In this document: piece after piece, positions 1 to 64,000 of the stretch
Layout: the number at the start of each line of letters is the position of its first letter
Position numbering within the stretch: the first letter of the stretch is position 1
From: Scenedesmus sp. PABB004
Taxonomy: Eukaryota
Reading direction: 5' to 3'
Assembly: GCA_014905635.1 (NCBI GenBank)
Contig: JABVCE010000005.1
Span: 1,302,001-1,366,000 of the forward strand
Length of the DNA stretch: 64,000 nucleotides
The notes under the pieces: generated by a model
Told to the model about the DNA's origin: nothing
Database searches by the model: none
What the model saw: only the letters and a program-made list of their open reading frames with translations
Made by a program: the position numbers and the translations under genes

Positions 1-1701
1 CGCCTCGACCGCCGGCGCGGCCGGCTCGGGCTCGGGCTCCGGCTCCGCCACCGCCGCGGGCTCGGGCGCCGGCGGCTCGGCCGCCGCGGCCGCGGGCTCC
101 GGCGCTGGCGCCGGCACGGGCGCGCTGCTGCTGCTCGCCTCGTCGCCCGGCTCCACGCCGTCCTCGCCGCCGGGCGGCGGCGCGCAGAGCGCGGGGCTGA
201 GCACGTACTGCTGGATCGCGTCGGTCTGCACCGTGTAGAGCAGCAGCTGCTGCGGCGCGACCTCGCCCGGCACGGCCTGGCTCTCGACCGCCTCCAGCCC
301 CGGCGTGAGGCTGAGGATGGGCTGCTTGACCGCGAAGAACGCGGCGTAGTCGAGGCCGCCGCCCGCGACCGGGCCGGGCGCGAGCGCGTAGTGCAGCGTG
401 TACACCTGCTTGCGCACCGTGTTGGCCAGCACCACGAGCCCGAGCTCGCGCTGCACCACGGCGTGGCAGAAAAAGTCGGGCGCGCCCTTGGCCGACGTGA
501 AGGCGACCGACTGCAGGCACTGCGGCGCCGCGCCGGCGGCGGCGCCGGCGCGCGCGAGGCGCCAGAGCTTGAGCGCCGCGTTGGTCGCGTCGCCCGTGAG
601 CAGCAGGCTGCTGCCGTCGAGCGCCTGGGCGAGGAAGTGCAGGCTCGCGACGCCGCCGGGCGCGGCAAAGGGCGACCACGACAGCAGCGGCGCGCCGGCC
701 TCGTCGTCGCCCTCGAGCCACCACGCGTGCACGCGGCCCGCGCTGTCCGCGGCGGCGAGCAGGTCGCCGAGCGGGCTGAACGCGACCGCCGTGACGTCGC
801 CGCCGCCCGGCGGCAGCGTGTACGTGATGCCCGGCAGCGCCGGCGCCGGCGGCTGGCTCGCCGGCGGCGACGTGGGCACCTCGAAGATGTGCACCGCGCC
901 CGCCGCACCGGCGGCGAGGATCTGGGGCGTCGTCGGGTGCCACGCGAGGCGCACGAGGCTCGCGCCCGGCGCGCCGCCCGGCGGCAGCGCGAGCTGCGCG
1001 GTCAGCAGCAGCACCTCGGCCGGCACGGCGTCGCCGTCGGGGCCGGGCGCGTCGCTGACGGCGCGCACGGCGACGTCGCCGTTGCGGCTCGCTGACGCGA
1101 GCAGGTCGGGCCCGCCCGCCGCCGCGGCGCCGTCGGGCGGCGCAAAGAAGGCCATGTGGCTCAGCGCGGACGTGTGGCCCTTGAAGAGCGCGCGCGACGC
1201 GGTGTTGCGGTTGAGCGCGCGGATGTGGCCGGCCTTGAGGCCGTAGCAGATGTAGGCCGCGCTGATCGCGACCTGCTGCGTGTGCTCGAGCGCGTAGTCA
1301 AACTTGAGCAGCGTGATCGGCTGCACCTGCGCGCGCGCACGCCGCGGACGCAGCGGGCAGTGGTCGGCGCGCCGGCGCCGGCGGTGCGCGGCGCGCTGAC
1401 GGGCGGGCGCCGCTGCCGGCGGCGGCGACCGCTGCTGCCGCGGCCGCGGCCGCCGCGCCGCGCCGCGCCGCGCCTGCAGCTCCGGCACGGCCTCGCCCGG
1501 GCGCAGGGCGTCCAGGTCGATGGTGACATCGCTCCCCGCCAGCGCGCGGCCGGTGGGGCTGGGGCCCTTGGCTGCGGTCGACACGTTTGCGCTCGCGGCC
1601 AGCGCCGCCGCCGCCGTGCTCGCAAACTGCAGCCCCGCGGCGCCGTCCGGCGTGGGCCCGGCGTCGGCGCCCTTTTTCTTGTTGAACAGTCCCCCGAACA
1701 T
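1..1701 (-). CDS. EDC4: Enhancer of mRNA-decapping protein 4 / VARICOSE-like WD40 protein (3' part runs off window)
   Basis: ATG at 1701 (MFGGLFNKKKG...PELQ), GC-AG intron 1473..1327, then VQPITLLKFDY...QVAISAAYICYGLKAGHIRALNRNTASRALFKGH...VAWHP, typical of the EDC4/VCS N-terminal WD40 region. Confidence 0.85.
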   Translation of the reverse strand, partial: MFGGLFNKKKGADAGPTPDGAAGLQFASTAAAALAASANVSTAAKGPSPTGRALAGSDVTIDLDALRPGEAVPELQARRGAARRPRPRQQRSPPPAAAPARQRAAHRRRRRADHCPLRPRRARAQVQPITLLKFDYALEHTQQVAISAAYICYGLKAGHIRALNRNTASRALFKGHTSALSHMAFFAPPDGAAAAGGPDLLASASRNGDVAVRAVSDAPGPDGDAVPAEVLLLTAQLALPPGGAPGASLVRLAWHPTTPQILAAGAAGAVHIFEVPTSPPASQPPAPALPGITYTLPPGGGDVTAVAFSPLGDLLAAADSAGRVHAWWLEGDDEAGAPLLSWSPFAAPGGVASLHFLAQALDGSSLLLTGDATNAALKLWRLARAGAAAGAAPQCLQSVAFTSAKGAPDFFCHAVVQRELGLVVLANTVRKQVYTLHYALAPGPVAGGGLDYAAFFAVKQPILSLTPGLEAVESQAVPGEVAPQQLLLYTVQTDAIQQYVLSPALCAPPPGGEDGVEPGDEASSSSAPVPAPAPEPAAAAAEPPAPEPAAVAEPEPEPEPAAPAVEA

Positions 1702-2138
1702 GGTGCCAGCGCCGCCGGGGGCGGCCGGGCGCGGTGATGGGCGCTCTTGCGGCCGTGATCAGGCGCCTGGGGGGCGCGCGCTGCGGGTGGCGCGCTGACG
1801 TGAAGCTGTGGCACGTCCTGCGCGTCCCGGACGCCGCGGCGCATGTTACTGGCCTGTACCCGCTCGCAGAGCCCGCAACGACAGCTGCAGCCATCACGGC
1901 CGCCTCCCGCGCCCCCGGGGCCCCCCCAGTCGCTGCTACCCCGCCACCCCGCCCCCAGGCGTGATCCTTCTGTCCGACAGGCGACGCCAGGCAGCAGCTG
2001 GGCCCGCACCTGCGCCCGTCGCCGCCGCCGGGGCCCGCACCTGCACCCGCGGCCGCCGCCGTCACCTGCAGCAGCCGCTGCCGGGCGCGCCCGCCCCCGC
2101 CGCGCCCAGCCAGCCGCCACGCGCAGCCAGCGTGCGCC

Positions 2139-3008
2139 ATGGCGGCCGTGGGCGGGGAGTACCCGCCGCTGCTGTTCACGCTGCCGAGCGAGCAGCCGGC
2201 GGAGTACCGCACGCCGCGGAGCATACACAGCCCGCTGCGCGACGCGTCGGGCAGCATCTCGACCGCGCGGCGCAGCGTGACACCGCCCGGCTCGGTGCAC
2301 ACCGACACGACGCCGCCGCGGCCGCCGCCGATCATGCGGCTGCAGGACACGCTCATGGCAGGCGCGTGCGCGGCGCGACGCAGCGAGCGCCTGGCGAGCG
2401 CGGCGCGCCGCCCGCCGCCCGCCGCCCCCGCCGGTGCCCCCGCTGACGCCGCCCCCGGCCCCGCAGACGCGGACGGCCCCAGCCCGCCCACGGCGGGCGC
2501 CGGCGGCGGCGGCGGCGCCGCGCAGCCCGCGGCCGCGGCGGGCGGCGGCGGCGGCATGATGTCGTTTGAGGCGGCGGGCGGCGCGGAGGACGCGTGGGTC
2601 ACCGTGTACGGCTTCACGCCCGACGACCTGCCGCTCGTGCTGCGCGAGTTCCAGCGCTGCGGCGACATCGTGCAGTGGGGCACGTTTGGCGCGAGCGCGG
2701 CGGCCAACTTCATGCACGTGTGCTTCGCGACCAAGTACGGCGCGCAGCGCGCGCTGCTGCGCAGCGGCGAGCAGCTGAGCGCGACGCTCATCGTGGGCGT
2801 CAAGCCGCTGGAGCCGCGCCACCGCGCGGTCGTCGAGGCGCACGGCGACGGCGGCGCCGGCGGCGGCGCCGGCGAGCTCGGCGCGCGCGCGCGCGGCCCC
2901 GCCGCGCCGCTGCGGCCGTACCGCGTCGACGCGAGCGCGGCCGCCGCGCTGCCGCAGCGCTCGCGCACGCTGGCGCAGAAGCTCAGCGAGTTCGTGCTGG
3001 GCCTGTGA
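2139..3008 (+). CDS. NUP35: Nucleoporin Nup35/Nup53 (RRM-type domain), single exon
   Basis: WVTVYGF...LVLREFQRCGDIVQW...ANFMHVCFATKYGAQRALLRSGEQLSATLIVGVKP and C-terminal amphipathic KLSEFVLGL. Confidence 0.85.
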   Translation: MAAVGGEYPPLLFTLPSEQPAEYRTPRSIHSPLRDASGSISTARRSVTPPGSVHTDTTPPRPPPIMRLQDTLMAGACAARRSERLASAARRPPPAAPAGAPADAAPGPADADGPSPPTAGAGGGGGAAQPAAAAGGGGGMMSFEAAGGAEDAWVTVYGFTPDDLPLVLREFQRCGDIVQWGTFGASAAANFMHVCFATKYGAQRALLRSGEQLSATLIVGVKPLEPRHRAVVEAHGDGGAGGGAGELGARARGPAAPLRPYRVDASAAAALPQRSRTLAQKLSEFVLGL

Positions 3009-3586
3009 GCGCGGCGGCGGCCGTGTAACCAAACTCCGGGCGCAGCCCTGAACCCCGCCGCATCACGCGCACGCCCGCCATGCCCCTGCCGCCCCGCGCC
3101 CCGGCCGCCACTGCCCTCCTCCCACGCCACGCTCCTCGCCAGGTGAGCTTGCTGCGTCGGCGGCGGCGCCGTGCGCAACAGCAGCGACCCTAGCATCGCG
3201 CTGGCAGCGCCGCAGCGAGCCGGTCGTGGTGGCAGTTTGACCCCGCACTGCTGACCGCCAGCGCACGGGCCGCGGAAGGGCCTGGGGGCGCGGGAGGGGG
3301 CGGGCATGCGCGAGCGCTCGCCCGCGGCCAGAGGGGGCCGCCTGACCGGCCGGCTGCGCCGCTCGGGACGCGGGCGCGCGCTCCATGAACGCGCCGGCGC
3401 AGCTGCAGCGCCTGCTGGGACCGTTTCGGCGCCACCTTCGTTTGGTTGGCGCGGCCGCTCGCGTCGCATGCCGGCCCCTCCGCGCCGCGCCGGGGCGCCC
3501 ATCACGCTGACCACGCCCCGCCTCGCGCCCCCGACGCCCGCCCAACCTCGCAGGAGCCGGCCAGCACGATCGAGCGGCAGCAGGTG

Positions 3587-5784
3587 ATGCCCAACAACGC
3601 CGCCGGCCATGAAATCCACTACCACCATGCTGCCGGGAGGGGGGACGTCGCTCAGCACCACGGGCCCGGCGGGCCGCCTCACGCGGCCAGGTGCGGCGCG
3701 CGGCGCGGCGGCGCGAGGGCGGCGCGAGAGCAGCGCTGCGCGCGCCGCCGATCGCCCCTGCGCCCGTGCGGCGCCGCGCCCCGCCTCACGCCCATGCCGC
3801 CACGGCCGCCGCCGCCCGCGCAGGCACGGCGAGCGCGCTGGCCGGCTAGCGACAGACGACTCCGGCCCCCAGCATGCGCCGCGCGGCGGCGGCGCCAGCC
3901 GCGGCGGCGGCGCGCCGCGCCCGCCCCGCGCCCAGCGCGGCGTGCCCGCCAGCGACGGCGCCGGCGCCGGCGCCGGCGCCGCGCCCTTGGACGGCGGCGC
4001 CCCCAGCGGCCGCGGCGGTCGCGCGCGCGGCCCCGCGGCGGCGGCGGCGGCGGCCGCGGCGGCGCCGGCCCCGCCCCGCCCCGCCCTCCGCCGGCGGCGG
4101 CGGCGGGCCAGGTTTGCGCGCAGTGGGCGGCCCTGGCGGCGGCGATGCGCCGCCTCGCGGCGGCGGCGGGCGCCGCGGCCGCGGTGGCGCAGCCGGCGGT
4201 GGCGCAGCCGGCGGTGGCGCAACCGGCGGTCGCGCGCCCGGCGGCGCCCCGCCGCCGCAGCCCGCACCCGGCCCGCGCGCCGCGCCCGGGCCCGGGCCCG
4301 GCGGCCACGCGCGGGCCGGCCCTGCGCCCGGCGGCGGCGGCCCCCAGCGCGCCCCGCGCGGCCCCCCTGCGGCGCACGGCGACGTCAGGCACCCCCAGCC
4401 GCCGCCGCACCGCGGCCACGGCATGCCGCCGCACGGCGGCGCGCCCGCGGGCGCGGCGGCGGCGCAGCCGGGCGGGGGCGGCAGGCGCGGGCGGGGGCGC
4501 GGCGGGTCGGCGGCCGCCGGCGCCGCGCCGCCCCAGCACGGCGGTGTCGTCGATCAGGCGGCGGCGGCGGCTGTGCCAGCTGGGCAACAGCAGGAGCTGG
4601 TGGCGCCCAAGAAGCACAAGCGCGGCGCACGCGTGCGCGGATGCAACCGCGGCGGCGGGCGCGCGGGCGACGAGCAGCCTGGCGGCGGGGCCGAGCAGGG
4701 CGGCGAGCAGCAGCAGCTGGCGCTCGGCGCGCCGGCCTTTGCGGCGCCCGCCGAGCCTGAGCCGGAGCCCGAGGCCCCGCCGCCGCCAACGGCCGTGCAC
4801 AACGAGTTTGCCGAGCGGCTGGCGCAGCGCGCCATGGCCAGCGCCGCGGCCCACCGGTCCAGCCTGCTGGCCGGCGGCGACGGCGCCGCCGGGTGCGGCA
4901 GCGGCCTCGCGCCCGCGCCCGCGCTGCTGGGCGCCGGGCCGGGCCTGGTGCTCCGGCCGCGCGCCGGGGCGCTGCCGGCCGACAGCGCGGCGACCACGCC
5001 CTCCGCGCGCGGCGCCGCCAGCAGCGCGAGCAGCGACAGCGGCGCCGACGTGGACCCTGGCAGCGGCAGCGTGACGAGCGTCGGCACCGCCGGCCGGCCG
5101 CGACTGCACCTCGCGCCGCGCAGCGCGCCGCCGCCCGAGCCGCCGGCGGGCCTGCCGGCCGCCGCCGCGCACGACGCGTCCGGCCGGCCGCGCCTGCACC
5201 TGACGCGCCGCGGCAGCGGCGGCGAGCCCGCGGCCGCCGGCGCGCCGGCCGCCGCCGGCGCGCCGCGCGCGTCGGTCTTTGGCGCTGCCAAGCCGCGCGA
5301 GGAGGTGCTGCGGCAGCGCGGGCAGGACCCGCTGCTCGTCGACCTGGGCCTGGCCCTGGCCGAGCCCGGCGGCGTCCGGGGCGGCCCGCGCGGCGGTGGC
5401 GCGCCGGGGCGCTGGGGCGGCGCCGGCGGCGGCGGCAGCGCGCGCGAGGACGACGAGCGCGAGTGGCAGACGGTCACGGGGCACGGCCGGCGCGGCCGCG
5501 GCGGCGCCGGCGACGACGAGCGCGGCGGCGCGGCGGTCGTGGACATCTTTTTCGGCGCTGGCGCTGCGGCCTTTGCGCCGCCGCCGCCGCCGCGCGCGTT
5601 TGAGCGCGACGCGCTCCGCGACGGCGGCGGCTTTGGCCGCCGCGCCGGCGGCGCCTACGGCTCGCCCGCCGGCGGCGGCTGGGGCGGCAAGGGCGCGCGC
5701 GGCGGGCGCGAGGAGGAGGAGGCGGATGACGACCTCTTCCGGCGCCACCTGCCCACGCGGGAGGCGCCGCTGGACCTGCTGTGA
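3587..5784 (+). CDS. Low-complexity Gly/Arg-rich protein with eIF4B/eIF4H-like motifs
   Basis: Two RPRLHL-x-R repeats and SVFGAAKPREEVLRQRG in the 3874..5784 frame; probable first coding exon 3587..3690 and intron 3691..3823; apparent frameshift near 4070-4090; start uncertain. Confidence 0.6.
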
Positions 5785-6123
5785 CGCGGCGGCGTGGCCG
5801 CGCGGCTGCGTGCCGCGGGCCGGCGCCGCGAGGCGTCGCCTTTTTTGTGGAGGCGGGGCCCGTCTTCAAGCTGAGGGGGCTGCCTGCAATGCAAGCGCCA
5901 GAGCGCATCACCAGTGCTGGCGCGGCGAGAGATCGCGGGGTCGGTGTGCAACAGACTCTGTTGTTTCCGTGTCTCCGTGTCCCGCCCGCGCTTGCGCCGC
6001 CGCCTCACAGGGAAGCCGCCGCCGCACCGCGCTGCCCCCCGCTCGAGCCCGCAGCCCCCCCCCCCCTCCCTCGCGCCCCCACCCCTGTCTCCCCGCTCCA
6101 CGGCGCGCGCGCGCGCGCCCCGA

Positions 6124-9262
<3,139 letters not shown>

Positions 9263-9624
9263 GCTGCTGCGGCGGCGTGCGCGCTGGCGGGGCGTCGAAC
9301 GGTCGCGGCGCACCTGGCGACGCGCGTGTGGCGATGCGCACTCACTGCCGCGATGCCGGGCTGACGCGAAAGCGGGGCGCAGAGGCGGGGCGAGACCTGA
9401 CCGAAGAACTCGAGCTGTCGGCGTGGCGCCGCGGCGGCTGGCGTCTGAGCACCTGCAGTCACGAGAGGCGACGTGGAGAGAGTGCGCCAGGGCAGCGGAG
9501 GTGGCCAGAAAACATTCCGCGACCTGCAGCTGCACCCGCGGCCCTCGCGCGCCTGCTCCCATCGTTTCCGATCGCGCAGAGGGCCCCGGATTCGCGGGCC
9601 GCACGAGCAGCCGCCGTCGCCGCG

Positions 9625-12600
9625 ATGCTCCCGCAGCAGCAGCAGCACGCTGGAGGCCGTGGCGGGCGGGGGCCGCCGCGGCGCGCCCCCGCCGGCCAGG
9701 ATCCGCGCCGGCGTGCCGTCCAGCGTCGCCTGAACCGGCCCGCACCGCCGCCCGGGGCGTCGGTGATCGTCCCGCCCACGATGCCGCTCCCTGGTGCGCG
9801 AGGGTTGTCTCTGGCAGCGCGCGCAGTGGTCGCCCCGCCCGCGCTCCGGGTGGCCGGGGAGCACCCGGCACCGCCCGACCGCGCGTGGGGCCCGGGCGCA
9901 CGCCGCCGCGGCCGCCGCGGCCTGCGCCGCAGGCGCCGACGAGGTGCTGCTCTGCCCCGACAACCGCAAGAAGCTGGTGGCCCGGTGCGGGGAGCCGGGG
10001 CGGTCGGACAGGCCCGCACGCAGCGCCCGGCGGCGGCGGCACGCGCCGCGGCGCGGCTGGCGCGCGCGATCGCGGCCGCTCCCGCCGCCAGCGGCGGCGC
10101 GACGCGCCGTGCCGCCGCCGCGCCGCGCGCCGCGCGCGTACTCCCAGGGCCAGCCCCTTTGTGGCGCACAACAACTTTGGCGGCGGCTTTGTGTCAGACC
10201 AGGACCGCGTGGCGCTGACGGCGATGCGCTTCGGCTCGCCCGACTCGGCGGGTGCGGCGGCGCGGCCGCGCCGCGCGCTGCAGGCGCCGCGCGGCGCCAG
10301 CCGCGCCGCCCGCGGCCCACCACGCCCCCCCCCCTCTCTGCTGACCTGACCCGCCGCCGGCCCCCCGCGGGCCCTCTGCCCCCCAGGCGCGGCACAGTTT
10401 TTCAGCGCGCCGGACGACGACGGCGGCGTCGGCGGCCCCGGCGGCGCGCACATCAACTGGATGGAGGCGAGCCTGGAGCAGCTCACGACGCCGCTGCCGC
10501 CGTGGGCGATCCGCGCGGGCGCGCGGGAGGTTATCTACCACGACCCCCGCAACACCACCGCCGCGATCGTCACGTGCGGCGGGCTCTGCCCGGGCCTCAA
10601 CGACGTCGTCGCGGTGCGCGCGCGGTTGGGACGGGGGGGGGGGGGGGGGGGGGGGCGCAAGGGAAAGGGGTGGAGCGGCCCCCAGGGCCGCTGTAGGCGG
10701 GCCGCCGCCGTCCGGCCCTTCGCCGCAATCCCACACGCCGCCCTCCCGCCGCCCTCCCACCACCCGCCCTCCCTCCCACCCCAAACCCTGGCGCCACCGC
10801 GGGGTTTAGGGCCTGGTGAACAAGCTGACCGACTACGGCGTCCCCGACGGCAACATCCTGGGCATCCGCTATGGCTTCAAGGGCTTCTACGACCGTGAGC
10901 ACCGCCCAGACGTGCTCACCAAGGCGAGCGTCGACGGCATCCAGCTCCAGGGCGGCACCATCCTCGGCACGAGCCGCGGCGGCGCAAACATCAAGTGCGC
11001 GGCGCGGCGCGGGGCGGGGCGGGGCGGGGGCCCGCCGCGCCGGGGGGCGGGGGGCGGGGCGGGCCCCGCCGCGCTGCGCCGCGCCGCGCCGCGCCGTGCG
11101 CGCGGGCGCCCAGCCCGCGCGCGCGCGGCGTGGCCCCGCGCAGGGAGATTGTGAAGCGCCTGGACATGTGGGGCGTGGACATGCTGTTTGTGGTCGGCGG
11201 CAACGGCGGCAACGCGGGCGCCAACGCGATCCAGCAAAAGTGCGACGAGGCCGACGTGCTGTGCAACGTCATCGGCGTCCCCAAGAGCATCGACAACGGT
11301 GAGCAGGAGGGGAGGCTGGCGCGCCCACGCGCGCTCGCCCGGCGCGCGCCTGCCGGTGCCGCCGCCGCCGACGCGCGTCCTAAGCCCTGGGGGGCCCTGA
11401 GCCCTGAGCCCTGAGCCCTGAGCCCTGAGCCCTGAGCCCTGAGCCCTGAGCCCTGAGCCCTGAGCCCTGAGCCCTGAGCCCCGGGCCGCCGCCGCCCCGC
11501 CCCCTCAGACATCCTGCTGATCGACAAGTGCTTCGGCTTTGACACCGCGGTCGAGGAGGCGCAGCGCGCGCTGCTCGCAGCAAAGGCGCGCGCGCACGCG
11601 GCGCGCGGCGCGCGGCTTGCGCAGGGCGCAGCTCGCGGCACGCGGCGGCGGCGCGCGGCGGCGCAGGCAAGCAGCCCGCCGACGGCGCCCCGCCGCCGCC
11701 GCCGCCGGCGCCGCCGCGTGGGCCGCGCAGGTCGAGGCGAGCAGCGCGCGGCAGGGCATCGGTCTGGTGAAGCTCATGGGCCGGCAGTCAGGGTTCATCG
11801 CGATGCAGGCGTCCATGGCCTCGGGTGCGGCCCGCCGCCCGCCGCCCGCCGCCCGCCGCCCGCCACCCGCCGCCTCACTCGCCAGCCGACCCGCCGACCG
11901 CCCCTGCCCCTCGCCCCTGCCCCCTCGCCCCTGCCCCCTCGCCCCTGCCCTGCGCCCCCTCTGCCACCAGGCGTGGTGGACGCGGTGCTCATCCCCGAGG
12001 TGCCCTTCAAGCTCACCGGCGACAAGGGCCTCTGCAAGTACCTCGAGGGCGTGCTCGAGGCAAAGGGACACTGCGTCGTCTGCGTCGCCGAGGGCGCCGG
12101 CCAGGCGCGGCGGCACACACGCGGGCTGGCGGCGCTGTGCGCGCTGACTCGCCAGGCGTCGCCCAACCTCCTGCCCCCCCCCCTCCCTCCCTCCCCCGCT
12201 GCTGCCGCCCGCAGGACCTGCTCGAGGACGACTCGATTGCCAACAACCACGGCACCGACGCGAGCGGCAACCCCATACTCAAGGCGCGCGCGCCGCCGCG
12301 CCGCGCGCTCCCCCGGGGCGGGAGCATGCCGAGCCCCGCCGCGCGCTCCCCCGACTGCCGCTCCCCCTCCCAACTCAACCTCCGCCCGCGCTGCCCGGTG
12401 TGCCGTCCGGTGTGCGCCGCAGGACATCGGCATGTTCCTCAAGGCCGGCTTCAAGGCCCACTTCAAGGACGCAGACATCAAGTACATCGACCCCTCCTAC
12501 ATCATTCGGTGGGACGGACCCCCACGCGCCGCCCCGCCGCCACCCCGCGCCGCCGCCGCCCCGTGCCGCCCCTGCGCCGCGTGCCCGCTCCCCTCCCCTC

Positions 12601-13064
12601 CCCAACACACAACACTACACTCACGCCCCCCCCCCCCCCCCCCCCTCCACACACACGCACACGCACGCGCACACCCGCACCCAACAAACGCACGCACGCC
12701 CAGGTCCATCCCCACGACCAGCAACGACCGCATCTACTGCAAGATCCTCGCCCACAACGCGGTGCACGCCGCGTTTGCCGGCTACACCGGCATCACCGTC
12801 GGCCTCGTCAACACGCACTACGTCTACCTCCCCATCCCCGTCATCATCTGCGCGCCACGCAAGGCACGCGGCGCCGCGCGGCGGGCTCTGCAGCAGGGCC
12901 CGGGGCTGACAGGACAGCGCGCGCGGCGGGGCTGCGCGGCGGCGCGCGCGGCCGAGCCTCTGCGCCGCCGCCGCCGCCGCCGGGCCGCGCGCGCGCAGGT
13001 GGACCCGCGCGGCAAGATGTGGAACCGCCTGCGCGCGTCGATCGGGCAGCCCAACTTTTACTGA
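9625..13064 (+). CDS. PFK: ATP-dependent 6-phosphofructokinase (plant plastid PFK5-like), multi-exon
   Basis: [99 protein letters not shown]; start codon uncertain. Confidence 0.93.
11395..11478. repeat. Intronic heptamer tandem array (CCCTGAG)x12
   Basis: 12 perfect copies visible inside a PFK intron. Confidence 0.95.
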
Positions 13065-13798
13065 CGCGGCGGCGCGGGGTGCGGGGCGCGGGCGGCGACG
13101 GGGGGTGCAGCGGCGGGGCGGCACGCAGCGGGGGGCGGGTGGGGGCGCGGGGCCGGTGTGGGCTGCATGACTGACGCGCACGTGCTCTCTCTGGCCCCCC
13201 ACACACACTGCATGGATCGTGCGCGCGGGCAGCGCGCGGCGCGGCGCGGCGTGGCGCCAAACGCACGCGTGGTGTGGGCATCAAGCACTCGGCGGCGGCG
13301 GCGGCGCGGTGGGCCGCGGCGCGCCGCCGCCGCGGCCCTCGAGGGATCTGGTGGGCGCAGGGCTGCGCGCGCGCCGCGCGCCCACCGCCGGTCCGGGTCG
13401 GGCGGGAGGCGCGTGGTCTGTCTGTCGGCGTGGCGGCGTGCGGCGAGCACGCGGCCGCCACAGAGAACGAAAGCCCCCGGGCGCGGGGCCGGGCGGCGGG
13501 GCCGTGAGGCCCCCTCCCTGCCTGCTTCATTGACCGCGCCCTAGCTAGGCGCGCATTCGATTCCTCACAGACAGACAGATCGGGCGGCGGTGGCGGTGGT
13601 GTGTGCGTGTCGCGTGCCCGCGCGCGGGGGCGGGCGCGACGCGCCCGCGCTGTAACCCCTCGGGCGGCTCCCCCGCGCGCGCCGCCCTCCCCAGCGCGCC
13701 GCCGCGGCCCTCCCCAGCCCGCCCCGCCCCAGACCGATCAATCGCGGTGCGCGCCGCCGCCGCCGCCCGGGGCCCGCCGCGGCGCCGCCTCGCATCGC

Positions 13799-16476
13799 TC
13801 AGAACTTGTACGCGTCCTCGCGCTTTGACCGCTTCCACTTGCCCGGCCCCCGCACGGCCATAGCGAGTATTGACAGGCCCATGACGGCCATGAGCATGTA
13901 GAGGAAGATGTTGAACTGGTAGATGTAGCGCAGGCCCTTCAGGAACATGACCTGCACACGGGACAGGCCGGGGCCCGCCGCGCGGCGGCGGTGGCGATTC
14001 GCGCGCGGCGTGACCGCGCGGCGGAGTGTCCGCGGCGGACCGTGCGCAGGGCGGCGGCTGAGGAGGGCAGGCGCCTGGAAGCGGCGCGCGCACGCGCCTG
14101 GGAGCCGAAGACGTCGAAGATGTGCGTCGAGCTCGCGTACGAGGCAAACGCGCTCGCCGCAAACTGGATGACCGCGCCCGCCATGGCCAGGATGAGCGCG
14201 GTGTTGACCAGGAAGCTGCTCATGAGCGTTGCGCCGGGGCGGATGGGGTACAGGCTCACCACCAGCAGGTTGAGCCCGAGCAGGAAGTTGCCCTTGATCG
14301 CGACCGCTGCGGCGCGCGCGGGGGGCAATGTTGTTGTGTGGGGAGGTGGAGGGCGGGCGGCTGCAGAGGGGGGGAGAGTGCGCACCGCGCAGCACAGCAC
14401 ACAGCGGGCGTGCGCACCCATGAGGTACGCGCAGAACGCGGCAAACGCGGCGACGCCAAAGAGCGGGAACACGCCGTCCAGCTTGATGAACACCTGCACG
14501 CGGCGCGGTGCAATGCGGGGGGCTCGCAAACACACACAAGTGCTCGCACGGCGTGCCGGCGCCGCCCCCCTCGGCGCCGCGCGCGCCTCGTTGAGCAGCG
14601 GGTGGATGGGCACCGGGGGCAGCATGTACACGATGATGTGTGCCAGCCACGCGCCCGACACGGCCAGCCCCACCACGCCCATGAGCCCCGTCAGCAGGTA
14701 GCCCAGCTGGTACAGCACCCAACGCACCTCGCCGTCCTGGCCCTGCGCCACGGGGGCGCCGGTACCAGCGGCGGCGGCGGTGCAGCTCGGCGCCAGGCCC
14801 GCAGGCCGGCGACCGCGCGGCGCAGCGCGCACAGCGCGGCGCAGCGCGGCGCGCACGCGCCTGGGGGAAGACGCTGTCCAGGACCACCTCGTCCTCCTCC
14901 AGCTCCAGCAGCTGCCGCTGCAGCTGCCGCAGGTTGCCGCGCCAGTGTCGCGTGCGGCCAGCCTCGCGCTCCTGGCGCTTGAGCATGTCGGCCGTCGTCT
15001 GCGTCGCAGGCGGCGGCGGCGGCGGGCGTGACGGCCGCCCCGCAACCAGCCCTCCCCCTCCCATCCCGCCACGGGGGCCTCGCCGCCCATCGCCCGCTGG
15101 CGCGCGCGCCTTGATGTCCTTGGCCCGCATCGCCAGGCCGCGCGCGCGCTCAATGAACTCGCTCTTGCTGATGACCGTCTTGGGGCGGCGCAGGTACTGG
15201 AACAGCCAGTCGAGCGGCGCGGCGAAGAAGCCCCACCCCGCAAACACGAGGAACAGCACCCAGCCTGCGCGCGCACGCGGAGCGCGGCGGGGCGCGGGGC
15301 GCTCGGGCGAGCGCGCTGCGGTCGCCGCTGCGTGCCCGCAGCCCCGCCCCGCCGCGCCCGAGCCCGCGCGCCGCACCCATGACCGACTGCACGGCCATGA
15401 TGTAGACCGCGAGCGACACGCGCAGCGTCCAGGTCTTGGCCACAAAGCTGCCGCCGACGGCGTCGCACTGCGCGCGGCGGCGGGTGGCGCGCGGCGCTCG
15501 CGCGCAGCGCCGCGGCGCCGCCGGCGGGTCGCGGCCGTGTCACGGGGCGGCGCCGCACCGCGGTGGTGCGCGTGGCGTTGGCGGCGGCAAAGCCGGCAAA
15601 GCCCTGCCCCGGCACGATGCAGCGCGTGTCGAAGCTCGCCAGGCGCTGCAGCGCGTCCAGCGGCAGCAGCCCGCTGGTCAGCTCCTGCACCGGGTACTCC
15701 ACGTACCCCGCCAGCCCTGCGCGCGCGGCGGCCACGGAGGGGCCGAAGGCAGGGTCACGCGGGTGGGCCGCCACCGCCTGCCGCCCCTGCTGCCGCCGCT
15801 GCCGCTGCCGCCGCTGCGGCTGCCGCTGCCGCTGCCGCTGCCGCCTTCGCTGCCGGCGCCCTGGGCCCGCACCGTACGCGACGCCGATGGCCAGGCCCAG
15901 CACCAGGGCCATGGCCGCCGTCCACAGCAGCGCGTTCTTGATGCGGAGCCCGCAGGAGCTGCGGGCGCAGCGCCGCAGCGCGCGGTCAACGGCGCGCGGC
16001 AGCACCGGCCGCCCCCGCCAGCGCCAGCGCCGCAGCGCGCCAGCGCCGCAGCGCGCCAGCGCCGCAGCGCCCCAGGACGCACGCCCGCTGCCCCGGGATG
16101 CTCCACCCCCCACGCACTAGTCGCTGTCGCCCTCGTAGAAGAAGAGGGTGAAGGGGATGAAGAAGAAGGTCATCACCAGGTTGGCTATGAACACCGCCTG
16201 CCACAGCTGACGCATGGGGAGCGTGAAGACGCAGCTGCTCTCCACCAGGGCGGAGCTGCAGGCCGCGCGGTTGGCCACGTCGAGCGGGAAGAGCAGGACC
16301 ATCGCCATCGCGAGCCACAGGCCCAGCACCACCACGCCCTTGGGGAACCAGGCCTGGTTGGCGTCATCGGGGTGCTGGTAGTGCACCAGCACGTACACGT
16401 TCACCGCCAGCAGCAGCAGCGACAGCGCGACCGTGAGCAGGATGAGGAACCAGTTGAAGCCCTCCGGCAGCGCCAT
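13799..16476 (-). CDS. LIMR / LMBR1-like multi-pass membrane protein
   Basis: MALPEGFNWFLILL...VHYQHPDDANQAWFPK...LFPLDVANR...FIPFTLFFYEGDSD; later PIRPGATLMSSFLVN; many TM segments. Confidence 0.9.
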
Positions 16477-16937
16477 CTGGCCGCCCCGGGGGCTCGGGAG
16501 AGGATCGACTAGCGCAGGAGCGCAGCGGCCGGGCCAGGGCGGGCTGCCATCGCGGCGCGGCGCGGCGCGGCGGCACGGCGGCGCGGCGCCGCGTGCGCGC
16601 GTGCTGTGTGGCGGCTGGGCGGCTGGGGGGCGGCGTGATGCGCGGGAGGTTGAGCGCGCGAGATGCTCAAGCGAGAGGAGGCTCGACTGAGCAGCGGCGC
16701 TGTCGGTTGAAAAATGACGGCGCGCCCGTTGACCGCGCGCGCCGCCGCCAGCGCGCGCCGCCGCGGCTGCCACGCCCGCCGCCCGCACAGCTCCATGCCT
16801 TGCGCCTCCGATCCATGCCCCTGCAGCGCCGCCGTCGCTCGCTGTACACGCCGCGCCGTGCCCGCGACTGCGCGGCGCGCCGCCCCGGCCCCCTGTGCAC
16901 TGACCGCCCCCCTGCCCCCGATGCGCATCCCTGCTCC

Positions 16938-19557
16938 TCACACGGTGCAGCAGAGCTTTGAGTCGATGCTCGACAGCGCTGCGGGCGTGCGCGGCCGCGG
17001 CGTCAGCCCCTGCCGCGGGCGCGCCGCTGCCGCGGGCGTTGCCGCTGCCGTGCGCGCGCCGCGGGCGTCGCCGCACCGAGCGCAAAGGCCTGCAGCGCCG
17101 AGACGGGGTAGCTGAAGTCGGCTGCGTACTCGCCGTGCCCGCGCTTGCCAAAGAGCAGCACGAGGTCGGACCCGAGCGCGTTGGCGTTGTGGTCCCAGCC
17201 GACGAGCTGGAAGTTTTTGAGGCTCGTCCGCGTCACGCGGCCCTTGAAGTCCAGGTAGTGGACTGGCGCGGGACGGCGGGATGGCGGGACGGCGGGACGG
17301 CGGGACGGCGGCCAGGGCTCAGGTGGTTTGCTCGCGGCCCCGGCGGCGGCGAGCGCGGGCCCAGCGCAGCGCGCGGGACCAGCGCCGGCGCCGCGCGCGC
17401 ACCCTGCTTCAGCGCGTCAAAGTGCGTCGGCATGGTGTGCAGCATCACCAGGTCGCGCTCGTACGCCGGCGGCAGCTCGCGCGCGCGCGCCGCCTCGAGG
17501 CAGGCGCTCAGGTCGTCCAGGGGGCCGCCGGTCGGCGCCGCGCCGCCGCTCCAGGCCTGTGCGCGAGAGCGGCGCGGCGCGTCGGCGCGAGCGCCGCGCG
17601 CGCGCAGCCCGCACGGCCACACCCGGGCCGCGCGCACCCGCGACTCGGGCACGGGCAGCGCGGCGGTCATGCAGCGCGGCGCGGCCTGGGCGGCGGCGCC
17701 CGCGGACTGGTAGTTGACCGCCAGCAGCTGCGCGCCAAAGCCCCCGTGCACGCCCGCGTCGCCGCCGCGGCCGTGCAGCAGGTAGTCGCTGCCCAGCAGG
17801 TTGGCCTTGAGCTGCACGCGCGCGCGCGAGGCGCCGCGCCGCGCGTCAGCCGCGCCGTGCCGCCCGCGCTACGCGCACGCAGCGCTGCGCCGCGCCGCCG
17901 CGCCTTTGCGACGAGCTGCGCGTCGCCGCGCGTGACGGCGGACGCGAGTGGCCCCGCGCTGATGAGGTAGCTGCTCCGCGCGCTCTTGACCCGCCGCCGC
18001 GCGACCGCGAGCAGCTCGTCCGTCGCCTCCAGCCGCAGCTCGTAGGCCGAACCGCCCACGCCGAGGGGGCCGGCGACGCGGCGGACGTAGCACTGCACCG
18101 CGCCGCCGCTCGGGCCGGGCAGGCTCAGCGCGCCCGCGCGGTCGCCGCGCGCGCTCGCCGCCGCAAACGCCGCCTGCCACTCCGCGGCGGTGCGCGGCGC
18201 GCTGCCGGCGTGCCCCGACGCGAGCAGCCGCGTGGCGGCGGGAGCGCACGGGCTCGCCGCCGCGCCGCCAGCCGCGCCCGGCGCCGCGGTCGCGACCACG
18301 ACGCCGCCGCGCGGCGGCGCCGCCTCCGCCTCGGGCTCGCGGAAGGCCTGCACCGCGGTGCCGCTGGGGCCGGCGGCGCCCGCGCCCCCGCCGGTGCTGC
18401 GGGCAGCGGCCAGCGATGGCGGCCAGTGGCGGCGTGAGCGGGCGCGCCGGCGCAAGCGTGCGCAGCGTGCGCAGCGCGGGGCCGCTCACAGGCGCTCCTT
18501 GAGGCGGCCAATGCCGCCCGACGCCGGCACGTCGCGGCCGCTGCCGCTGCTGGGGCGGCTGCCGGCGGGCGAGGCGGTGCCGCTGGCAAGCATGAGGTTG
18601 TTGACCTGCGCAACAAACGGCTGCCCCCCGCCCGGCGCCGGCGAGGCGTGGCGGCTGCGGTCAAAGCTGCCGCCGCCGCCGCCGAGCGCGCGGCCGCCGC
18701 CGCCGGGCGGCGGTGCCGGGCCCGCCGTGGAGGCCTCGCCGCCGCCGCGGCCGCCCACGCCCGAGCTGCTGCGCGGACGCGGGCTGCTGCTCGGGTTGTG
18801 CAGGGCGTCGAGCTCGGCGGCCTCGCGCTCCAGCGCCTCGGCCGGCGTCAGGCGCACCGGCCCGGCGGCCGCGCCCGCCACTGCGGCGCGCGCGGCGCGC
18901 GGAGAGCACGGGCGGCGGTTGGCGCGCGGGCGGCCGCTCGCCGCGCGCGGCGCGCTGCGCAGCTCCGCGCGACGCGGAGTGCTGCCCGCGCGCGCACCCG
19001 GGCGCTTGGTGGGCGTCCACGAGCGCGGCGCCGGCGCTTCCAGTGATGGCACCGCCGGCGGCGCGGGCGCGCGGAAGGCGGCCGGCGCGCTGACCAGCGG
19101 CGCCGCCGGCGGCGGCGCGGGCGCCCGGAAGGCGGCCGGCGCGCTGACCAGCGCTGGCGCCGCCGGCGGCTCGGCGCGCAGGCTGAAGCCGGGCGGCTGT
19201 CCGGGCGCCCGGGGCGCCGCGTGTGCGACGGTGACGGCGAGGACCTGCTTGGCCTCGGGCAATGGAGCCTGCGCCGGCGGCGTGCGCAACCGCGCCTGCT
19301 GCGCGAGGCTGCCGGGCGGCGGCGCCGGCGCGGGCGCGCCGCCGCCGCTGCCCGGGCGCTCGGCGACGGAGCCGTTGCCGCTGCCTCCCTGTGGTGTGTG
19401 ACGGTGGTGAGTGAGTTGGCTGCAGGCCGGGGCGCCGCAGACGGCTGGCGGGCACGGTGCCGCGGGCGGCGCGCAGGAGCCAGCGCTCGGCCTCCCAGCG
19501 CCGCGACCAGCTCACCCCGACCCGGGAGCGCTGCCGCGCAGGCGCAGGGGCGCTCAT
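16938..19557 (-). CDS. Tubby-domain protein with low-complexity N-terminus
   Basis: VQCYVRR...AVARRRVKSARSSYLIS, KLKANLLGSDY, YLDFKGRVTRTSLKNFQL, LLFGK...DFSYPVSALQAF...LSSIDSKLCCTV*; 5' end uncertain. Confidence 0.85.
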
Positions 19558-19953
19558 GTCGGCTGTCGCGAGCTCAGGCGCCGCTCAGGGTCGCCAAGCG
19601 CGTCGGCGCGCACGGCGGCGGCGCCGCTGTCTTGGCCAGCCCGCTCAGAGCGGGCCAGGCGTCGCTGGCCGGCGCGCCCAGAGCTCTGCCGAGCTGACAC
19701 ACGTCAAACTACGCGCCCGCGACGTTGGAGCGCGACGCAAGCAGTAAGCGCTTGCTGCTGCGCGTGCCGCCCCGGCTGCGGCGGGTGCGCGCTTGGCTGC
19801 TGGTGCTGCGGCTGCTGCTGGGGCGGGGTCGCTGGCAGTGACGGGGGGCGCGCCTGAGCGCGGAGGGGGCATCCGCCGCGCGCTACAGCCAAACGCGCGC
19901 CGCCGGCTGCAGCGCGCTGCGTTTTTTCCAGCGCTGCGCCGCCCAGCGCGCGC

Positions 19954-21686
19954 TCAATCGTCGTCCTCGACGGCCTCAAAGTCGCTCTCCTCCTCCTCGC
20001 TCGCGTCCTGCGCCTCCGCCTCGGCCTCCTCCTCCGCCTCCTGCTCGCGCGCGATCTCGGCGTCGTCTGGCTCGCTGGCGCCGCCGTCGTCGTCGCCCGG
20101 CGGCGGGCCGCAGCTGCCCGCCGAGCCGCTGCCGTTGCGCGGCTTGGCGGCCTTCTTCTTCTTGCCGGCGCCGGCGCCCGCGTTGGCCTTGGGCGGCGGC
20201 GCGGGCTTGTCGTCGTCGTCGTCGTCGCTGCCCCCGCGCTCGGCTCGCCCTCGTCCTCGCTGCCGCTGCTGCTGCCGCTGGCGTCCGGCTCGTCGCTGCT
20301 CGCCGCCGGGCGCTTGGCACCCTTCCGCTGCTTCTGCTGCCCGGCGCCGCGCTTCTTGCCGCCCGGCTTGCGCCCGGCGGGCGCGTCGTCGTCCGAGCCC
20401 GTCAGCTCCTCGTCGGAGCCGCTGCCGCTGCTCGAGGCGTCCTCCTCCTCCTCCTCGCTGCTCTCCTCCTCAGAGTCGGAGCCCTTCTTGAGGATGGCCC
20501 TGCGCGCACGCGGCGGCAGGGGTCGGGCGCGCCCGCGCGCGGGCGCCCGCGCGCGCCTGCAAGCTTGCAGGAGCGCCCGTGCGCGCGCCGCAGCCGCCGC
20601 CGCCGCCGCGGCGCCGCGCCACCGCGCCGCCGCGCCGCCGCGCCCGCGCGCGCGCGCACTTGAAGTTGACGGCCGCCGCCGCGCGCCGCGTGGGCCGGCC
20701 GCCGTCGGCGGCGATGATGTTGCCGGCGTCGATGCCCTCCAGGTCCTTGTTGCGCTCGATGCGCGCGCGCGCACGCCCAATCGCGCCCGCGTCGCTGTCC
20801 GCGTCGAGGCCGTGCTTCGCCAGCAGCGCGCCTAGCGCGGCCGCCACCGCGGCGTCGCCCTTGTTCTGCGCGGCGCGGCGGCGGCGGCGCGGCGGCGGTG
20901 GCGCGGCGTGGGCCGCGGCTGCGGCGGCGGGCACGCCGGCGCGGGGTGCGGGGCCGTGTTGTCGTGTGCAGCGGCGGGTCACCTTGACGTAGAGCGCCGG
21001 GCCCACGGTGATGCCGGCGGCTTTGCAGATGCGCTGCAGCTTCTGGACCTTGGGGCCGTGCTTGGGCGCCGGCGCGGCGGCGGCGCCCTCGCCCTTGCCG
21101 CGCCGCGCCGGCGCGGAGGCGGGCGCGCGGGCGGGCTTCTTCTTGGCAGGCCGCCGCGCCTCCTCCTCGTCCTCCTCGCCCTCCTCGTCCGCGCCGCCGC
21201 CGTCCCCGTCGTCGTCGTTGTCGACGTCCGCCGCCGGGCGCTTCTTGGCGGCCTTGCCGCCGCCCGCGGCGCCGGCCTTCTTGGCGCCCGCCGCCGCCTG
21301 CGCCAGCACGATCTGCGGCCGGCGGCGGGGCGCGCTGCGTCGGCGGCGGCCCGGCGCGGCTCGGTGGTCGCCGCTCGCTGCCGCACACGCCGCCGCACCG
21401 TGTCGACCAGGCGCGCCACGACGTCCTTCTGCTCGTCCAGGCTCTTTTGCTCCAGCCCCAGGTCGCTCTCCACGATGCGGCGCACCCGCTTGAGGCTCAG
21501 CGTCCTGCGGCGTCGGCGGTCGGCGGCGCCGGTCGTGCGTGAGCAGCGGCGTGGCGGCAGCCCGCACTCCGCGACGCATCAGGGTGCCGCCGGCGCCGAT
21601 GACGCGGCCACGCACTCCTTCTGCTCGAAGAACTCGCCGGCGCGGGCCTTGATGGCCGCAGCGATGCGGCGCTCGTCCGCCGCCAT
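19954..21686 (-). CDS. HIRIP3-like acidic histone-chaperone protein (DEK-C-like N-terminus, CHZ-like motif)
   Basis: MAADERRIAAAIKARAGEFF...LSLKRVRRIVESDLGL; KVQKLQRICKAAGITV; KDLEGIDAGNII...RPTRRAA; acidic tail; apparent 1-nt frameshift near 20231. Confidence 0.7.
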
Positions 21687-21903
21687 CGCTCGAACGCGCC
21701 GGCGCCGGCGCGGGCGGGGCGCGAGCGTGCGCTGCGTGTGCGTGCGCGGTGAGTGGGCGCGCGGTGAGTGCGTGCCGCATGGCGCGTCGCGGGACGCACC
21801 GGCGGCGCAGTCGGCGCGCGCGGTTTGAGTTTTCCCGCGCGCCGAGCGCCGCCGAACACTGCCTCCTCCGCCGCCGCCTCCCGCGCAGCCCCGCCGCACC
21901 GCC

Positions 21904-23512
21904 ATGCTGCTCGCCGCGCGCCGCCTGCGAGCCGCCGCCGGCACCGCGGCGCGGCGGCAGCGGCGCGGCAGCAGCAGCGGCGGCGGCGCCAAGGCCATGG
22001 CGGCGGACGAGCAGCCCACCACGCAGCCCACCACGCAGCCCAAGGCCATGGCGCAGCCCACCACGCAGCTCAGTGAGTTCACGCAGCGGCAGCTCGAAAG
22101 CGGCGTGATAGACTTCTCGGCCGGCCAGCCGGGGCCGCCGCTCCTGCGCGCTGCCATGGACATCGTCGCCGCGGCCTCGGCGCACCGCTTCGCCGGCCCC
22201 GCGGCGGACCCCTTCCTGCTGCAGTACGGCCCGGAGGCGGGCTACGCGTCGTTCCGCGCGAGCCTGGCGGCCTTCCTGAGCGAGGCGAGCGGCGCGGCGG
22301 TAGACCCCGAGGAGCTCCTGGTCACCGCGGGCGTGTCGCACGGCCTCGACCTCGCCGCGCGGCAGCTGGCGTCGCCCGGCGACGTCGTGCTGGTGGAGCA
22401 GCCGACGTACTTCCTCGCCGGCGCCATCCTGCGCCAGGCGGGGCTGCAGCTGGTGAGCGGCCAAGGGCGCCGCGCACGCCGCGCGCGCCGCGTGCGCTGC
22501 GGCGCGCGGCGCCGCGCGCCGCGCGCGCTGCACGCGGGCACCGCACGCGCTGCCCACAGGTGCCGGTGCCGACGTGCGCGCACGGGCTGGACGTGGCCGC
22601 GCTCGAGGAGCTGCTCGCGGCGCGGCGCGCCGCCGGCGCCGCGCCGCCGGCGCTGCTCTACACGATCCCGGTGCACAACAACCCCACCGGCGCCACGCTG
22701 CCGGCGCGCGAGCGCGAGCGGCTCGTGCGCCTCGCGCGCACGCATGGCTTCACCATCCTCGCTGACGAGGTGTACCAGCTCCTCACCTTCCCCGACGCCC
22801 CGCCGCCGCCGCTGCCGCTGCGCGCGGTCGAGGCGGACCTGCTGGCGCGCGGCGGAGCCACCGGCGCCGGCCGCCCCGAGCCGCGCGTAGTGTCGCTGGG
22901 GTCGTTCAGCAAGATCCTGGCGCCCGGCATGCGCCTGGGGTGCGGCCGGCAGCCCGGCGGCCGCCGCGCGGCGCCCGGCGCACGCACACACGGCCGCGGG
23001 CCCTGGGCCCACGCGCGCCCGACGCCGCGCCCCGCAGGTGGATGGAGGCGGCACCGGGCGTGCTGCGCCGCGTGCGCCGCGACGGCGTTCTCGGCTCAGG
23101 CGGCTCCATCGCGCCGCTCGCGAGCGGCATCGCGCACAGCGCCCTGGAGCTGGGACTGCTTTCTGCCGCGCTGCGCGACGTGGTGCGGCCGGCGCTCGCG
23201 CAAGGCTGCGCCGCGCTGTGCGAGGCGCTCGCGGCGCACCTGCCGGGCGCGGCGTTTGAGGCCCCTCATGGAGGGTACTTTGTCTGGGTGACGCTCCCGC
23301 GGGGCGTGTGCGCGCGCGAGCTGCTCGCGCTCGCGGCGGCGCGCCACGGCGTGCGCTTCGTCCCGGGCGCCGTGTGCGAGGGCGGCGACGCGCACGCGGG
23401 CAGCCTGCGGCTGAGCTTCGCGTTCTATGCGCCAGACGAGCTGCGGGCGGGCGTGGCGCGCCTCGCGGCCGCGCTTGCGGAGTACGAGGCCGGCGGCCGC
23501 GCGCCCAGCTGA
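21904..23512 (+). CDS. Class I/II PLP-dependent aminotransferase (Aro8/MocR-like), 3 exons
   Basis: IDFSAGQP, LQYGPEAG, VEQPTYFLA, YTIPVHNNPTG, ADEVYQLL, SLGSFSKILAPGMRLGW, PHGGYFVWV, LRLSFAFY. Confidence 0.9.
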
Positions 23513-23597
23513 GCTGACCGCGGCTGCCTGAGCGGCAAGGCGGGTTGCGCGGGCCCGCGCCCGCAGTTGCAGTTGCGCCCCTGTTGCAACGACCGCC

Positions 23598-24011
23598 TCA
23601 GCGGCCGCCCAGCACGGCGAGGTCCAGGGAGCGCGGCGCCGCGCGCGACGCGTGCGCCTGACGCTCGGGCGCCGCCCCCGCCCCTTCCTCTTGCGCCGCC
23701 ACCACCGCACGGCTCGCGCGCGCGACGGCCGGCGCGCGCGGTGGCAGCTGGCGGGCGCGGGGAGGCGCCGGGCTGGCGGCGTCGGCGCCGGGCGACGCTG
23801 CGTCGGCCGCCGACGCCGCGCCTGCGTCGCCATGTGCCGCGCCAAGGATGAGCAGGTCGATGCTGCCGCGCGCCGCCAGCCGCGCGCGCTTAGCCGCCGG
23901 TGCGGTCGGCGCGGGCTGCGGCGGCTGCGCCTGCGGCGGTGGCAGGCCGCCGCCCAGGCGCTGCTGGGACAGGTCCAGGAGCTTGCGCGAGCCGCCGCGC
24001 CACGAAAGCAT
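23598..24011 (-). CDS. Hypothetical small protein (137 aa)
   Basis: Open frame MLSWRGGSRKLLDL...SLDLAVLGGR* in an otherwise unexplained gap; no recognised domain. Confidence 0.3.
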   Translation of the reverse strand: MLSWRGGSRKLLDLSQQRLGGGLPPPQAQPPQPAPTAPAAKRARLAARGSIDLLILGAAHGDAGAASAADAASPGADAASPAPPRARQLPPRAPAVARASRAVVAAQEEGAGAAPERQAHASRAAPRSLDLAVLGGR

Positions 24012-25251
24012 CGCGCCCAGCTCAGTTGAGGCTGAGCTGGGGGAGCTCCCCGCTGCGCCGCCGTGCGGCGGCTGCGGCGCGGCGGGCCGCAGCGGCGGCG
24101 GTGGCGGCTGGCGCACGTGCGCTGGCGCCCGCTGCTGCGGCGGCCTGCGGCTGCGTGCCTGGCCGCGACTGTCCGCGCATGCCACGAACGACGCGCTTGC
24201 TGCAGGCGGGGGGGGGCGTGAGGATCGATCGCGCGGCGGTTGGCAGTTGTGAACCGCCGGCGGTTGTGAACTGTCGTGCTGCCGCGGCGCTGCCAGACTC
24301 GCAGGACGCACGGACGCGCGCGGGACGCTCGCAGGACGCGTTACCCGCGGGAGAGGGGGCAAGTTCACGTCGCAGCGCGCGCGCGGCGCGCCGCAAATCG
24401 GCGGCGGCCTGCGCGAGACGAGAGCAAGCGCAAGACCCCCTGATCGTACATGTGCAGCGCCGGGGCTGGCGTCGGCCGCCGGCGTCAGCAAAACACCGCC
24501 ACACAACACGCGCGCGGCCGCAGCTGCACTCGCTCACACCGCAGCACGCACACACGATGGCGCGCGCGAGGCGCGGGCGCGCCCCACAGAGAGCGCGCCG
24601 CCGCCGCCGCGCCGCCGCCGCGACCAGCCCAGCGCAGCGCCTGCTCTCCGGCGTCGACGCCAGGGGGCGCGCGCGCGCTCGGGGCAGAGGGTGCTGCCGG
24701 GCGCCCGTGCCCGCCGCAGTCGCCGCCCGCCGTGCCCGCTGGGGCCGCAGTGCTCCCCGCTAGCCTATACACAGCCTGACCTAGCCACTGCAGCACCCCT
24801 GCACAGCCCCCGCGCGGCCGTGTGCTGCGGGGGGCCGCGCACGCAGCGCCAGTGCAGTCCCGTTGCGCAGCCCGGCGCCGCAGCTGCCTCGCTGGCGACG
24901 CAGCAACAGAGTGATTCGGTTGCGGTGCGCCGCGCGCGTTGATTCCTGCTCGAAATAGGTTCTCCTGGGCGCGCGCAGGCGCCGGGGGCGGGCTGCCGCC
25001 CGGGCCGGCGCCCGCCGCCGCCATGAAAACTCGCCGGGCCGCTCCTCCTGCTGCAGCCCCCTGTCCAGCATCCTGCCTGCCTGCCTCAAGCCTCACCGCG
25101 CCCCGCCGCGGGCGGCGCGGCGCCGGCGCGCCGCTGCACCTGCAGCCGCCGCCGGCGCCGCCGCCCGCCCGCCCGCGGGCGCCGCGCCGCGCCGCCCCGC
25201 CCCGCCGCCGGCGCACGGGCGCCCGCGGCGGCGGCGGGCGGCACGCCGCGC

Positions 25252-28118
25252 TCAGCTCGGCTTGTGCCACGCGACGGCGGTGGTGTCGAGGGGCGCGAAG
25301 TGGGTGCAGCGCTCAAACAGCGCGTCGGTGCCGATGCGGCTCGTGTCGACAAACACGTCGGCCAGCCGCGCGTGGCCCAGCAGCACGCGGTACTCCCTGG
25401 CGCGAGCGGCGGCGCGCGGGCGCGGCGCGGCGGGTGAGGCGGGGTGAGGCGGCGGGGCGAGGGTCGCGGGCCGTTGCGACCGCACGGCCCGCCCTCGGCG
25501 CAGCCGCGCGCCGCTCGCTGTCCGCCGCCGGCGCGCGCGTGCGGCGCGCGCCCAGCCTTGCGCGCGTGCGGCGCGCGCCGAGCCCCGCCCCGCGCGGCCG
25601 CGCACCGCAGGTACACGCTGAAGGTGCTCGACCCGAGGCCGACAAAGTTGTCGGCGTTGGCGAGGACGAGGAAGTCGATGAGCGCCTCCTGCTCGGGGTT
25701 GAGCGCCCCGAGCAGGTCGGGCGGCAGGTACTTTTCCTTGTACTGCACGCTGCGGGCGTGGGGGTCGAGGAACCTGAGCATGTCGGTCATCTCGGTGCTC
25801 GCGTTGTAGCTGAGCAGCCCCGACGCGATGTAGAGGTCGGAGCGGCGGCTGAAGCCGGCCGCGCCGAACGAGCGCGCGTACTCGGCGAGGTACTTTTTGA
25901 TGCCGCCCAGGATGCGCGCCCAGTCGACCGCGTCCTTCTCGAGGCTGGACGCCGGCGGCGGCGCGGGCGCGGGCGGCGCGCGGGGCGCGTGTGGGCGGGG
26001 GCGCGCGGGGCACGGGGCACCGCTTGGCTGGCAGCGCGCCGCGCAGCTGCTCCCCGCGCAGCTGCCGTCGCCCGCGCGCAGCCGCCGCCGCCGCCGCCGC
26101 CGCGGCCGCCGCGGCCCCTCCCCGCTCACCGCAGGTGCGCGCCGTTGTAGCGCGGCACGCCGGCGGCCTTCATGCCCGCGATGACGCGCCGCGCCGCTGC
26201 GACGAGCGTGGCGTTGAACTTGAGCGCCGTCGCCGCCTCCTGCGCGGCCTCCATGCAGGTGAGGGTCATGATGGACAGGAAGGGGCAGGGCAGGTCGAGC
26301 ACGACGGTCGTGTTGGGCGGGTGCCCCGCCGCGACGAGGGCCTTGTGCTTGGCCAGGATCGCCTCCGCCGCGCGGTCCCAGATGTACCAGATGTGCATCG
26401 ACTGCAGGTACGTGTCGCCCAGCCGCACGACCTGCTCCGGGCGCACGCCCGGCTGCGCGTAGCGCGGGAACGCGTCCTGCGGGTGCATGCAGTCCGGGAA
26501 GCTCTCGTACGGCGCGGTGCGCAGCACGCGCATGCCTGCGGCGGCGCGCGCGGGCGGGCGCGGGCGGGGCGTGCGCGGCGGCGTCGGCGGCGGCGGCGCG
26601 CGGCGGGCGGCGGGCGGCGGCGCTGCAGTCGCGGGCGGCGGCGCCCCCCTTCCCCCTATTGCTGCGCGCGCGCCCGCTGCCGCGCACGCATGCTGCCCGC
26701 CGCCGCTGCCGCGCTCCCCCACGCGGCCGGCGCCGCGGCCCGCCCCCGGTCACCGCCGCCGGCGCGGCGCGCACCCTTCTTGGCGTAGTGCGCCTGTATC
26801 GCGTCGACGTCGAGCAGCGCGCCCGTGTCGGCGGGCGTCCACTTGACCTCGTTCTTCTTGAGGTCCATGCTGAAGTACTTGCTGAAGCTCTCGCGGTACA
26901 CGCTCGGCGGCAGCATCACGTCCGCGCCGAGGTAGTCCGCGAGGACGAGCGCGTTGAGGTGGGCGTACATCTGGTTGAACAGCCCCTGGCACGCCGTGTA
27001 GCGCAGCAGGATGGGGATGCGCGCGTACGAGCGGTGCTCGCGCTCGCCCTTGTTCGCGTAGTGCCACGCCGCGGCGGGCTTGGTGCGGATGTTGCCGCTG
27101 CGCAGGTCGGGGTAGCGCAGGAGGTAGGCTTTCCAGTCAAAGTCGGCCGGCTCCGCAGGCCCGCCGCCCCCGCCCGCGCCCGCTGCTGCTGCTGCTCCGC
27201 CGCCGCCGGCCGCCGCTGCTGCCGCCGCCGCCGCTGCGGCGGCCGCGCCGCCGCCGGCGCCGCCGGGCGGCTGTATTAGCAGCTGCTGCTGCGTCTGCGG
27301 CAGCGTGCGGCCCGCAAGGCCTGCGGCGGTGCGGCCGGGGGCAGGAGGAAGCGCGTCAGCGGCGCGCTGCCGCGGTGCGGGCGCGCGGGGTGCAGGGGGC
27401 GACGGACGGCCCGCGCTGCGCTGCTGCTGTGCGCCCGCCGCGACGTGCCCGCCGCCGGCGCTGCCGCCGCCGCGCGGCTCAGCCCGCGCGTCCGCCCCCG
27501 GGATCGGGGCACCGGAGCAGCCCAGGGCCCGGCCGCGGCGACGGCGCCCGGGCGAGCAACGCCGGGCGCGCGCGCAGCAGCGCCGGTGGGCGGCGCCGCG
27601 GGGCCGCCAGCGCCGTCGCCATGGCCCCGCTGCCTTTAGGCGAAGCCCTCGGGCCCGCTGCCGGCCGCCCATGCGACGGCCGGGCGGGCCTTTCAACTGT
27701 TGCCATCTCCCGGCGCCTGCCGCGCGCCGCTGGCGCCGCCCCGCGGCCCGGCGCGCGCCCGGTGCGCCCGCGTGCCCCGGCGGCGCGCCCCACCTGCGCT
27801 GCCGGCGGTGTAGAGGCTGCGGCGGGACACCGACTCGCCGGGCTTGACGAGCACGCTGAGGCGCGTCGCGGCCGCGGAGCGCTCCAGCTGGTGCTGCGGG
27901 CTCAGCGAGAGCAGCCAGGCGGTCATGCAGCAGCCCGAGGCGAACACGATGGCGTAGAAGGCCGCCAGCTTGACCCGGCTTGGCGATGCGCGCTCCCCGC
28001 CCGGCCCGCCGGGGCCGTAGGCCGCGCCGTAGCTGCCCGGGCGCCGCAGATTGACGCTGCTGCTTCTCCGTATTTTCATGGAGCCGTTGAGGTGCGGCTG
28101 GCTCGTGCTTCGCTGCAT
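25252..28118 (-). CDS. Type II membrane O-fucosyltransferase-family glycosyltransferase
   Basis: N-terminal TM (LAAFYAIVFASGCCMTAWLLSL), GLFNQ, YNGAHLR/LEKD, LYIASG, ALIDFLVLANADNFVGLGSSTFS. Confidence 0.88.
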
Positions 28119-28795
28119 TTTTGGCGCGCGCCCGCCGCTGCGCCCGCCGCCCGCCGGCGCGCCGCCCACGACGCTGGGGCGGCACGGGGCGTCGACGGGC
28201 CGCGGCCTGCGGTCTGCGGGACGCCCCCAGCGCCCGCGAGTGCTCGCTGGCGCGCTCTGGCGGGCGCCCTGCGGTGCGCGCGCGGGCTGGCGCTGTGGCC
28301 CGGCGCTGTTTGGTCGGAGGTGTGGGGCCGCGCCGCGGCGGGGGTGGCGCGAGAGTGGCGGGCGAGGGCGGGCGGGGCTCGGGCGGGCGCGCGGTCTGGG
28401 GCGCAGGGCTCGAGGCGCGCCCCTGCGCTCACGACCAGCTCGGGGCCAGCTCCCGCGCAGCGGTTGCCGCGCCTCGCAGCGCCGCCGCCGGCCGGGCGCC
28501 GCGACCAGGCTGGCCGGCCGGCAGCAGCGGGCGGAGCCGGCCTCCGTTCGCGGCGCGGCTGGCCCGGTGGCTGGGGCCGCCCAGCGGGCCGGGCGGGAGC
28601 TGTGGGGCTGGCCGCAGCAGCTCCGGCGCCGCCGGCCGGCGTTCGACCGCGACACGGCTCCGGCGTCGCCATGCCGCGTTGGCGGTTGCAGGACTCGCGT
28701 GCGCGCACCCGCTCCCCTGCGCTCCCCGGGGCATGCAAGCTGCACCCCTGCCATGCACACGCGCTGGCGCGAGGCTCTGGCCCCGCGCCGCCAAG

Positions 28796-30408
28796 CTAGT
28801 CCGCGTCCTCGCTGCGCGCGCCCTGGCGGCTGCTCGCGCGGCTGCTGCTGGCCGCGAGCCGGCTGGCGCTGCCCTGCCGGCTCAGCGAGGCCGTGCTGAG
28901 GCTGGGAAAATCCTCCGCGGCGAGCGAAAACTCCGGCCCGCCGAGTGACCGGCCAGCGGCCGACGATGCGGAGCCCGCGCGCTGGTGGCCGGCGCGCGGG
29001 CTGCCGGCGGCGGCGCCCTGGGCGCGCCCGCGCGGCGCCTTGCCGGCGCCGGCGTCGCCCGGCGCATCGCCGTTCGGCTGCTGCTTGGGCGGCCGGCCGG
29101 CGGCGGCGCCGTCGACGCTGCCGCGCCGGCTGCTGCTGGCGCTGCCCGTGCTGCCCGGGGCGCGCGGCGGCGTGCCGCCGCCGGCCACGTGGCCGCCGTC
29201 CTGGCGTGGCGGCGGCGTGACGGCCGCCGCCCGCGCGGCGCACACGTCCGCGGCCGCGCCCTTGCTGGCCTTCGCGGCCGGCCGCCCGGCGCCGGCGCCA
29301 GGGCTGCTGTCCGCGCCCGCCCCGCCGGGCGCGTGCGGCTGCGTGGCCTGCGGCGGCGTCGCAGACTCGTCCCTGCTCGGCCGCTTGCCCGCCAGCCGGC
29401 GCGGCTTGCCGGCGCTGCTCAGGGCGGCGGCGATGGTCGCCGCAGCCGGGGCCGCGTGGCTGCCGCCGTCGCCGCCGCCGCCGCCGCCGCCGCCGTCTGA
29501 CGTGTGCCGCAGGGCCGACGGGCCCGGCTCGGGGTGCGGCGTGCTGAAGCTGCCGCTCGCGGCCGACATGGGGCTGTGCACGTGCTGGTGGTCCTCCACC
29601 GCGCGGTGCACCGCCTGCGTGAACAGCCGGCTCAGCCCCGCCGCGGCCACGCCTCCGGCGCGCGCGCGTCGCCGCTCGGGGGCGTCGCCGGCGCCGGGCT
29701 CGCCAGAGGCGGCCGCGCGCGGCGTGCCCGCGCCCGAGCTGCAGGCGCTGGAGCCGTGCGAGGCGCCGCCGCTGCCGTGCCGCAGGCGCGAGATCTGGGG
29801 CGGCGCGGCGTGCAGCGCGCCCACGGCGTCGCCGTCGGCGCCCTCGGGCAGGCTGCCGGCGCTGCCCGGGCGCGGCAGCTGCTGCGCCAGCTCGCCCGAG
29901 TCCAGGCGCCGGCTGCTGCGCTCGCGCTGCTGCCTGCTCTGCCGCTCGCGGTCCTCCTGCGCCGCCTGCACCAGGCTCACCACCGCCGCGACCGGCACGC
30001 GCGGGCGGACGGGCGTGCTGCCCGCGCCGTCCGCCGCGCCGTCCGCCGCGCCGCCGGCAGGCCAAGCCCCAGCTGCGCCCTGCCCGTCGGCGGCCGCGCC
30101 CAGCCGGCTGCCGCCGCGCTGCTGCCAGCCTGCGGCGGGCTGCTGCTGCCGGCGCGGCGACGACTCCTCGTCGCCCCAGGCGGCCCCGGGCTGCTGGGGA
30201 CCAGCAGCGTCGTGCGGCGCGGGCCTGCTGCCCCGCTGCTGCGGCTCAGGCAGGTAGACCCCAGTGCCCCGCCGCTGCGCGCCGCCCTCCGCCTCGGCCG
30301 GCTCGGCATGCTGCCCCGCCGTGGCCTTGGCGCCCGGCGCGGCCCGCGCGCCCGGGCCGCGGCCGCCGTCGCTGGGCCGTCGCCCGCTGCCATCGGCGGC
30401 GGCGCCGC

Positions 30409-30458
<50 letters not shown>

Positions 30459-31900
30459 CGGCGCGGCGGCGCGTGGGCGGCCATGTTCGGCATGCTGGCG
30501 CTGCGGTGGCCCTGCGCCGGCATGGGCTGGGCGCCCCGGCCGCCGGGCCCGCCCTGCTCGCGCGCGCCAGCCGCGACGCGCTGCAGCTGCTCGCGCTGGG
30601 CCGCGTCGGAACGGTAGGCCTGCTGCGTCGCGCCCAGGCTGCCGTGCCGGCCGCCAGCCGGGCCGCCCCCGCCGAGCGCCGCGGCGCTGCTGCCGCTGCG
30701 CGGCAGCTCCTGCTGCCCGCTGCGCTGCAGCTGCGCCACCGCCGCTGCGGCGGCGGCCGCCGCCGCAGCGGTGGCGACGCCCGCGGACTGCGTGCGCGTG
30801 AGTCCGCTGCCAGCGGCGCCGCCGCTCCCGTTGCCGCCGCTCCCGCCGAGGCCGCCGCCGCCCCGGGCGGGCCGGGGTGCATGCCAGCGGCAAACGCGGG
30901 CATCACGAGGCCCCAGGGCGCCATGAGGCCGCCGTGCGCCATCGCAAACGGCGCCGGGAAGGCCACCGGCGAGAAGCCGGCCAGCGGTGAGGCCAGGGGG
31001 TTGATCATCGGCGTGGCGAGCATCGGCTGCAGCATGTGGGGGCTCGACGTCAGCGGCGCCGCCGCCGGCCCCGCGTGCCCGCCGCCGCCGCCGGCGTGCA
31101 CGCCGAGGCCCGACAGGCCGGCGGCATACGCCGCCGCCGCCGCCGCTGCCGCTGCGCGCGGGCTCTGCGACGCGCTGCCGCCGCCGCCGCCGCCGCCGCG
31201 CTCGCCCGCGCCCTGCAGGCTGCCGCTGCTGCCGCGCCGCGAGTCGCCGCGGTCGCCGCCGCCGCGCTGGCCCCCCTGCGCCTGGCCAGCCGCCTGGCGC
31301 TGCATCGCGTACAGCGGATGCTGCACGCCTGGCGCCTCGTCGCCGCGGCCAGCCTCCTGCTGCTGCTGGTGCTGCTGCTGGTGCTGCTGCTCGCGCGCCG
31401 CGTGCTCGCGGCCGGCCGCCTGCGCCTGCGCCGCCGCGAGCTGCTGCGCCTGCGCCAGCGCCGCCTGCGCCTGCGCCATGCCGGGCCCGGGCAGGTAGCC
31501 GTACAGGCGCAGCAGGCTGGGGTCGAGCCAGGGCTGCACGCCGTGCAGCGCGCCGGCGCCGCCGTGCGGCATGACGCCCATGGCCGCCACCGTGTTGAAT
31601 GCGGCGGCCGCGTACGCCTGCTGCATACCCGCGCTCATGTGCGGCGCGCCCCCGGCGCCGCGGCCGTCCGCCGCGGGCAGGCTGCGCGCGGGCTCGAGGC
31701 CCGCGGGCGCGCCGCCGCCGCCGGGGCCGCCCGCCGGCATGCTGTGCTGGTGCAGCAGCGCGCCGGCGCCGCGCTGCTGCTGGGCGTCCGGCGCGCCGTA
31801 GCGCTCGCCCGCGCGCGCCCTGGCCGCCGCGCCCCTGCGCGGCGACGTCGCGGCGCCAGCCGGCTGCGCGTGCGCGGCAAACGCCGCCATCGCCGCGGCG

Positions 31901-31942
<42 letters not shown>

Positions 31943-34900
31943 CTCGGCATCGCCGCGGCTGGCTCGAGCCCCCCAGCGCTGCTGCTGGCGCTGCTGCTTG
32001 CGCCGCTGGCCCCGCCGCCAGCCGCGATGGCAGCGGCGGCGGCGGCGGCTGCTGCCAGCGGCGCGGGCCGCGCCATCGGTGCGTCGCCCTGGCTGCTCCG
32101 CCGCGCGCGCTGGCCGACGCCGCAGTCGCCGCCGCCGCCGCCGCCCTCCGGGCCAGCGCCGGGGCGCGCACCGCCGCCTGCCGCCGCGTGCAGCAGCTGC
32201 TGGCGCCCCGACAGCCGCGTGGGCGACGCGAGCGCGCCGTCGCTGAGGCGCGGCGTTGCGCCGCCGGGCGGAGCGTACGCCGACAGCACGACCTGCCCGG
32301 CCAGCCCCCGCTGCGCCGCCGGCGCTGCGCCCACCAGACCTGCGCCGGAGCCCGACACGCGCGGCGAGCCAGCCGCGCCGTGCTCGCCCCGTGCAGGCGA
32401 GCGCCGCCCCGGGGCGCCGGGGCTGGCGCCGCGGCTGCTTGAGCCGGGCCCGCCGCGGCCGCCGGCGGCGTCCGCGCTGGTGGCCAGCCCAGGGTGCTTG
32501 GGCGACTGGCAGCTGTAGGAGCGAACCATCGTGACGGCCACGGGCTGCTGCGCGGGCTGCTGGCCGTGCACCGGCAGCGTGGCCTGCTGGTGCAGGTGGA
32601 GCGCCATGGGGCCCGCCAGCAGCGGGCCGCTGCCGCCCATGATGGCGGTGGGCTCCAGCATGAAGTGCGGCCCGCTGCCGCCCAGGGCTGCCGTGGGCTC
32701 CAGCAGCAGGTGCGCCCCGCCCGCGGGCTCCAGCGGCAGCAGCTGCCACGCCAGCGGCGGCAGCGCGTGGTGGCCCGTGAAGGGCGAGGGGTGGTGGTGC
32801 AGCCCCTGCTGGCCGCCGACGTCCAGCTTTGGCGGCGGCGGCGGCGGCTGCTGGTGGCGCCCCTGCTGCTGCAGGCCGGCCTGGCTGTGACCGTGCCGGC
32901 CAGGGCCGTGCCCGCCACGGCCGCCGCTCACAGCGTTGGCCGCCAGCGGCCCGCCGCTGCTGTGCGACAGGCGGTGCGGGAAGCCCGGGCCGCCGCCGCC
33001 GCTGCCGCTGCCGCCGCTGCTGCTGCCGCGCACCGGCCCGAACGAGTAGCCCCAGCCGCTGCCGCTGCCGCCGCCGCCGTGCCGGGCGCCGCACGCGTGC
33101 TCGCCAGCGGGCGGCTCGACGTCGCCGAGCGGCGCGTCGTCGTCCACGCTGTGCAGGCTGCGCGTGCTGGGGGTGTAGATGTCATCTGTCAGCTCCATCT
33201 CAGCCAGGCCTGGCCCCGGCCGCCCCCGGCGGCGCTCGTGCGCGTCCAGCTCGTCCGTGTTGGTGCAGCTGCGCCGCGAATCGCGTCCGCTGCTCTCGCT
33301 GCTGCGGCTGCGGCTAGCGCTGCGGCTGCGCGGCCGCGCGCCGCCGCCCGCGCCGCCGCCTGCGCCGCCCAGCAGCTGCTGCCGTGCGCCGCCCGGCAGG
33401 CTGAACGACAGCTCCTCCGCAGCCGTGCCGGGCGCCCGCTCGTCGGCGGCAGCGCTGCTCACGCTGCTGCGCGCGCCGCCGCAGCTGGCGCCGCTGGCGG
33501 CGCTGGCAGCGCTGGCGCCGCCGCCGCTGCCGCGGCTCCCCGCCTGGAGCGCCTGCACCGGCGCTCCACCGCAGCTGCCGGCGGCGAACTGCGCGAGAGC
33601 GCCGCTGCCCTGCCGGTCCAGCGCAGCCCCCGGCGTGCTGGGCGTGCTCTCGAAGTGGGCGCTCTCGGCCGTGTCGTAGCTGCTGGCAGACAGGCGGGGC
33701 GAGTGCTGCGTGGCGCCGCTGGAGCCGCTCGCCGCGGGCCGCTGCCGCAGCTGCAGGACCGCCGCGTGCGGCAGCACCGCCGGCTCGCCTCCCCCGCTGG
33801 GCCCAGCCGCGGGCGCCGCGCCGCCTCCGCTGCTGTCGCGGGCAGCGCTCGCGGCTGTGCCGCCCTCGCCCATCGCTGCCCCGGGCTCGGCCGCCGCGTC
33901 GCGCTCAGCCGCCGCGTCGCCGGCCGCGCCGTCGCCCGCTGTGTTAGGCTCGGCGAGCGCCAGCTGCGGCAAGGGCAGCGCGGGGCTGCCCATGCCCGCC
34001 AGCGCGGGGCTGGCGAGGCGGGACACAAAGGGCGCGGCGGTGGCGGACAGCGGCGTGCGCGGCGTGGCGGCCCTGCAGGCCGCTGCCGAGGCCAGCGCCG
34101 CCGCCGACAGCGCGCCGGGCAGCACCGCTGCCTCCCAGGCGGGCGGCGCCGCCGCCGCCGCCATGGGCGTGCGGACGGGGCTGCCGCCGGGCCTGCCGGC
34201 GTCGCCCTCGGCCGGCGCCGCTGCGCCAGCCGCGTCCACAGGCCCGCCGCCAAGCGCCCGCTCCGCCGCGCCCTCTGCGTCCGCCGCGCCCTCCGCGTCC
34301 GCCGCGCCCGCGCTGGGGCTGGCGGGCGCGGTGCGGATGGGTGCGATGTGGCGCGGCACGCCCCGCACCCCGCCCGGCGCCTCGGGAGCAGCGGCGGCCT
34401 CCGCTGCCTCCTGCCGCGCGGGCGGCTGCGGCCGCTGCTGCGGCTGCTGCACCTGGTGCTCCGCGTCGCTGCTGCTGCGCCACGCCGGCGCGTCCGGGCC
34501 GGCCGAGGACGGCCTGCTGCTGCTGCTCGCTGGGCTCAGCACGCCGCCCAGCTCCCACCGCCCACACTGGCCGCTGCGCGCCGGGCTGAACAGCGCCGCC
34601 GCCGACCGCGGCGGGCTGAGCACGCCCGGGCTGAACGCGTCGCCGCTCGCCGCCGGCGAGCGCGACGGGTCAGTCGCTGACGTGCGGCGGTGGGGCGGCG
34701 TGTACTTAATGGCGCTCGGCGCCGGCGTGGCGGTCTTGGCCTGCGACTCCGGCAGCTGCTCGGCGGGCGGCGACTGCGGCTGCACCGCGGGCGCGTCCTG
34801 GTCCGACGTCGAGTCCTCGTCGGCGCCCGCTGGCGCAGCGTCGGCCGCGGCAGCCTTGCCTGCGCCCGCTGCCTCGAGCGGCGCGACGGCCGCGGCAGCC

Positions 34901-35063
34901 TTGCCGCTGGGCGCGGCCGAGCTCGGCTGCAGCACCACCGCTGGAAGTGGCGCCGGCTGCTGCTGCTGCTGCTGCTGCTGCTCCCTCGGGGGGCCATTGC
35001 TGGCCGCCTGCTGCTGCTCTTGCAGCAGGCGCAGCAGCTGCTGCTGCTGGAGCAACAGCAGCA

Positions 35064-35112
<49 letters not shown>

Positions 35113-36533
35113 CTGCTGCTGCGCCACCACCGCCGCGTCCGCGGCCGACGCTGCCCCCGCGCCGGCCGTGGCGCCCGGCGCCTGCACGTCCAGCAGCGCA
35201 AGCCCCGGCGGCACGCCGGGCGCGAACGGCAGCCCCAGCGCGCCGGCATGCAGGAAGGGCGGCGCCGGCGGCGCCTGGCCGGACATGTAGGTCTTGGCCA
35301 TGCGCAGGTTGTGCGTGAGCTGATCGAGGTCGGCGCACAGCACGTCCTCGCCGCCGCGCGCCGCAGAGTGCGGCTGCGTCTGCGCCTGCACCCCCGCCGC
35401 CGCAGCCGCGGCCGCCGCGGCCGCCGCCGCAGCGTACGCGCCCTGCTGCTGCATGAGCAGCTGCTGCTGCTGCTGCTGCTGCTGCTGCGCGCCCGTCGCC
35501 GCGAGCAAGCTGAGCAGCTGCGGGGTGAGCTGCTGGTTTGCGCCAGACAGCTGCACGCCGCGCGCCGCCGCCGCCGCCACGTCCGCGGCCTTGGCACTGA
35601 GGTTGCCGGTGCTGGCCCGTCGCTCGAGTGCACGCCCCGCTGCCGCGGCCGCCGGCGGCCGCGGCCGCACCTGCAGCACGGGCACGCTGGGCGCGCCGAG
35701 ACCGGCCGCCACGCCGCCCACGCCGCGGCCCTCGAGCTGCTGCAGCAGCGTGGGCGGAACGCTGGCGGAGCGCTGCAGGAGCGCCAGGTCGAGCCGCTGC
35801 CGCTGCCCGTAGAGCGCCGCAGCGGCGGAGCCTGGCCGCCCGAGCTCGGCTGCGTAGCGCACCAGCTGCTGCAGCAGCGCCAGGCGCTGAGGTGCCGTCT
35901 GCGCCTGCTGCGGCGCCGGCTGCGCCCGCAGCTGCGCCAGCTGCGCCTGCAGCTGCGGCGGCTGGCTCGGGCGAGCCACGCCCGCGTCGCCCACGGCTGC
36001 GAGCGCCTGCTTGATGCGGTTGAAGTCCACCGCGCCCGCGGCCGCCGAGAGCTCCGGCTCCTCCAGCAGCAGCGCCAGCTCCTGCTGCTCGCCGGCGTCC
36101 AGCGCCAGCAGCGCCGCCTCGCCGACGTCCGCCAGCGCCGCCGCCTGCTCCGGCTGCGCCACAATCAAGCGGCCGGGGCCGTTGGCGGCGCCGACGCCGG
36201 CGCCGGCCGGTGACGCAGGCTCCAGCGCACGCGCCGCCTGCCCCGGCAGCGTCCGCGGGTCGGCTGCCTTGCCGCCGCTCGGCGTTGCAACGGCTGCTGG
36301 CGGCGCCGGCTCCAGCTCCAACGGCTGCTCCCCCGGCTGCTGCTGCTGCGGCGGCTGGCGCTCGCCCCCGGCGGGCAAGGTGTCCGCCGGCAGGCCCAGA
36401 TACAGCGCCAGCACCGGCACCTGCTGCTCCGGCGGGGCCGCGAGGAGCTCTTCCACGCTGAGCCCCACGCTAGCGGCAGCCTCCAGCAGCATGCTGCCCA
36501 GGCTGTCGTGCAGCAGCAGCTGCTGCTGCTGCT

Positions 36534-36571
<38 letters not shown>

Positions 36572-38579
36572 GCCAGTGCAGCACGCACACGTGCGCCAAG
36601 GCTGCTGCCGTCGCCAGCGGCGGCGGCGGCTGCAGCCGGCTGCTGCTGCGGCGCGCCCTTGCTCCCCTGCTGCAGCTGCTCCTGCTGCCGCGCTGCCAGC
36701 TGCAGCTGCACCTGCAGCTGCTGTAGCTGCTGCAGCTGGAGCTGCTGCAGCGGCCCCTGCAGCTGCAGGTGCGCCGGCAGCCGCGCCATGAGCTCCAGCG
36801 GCGTCAGCACGTGCTCCGGCTGCTGCTGCTGCTGCTGCGGCGGCGCCGCCGCCGCCGGCTGTGCCACGAGCTCCTGCTGCGGGCTGTGATGGCGCAGCGC
36901 CGCGTGGGTGTTGCGGAAGAGGCGGCGCACGCCCTCGACCGCGGCGGCGCCGTCCTTGGCCGCCACGCCGCGCAGCAGCGCGGCGCCGTGGCCAAACGCG
37001 CGGCGGATACGCGCGAAGCTGCTGCGCACGACGCTGCGGCCGAGGTTGTTGGTGGGCAGCAGCGGGTCCATGATGTTGAGGCAGCGCAGCACAAACGCGC
37101 GGGGCGCGCTCTCGCCCTTGCTGCTCGCCATCTCCGCCTGGAAGCGGCCCAGCGCCTCGGCCAGCCGGCCGTCGCGCTCGAGCAGGCTGTCGCGCGGCGC
37201 CAGCGCCGGCTCCACAGCGGCTGCGCGCGGCGCGGGCGCGGCGCGGCGGCGGCGTGGGCGGCGGGCGGCGGGCGGCGGCTGCGGCGGCTGCGGCGGCCGG
37301 CGGGCGCGGGCGCGCACCGCTCGCGCCGGGCAGGTCCTTCAGCGGCACCGGGCCCGTGAGGCTCAGGCAGTAGCGGTCCCAGTCAAACGTGCTGAACTCG
37401 GCCAGGAAGTTGTACAGCACCTGGCGACGCGCCCGACGCAGCAGCGGCGGCGCGGCGCGGTGGGCGCAGCGCCGCGCGGCGGGGCGGGGCCGGCAGGGCG
37501 GGCGGGGCGGGCGGGGCCCGCGCGCGGCGCGCCGCGCCGCGGCGCGGCCGCACCGCGAGGGGGCTGTCGCTGGCGCGGTGGTGCTTGTTGATCACGTACA
37601 GCACGAGCGTCTCCAGCGCGTAAGTGGAGATGAGCCCGTGGTGCGCGCCGAGCAGGCGGGCCTCGTAGTAGCACCACGCCTTGACCAGGATGATGGCGCG
37701 CTTGAAGACGTGGGACCGCCCGATCAGCGTGTTGATCTCCTCCAGGAAGTTCAGCGTGACGAGGCCGCCCATCTGGTTGAAGCTGATGTCCACCACGATG
37801 CCGTCCACCAGGCACTTGAGCAGCTTCACCTGCGCGCGCAGCGCGCAGCGGGCCGGGCACTCGGCGGCGGCGGCGGCAGCGGCGGCGCGGCGAGCGCGCC
37901 GCGCGCCGCGCGAGCCCCCGCCGCGCGCGCCCGCGCGGCCGCCGCGCCTCGGCGTTGATGATCGTCACGTCGCCGATGTGGTACGGCGCCGCGCCGCCGG
38001 CCTGCTCCGCCTCGAGCACGCCCTGCAGCTTGAGCGCCCAGCTGTCGCGCACCGCGGCCGCGACGTCGGCGGCGCAGAACACCGACAGGTCGATGTCGCC
38101 GTCCGGCAGGTACGTGCGCAGCGGCACGCTGCCAAACATGTAGGCGTTGACCTGCCGGCGCGGCGGCGGCGCGCGGGCCGCCGCGGTCGGCGGCGGCGCA
38201 GCGAGCAGCAGCAGCGGCGGCGCGCGCGCCGCCGCGCCGCGGCGCCGCCGCGCCGCGGCGCCGGACGGGCGCCGGCGAGGAGCTTCGTGCTGCCCTCATG
38301 CGCGCGCCCCGCGCGGCACCGGCCGCGGGCAGCGGCCCGATGCGCGGCAGGGGCCGCAGCAGCACGGGCCCCATCAGCCTGGCGTCCGCTGCGGCCGCCC
38401 AGCGCGCGGCGCACCTGGTCGGGCGCAAAGCTGCGCGTGATGAGGGAGCGCACATACTCCTGGACGCCCTGCCGGCGCTCGACGGACGCGCGAGTCGGCT
38501 TGAGCGCCTCGATGAGCGCCTCCGCCTCCGCGACGCTCGCTGCCGAGAAGGCCGGCGGGCCCGCCACCCCACCGGCCAT
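28796..38579 (-). CDS. Non-canonical poly(A) polymerase-type nucleotidyltransferase (PAP/OAS1 substrate-binding-related) with a very long low-complexity C-terminus
   Basis: FGSVPLRTYLPDGDIDLSVF, VKLLKCLVDGIVVDISFNQ, KAWCYYEARLLGAHHGLISTYALETL, LNIMDPLLPTNNLGRSV; final exon about 8.4 kb with apparent frameshift near 30862. Confidence 0.9.
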
Positions 38580-38924
38580 GGCGTGGCTCAACGGGCCGGA
38601 TGCTGCGGGGCCGCGAACTGGCGGGGACCAGCCATCAAAGCTCGCTGCTGCTCCACTCCACACTGCCACGCACACAGCGGCCGCCCGCCCGATCGCTGTG
38701 GCGAGGGAGGCGGGCGCCGGCAACCGGAGACGCCGGCTGGCAGCCGCGCCGCCGTCGTTTGCGCTTCTGCGCTGCGCTGCGCGGCCGCGCCGTCGAGACG
38801 CCGCCCATGGGGCGCTCCGCAGCTCAGCTCTCGCCCCCACTCGCTCGTCCGCCCTGCCAGCGCGCGCCGCGACCAGCGGCACCAGCAGCAGCAGCAGGGG
38901 CGGCGCCGGCGGCAGCGGCGGCGC

Positions 38925-40021
38925 ATGCTGCCCCTCCTGGCGGCGGCGGCGGCGGCGGCGCGGCTGTCGCCACCGCGCCGGCCGGCGCTGCTGCTCCTGC
39001 GCGGCGCCGGCGCCGCGGCGTCGGCGTCGACGCGGGCGGGCCCACGCTCCGCCGCTGCCTCGCCGCGGCGCGGCCCCGGGCGGCGCGGCGGGGCCAAGGA
39101 CCTGCGCGGCTACGACGCGCTGCTGCACGCGTGGCAGCTGGACGCGCCCGCCGCCAAGCGCCAGCAGCGCGGCCGCCAGCGCCACGCGCCGCAGCGCGGC
39201 GGCTGGGCCGAGGGTGCGGCGCGCGGGCGCACGCGCAGGGAGGGGGGGGGTGCAGCCGGCGCGGCGGGCGCGCTGACCGCCCCTTCGCCGCCGCCACCGC
39301 TACCGCAGACCCCCACTGGGCGTGGGCCGGCGTTGCCAGCCCGGGCCGCGCAGGCGGAGGGAAGGGCGCCTCCAAGGCGGCGCGCGAGCGCCGCGAGCGC
39401 CGCGCAGCGCAGCAGAGCGCCGGCTGGCCGCAGGGCGGCTGGGGCCGCGGCGCCCCCTGGGCCGACGCGCGTGCAGCGGCAGAGGCGGCGACGGCGCAGC
39501 TCGACGCCGAGCAGCTGCACGAGCTCTTCCACGGCCCGGCCGACGAGGTAGAGAGCGGCAAGGAGCGGCGGCGGCGGCGGCGCGACGCGCGGCGAGCCGC
39601 GCGCCGCGCGCGGCGCCGCGGCGCGTGGGGCTTTGCTCAGCACACGGCCGCGTGGTCGGACAGCGACGAGGAGGAGGAGGACGACGGCTGGGGCTGGGGA
39701 GAGGGCTGGCGGTCGCAGGCTGCGGCGGGCCAGCAGCAGCACGCGCGCTGGCACGCCCCGCCAGAGTGGCGCTGGTGGACAGACGAGCAGGAGGAGCGCT
39801 GGCGGCAGCAGACGAGCGCCGGCGCCGGCGGCGGGCGCCACAGCAGCAGCACGGGCGGCAGGCCCTGGTGGGAGCAGTGTCAGGAGACGTTTGCGCGGCA
39901 GCAGCGGGAGCAGCAGGCGCAGCGGGAGCAGCGGGCGCAGCGGGAGCAGCGGGAGCAGGAGCATCGGGAGCAGGCGCAGCAGCGGCAGCGCCAGTGGGGC
40001 GGCTACCACTACAGCTACCAG

Positions 40022-40054
<33 letters not shown>

Positions 40055-40389
40055 AGCAGAGCCGCGCCGCGGCACCCGCCATGTGAGTGCTGTGGCACGC
40101 GCGCGGCGCGCCGCCGCGCGCGCTCGAGCGCCGCTGACGCGCGCCCCCTGCCGCGCCCACGCGCCGCGCCGCCGCCGCCGCAGCGGTGCTCGCGCACCTC
40201 GCGGTGCTCGGGCTGCCGCCCGACGCGGCGCTGCAGCGCGGCGAGCTCAAGGCGGCCTTCCACCGCGCGGCGATGCGCTTCCACCCCGACCTGCACAGCG
40301 CGCCGGCCGCCAAGGCCGCGGCGGCACAGAGCTTCATGGCCGCCAAGGCCGCGTACGAGGCGCTCACGCAGGCGGCGGCTCCACCGTGA
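38925..40389 (+). CDS. Protein with C-terminal J-domain, W/Q/R-rich middle and transit-peptide-like N-terminus, 3 exons
   Basis: HLAVLGL...ELKAAFHRAAMRFHPDLH...F...AAYEAL (HPD motif). Confidence 0.75.
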
Positions 40390-40974
40390 GCAGCTCCCCA
40401 TCTCTGCAGGGCCGCAGCAGGGCCAGCAGCAGCAGCAGCCGGCGGCGGCGGCGGCGGCGGCGGTGCGGCCAGGCGCGGCCAGGCGCGCCCGGGGCGGCGC
40501 CGGCGCTGCGGGCGCCGCTGACCGGCGTCGGCGCTCCTGGAGCGTGGGTGCGCTGCCGTCAGCTCGACGCGGCGCGCCGGGCCCGGCGCGGGGCCCCCGC
40601 GTCGATGCAGGGCGGCGCTGGCGCCTCAGGCATCGCTGCACGCGTGCTGCGAGCCCCGCGGGCGCGGCGCCGCGTCGCGCGGGTGTGGGAGCTGGGAGCG
40701 AGCGGTCGGCGGCCGACTCGACGGGCTTCGCGGCGCCAGGCGATGGTGGCGGGCTGTGACTCGCCGGCCACTGACACGGTCTGACACGTAGCAGCGCAAA
40801 TCGTCCAGCCCCGGCCTCCCCGCGCGCGCCGCGGCCCACCACAGCGCCGCGCCTCGCCCAGCCGACCCTCCGCCGCCGGGATCAGGGTGCTCCGTCGCCT
40901 GCAGCGTCGCCTGCGCCCGGTCCCCACCGCACAACGCCCGCACCCCCGCCCGCGCGCCCCGCGCCGCCGTCAGC

Positions 40975-42885
40975 ATGGCGCTGGGCATGAGGGCCGCCGG
41001 CACCCGGCCCCTGGCGCCGCTGCGGGCCCGGCCCGCGCCCCTGGGCGGCGCGCGGGGGCTGCCGCTGGCGGGCTGCCGGCGCGTCTGCGCCGCGCAGCAG
41101 CGCCCCCGGGGCGTCATCGCACGGTGAGCGCCGCCAGAGCGCGCGGCTGGCCTGGGAATTGGGGGCGCATGGGCGGCGCGCCGCGCGCGCGCGCCGCGGC
41201 GCTGCTGCCGCCGCGCCGCCCGCCGCGCCGCCCGCCGCAGCGCGCGCCGCCGCCGACGACCTCGGCCCGCCCCCGCCGCGCGCCCGCAGCGTGGCCGAGG
41301 TCGCGCTCGCGCCGGCAGCCGCGGAGGGCGAGCCCGCGCAGGACGACGGCCTCGACCTCACGCAGCTCTCCTACAGCGCGCAGTACGACGCCGTGATGGC
41401 GCAGTCGCCGCTGCCGCTGAAGCAGATGCTGCCCAAGCCCAGCCGGGCGGCGCAGGCGGGCGTGCCGGGCGCGAAGCAGGTGCTGCTGAGCGACGTGTTC
41501 GCGGAGCCCAAGGTCCCGCTCTTCACCGGCCGCACCTACAACGCCAAGGACAAGGCCTACGTCGGCTGGATGCTCTTCGTGCACGGCCTCGCCCTCCTCG
41601 CGCCCTTCACCTTCTCCTGGGGCAACCTCGCGCTCTTCGCGGCGACCTACTTTGTGAGCGGCTGCCTCGGCATCACGCTCTCCTTCCACCGCCAGCTCAG
41701 CCACCGCAGCTTCACGACGCCCAAGTGGCTCGAGTACGCGCTCTCCTACTGCGGCGTCATCGCCGTGCAGGGTGCGCCGCCGCCGCCGCCGCCGCCGCCG
41801 CACGCTCGGGGGGCGGGCAGCGCGGCGCGGCGCGGCGCGGCGCGCGCGCGCGCGCGCGCGCGCGGGTCGCCCGCGCGTCCCCGCGCTCACTGCGCGCCGC
41901 GCGCGGCGCACCGCGCAGGCGACCCGATCGAGTGGGTGTCGGCGCACCGCTACCACCACCTGCACTGCGACACGCCGCTCGACCCGCACTCGGTGAGCCG
42001 CCGCCGCCGCGCCGCCGCGCCGCCGAGCCGCTGCGCGGGGGCCGGCACCAGCGGCCGCGCCCGCAGCCTGCGCCGCGCCGCCCGCCCACGCTGCGCGCCG
42101 CGCCCGCCCGCGCAGCCGTACGAGGGCTTCTGGTGGAGCCACATGGGCTGGCTGCTCGACAACGAGGTGTGCGCCGCCGCGCGGCAGCGCGCGCGCCCGC
42201 GCCGGCCCGCGCGCCGCCGCGCCTGCGGTGCACGGGCGCGCGCGCGCGCGCCCGCCGCCGACGCCCCCCCCCCCCCCCCCCGCGCGCCCGCGCGGCCGCG
42301 CAGACCACGGACAAGCGCGTGTACGACCAGCGCAACGCGTCCGACCTGGAGGGCCAGGCCTGGTATCGCTGGATCCGCGACACCTACGCGTGGCACGTCG
42401 TCGCGCAGCTCGCCGCGCTCTACGCCCTCGGCGGCCTCGGCGCCGTCGTGTGGGGCGGCGCGCTGCGCATGGTCTGGGTGTACCACATCACCTGGTTTGT
42501 CAACAGCGCGTCCCACGTGTGGGGCAGCCAGGAGTATGACACCGGCGACCTCTCGCGCAACAACTGGTGCGCGGAGCGCGCATGCGGGCTGGCGGCCGAC
42601 GCTCGCCGCGCGCCGCGCCGCGCCGCGCCGTCTCTACTGGCCCTCACACCGCCGCGCCGCTGGCTGCTCGCGCGCTGGCGCAGGTGGGTCGGCATCCTCG
42701 CGTTTGGCGAGGGCTGGCACAACACGCACCACGCGTTTGAGTACTCGGCGCGCCACGGGCTCAAGTGGTGGCAGGTCGACATGACGTGGGGCGTCATCGC
42801 CACGCTCAAGGCGCTCGGGCTCGCCAAGAACGTGAAGCTGCCCTCCGAGGCGCAGCTCGCGGCCAAGCGCCTCGCGAGCGCCTAG
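40975..42885 (+). CDS. FAD5: Plastid acyl-lipid desaturase, FAD5/ADS family (palmitoyl-MGDG delta-7-like)
   Basis: His boxes HRQLSH, HRYHH, HNTHH; GITLSFHR, QGDPIEWVS, GFWWSHMGW, FGEGWH; transit-peptide-like first exon. Confidence 0.9.
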
Positions 42886-43857
42886 GCGGCGCGCGCAGCG
42901 TTGCACGTCGCGCGCGCCGGCCGGCGGCAGCTGGCCGCGGCGGCGCGGCGCGGCGCGGCGCGGCGGGGCAGCTGGAGCTGGGGACGCTGGGCGAGGGCGA
43001 GGGAGGAGCTGGGCGTGGGCAGCGGGCCGGCGTGGGCAGCGGATGGGCGCGGGCAGCGGGCCGGCGCGGGCAGCGGGTCGGCGCGGGGCGGGCGGAGGGG
43101 GCAGCGTGCTGGGCCGGATGGGACAGGCGAGGCGCTAGGCTGCCGGAGCGGCATTGTGTGCTGGCGCAAGGAGCGGCGCGAGGAGCGGCGCGAGCGGCGG
43201 CGCGAGCGGCGCCCCTAGCGGGGCTGCCGGCCGCGGGCGGCGCTGTCAGGGCTGGGCTGCCGGGCGCGGGCGATTGCCGCCTGGGCTCGGCGGCGGCGTG
43301 AGTGCGTGCTCCACTCTTGAGCTCTCGATGAAGCGCCTAGTTGCTTTCAGCGAGGACGCCAGATAAAGGAAAGAAGTGCTTCCGTCAGCGAAGCACACCA
43401 CACCAGCGAGCGTGGGTTTTCTGGGCTCTCACATGGGCTCCCACCAGAGTTGGTCGTCGTGGTTGCATGCGTGCGTGTGGTCTCTCGCTTGTTCGTTCGT
43501 GCACGGGGGGCTGGCGCGCGGCGCGCGGCGCGCGCCGCCGCGCTGGGCGCCCCCGGCAGCAGGGCCCGGCTCCTCGGCCGGGCACAGGCCCCAGTGCATT
43601 GTAGGCAATCTCTCTCCTGCTCGCGGCGGCGTCTCCTGCTCACGCCGGCGTTGTAATTGATGTGGGCAAGCGAGTCGCAGCCCCGGCGGATCGGCCAGGC
43701 GCTGGGCGACTCGCGCAGGCGGGCAGCACGTTAACACCGCCGCCCGCCCAGAGCCGCGGCCGCGCGCGCCGCCCCAGCTCCCACCCCGCACGGCGCGCGG
43801 CATCGCAGCACGCCTGCGCCAGCGCCGCCCTGCATCGACGCGGGGCGCCGCCCGCTG

Positions 43858-45277
43858 CTACTGCTGCTGCTGGCCCGGCTGCTGCTGGCCCTGCTGCTGC
43901 TGGCCCTGCTGCGCGCCAGCGCCGCCGCCGCTGTCGCCCTCTGGCGCCGGCGCCTCCCACGGCATGAGCCGCGCCAGCAGCGCCTTGTCCGCAAAGCTGC
44001 CGCGGTCGACGTAGTATGTGCGCCCACGCGCCTGCCGGCGGCGGTCGCAGAGGCGGCGGAGGCGGCGGCGGCGGTGTGCTCGCGCGCGGCGGCGCGGCCG
44101 CGCGTGGGGCGCCGGGGCGCGCGCCGCCGCCGCGCGGGCGCGCCCCGCCGGCGCGCCGGCGCGCCTTGAAGCTCGCGAGCGGGTGGTAGCCGTCGGGCTG
44201 CGCGAGCTCGGCCGCGTCAAACTCGGTGCTCACGCGTCGCCCGAAAAAGGTGAGCCCCGTCGCGCGCAGGCGCCCGTCGGCGGCGCGGCGCGACAGGGCG
44301 TGGACGTAGGGCTTGGTGAACCAGTGCAGCCCGCCCGTGGTGATGATGGCAAAGCCGAGCACCGAGGTCACGACCGCGACGCGCGCGATCGGCGACGCCG
44401 ACGAGTAGCTGAGGATGAGCGGCGCCGCGGCGAGCGAGGCAAACGTGTTGAGCAGGCTCGCAAACTGCGGCACGCGCCGCACGGGAATGGCAACGGCGGC
44501 GGTGCGTCAGCGGCGCGCGTCGGCGCGGGCGGCGCGGCCGGCGCGCGGCGGCCGGCGGGGCCCCGCCCGTGGCGGCGGCGGGCGCGCCTTGAGGCGGCGA
44601 TGTGGCGCCGCGAAGAAGCCGCTGTACACAAGCTCAAACCCGTCGCCCTGCGGCGGCGCAGCGCCAGCGCCCGCGCCAGCGCCTGCGCGTGCGCTGCCGT
44701 CGCCGGGCGCGGGCGCCGCCGGCGGCTGCTGCTCCGGCGCCGGCGCGCCGCTGCTGGACCAGGGGCGGCGCTGCTGCAGCGTCTGCCAGGCTGCGGGCGG
44801 CGCGGCGGGCGCGGCGTGGCGTGGGCGGGGCGCGGCGACTGGCAGCGGGGAGAGCGCGGCCGGCGGCGGCACCTGCGCAGCCCAGGCGCGGCGCCGCCCG
44901 GCGGCCGCCTGTGCCAGCTGCTCCAGCTGCCGCTGCTGCCAGGGCGGCCAGCGCCATGGGGCCGGCGGCGCGCGGCTGCCGGCGGCGGGCTGGGTGTGCG
45001 CACGCGGGCCGGGCAGCGGCAGCGGTGGCGGCGGCGGCGTGCGCGTGTGCGGGGTGCACGCTTGTGAGGGACGAAGGCACCTGGCTGGCGGGTGAGGCCG
45101 CAGGGCCCTGTGGGCCGCGGCGCTGCACCGCCGCGCCGCTGCGCCGCGCGCCCGCCGCACCGCTGCAACGGCGCTGCCCCCGATCGACCCCAGTCCTCGC
45201 CCTGGCCTCCCAGCACGCCGTCTGGTCACCGCCAACCACGCCAGCGGCCCCGGGCGAGGCACCACCACCAACCGCAT
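43858..45277 (-). CDS. TMEM70-like mitochondrial membrane protein
   Basis: ELVYSGFFAAPHRRLK/FASLLN..., TTGGLHWFTKPYVH, TFFGRR, HPLASFK/ARGRTYYVD; start uncertain. Confidence 0.75.
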
Positions 45278-45629
45278 CACCTCGCTCGCCCTTGCGGCTG
45301 GCACACGTCCCCATGCCCGCGCCGTGCCTGGCGCGGGCCCAGGGTGAGCGCTGCGCACGCGGGCGGTGCCGCTGCCGCTGGGTCGCCGCTGCCAGGTCGC
45401 CGCTGCTGCCGCCGCGCGCCGCTGCTCGCCGCTCGCCCGCCACCCGCGCGCCGGCCCGCCCCCTCCGCCCCCAGGCCTGCAGCAGAGGGCCGGGACCTGC
45501 TGCTGCGGCGCGGTGGCGCCACAGCGCGCGGCGCGGCCGCCGCCACGGCGGCGAGCGCGGGCGGGCGGCGCGCCGTGCGGCGCGGGCAAGGGCGCGGAGG
45601 GCGGCGGCCTGCCGCTGGTGGACGACGCG

Positions 45630-45679
45630 ATGGTGCTGCCGCCCCCGCCGACGGGCTCGCAGTACGCCGCCTGGCGCGA

Positions 45680-45730
<51 letters not shown>

Positions 45731-46253
45731 GCGGCGCGGCACGCGGGATTGGGGTGGCGGCGGCGGGCCGCGCGGGGTGCTGTTTGTCCTCATGGCGCGC
45801 CTGCGGGTGCTGATGCTATACGGCGTGGCCGTGACGCTGCTCTTTGGCGCGGTTCAGGGAGTCGCCAGCATCGCCGCCACGCTCAGCCGCGGCGCGCTCG
45901 CGGCCGCGGGCTGGGCGGCGGGCGCGCTCGGCGGCGCGGACGCGGACGCTGCGACTGCCGGCGGCGGCAGCAGCGCCAGCGATGACAGTGCTGCAGCAGC
46001 AGCAGGAGCAGCAGCAGCAGGAGCAGCAGCAGCAGGAGCAGCGCCAGCACCAGCGGCCGGGGCCGGTGACGGCGGAGGTGGCGGCGAGACCGGCGCCCCG
46101 GCGCCGGCGGAGCCGCCGCCCGCAGCGGCGGGCGGCGCGCGGCGCGGCGCCTTTGCCGACGCGGGGGCGTCGGGTCCGGCGGTGACGCTGAGCAGCGTCA
46201 TACCGCTGTACGTCATCCTCATGGGCAGCGTGCTGGTGCTCGCGAGCCTGTGA
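45630..46253 (+). CDS. Hypothetical membrane protein
   Basis: Open frame with hydrophobic segments VLMLYGVAVTLLFGAVQGV and VIPLYVILMGSVLVLASL*; start uncertain. Confidence 0.5.
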
Positions 46254-46527
46254 TCGTGCGAGGCGGCAGCGCGGCGCGACTGCATCGCGCGGCGCGCGCC
46301 GGGCGCGTGTCAGCGCCAGTTTTGTGCCGCCACCGCGTTTTGTGTCGTCGCGGGCGCGGCGGGGGGAGGGTGTACTCCAGGCGGCGGTCGTGGCGCGGTT
46401 GTGTGCGCGTTGTCGCGGAGGAGGAGCGGTCCTGACGCGGCGAGCGAGCGAGCGAGTGCGGTCCTGCAAGCTGCAGCAGCCCTTGCAACAACAATGAGCG
46501 CTCTCCCTGCAGCCAGCTCAGCTGCCG

Positions 46528-46641
46528 GTGATGCTGATGCAGTTCTGCGCATCCACGCGCTTGTCCTGCAGCAAACAGCAGTCGCAGCGCTTGCCCAGGA
46601 CAAGCGCGTGGAGGCGCAGAACTGCATCAGGACCACATCAC
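46528..46641. repeat. Inverted repeat / pre-miRNA-like hairpin
   Basis: Arm 46534..46568 is the reverse complement of 46596..46630 with one mismatch; GTGATG/CATCAC extends the base. Confidence 0.85.
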
Positions 46642-47681
46642 GCCGCCTTCTTCGCGCGCTTCCCCGGCTTGCCACCCGCCGGCGGCGCGGCGCGCCGCTG
46701 CTTGGCCGCGCCACCGCCGCCCCCGGCGCCGGCGCCCGCCTTGCGCGCCTCCAGCCGCGCCCGCGCCGCCTCAAAGTCGGCGTCGCTGGGCTCCGGCGCC
46801 CGCGCCTCGGCGTTCTCGTCGCCGCTGCCGCTGCCGCTGCCGCTGCCGCCGTCGCTGTCGCTGGCCCCCGCCCGGCCGCGCCGCTGCTTGCCCGCCTTGG
46901 CGCCCGACGCGCCGCCCGCCTTGGCCTTGCCCTTGGCCGCGGCCTTGGCCTTGGGCTTGGCCTTGGCCCCGCCGCCCGCGTACTTTGCCTCCAGCGCCGC
47001 GAGCATGCCGTTGAACGCGCCCGCTCGCCCCTGGATCGCCGCGACGAGCGCCTGCTCGTCGCCGCCGCCGCCGCCGCCGCACCCGCGCGCGCCGCCGCCG
47101 CGCCGCGCCGGCGGCGGCGCGAGCGGGTCGGCCGCGGGGCGCGGCGTCGCGTCGACGCGCGCCGCCCACGCGTCGAACGCCCGCGTCGGCCGCGCCTCGC
47201 CCGCGGCGATCGCGGCGCGCAGCGCCTCGGCGAAGCGGTGGCTGTCGAGCTCGGGGCGCGAGAGCATGAGCCAGTCAAACACGCGGGCCATGTCGCCGCC
47301 CACGCGCGCGTAGCAGGCGAGCAGGTCGGCGCGCTCCTCGGCACTGCCGCGGTAGCGCGCCGCAAAGGCGTCGATGTCGTCCTCGCTCAGCGCCGTCGCG
47401 GCGCGGAACGCGGCGTAGACCTCGGCAAACCCGCCGCCGCCGAGGTCCTCGCAGTCGGCGAGGCTGCCCGTGCGGTCGTAGGCGGCGCGCTTGGCGGGGT
47501 CGGAGAGCACCGCGTAGACGCGCTGCAGCGCCTGGAACTTGGCCGTCGCGCCCGGCTCGGCGCAGCGGTCGGGGTGCCAGAGCAGCGCGAGGCGGTGGTA
47601 GGCCTTCTTCACCTCTCCTGCGCTCGCGCTGCGCTCCACGCCCAGCATGGCGTAGAGGCAGCCCTCCGCGCCCAGCTCCAT
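46638..47681 (-). CDS. DNAJC9: DnaJ subfamily C member 9-like chaperone, single exon
   Basis: LYAMLGV...VKKAYHRLALLWHPD...KFQALQRVYAVLSDPAKRAAYDRTG; YRGSAEERADL; LAALEAKY. Confidence 0.85.
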   Translation of the reverse strand: MELGAEGCLYAMLGVERSASAGEVKKAYHRLALLWHPDRCAEPGATAKFQALQRVYAVLSDPAKRAAYDRTGSLADCEDLGGGGFAEVYAAFRAATALSEDDIDAFAARYRGSAEERADLLACYARVGGDMARVFDWLMLSRPELDSHRFAEALRAAIAAGEARPTRAFDAWAARVDATPRPAADPLAPPPARRGGGARGCGGGGGGDEQALVAAIQGRAGAFNGMLAALEAKYAGGGAKAKPKAKAAAKGKAKAGGASGAKAGKQRRGRAGASDSDGGSGSGSGSGDENAEARAPEPSDADFEAARARLEARKAGAGAGGGGGAAKQRRAAPPAGGKPGKRAKKAA

Positions 47682-48257
47682 CGCGGCGGCGCGCGCAGCA
47701 GCAGAGGCAGCAGCGGCGGCGGCGGGCGCGGGTCGGCGGCGGGCGGCGCGTGCGGTGCTGGGCAGGGTGCTGCGCGGGCTGGGGTGGGGTGTGGCGGGCG
47801 GGTGGGAGCGGCGGAGAGGCGCACGAGCGCCGGCGGGCGAGCGAGCGGTCGATTTTGAAGCGCACGCGCACGCCGGTGGCGGCGACGCCGGCGACAGCGC
47901 CAAGCGCCTGGGGCGCAACGTCCTGAACGGGCGGCGCGTGAGCGTGCGTCCGCCGGTCATCGAGCGTGCCGGCGCCGTGGCCGCCGCCCGCAGCCACGCG
48001 CGCCGGTGCGCCGGCGCACGCGGCCCGCCGTGCGGGCGCACGGGCGCAGAGATCGTTACAGGCGTGCTGCGCGTCGTGCGTCGGTTGCGCGTAGCCGATC
48101 GCCGCGCCTGGCGAGTTTTTCAGCGCCGGGACCGCCGGTGCTGCATCATCCCCACGCCGCCCCCTGTCCGCGCAACCGCCCATCTGCTTCCACGCAGTCC
48201 ACCCCGCACGCCGTGCGCGCAGTCCTTCGCGCCCCAGCTGCGTGCTGTGTAGCGCCC

Positions 48258-50451
48258 ATGTCCCGACCACGGCACGCGCTGCTGGCGCTGGCGCTGCTCG
48301 CGCTGCTGGTCGCGGCCGGCGCGCAGGTGCGGCAGCTGGCTCCGGGCAGCGCCGCACCGGCGCGCGGCGCCCGCATGCGCAGGGCGGGCGCCTGCTGCTC
48401 GCGCCAGCCTGGCGCGCCGCGCCGGCGCGTACTCGCACCTCCCCGGGCCGCGCTGGCTCGCCATCGAGCGCCCCGGCGCCAGACCTGCCTCACGCCGCCC
48501 GCGTCCGGCCGCAGGCGCCGAAGCAGGTGGCGGCGGCGGCGGCGGCCAGGCCAGCGCCGGCGCAGCCCGCCGCGGCGGCCAAGCCCGCCGCGGCCAACGT
48601 GACGATCGTCGACGTGATGCTGGCCAACGGCTACACGCGCGCGGTGCAGATGCTGCGCGCCGCGGGCGTGCGCCGGCCGGCGCCAGGCGCGGCGCTCACG
48701 GTCTTTGCGCCGTCCAACGCCGCGGTCGACGCCTTCCTCAAGGCCATGGGGCTCACCATGGACGACATGCGCGAGCGCCCCGGCCTCGCCGCCGCGGTCG
48801 CGGCCAACCACGTCATCCCGCGCGTGCGCGCGACGTCCAACCGCGTGCGCGCCGCGCGCCCGCCGCCGAGCAAGGCCGACCCGATCGTCGGCGTGACCGC
48901 GGAGGGTCACTACGTGCTCAAGTTCTACATGGACCCCGCCAAGCCCGGCGGCGTGCTCATCGAGGACTCGCAGGGCAACGTCGGCCACGTGACGCGCGCC
49001 GACATGGACGCCGGCGCGAGCGTCGTGCACGGCATCGACCGCGTGATGCTCGGGGGTGGGCCCCCGAGCGCCGCCGCGGGAGCACGCCACGGCGCGCGGC
49101 GCGCGCGCGCCCGCCGCCGCGACGCTGACACGGCCGTGGCGCCGCCGCGTTGTGTGTGTGGTTTTGTGACTCTGGTCGGGCGCGCAGGGGACGTGTTTCT
49201 GAGCATCGCCGACCTCCTGCGGCGCCACCCCGACCTGGAGAGCATGCGCGTGCTGATGGCCAAGGCGGGGCTGATGGAGGAGCTCAAGGACCGCACCGTC
49301 ACCGCCTTTGTGCCCACGGGTGCGCCCGCCGCACGCAGGGAGCGCCTACGGTCGAGCCCCGCGCCCGCGCCCCGCGCCCGCGGCCCGCTCCCGTGCCGCG
49401 CCGCCGCCGCCGCCGCTGCCGCGCCCGCAACCGCGCGCGCCCCGGCCCCGCCGCCGCGCCGCCCGCGCAGACGCGGCGGTCGAGGCGGCGCGGGCGCGCC
49501 TGTCGGCGCTGACCCCGGCCGAGCTGCGCGACGTGCTGCTGTACCACGTCCTGCCCGGCGAGCGCTCGCTGCCGGCCGACTTCACGCCGGGGCAGCCGTA
49601 CGGCACGCTGTTCAAGGGCCACGCGCTCAGCCTCAAGTACGAGCAGTGAGTGCCGCCCGCGGCCGCACGCGCGGGCTGACGCCGCGCGGAGGACGAGGAG
49701 GACGAGGAGGAGGAGCCGCGCGGCGCGCGGCACGCGGCACGCGGCACACGGCGCGGCGCGCCTGCCACTCACGTGCACGCGCGCGCGCGCAGGCTCAAGG
49801 CCAACCGCACGGGCGCGGCGCCGGCGTCGGGCGGCGTGCGCGTGCTGGTCGTGCCCGAGACGGGCGAGGCCGTGGCCGTGGACGGCGCGCCGTCCGGCGG
49901 CGGCTTTGTCTCGCTCGCCAACCTCTACGCCAAGAGGGTGCGCGGGGGACCCCGCGGCTGCGCGCGCGGCTCGGCGCACGCTCCCTCACGCTCTTTCTGG
50001 CCCGCCGCGGCGCCCCTGCTCACCCCCTCCCGCTCGCCCCACCCGCTCTCCCCCCCCCCCCCCCGCGCGCCGCGCGCTTCAGGCGACCATCCACGGCATC
50101 GAGGCGGTGCTCTTCCCCCGCCTGCCCGGCGCCGCCGCCAAGGCGGGCGCGGGCGCGGCGCCCGCGGCCGCGCCGGCGGCGCGCGGGCGGCGGCGCCTGT
50201 CGCAGTACGATGTGCGGCGCTCGGTCACGGGCTTTGGCGCAAGCGTCAACTCGCTCGCGCTCACCAACACGGCGTCGGCGATCCGCGCGGCGGTCGAGGG
50301 CGTGGACGGCACGACGGCGAGCGACGCCGCGTGGGCGGGCAACTTCAACGCGCGCGCCGCGAGCGCGCGGTGCTTCAACTGCGTGACCGACATGCAGGCG
50401 CGCTCCGACTACAGCGCCGGCGGCGCCAACAGCGCGTTCGGGCGGCGGTGA
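48258..50451 (+). CDS. Secreted fasciclin (two FAS1 domains) protein
   Basis: Signal peptide MSRPRHALLALALLALLVAAGA; TVFAPSNAA, NHVIP, VVHGIDRVM; TVTAFVPT/DAA, LLYHVLPG, TIHGIEAVL. Confidence 0.88.
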
Positions 50452-51162
50452 CCCGCGCGCGCGCGGCGCGGGGCGGCGGGGCGGTGGGGGCTCGCCCGCC
50501 GGCAGGGGCGGGCACGCAGCGTGCAGCGTTCTTTTCGGACTCGTGACTATGTCAATGTGCTTTGACCGTTGGTGCGTTGACCTTGGTCGCCGCGCCCCCG
50601 TGGGCGCGGCGAGCGCGTGTGAACCCATTTAAAGCTGGTACCGCGCACTGCATCAAATCAATGACGATGCCGGGAGCACTGAACACGCGCTTAAACATGC
50701 AGGTAGGTGGGCAGCGCGCGAGCTGTCCCCCGGGTGCTTGTCGCCGGGCGCGGCCCCTCCTCTCCAGGCTTCCAGGGGATCGCTGGAGCGGCAGGCGCCG
50801 CGCGGCGCGCCCTGGGTGTGCAGCCGGCAGCGGCGGCGGCCGTGCGCGGCGCGCGGCTGCTGCTCGCGGCGGCGGCGGCGCGCGCTGCCATCGGCGGCCC
50901 GCTGCGGCGCGCGTGAAGGCGTGGAGCAGCAGGGCGCGCGTGTGGGCGGGGCAATGCGCACGATCGGCCGGGCGGCAGGCGTGACGCGGCGACGGCGACG
51001 TCAGCGTGCCTTCCTGCCTCCCAACGGCGCTTCAGGGCCGCCCCATCGGCCCTCCGCGCCATTTCTCGCCGTCCCCCGCACGCACAGCAGCCCCCGCACG
51101 CGCCGCCGCTCCGCGTCCGCAGCACGCAACTGCCGCTCACGCGCCCGATCGCGGCCGCCGCC

Positions 51163-53964
51163 ATGATGCTCTCCGCCACCGCGCGCCCCGGCGCGTGCTG
51201 CCCGGGCAACGGCCGCCGCAGCGCCGCGCGGCCGCTGCGCTGCGTGCGCTCGCGCGCCGGCACCGGCTCCACGCCCTCCGGCTCCACGCCCTCCGGCGCC
51301 ACGCCCCGCTACACGCCCACGCCCACGCCCGCGACCGCGACCGGCGGCGGCGGCGGCGCGCCGCCGAGCGGTGCGGCCGGCGCGCGCGCTCGCAGCTCGC
51401 GCGCCACCTGCGACCCCCGCACCCGCGGCCCGTGCGCCCCACCCACCGCGCGCGCCCGCGCACGCAGGCGGCGCCGGCGGCAGCGGCGGCTCCTTCCCCA
51501 ACGGCGGCCCCGGCCGCGGCGGCCCGTGGTGGAACGACCCGACCTACTGGCTCGGCCTGCTGCTCGGCCTGGGGCTCGGCCTGCCCCTGATCAACCGCTT
51601 CCTGCGCGACCGCACCACCGCCAAGGACCGGGTGCGGCGGCGCGGCGGCGCGGCGGCGCGCGCGCTGGCGCCGCGCGCCGCGCGGCGCCCCAGCTCCCGC
51701 GGCCGCCGCCCACGCGCGCACACGCCCGCGCCTGCGCCGCCCGCAGGCCGAGGGCCACCTGGAGTCGGCGCGCCACCACGCCGCGACCGCCGCGTCGGAG
51801 CTGGGCAAGGCCCGCAAGGCCGGCGCGGCCGACGCCAAGGGCCGCGCCGCCGCGACCGCGGCCGACGCCAGGGGCCTCGTCGCGGGCGCGGCGGACGACG
51901 CCAAGGGCGCGACCAAGTCCGCCGCCGCGTCCACCAAGTCCGCCGCCGCGTCCGTCAAGGTGCGCCGCCGCCGCGGGGCGCGCTTCGCCCCGCCTCGCGC
52001 GCCGCCCGCCGACCGCCCGCCGGCCGGCGCAGGGCGCGGTGCGGCACGCCGCGCACGAGGCGGGGGAGGGCCTGGAGGAGGCGGCCAGCCGCGCCTCGGG
52101 CGCCCTGGTGAGCGCCAAGCACAAGACCGTCGACCCCGTGGGCCGCGCCGTGGGCAGCGCCGCCAGCGGCGTCGCGCACGGCGCGCGCGACGCGCGCGAC
52201 GCACTCGTCGGCAAGGGTGAGCGCGGCCCGCCGGCGCGCGCCGGCGCGCAGCAGCCCGCGCCCGCGCCCGCCGCCGGGCCGCCCTCCACCTCCCCTGCCG
52301 CCCCGCCGACCCTGCCGCCGCCGCGCCGCGCGGCGCAGCCGAGGACGCGCGCGAGGCGGCGGCCGACGCGGGCACCGACATCAAGCGCGGCGCCAAGAAG
52401 GCCGGCGCGCGCGCGGACGCGGGCGTGGAGGAGGGCAAGGAGAAGAGCCGTGGCTGGCTCTCGCGCGCGTTTGGCCGCGGCAAGGTGCGGCGGCGCGGGG
52501 CGCCGCCGCGCGCCGCGCGCCGCGCGCCGCGCGCCGCGGCTCGCCGCCTGCGCGCCGCGCAGCGCCTGCGCCGCCGCGCGGCTCGCGCGCACCATCGCTG
52601 CGCCCGCGCCGGGCAGGCGGCCAAGGAGGACGCGAGCCACGCCGCCAAGAAGGCCGCCATCAGCGCCGAGGCGTCCGCGGCCTCGGCCAAGCACGAGGCC
52701 AAGGGCTTTGGCGCGCGCCTGTGGGGCCGCGGCGAGGTGCGGCGCGCGGGGGCGCGCACGGGACGTGCGGGGCGCGCAGCGCACGCCGCGCACACGCGCC
52801 ACCGCCTCCGCCGCCGCCGCCGCGCGCGCAGGAGGCGGCGGACGACGTGAGCGCGGCGGGCGCCAAGGCGGGCCACAAGGCCGACCGCCCGCTCGACGGC
52901 GCGGGCCGCAGCGTCAGCGGCGCCGCGAGCGCGGTCGGCGCGGGCCTCTCCGGCGCGGCGCACAACCTGAGCGAGGGCGTGCAGCACGCCGCCGACAAGG
53001 TCTCGGGCGCCGCCGGGCGCGCGGGCGACGCGCTGGAGGAGGAGTCGCGCGACCACACGGCCGGCCTCATCACGGGTGCGCGCGTGCGCGCGCAGCCCGC
53101 AAACGCCGCCGCCGCCGCACACCGCCCGGCGCAAACACGCGCCCTGCGCCGCGCCGCCGCCCCGGCACCGCCCCCGCGCCGCGCGCGCAGCCGCGGGCGT
53201 GCTCGCCGCGACGGGGCTGCTCACGGGCGTGTACTACGCGACGCCCAAGGAGACCAAGGACCGCATCAAGCGCAGCATGCGCCGCGCCGGCGACGAGTGA
53301 GCGCGCCGCCGCCGCACAGGGCGCTGCGCCGCGGCGGGCTGGCCATGGCCCGCGCGACCGGGTCTGCTAGCCCCGCGCGGGCGGCACCCGCCGCGCGCAC
53401 TGCTCACCGACCGCCCGCCGCCGCCGCGGCGCCGCAGCGCCAAGAATAGCACCGAGCAGGCGGCCGCGTCGGCCAAGGGCGCCGCCGCGAGCCTCGCCGA
53501 CAGCGTGCGCTCGGGCGGGCAGGCGGTCGCCGACAACCTGCGCGGCGCGACCGACCGCGCGTCGCGCGAGGCTGCGGCCGACGACCTGCGCGACGTAGAT
53601 GGCAACGTCCGCGCCGGCATGCGCGACGCGGGCAACCGGTGCGGCGGGCGCGGGCGCGCGCGCGCGCCGCGGGCTTGGCGGCGGGGGGCGCGCGTCCCGG
53701 CGCCGCCGCCCGCGCCGCGTTTGCGACCCTTGCCCCCGCGCCGCCGCGCCCCGCAGCGCGCGCGACGCGGTCGGGTCGGGCGCGGACAGCGCGGCCGGCG
53801 CGGGGCGCGCCGTGGGGCGCAAGGCCGAGGGCGCCGTGGGGGGCCTGGAGCGCGACATCGACCGCGCGGCCGACACGGCCAAGCGCGGCATCGACCGCAC
53901 CGCCAGCGGCGGCAAGGGCGCGGTCGAGGCCGCGCGGCGCACCGTGCAGCAGCAGGCGCAGTGA
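51163..53964 (+). CDS. LEA-like Ala/Gly/Lys-rich hydrophilic protein with transit peptide and two hydrophobic segments, about 10 exons
   Basis: Helical A/K/D/E-rich repeats (AADDAKGATKSAAASTKSAAASVK; AAKEDASHAAKKAA); WLGLLLGLGLGLPLI and AGVLAATGLLTGVYY. Confidence 0.7.
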
Positions 53965-54357
53965 GCGGCAGGGCTCGGGCGGGCGGCAGAGCCGCACGGC
54001 GCGCGCGCAGGGGCGGGGCGGCCAGGCCGGGGCGGGCAGGTGCGGGAGCGGGGCGGCGGGGCGGCGGGTGGGGCGTGCGGTGCAGTTGGCCGGCGTTGCG
54101 TGCGCGCGTGCGCCTGCAGGCAGACAGAGAGAAGAGACGCGGTGGGGGTCCCGCGGCGGCGTGCTGCGGCGGTGTGCGGCGGCCGCGCGTGCAACAACAG
54201 ACCGTGGCGAGAGTTGCCGGTCCCAAGGCCTCCGAGGCCCCCGCGCCTGCGTGTCGCAGCAGGCGCGCGCGCCGCGACCGCGACCGCCCTGCTCTCGCAC
54301 GCGCCGGCGCGCCGGCTGCGCCGGCCCCGCCGCGTCCCCCCCCCCCTCTCTGGGGGC

Positions 54358-57300
54358 TTAGGCCTTGAGGTACTGGTCGAGCTTCTCCCCCGAGAGCGCC
54401 TCGAGCTGCGCGACGAGGCCCTGCGCCGCCGCCTCGACCGCGAGCTCGGGCTCCTCCAGCAGCTCCGCCACGTACGGCAGCGCCTCCGGCAGCAGCATCA
54501 GGTACTCCTCGCGCAGCAGCTCCGCGAGCCGCGAGACCGCGCCGAGCGCAAGCAGGCGCGGCCGCGGCCCGCCGGCGCCGCGGCTCGCGAGCAGCACGCC
54601 GTGGTGCAGCGGCTTCCACACCGCGTCGCTGCCGCTCGCAACCGCGAGCGCGTGCAGCGCGCCGAGCGCGGCCGCGCCGGCGGCGTCGCAGAGCGCCGCC
54701 GCGGCGTCGCCCGCGCCGGCCTCGGCCGCGGCGCGCCCCGCCGCGCCGAGCGGCGCGAGCGGGCCGCCCGGCGGGTCGAGCGCGGCGTCGGCGCCCTGCT
54801 CCGCGAGCGCCGCCGCGAGCGCGGCCGGCGGCGCGTCGCTCAGCATCTCCACGAGCAGCGGCAGCAGGCGCTCAAAGCGCTCCGCCTGCTCCTGCTGCGC
54901 CGCGGGGCCGTCGGGCGGCGGCTCGTGCAGCGCGAGCAGGTGCACCAACCGCGCCGCGCGCAGCCGAGCGAGCCAGCCGCACAGCGCCGCGGCGTCGCCG
55001 CCTGCGCCGCCGGCCGCCGCCTCGGGCGCGCCGCCGCCGCCGGCGGACGCGCGCTTGGCCTTCTTCTTCGGCCGCTTGCCGCCGCCCCCGCCGGCGAGCG
55101 CCTCGCCCGCGAGCTGCTGCATGAGCAGCACGCCGAGGTAGCGCTGGTACGGCACAAACACGCGGCGCAGGCGGTGCCCGAGCGCGACGCACGCGGCCAG
55201 GAACGCCGCGGCGCGCCCCGCCGCGCCCGGCGCGGCGCCGGCGCTGCTGCCGCTCGCGCCGCCCCCGGCGCCGGCCCAGTCCAGGAGGCGCAAGAAGAGT
55301 GGCTTGAAGCGCGACTCGCTGAGCTTCATCACCAGGCAGCACAGCGCCTCCACCGCGGCGCCCTCGACCGCCGCCACGGCGGCGCCGCCGAGGCGCGCGG
55401 CCGCGGCCGCCGCGGCGGCCGCGTCGGCGGCGGCGCCCGCGTCGCCCGCGGCGGCGGCGGCCGCCGCGGCGGCGCCGTCGTCGGCGCCGCCGACGGCGGC
55501 CGCGAGCCAGCGCTGGCGCGTGTCGAGCGCGCGCAGCAGCAGGCCGGCGAGGGGCTCGTGGTACGTCGCGGCGACGGCCGGCTCCATGCCGCGCGCGGCC
55601 GCGCCGACGAGCTCCAGCAGCGCGACCGCGGGCGCCGCGCTCGGCGGCCCGCCGCCGCCGCCGCCGCACGCCGCGAGCGCGGCGTCCCACGCGCCCACGA
55701 GCGGCTCGACCAGCAGGCGCGGCGGCACGCGCGCCGGCAGCGCGGCGCGCAGCCGCGCGGCCGTCGCGGCGCCGCCCGCGGTGCGGCAGTCGAGCACCGG
55801 CCGCTGCAGCAGCAGGCGCAGCAGGGGGCGCAGGTAGGGGCTAAGAAAGGGCCCCAGCCCCACCACCAGCGCCTCGAGCGCCGCGAGCGCGCCCGCGAGC
55901 TGCAGCGCCGCCTCCTGGCCGCGGCCGAACGCGCCGCCGTCGCGCGCGTCGCCGCCGTCGTCGTCGCTCGCCGCCTCTGCCGGCTGCTCCTCGGCCGCCG
56001 CCGCCGCCGCCGCGGCCGCGGCGTGGTCAAAGCCCTCGAGCTCGGCGGCGGCCGCCTGCGCGGCGCCGAGCGCCACCGCCGCGGCCTGGGGCAGCAGCGG
56101 CACGAGCCGCGTGCCCACCGCCGCGACGCACGACGCGAGGCAGGCGAGCGCGCTGACGCGCACGGGGCCCGACGGGTCGACCGCGCCGGCCAGCACGTGC
56201 GGCAGCGCGGCCAGCACCGCGCCCGGCGACGCGGCGCCAAACTGGCGCACGCCGGCGTCGGCCGCGACGAGCGCGAGCTGCCTCGTGAGCGGCGCGGGCG
56301 CGGCCAGCAGGCGCGGCAGCTCGCCCGCGACCGACAGCGCCGCGGCGCCGAGGCCAGCGACCGCGGCGGCGCGCTCCGCCGGCGGCGCGTCGGCGGCGCG
56401 CGCCTCGGCCGCCGCGACGTCCACCGCGGCGCGCGAGAGCCGCGCCGCGAGGAGCTTGAGCGCGCGGCGCTGCACGCTCGCGTCGTCGTGCCGGCTCATC
56501 TCCACGAGCGCGGCCAGGTAGCTGGGGCAGTCCTGCACCGCCTCCAGCGCGGACAGCAGGTCGTACACGCCCGCAGCGCCCGCGCGCATCGCGCGCTGCG
56601 CGCGGCGCGCGCCCTTGGCCGGCCCCGCGCCCGCCGGCGCGGCGCCGGCGGCGGCGCCGGGCGCGAGCTGCTGCAGGTGCGTCAGCGCCTGGCGCATGAT
56701 GCCGCGGCACGCCGCCTGCAGCGCCGGCGCGCCGGCGGGGTCGGCGGCCGCCGCGGCGGCACCGGCGGCGGCGACGACCGACTTGGCCTGCGGCGCCGGG
56801 CGGGGACGGGCGAGGGCGCACCGGCAGGGTGGGCTGCTGAGGCAGTGCGGGCTGGCCACATGCCACGCGACGCCCACAGCACGCACAGAACGCACACGCC
56901 ATCGCGCACGCAGCCGCGGCACCACGCGCGCGCGAGGGGGGGAGGGCAGGCCTCAGAGAAATCCGCTAATGTTTGTAATCAATGCCTGGGCGCGCCGCGC
57001 ACGGGCGCCCTCAGAATGTGTAACAATTTTGGAACATCACCGGCCGGGTCCCTCGCCGCGGGGGCACACGACAGCGCACGCGACACGCGACGACGCACGC
57101 CGCGCGCAGCAGGCAGGGCACGCTGGAGCAGCGCGTGCGGGAGCGGCCGGCGGCGCCTCACCTTGAGGTTGGCCGTGACCAGCGAGACCGCCAGCCGCGG
57201 CAGCGGCGCGTGCGCGCCGCCGCCGTCGGCCAGCGCCGCCTCGAGCACCGCGGCAAAGGCCGCCAGGCGCTGCGCCACGGGCACCTGCGGGCGGCGGCGG

Positions 57301-60300
57301 GCGCGGGCGGCGGCGTGTCAGCGCGCGGCCCCTGCGCGCTCGGCGGCGAGGGAGGGGCGAGGTAGGAAGGCGGCGGCGGCCTCAGAAACCGTAGTAATTC
57401 TGATGTAATTGAGCATCGTCACGGAGGATCGGACTGACGTGCAATTGGTTGTCATCCCCGGCCGCCGCCGCCGCCGCCGCCGCCGTCGCCTCGCAGCCGC
57501 GCCCGTGAGCCCGCGCACCCGCGTGCGCGCCGCACCTTTTCACACAGCGCGCCAATGAGGTCAGGCAGCCAGTCGGCCTCGGTCGCTGGCGCCGGCTCAC
57601 CGGGCGGCTCGGGCGCGGCCGCCGGCGCGGGCGCGCGGCGGCCCTTCCTGCCCGCCGGCGACCTGGCCGCGGCCTCCGCCGCCGGCGCGGCGGGCGCCGC
57701 CGCGGCGGCCACGACGCGCCGCATCATGATCAGGAGGCCCACGGGCAGCCCCGCCTCCTGCGCGGCGGGGCGGCGGGGACGGCGCGGCGGCGCGCGGGTC
57801 AAGAGGCGCGCCACGGGGCGGGCGAGGGGGAGGGCGGGGCAACGGCCCCGCTGCTGCTGCAGCTGCTGTCAGACAAATGCCTCGGTTGTCCTCACGCTCG
57901 CGGTGCGCTGGCAGCATGACGCTGCCAGCCCCCGCTCGGACTCGTCATCTGGTTTGTCATCACCCAGGCAGCACAGCACGCAGCACACAGCACAGCACAC
58001 GCAGCACACAGCACAGCACACGCAGCGCAGCACGCAGCCCACGCAGCACGCAGGAAGAGGAGCAGCACGCGGCGGCGCCAGCGTGCGCGCGCGCGCGCGG
58101 GCGGGGGCGTCGCTGTTGTCAGACAAATGCCTCGGTTGTCCTCACGGGGCCGGCGCCCGCCGGCATAACGCCGCCGGGGCCACGTCGGACTCGTCATCTA
58201 GTTGTGTCATCACCCAACGCCGCCGCCGCACACATTGCGCACACGCGGCCACACGCACACGTTGGAGCCGCGCGCGCGCGCGCCCGCCCCGTGCCCCCGC
58301 GCCCCGCCGCCAGCCGCGCGCACCTGCGGCAGCGCGCCCTGCAGCGCCTCCAGCAGCCGCAGCCGCCGCGGGCCGGGCAGGCCAGGCAGCGCGTCGATGA
58401 GCGCCGCCCACAGCTCCTCGCTGCGCCGCCCGCCGGCGAGCCAGGCGGGCACGAGCGCCGCGAGCGCGGCCGCGGCGACGGCCTGCGAGTGCGCGTCGGC
58501 CTGGAACGCGGCGGAGTGCTGGATGACGGCGAGTGCCTGCGGGGCGCGGTGCGGCGGCGGCGGCAGCAGGTTGGGCGCGCGGCGAAGGCAGGGCGCGAAG
58601 GGGGGGGGGGGCAGGGGCAGCAGGTGCGCGTCGCGCGCGGGGCGCGCGGGGAGCCTCATACAAAGGCACGTCTCTCAGTCACGGTGAATCAGCAACTGTG
58701 AAAGCATTCGTGGTTGTATAATCCCCGGCTCCCGCGCGCGCCCGCCGCCGCCGCCCCTGCCCCGTGCCGCGCCGCGCGCCGCCTCACCTGCAGCACGTAC
58801 TCCAGCACCCGCTCCGGCGCCGAGCGCGCAAGCACCGCGAGCAGCTGCAGCGCCGCGTTGCGCACCGCGCCGTCGGGCGCCGCGGACGCGGCCAACAGCA
58901 CGAGCCCCGCGTCGACGCCCGGCGGCGCGCCGGCCGCCTGCGCCTCCTGGGCCAGGGCGTCGAGCACCAGCAGCGCCAGCTGGGCGGCGTAGCCGGCCGC
59001 CGACGCCGACGCGGCGCCGGCACCGGCGGCGGGCTCGCCCTCCGCGTCCGCCGCCTCGCCGCCTGCGTCGCCGGCGTCGCCGCCGGGCTCGTCGTCGTCG
59101 CTGCCGCCGTGGCGCTCGGCGACGCTGCCCATGCGCGGCAGCAGCGCGCGCAGCAGCGCCTGCAGCGGCGCCGCGAGCGCGGCGCGGCCCGCCACGGCCT
59201 CCTTCCACTGCAGCAACTCGAGCGCCGCGGTCGCGGCGTCCAGGTCGGCCGCCGCGACGGGGCCGGCGGGCGCCGCGCCGCCGTCCACGTCCATGGCCTC
59301 GGCCTGGCTGCCGCTGCCGCTGGCGGCGCTGCTGGCGCGCCGCGCGCGCTTGGCCTTGGGCGCGGGCGTCGGCGGCGCGCCGCCCGCGGCGCCGCCGACA
59401 CGCGCGAGCAGCGGCAGCAGCATCCCCGCCGACACGGGCAGCCGCTCGAGCGCGGCGCGCGCGGCGGCGCGGCACGCGGCGTCGCCGTCGGTGGCGTGCG
59501 CCTGCAGCGCCGCCGCAAACGCGGCCTGGCCGTCGCCCCCGAGCGCCTCGAGCATCGCGGGGCCGAGCGCCGCGAGCGCCGCGGTGCGCGCGGGCGCGAC
59601 GGCGGCGAGCTGCGCCGCCGACAGCCGCCCGCCGCCCGGCGCTGCGGCGTCGAGCCCAACCGCCGCCGCGTCGAGCAGGGGCAGCTGCAGCAGCCCCAGG
59701 TAGCGCGCGGCCACGCCGGCGTCCGCGGCGACCGCCTCGGGCGAGGCAAAGCCGACGGCCGCGACCGCGAGGCCGCCGCGCAGCGCCTGCAGCGCGGCGC
59801 CGGCCTCCGCGGCGGCGTCGTCGCCCAGCGCCGCGGCGAGCGACTGCCACAGCGGCGCGTCGCCGCCGCGCGCGCCGTGGCCGCCCGCCGCCGCCCGCGC
59901 GTGCACCGCGAGGCCCAGCAGCAGCTCGCGCAGCAGCTGCTGCGCGGCCGCGGCGGCCGCGTCGCCGGCGCCGCCGCCGGCGCGCAGCACCGCGACCGCC
60001 AACTCGGCGCCCAGCAGCTGCGCGTCGCCGGCCAGCGCCGGCAGCGCCGCCAGCAGCAGCTGCTGCAGCGCGTGCGCGCACGCGGGCGGCAGCTGCACCT
60101 CAGCAACCGCGCCGGCCTCGGCGGCGGCGCCGCCGCCGTCGCTGGACAGACCGCGCGCGCCGCCGGTCTTGCTGCCCCGCCGCGGCGTCTTGGGCCGCGC
60201 GGCCGACGCGGCGCCGCCGCCGCCGCCGCCGCCCGCCGCAACGGCTGCGACCAGCAGCGGCGTCAGCGCGCCGTGTGCGTCGCGCAGCAGGGCCTCGTGC

Positions 60301-63300
60301 GGCTGCAGCGCGGCCGCGAGGGCTGCGAGGTGCTCCGCGCTGAAGCCGCCCGCGAGCGCCCAGCCGGGCGCGCCCGCGACGAGCCCGGGCAGCGCCAGCA
60401 GCGCGTCCACCGCCGCGCGACGCACGCGCTTGCTGGGGCTGTCCGCTGCGGCCAGCAGCGACACGAGCCACGCGCCGTCGCCGTCGGGCGCGGCGCGCGC
60501 GGCCGCCGGCGCCGCGTCGCCGGCCTGCCAGTGCAGCAGCTGCAGCGCCGCCGCCTGCACCGCCTCGCCGCACGCGGCGGGGGGCAGGCCGTACACGCCC
60601 GACAGGAACCGCAGCTGCTGCGCCGCGTCGGCCCCGCACTTGGCAACGAGCAGCCCGGCGTGCTCCAGCAGGCTCGGCTGCGCCGCCGCGACCGCCGCGA
60701 GGCGCGCAAACAGCGCGCCCGGGCGGCCGAGCAGCTCGCCGAGGCCCTCGGCGCTCGCGCGCGCCAGCGCGGTGCGCAGCCCCGCGAGCAGCAGCGCGCC
60801 GTGGAGCTCGGGCAGGGCGGCGTGCAGCTGCTGCAGGTGCTGCCGCGTCGGCAGCAGGTCGGCGTCGAGCGCCGCCGCGGCTGCGGCCGCCCAGTCGTCG
60901 GGCAGCTGCAGCCCGGCGGCGCCCGCGCGCCGCTTCTTGCCGCCCGCCGGCCCCAGCGCCTGCTCCAGCAGCGCCAGCAGCGCCGCGGCGACGCGCGCGG
61001 CGGTCGCCGCGGCGTCGCCGCTGCCCGCCTGGCTGCCCCCGGCCTGGCTGCTGCTGGCGCGGTGCTGCCGGCCGCGGCCGCGGCCGCGCGGCGAGTGCGG
61101 CGCGTCCGCGCCGTCCTCGTCCGCCGGCGACGCGGCCGCAGCGTGCACGAGCGCCAGCAGCAGCAGGTGCCGGCAGCGCGGCCCGCAGTCCGCCGCGACC
61201 GCCGCCAGCTCCGACGCCAGCGCGCCGGTGAGGCCGTCGGACAGCGCCCGCACGACGGCGCGGTTGAGCGCGACCGCGGCGGCGTGCTTGTCGCCCGCCG
61301 CCGCGTCGCCCGCCGCCGCGTCGGCGGCGCCGCTGCCCTTGGCGCCCTTCTTGCGCCGCTTGCCGTTCGAGCCGGGCGCCTCGGCGGCGGCGGCAGCGGC
61401 GGCGGCGCCGCCGCCAGCCTCGAGCGCAGCCGCCACGCCTGGCGCGGCCGCGAGCGCCGCGAGCAGTGGGTGCCACTCGGCGGCGCCCGCGACGGCGACC
61501 GCGGCGCGCGCGAGGCGCTTGAGCCGCCTGTCGCCGAGGCAGTGCTCGAGCAGCAGCGCCGCGGCGCCGCGCGCCACGCGCGCCGCCGCGGCCTGCGCCT
61601 CGCTGTCGGCCGCGGCCACCGCGGCCGCCGCGGCGCACTCGCCGACGGCCGCCACGGCCGCCAGCCCCGCCTTGGCCGCCGCAAGCGCCTGCTTGCCGCC
61701 GCCGGCCGGCTCGCCCTCGCCGCCGTGGCCGGCCGCGAGCGCGGACGCCGCGCGCGACAGCAGGGCGGTCAGGCCCGCCAGCGCCGCGTCGGGCGGCACG
61801 GACGCGAGCCCCGCCGCCGAGGCGGCGGTCGCGGCGACCTCGAGCGCCTCGTCGTGCAGGCACGATGCGAGGCTCGCCGCCAGCAGCTCGCGCGTCGACG
61901 CCGGCGCGTCGGGCTCGGCGCACGCCGCGTCGAGCTTGCGCAGCGCCATCGCGCGCACGCCGCTCGCCGGCGCGGCGACCGCGAGCGACAGCGTCAGCGC
62001 GGCGCCGCCGCCGCCGCCCGCCTCGCTGCCGCCGTCGCCCGCCGACAGCACCTCGTGCCGGCTGCCGCTGAAGCAGGCCTGCACGTAGGTGAACAGCGCG
62101 TCCGCGCCGCCGCGCTGCGCCTTGGCACCGCCCTTGGCCGCCTTGCCGCGCCGACCGCCGCCCGGCGCGGGGGCCTCGGCGGCGCCCGCGTCGCGCAGCG
62201 CCGCGTTGATCGCCGCGTCGAGCTGGTCAGGGAAGCGCAGGTCAAGCGCGCGCAGCGCCTCGCCCACGTGCGGCGCCGCGGTGCCGCCCTGCGCCGCGTG
62301 CGCCGCCGCGCCGGCGCGCAGCAGGCCGGCCGCCGCGCCCTGCACGAGCGCTGGGTCCAGGTCCAGGTGGCGCAGCAGCGCCAGCAGCAGCGGCAGCAGC
62401 GCCGGCTGCCCCGGCAGCGCCGCCGCGAGCGACGGCAGCAGCAGGGACATCAGTGGGCCGAGCTTGGCGCCGCGCGCCTGCAGGTCCGCCAGCTGCTGCC
62501 CCACGCCCTCCTGCGCGGCCAGCAGCTGCGCGCGCGGCGGCGCGCGCCGGCGGCGGGCGGCGCGGGCGCGCGGGCGGGCGGGGCGGGCGGCGCGGCTCAG
62601 CAGGCGAGGGCGCTGCTGAGGTGCGTATGTGAAGAGTGAAGAGTGAGTGAGTGGAGGGAGGGGGTGTCGCATGCTGGGTAAGACCCACGAGGTAACTGCC
62701 CCGACGGGGCTCCCCAAGGTGATGGAATCAGCAGTCGCGGGCGCGCGGGAACCCCGCGGGCGGGGCTCGACCGCGCGCCGTCGCTCTCGGGTGTTCACTT
62801 GAGGACTGTGCACCCACGGGGGGCGGCCGGCTGGCCGGGTGCTCCTGGTCAACGGCCCGCAGGCGCCCGGCTAAAGGCGCCCGCGGGCCCACCCTCGGTG
62901 CAGTGCAGGTGCGGCCGCGTGCAGGGAGGTGTGGGGGGGGGGGGGGTGCAGCACGCGGCGCGGCGGGCCCCGCACCTGCAGCGCGCGGAGAGGCAGGGCC
63001 GTCAGGTGGGGCTGGCTGGCGGCGAGGTGGGCCAGCAGCATCAGCCCGGTCGTGCCGCCCAGGTCGGGTGCTCCCCGTACGACCTCAACGATCACCACTG
63101 CGGCGCGGGGCGGGGTGAGGGGGGGGGGGGGGTGTTGGGGTGGGCGGCGCAGAGCCGCGCGCTTTCATCCACGCAGGCGCCCGGCGCGGCGCCGCTGCTG
63201 CTGCTGTGCTGCCGCTGTGTGGCGCCTCAGGGAATACAAACTGAGGCACCCAGCGGGCGCGCGTGGCGCCCGAGTCGCGATGCATTTTCTCGTCACCGGC

Positions 63301-63362
63301 GCCACACAGCAGCAAGCCCCCGCTGGTGGCAGCCCCGCCGCTGCTGCTGCTGCTGCTGCCGC

Positions 63363-63405
<43 letters not shown>

Positions 63406-63727
63406 CCCCCCCTCTGCCGCCGCCGCCGCCCCGCCGGCGCACCTGCCAGGAAGTCTGTCGCGAGCTGCGCACGGCGCAGCAGCGACGTGAGGCCCATGAG
63501 CGTCGCCGCGCGGTAGTCGCGCGGCGCGTCGGCACGCAGCCCCGACACGAGGAAGGGCAGCAGCAGGCCCAGCAGGCCCTCGCCCACGGACGGCGCGGTC
63601 GCAAAGAGCTCGGAGAGCAGCACGCCATAGAAGCTGAGGTAGGTCTTGGACACAAACCCCGGCTCCCCGAGCGCCTGCGCGCCGCGGCACACCTCGCGCA
63701 GCACGGCCTGCGGCGGCGCGCGCGCCA

Positions 63728-63761
<34 letters not shown>

Positions 63762-64000
63762 GTCAGCGGCTGCCGGCCACCGGCTGCCGGCCGCCGGCTC
63801 GGCGGCGCGGGCGCGCGCGGCGCCGCACCTCGTCGTTCGCGCAGCGCAGCACGAGCAGCTCGCGCGGCGGCGGCGCGCCGCTCGTCTGCGCCGGCTCCAG
63901 CCACGCCCAGGGCGTGCCCTTGAGCTGCAGCAGCGCCACGAGGCGCGCAAACTCGGGCGTCGCGTGGTAGGGCAGCGCGCAGAGCAGCAGGTCGCCGACG
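54358..64000 (-). CDS. UTP10: U3 snoRNA-associated protein 10 / HEATR1 (5' part outside window)
   Basis: ALPYHATPEFARLV, DYRAATLM, BP28CT-like LVMKLSESRFKPLFLRLLDWA, C-terminal EEYLMLLPEALPYVAELLEE...LEALSGEKLDQYL. Confidence 0.92.
56949..57045 (-). ncRNA. Intronic box C/D snoRNA, double guide to LSU rRNA (snoR22-like)
   Basis: Box C GTGATGT (57040-34), D' CTGA (57014-11), D CTGA (56956-53); guides antisense to UGUGUAACAA and GAAAUCCGCUAA. Confidence 0.85.
57375..57466 (-). ncRNA. Intronic box C/D snoRNA guiding SSU and LSU sites (snR72-like D' guide)
   Basis: C GGGATGA, D' CCGA, C' GTGACGA, D CTGA, GGCGGCC/GGCCGCC stem; guides antisense to ACUGACGUGCAA (LSU) and AACCGUAGUAAUUCU (SSU). Confidence 0.85.
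57866..57967 (-). ncRNA. Intronic box C/D snoRNA U15-like, copy a
   Basis: C GTGATGA, D' CCGA, C' GTGAGGA, D CTGA; guides antisense to LSU CUCGUCAUCU and CAAAUGCCUCG. Confidence 0.88.
58114..58219 (-). ncRNA. Intronic box C/D snoRNA U15-like, copy b
   Basis: Same boxes and guides as copy a with a different internal spacer. Confidence 0.88.
58649..58733 (-). ncRNA. Intronic box C/D snoRNA candidate with degenerate boxes
   Basis: GGGAGCC/GGCTCCC stem, C-like GGGATTA, D' CTGA, C'-like GTGACTGA, D-like ATGA; D' guide antisense to AACUGUGAAAGCAU. Confidence 0.65.
62662..62740 (-). ncRNA. Intronic H/ACA-like hairpin snoRNA candidate
   Basis: TGCTG/CAGCA lower stem, pocket ATTCC + TTACC, ACA 14 nt downstream of the pocket top. 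Confidence 0.5.
63214..63310 (-). ncRNA. Intronic box C/D snoRNA candidate
   Basis: 13-bp perfect terminal stem, C GTGACGA (63296-90), D CTGA (63230-27); D guide antisense to GAAUACAAACUG. Confidence 0.75.

Follow-up and report, generated by a model that had tools for sequence, protein, structure and literature searches.

The host gene and its introns

The window, by which we mean the whole 64,000-nt stretch of DNA that was analysed, has a GC content of 79.6% and carries the 3' part of a large gene on its minus strand.

54358..63999, minus strand: host gene, UTP10/HEATR1 orthologue by domain content; 3' part in the window, first 127 codons past the window end
63999-63829, 63707-63443, 63097-62976 and 62525-58788, minus strand: host exons 1-4 in view
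58536-58324, 57757-57536, 57284-57162 and 56787-54358 (ending at the stop codon), minus strand: host exons 5-8 in view

The spliced frame of this exon model is open over 2427 aa and agrees residue for residue with positions 128-2554 of the database protein P0001, which places all the elements described below in introns of one gene and on its own (minus) strand, as had been predicted. In a Pfam search, the last exon matched BP28CT (PF08146) at 55.6 bits, the cut-off being 27. Precomputed annotation of P0001 (2554 aa) contains both PF12397 (U3snoRNP10) and PF08146, a pair that is also precomputed for 21 algal relatives of the protein; among named relatives, a Scenedesmus sp. protein comes closest, at 58% identity. 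BP28CT and U3snoRNP10 therefore occur together in a HEAT-repeat protein of the size expected for the HEATR1 type (2000-2600 aa). On this domain evidence the host is the UTP10/HEATR1 orthologue, as the original prediction held. In a literature search for HEATR1 as a snoRNA host, HEATR1 was absent from every match listed.

AT-richer islands, defined as 70-nt windows with a GC content of 0.60 or less, number 27 across the window. Those in the introns named by the original prediction lie at 56947-57046, 57343-57472, 57934-58022, 58637-58746 and 62606-62704, and the remaining islands resemble exons or UTRs. The claim that each element sits in such an island thus stands for those at 56.9, 57.4, 57.9, 58.7 and 62.7 kb, but the elements at 58.1 and 63.2 kb are just mildly AT-richer (GC about 0.67-0.71 in 100-nt windows). 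No snoRNA lies in the first intron in view, a short one at 63828-63708.

Box C/D anatomy and rRNA complementarity

Introns 2 to 7 contain six predicted box C/D snoRNAs, here called A, C, D1, D2, E and F, and one further element, B.

63209..63315, minus strand: snoRNA A, intron 2; C box GUGACGA 63296-63290, D box CUGA 63230-63227
63315-63298 / 63226-63209, minus strand: terminal stem of snoRNA A, 18 bp
62660..62745, minus strand: element B, 'ACA-ended hairpin', intron 3; unsupported as a snoRNA
58649..58733, minus strand: snoRNA C, intron 4; variant C box GGGAUUA 58725-58719, variant D box AUGA 58659-58656
58692-58689 and 58682-58675, minus strand: internal boxes of snoRNA C, D' CUGA and C' GUGACUGA
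58733-58727 / 58655-58649, minus strand: terminal stem of snoRNA C, 7 bp
58115..58218, minus strand: snoRNA D1, U15-type, intron 5; C box GUGAUGA 58213-58207, D box CUGA 58122-58119, 4-bp stem
58188-58185 and 58145-58139, minus strand: internal boxes of snoRNA D1, D' CCGA and C' GUGAGGA
57866..57967, minus strand: snoRNA D2, D1 paralogue, intron 5; C box 57963-57957, D box 57872-57869, 3-bp stem
57939-57936 and 57895-57889, minus strand: internal boxes of snoRNA D2, D' CCGA and C'
57369..57472, minus strand: snoRNA E, intron 6; C box GGGAUGA 57458-57452, D box CUGA 57385-57382, 13-bp stem
57432-57429 and 57422-57416, minus strand: internal boxes of snoRNA E, D' CCGA and C' GUGACGA
56949..57045, minus strand: snoRNA F, intron 7; C box GUGAUGU 57040-57034, D box CUGA 56956-56953, 4-bp stem
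57014-57011 and 56981-56976, minus strand: internal boxes of snoRNA F, D' CUGA and C' UGAUUA

The six snoRNAs are wholly intronic and on the host sense strand, with 58-355 nt between them and the 5' splice site and 92-356 nt on the 3' side. They share one layout, in which the terminal stem is followed by a 1-nt gap and the C box, and the D box lies directly against the stem. The stems measure 18 bp in A, 7 in C, 4 in D1, 3 in D2, 13 in E and 4 in F, so that C/D boxes and terminal stems (3-18 bp, in one register) are present in all six elements for which they had been proposed. The C boxes depart from RUGAUGA by 0-2 mismatches and the D box is CUGA in five of the six; in C it is AUGA. The G to U change at C-box position 6 of snoRNA C is compensated by a C to A change at D-box position 1, and the pair is kept; the fold of this element has z = -2.48.

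A box-and-stem scan of both strands of the whole window returned seven matches. Four were in host introns on the minus strand, where 0.08 were expected, and the null of 100 block shuffles gave a maximum of two matches in host introns. D2 and C were missed by the scan because the D2 stem has only 3 bp and the boxes of C are variant. The three matches outside the host are weak and GC-rich, and were rejected as snoRNAs in favour of chance. At the gathering score, Rfam gave no match anywhere in the window, rRNA included, and none of the six elements reaches threshold. In permissive scans, E and F had no score near threshold, and snoZ188, snoR117, snoR122 and snoR66 appeared at 16-18 bits and were not relied on; the sole family with any weight was SNOR75.

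For the rRNA targets we used a stand-in, a green-alga rDNA unit on a metagenome contig (L109), together with Arabidopsis tables, in place of the organism's own rRNA. L109 was the only metagenome locus with a complete rDNA unit, L125 and L149 being incomplete. A contig scan with the 15-nt target of the E D guide returned mostly chance bacterial matches and 13 plant 18S contaminant fragments, and a search for plant 25S in three assemblies from that scan met bacterial 23S-like matches only. L109 positions were carried over to Arabidopsis 25S with offsets of +170, +174, +176 and +177 plus local sequence context. In the 3' half of 25S, 13/13 (+176) and 14/15 known sites fitted. Such mapping is unreliable on few sites and was used where 7/7, 13/13 or 14/15 fitted and the local context agreed. 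Assignments to U18 and U38 by yeast numbering were ruled out by the Arabidopsis per-nucleotide table.

Complementarity to rRNA was found for 10 of the 12 guide positions, nine on L109 and the A D guide on Arabidopsis 25S, and in these guides the target nucleotide pairs with the fifth nucleotide upstream of D or D'. On L109, the nine guides form 10-15 uninterrupted bp in the correct register. The number of shuffles (out of 300) that equalled the guide was 0 for E-D and C-D', 2 for E-D', 5 for F-D, 8 for F-D', 9 for D1-D' and D2-D, 11 for D1-D and 20 for D2-D'. Antisense rRNA matches of at least 11 nt as a whole showed no excess over shuffles apart from those next to boxes (101 against a mean of 96.6). 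Eight such matches were followed by CTGA or CCGA within 0-2 nt, where shuffles of the whole window averaged 2.04 and never exceeded 6, and seven of the eight lie on the minus strand in host introns. The other is a single GC-rich match of 11 nt followed by CTGA on the plus strand; together with the three weak box-and-stem matches it is all that the scans yielded outside the host, in agreement with the claim that other introns of the window lack such elements.

The two snoRNAs of intron 5 resemble U15. Against SNOR75 (RF02539), D1 reaches 32.8 bits (E 0.0016) with a full-length match and D2 28.0 bits. Both fall short of the gathering score of 50, a loss due to a GC-rich hairpin that replaces the plant spacer and exceeds it by about 20 nt. 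In an alignment of D1 with D2, boxes and guides are nearly invariant, and the central spacer and flanks have diverged, which we take as a sign of selection. The D guide of D1 is directed at L109 A2106 (Arabidopsis Am2282) and the D' guide at G2113 (Gm2289). In both copies D addresses an A and D' a G seven nucleotides downstream (offset +176), the arrangement of U15. Since the matches are full-length with the guide blocks kept, we term D1 and D2 U15-type by function and guide identity, though their scores do not make them members of the Rfam family.

In snoRNA E, the D guide forms 15 perfect bp with L109 18S 143-157 (target C146, the equivalent of Arabidopsis C148) and the D' guide 12 bp with L109 25S 711-722 (target A715, the equivalent of Am885). 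Both guides of snoRNA F form 12 bp with L109 25S, the D guide at 1086-1097 (target A1089, Arabidopsis Am1263) and the D' guide at 1100-1111 (target U1104, Um1278).

The D guide of snoRNA A, which ends 3' in ...CAGUUUGUAUUCC, forms 10 contiguous pairs with Arabidopsis 25S, worked by hand, with Um2736 at position 5. It has no significant match on L109 (191/300 shuffles as good), and L109 differs at that variable spot. Putative D' guides of A (boxes CUCG or GCGA) have no target in L109 rRNA, U2 or 5S. The D' guide of snoRNA C forms 14 bp, including 2 G.U, with L109 25S 2563-2576 (target U2566, the equivalent of Arabidopsis C2743); its D guide has no target in L109 rRNA, U2 or 5S (169/300 shuffles as good). 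From the overlap of the A and C guides we expect that the organism's rDNA would contain the 25S stretch GGAAUACAAACUGUGAAAGC. The C D' guide also pairs with 18S 929-946 (18 positions, one mismatch), and the target of snoRNA C is ambiguous between 25S and 18S.

In Arabidopsis numbering, the predicted targets are 25S A885, A1263, U1278, A2282, G2289 and U2736 and 18S C148, and a further one may be position 2743 of 25S or else a U near 973 in 18S. Arabidopsis methylates the six named 25S nucleotides, which are six of the seven predictions in 25S, and leaves 18S C148 and 25S C2743 unmethylated. 25S has 77 Nm sites over about 3375 nt, and on that basis we estimate the chance of six coincidences in seven at about 1e-9.

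Relation to plant and algal snoRNAs

The closest known system for D1 and D2 is plant U15 (RF02539), with human SNORD15 and yeast snR13/snR75. Arabidopsis U15 addresses A2282 with D and G2289 with D' (PMC8053127); the guide strings of U15a are identical to those of D1, and its D' box is CCGA, as in D1 and D2. Ostreococcus Ot-CDsno42 has the same target pair. Plant U15 genes stand in polycistronic clusters, whereas D1 and D2 are intronic in a protein-coding gene. Both antisense elements of Arabidopsis snoR22 (Am1263 and Um1278) recur in F, with the sites 15 nt apart in each, but the land-plant order (the A1263 guide at D' and the U1278 guide at D) is reversed in F and in its Chlamydomonas counterpart CrCD76. 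The D guide of Arabidopsis snoR72Y (25S Am885) is the D' guide of E, which pairs it with an 18S guide that Arabidopsis lacks. Among the plant snoRNA catalogue entries covered, snoRNA C has no counterpart.

The Chlamydomonas snoRNAs concerned were reportedly first described by Chen et al. in 2008, in a paper whose title is said to report intronic snoRNA clusters. The supplement of PMC5122169 places CrCD49, CrCD75, CrCD51 and CrCD76 of Chlamydomonas reinhardtii on scaffold DS496127, with CrCD49, CrCD51 and CrCD76 on one strand at 911952, 918169 and 918681. Their order is that of the matching A, E and F at 63.3, 57.46 and 57.05 kb, and the spacing is 6.2 + 0.5 kb there and 5.9 + 0.4 kb here. In the catalogued sequences, the D guide of CrCD49-1 is identical to that of A over 13 nt, its 5' half being unlike A. 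CrCD51-1 has both E guides at the same D' and D positions, with a D' box CUUA in place of CCGA, and the two F guides recur in CrCD76-1 with their order unchanged, its start being similar too (GGCCG.UGAUGUU). The slot of CrCD75 is occupied here by the unsupported element B only, and the U15-type pair has no Chlamydomonas counterpart among the catalogue entries covered. The Chlamydomonas series is compared here by its catalogue positions, and a UTP10 host for it would be conjectural.

In Ostreococcus tauri, introns house 72 of the 131 snoRNAs, ribosome-biogenesis genes make up a third of the hosts, and some hosts have two or three snoRNAs in consecutive introns; UTP10 and HEAT do not occur among the host names. 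Intronic snoRNAs of O. tauri and animals are host-oriented as here, with one snoRNA per intron. Hosts that act in ribosome biogenesis are a further feature in common with the present gene, which differs in holding six snoRNAs, with two in one intron.

Alternative readings and significance

Taken together, these data make it very probable that UTP10/HEATR1 of this very GC-rich chlorophycean alga hosts six box C/D snoRNAs of five kinds in five neighbouring introns. There is one each in introns 2, 4, 6 and 7, and intron 5 holds the two U15-type copies, which count as one kind because they are paralogous and have the same guides. The idea that the gene hosts several snoRNAs, with their guides oriented as the host is, is upheld by six C/D elements and the rRNA complementarity of 10 of their 12 guides. 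Its numbers need to be lowered: at least seven guides in six consecutive introns had been proposed, and we find six C/D snoRNA genes in five of those six introns, since element B is unsupported.

Element B, at 62.7 kb, had been put forward as the seventh member, an ACA-ended hairpin. We rejected it as an H/ACA snoRNA: the 450-nt intron 3 has no ANANNA motif and hence no H box, the 86-nt hairpin folds with z = 0.06 (105/200 shuffles fold equally well or better) and the AT-richer part of the intron has no exact antisense rRNA match of at least 10 nt. As far as can be seen, it is no functional guide. It is unlikely, though it would raise the guides to seven, that intron 3 nevertheless holds a functional RNA, be it an ACA RNA with a single hairpin or a C/D RNA that has diverged from a CrCD75-like gene. 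In the catalogue, the C/D snoRNA CrCD75-1 (913341) lies between CrCD49 and CrCD51, in the slot of element B, and by eye the two have short strings in common around the C box and D guide, a weak and unaligned likeness. Element B lacks a canonical C or D box, and the fold of a wider 146-nt stretch around it (z = -2.98 against shuffles) is due to GC-rich palindromes.

The six elements might be decayed or silent copies in which boxes and guides are recognisable, with no stable RNA produced and working copies elsewhere in the genome; the 3-bp stem of D2, the variant boxes of C and the one-mismatch C boxes of A and F would fit this, and intron 3 possibly holds such a relic. We consider this very unlikely, given that nine guides keep their pairing in register and a tenth does so with Arabidopsis 25S, that what D1 and D2 have conserved amid diverged surroundings is precisely their boxes and guides, and that the guides of the catalogued Chlamydomonas counterparts survive in A, E and F. 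Moreover, neutral decay at 80% GC should erase AT-richer guides. An origin of the box-like motifs by chance, in AT-richer intron islands with a role in splicing or with none, is exceedingly improbable; in our view the data on guides and targets have refuted it already. Such islands are indeed not rare in the window, and generic 11-nt rRNA matches are no commoner than in shuffles. Chance would not account for boxes with stems and in-register guides in one gene and one orientation, for the coincidence with six known Nm sites or for identical guides in published plant and algal snoRNAs.

If the six elements are active snoRNA genes, their RNAs would be produced from the host pre-mRNA, by analogy with other intron-encoded C/D snoRNAs. 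Splicing and debranching would release them, and the intron with two snoRNAs would probably require endonucleolytic cuts. Exonucleases would then trim the intron to the particle that Snu13/15.5K, Nop56, Nop58 and fibrillarin are presumed to form on the C/D kink-turn, and the mature RNAs, of about 80-105 nt, would direct methylation of their targets by fibrillarin.

The arrangement itself is ordinary, in that three of the kinds (A, E and F) already have counterparts in the Chlamydomonas catalogue. A broader, tentative reading, to which we give somewhat less than an even chance, joins three parts: UTP10 and its snoRNA set would have formed a syntenic unit, in the same introns, since a Chlamydomonadales/Scenedesmus-like ancestor; the 18S methylation at the C148 equivalent would be specific to chlorophycean algae; and intron 3 would have outlasted a decayed CrCD75-like snoRNA. 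If it is true, guides would seem to have been shuffled, or assembled independently, within one snoRNA family, given that algae and land plants carry the two snoR22-type guides in opposite order.

A published homology search found almost no algal counterparts of land-plant snoRNAs; comparison at the level of guides yields algal counterparts of land-plant U15, snoR22 and snoR72Y. In a genome of 80% GC, snoRNA genes of this kind show up as AT-richer islands. Where protein annotation shows introns only, the locus would provide six RNA genes with box coordinates and predicted targets.

The host gene and its intronic elements

On the minus strand of the window (79.6% GC), a reading frame runs from 63999 to a stop at 54358 in eight exons separated by GT-AG introns. 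Its 2427 open codons correspond letter for letter to residues 128–2554 of P0001, a database protein encoded at this locus, and the last exon carries a BP28CT domain (55.6 bits; cut-off, 27). U3snoRNP10 and/or BP28CT occur in P0001 and in 21 related green-algal proteins. Among named relatives, a Scenedesmus species protein comes first (58% identity) and Chlamydomonadales next. The frame, the domain and these relatives identify the host as the UTP10/HEATR1 orthologue of a chlorophycean alga, as originally predicted.

Introns named in the original prediction (all minus strand), with their box C/D elements
Intron 2, 63442–63098: A (63209–63315); 18-bp stem; C box GUGACGA; D box CUGA
Intron 3, 62975–62526: proposed ACA-ended hairpin, B
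Intron 4, 58787–58537: C (58649–58733); 7-bp stem; GGGAUUA; AUGA
Intron 5, 58323–57758: D1 (58115–58218), 4-bp stem, and D2 (57866–57967), 3-bp stem; both GUGAUGA; CUGA
Intron 6, 57535–57285: E (57369–57472); 13-bp stem; GGGAUGA; CUGA
Intron 7, 57161–56788: F (56949–57045); 4-bp stem; GUGAUGU; CUGA

The six host-strand elements share a common layout: a stem, one unpaired nucleotide, box C, a guide, D', a spacer, C', a guide, box D and the stem arm without a gap. Their GC content is 52–68%, against 77–88% in the rest of their introns. Element C reads with an unusual U at C-box position 6 opposite an unusual A at D-box position 1, so the pairing by which a kink-turn is usually closed is preserved. 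Alignment of D1 with D2 shows nearly invariant C-to-D' and C'-to-D blocks and diverged flanks and central spacers, each spacer folding its own GC-rich hairpin. Just upstream of A, intron 2 carries a (GCT)n tract (21.7 copies; 63340–63404), and in intron 5 an imperfect CAGCA/CACG-rich tandem array (57968–58053) separates D1 and D2.

A box-and-stem scan of both strands of the window returned seven matches, four of them on the minus strand inside the named host introns, where block shuffles gave an expectation of 0.08 and a maximum of 2 in 100; D2 and C fell outside the scan criteria and so are uncounted among the seven. A weak box/stem match (46641–46518) falls on a 41-nt inverted repeat (46528–46568 and 46596–46636; arms 93% complementary, 27 nt apart), a long hairpin on either strand within an AT-richer island. 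Rfam gave no match across the window at gathering score; at permissive thresholds, D1 (32.8 bits) and D2 (28.0 bits) matched the whole model of SNOR75, plant U15, whose gathering score is 50. The snoR122 model aligned with E at 57395–57463 (18.2 bits, E-value 1.9) via a CAAUUGCACGU string that both have in the 5' guide; a related antisense element may therefore occur in another plant family.

Guide pairing and predicted targets

Read on the plus strand, the D guide of E matched plant 18S fragments contaminating bacterial assemblies; a longer string from one fragment then retrieved metagenome contigs, among them L109, whose rDNA unit is green-alga-like and complete, with 18S, 5.8S and 25S (3145 nt for the 25S). 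Guide–target tests were made on this stand-in metagenome rDNA. Along L109:1-8065, the unit is followed within 2.3 kb by a 5S rRNA, a U2 snRNA and 14 tRNA matches, a very compact RNA-gene block in a green-alga-like eukaryote. The short contigs of bacterial assemblies (L026, L010, L073, L035, L059, L074, L089, L092, L094, L096) carry land-plant 18S fragments and are therefore contamination there.

The window has 101 antisense matches of at least 11 nt to L109 rRNA, about the number expected from shuffles (mean 96.6). Eight of them run into CUGA or CCGA after no more than two nucleotides (shuffle mean 2.04, maximum 6), and seven of these eight lie on the minus strand inside the named host introns. 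The only one outside the host gene, an 11-nt GC-rich match to 18S 556–566 on the plus strand with CTGA directly after (23517–23531), has no C box or stem nearby and is probably due to chance. Under the fifth-nucleotide rule, nine guides formed duplexes of 10–18 positions, equalled by 0 to 20 of 300 shuffled guides. The D guides of A and C had no significant match on L109 (191 and 169 of 300 shuffles, respectively, were as good); A's pairs with Arabidopsis 25S over 10 contiguous positions, with Um2736 at position 5.

Predicted targets, with Arabidopsis equivalents
D1, D2 D guide: L109 25S A2106; Am2282; U15
D1, D2 D' guide: L109 25S G2113; Gm2289; U15
E D' guide: L109 25S A715; Am885; SnoR72Y
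F D guide: L109 25S A1089; Am1263; SnoR22
F D' guide: L109 25S U1104; Um1278; SnoR22
A D guide: no L109 match, G at that spot; Um2736; SnoR68
E D guide: L109 18S C146; C148, unmethylated in Arabidopsis
C D' guide: L109 25S U2566, or an 18S U; C2743, unmethylated in Arabidopsis

Sites were mapped via Arabidopsis tables (PMC8583080, Table 1; PMC8053127, Table 1 and per-nucleotide Table S4). Arabidopsis numbering equals L109 plus 170 around 803–945 (7/7 known sites fit), plus 174 at A1143 from sequence context, plus 176 for 2282–2430 (13/13) and plus 177 for 2790–2960 (14/15). Six of the seven predicted 25S sites are experimentally methylated in Arabidopsis, an agreement for which chance is negligible given 77 methylated sites in ~3375 nt. 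The D/D' assignment of D1 and D2 is exactly that described for Arabidopsis U15 (PMC8053127).

Algal relatives and the intron-3 candidate

Among plant and Chlamydomonas snoRNA sequences printed in the PMC5122169 supplement, guide strings of D1/D2, F and E recur in Arabidopsis U15a, snoR22a and snoR72Y, respectively. CrCD49-1 of Chlamydomonas contains A's D guide, CrCD51-1 both E guides and CrCD76-1 both F guides in the same order; neither a counterpart of C nor an algal U15 appeared among the entries examined. CrCD49-1, CrCD75-1, CrCD51-1 and CrCD76-1 lie on one strand of one scaffold (911952, 913341, 918169 and 918681), mirroring A, the intron-3 slot, E and F at 63.3, 62.7, 57.46 and 57.05 kb. 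These entries suggest that in Chlamydomonas, too, the UTP10 orthologue carries this set. F and CrCD76 carry the snoR22 antisense elements in the opposite order to all land-plant copies shown there, the Am1263 guide being at D in the algae and D' in land plants.

The seventh proposed guide did not hold up. Shuffles fold as well as the hairpin at 62745–62660 (z = 0.06), intron 3 as a whole lacks an H box, and the AT-richer part of the intron gave no antisense match of at least 10 nt to rRNA. A wider stretch folds more strongly (z = −2.98) because of GC-rich palindromes. By eye, B shares short strings with the printed CrCD75-1, which occupies the equivalent slot, so B is possibly a decayed snoRNA relic.

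Processing and significance

The analysis shows where the six elements lie and in which orientation, along with their boxes, their stems, the register of their guides and, on the stand-in and Arabidopsis rRNA, the identity of their targets. The main line of the original prediction, a multi-snoRNA host, is correct and the six C/D elements are real, but its six consecutive introns and at least seven guides were one intron and one element too many. By analogy with known intron-encoded C/D snoRNAs, each would be produced from the spliced host intron, exonucleases trimming it back as far as the particle that forms on the kink-turn; the intron with two snoRNAs would need either an additional endonucleolytic cut or a different processing route. 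Fibrillarin would then catalyse 2'-O-methylation at the predicted targets.

Arrangements of this kind have been described before. In Ostreococcus 72 snoRNAs are intronic; a third of these sit in hosts that act in ribosome biogenesis, and as many as three occupy consecutive introns. Chen et al., in the title of a 2008 paper, reportedly describe intronic snoRNA clusters in Chlamydomonas. What is new is confined to new members, a synteny with Chlamydomonas that, judged from the supplement entries, is probably conserved, one 18S site (that of E's D guide) that is likely chlorophycean-specific, and the reversed order of snoR22-type guides relative to land plants.
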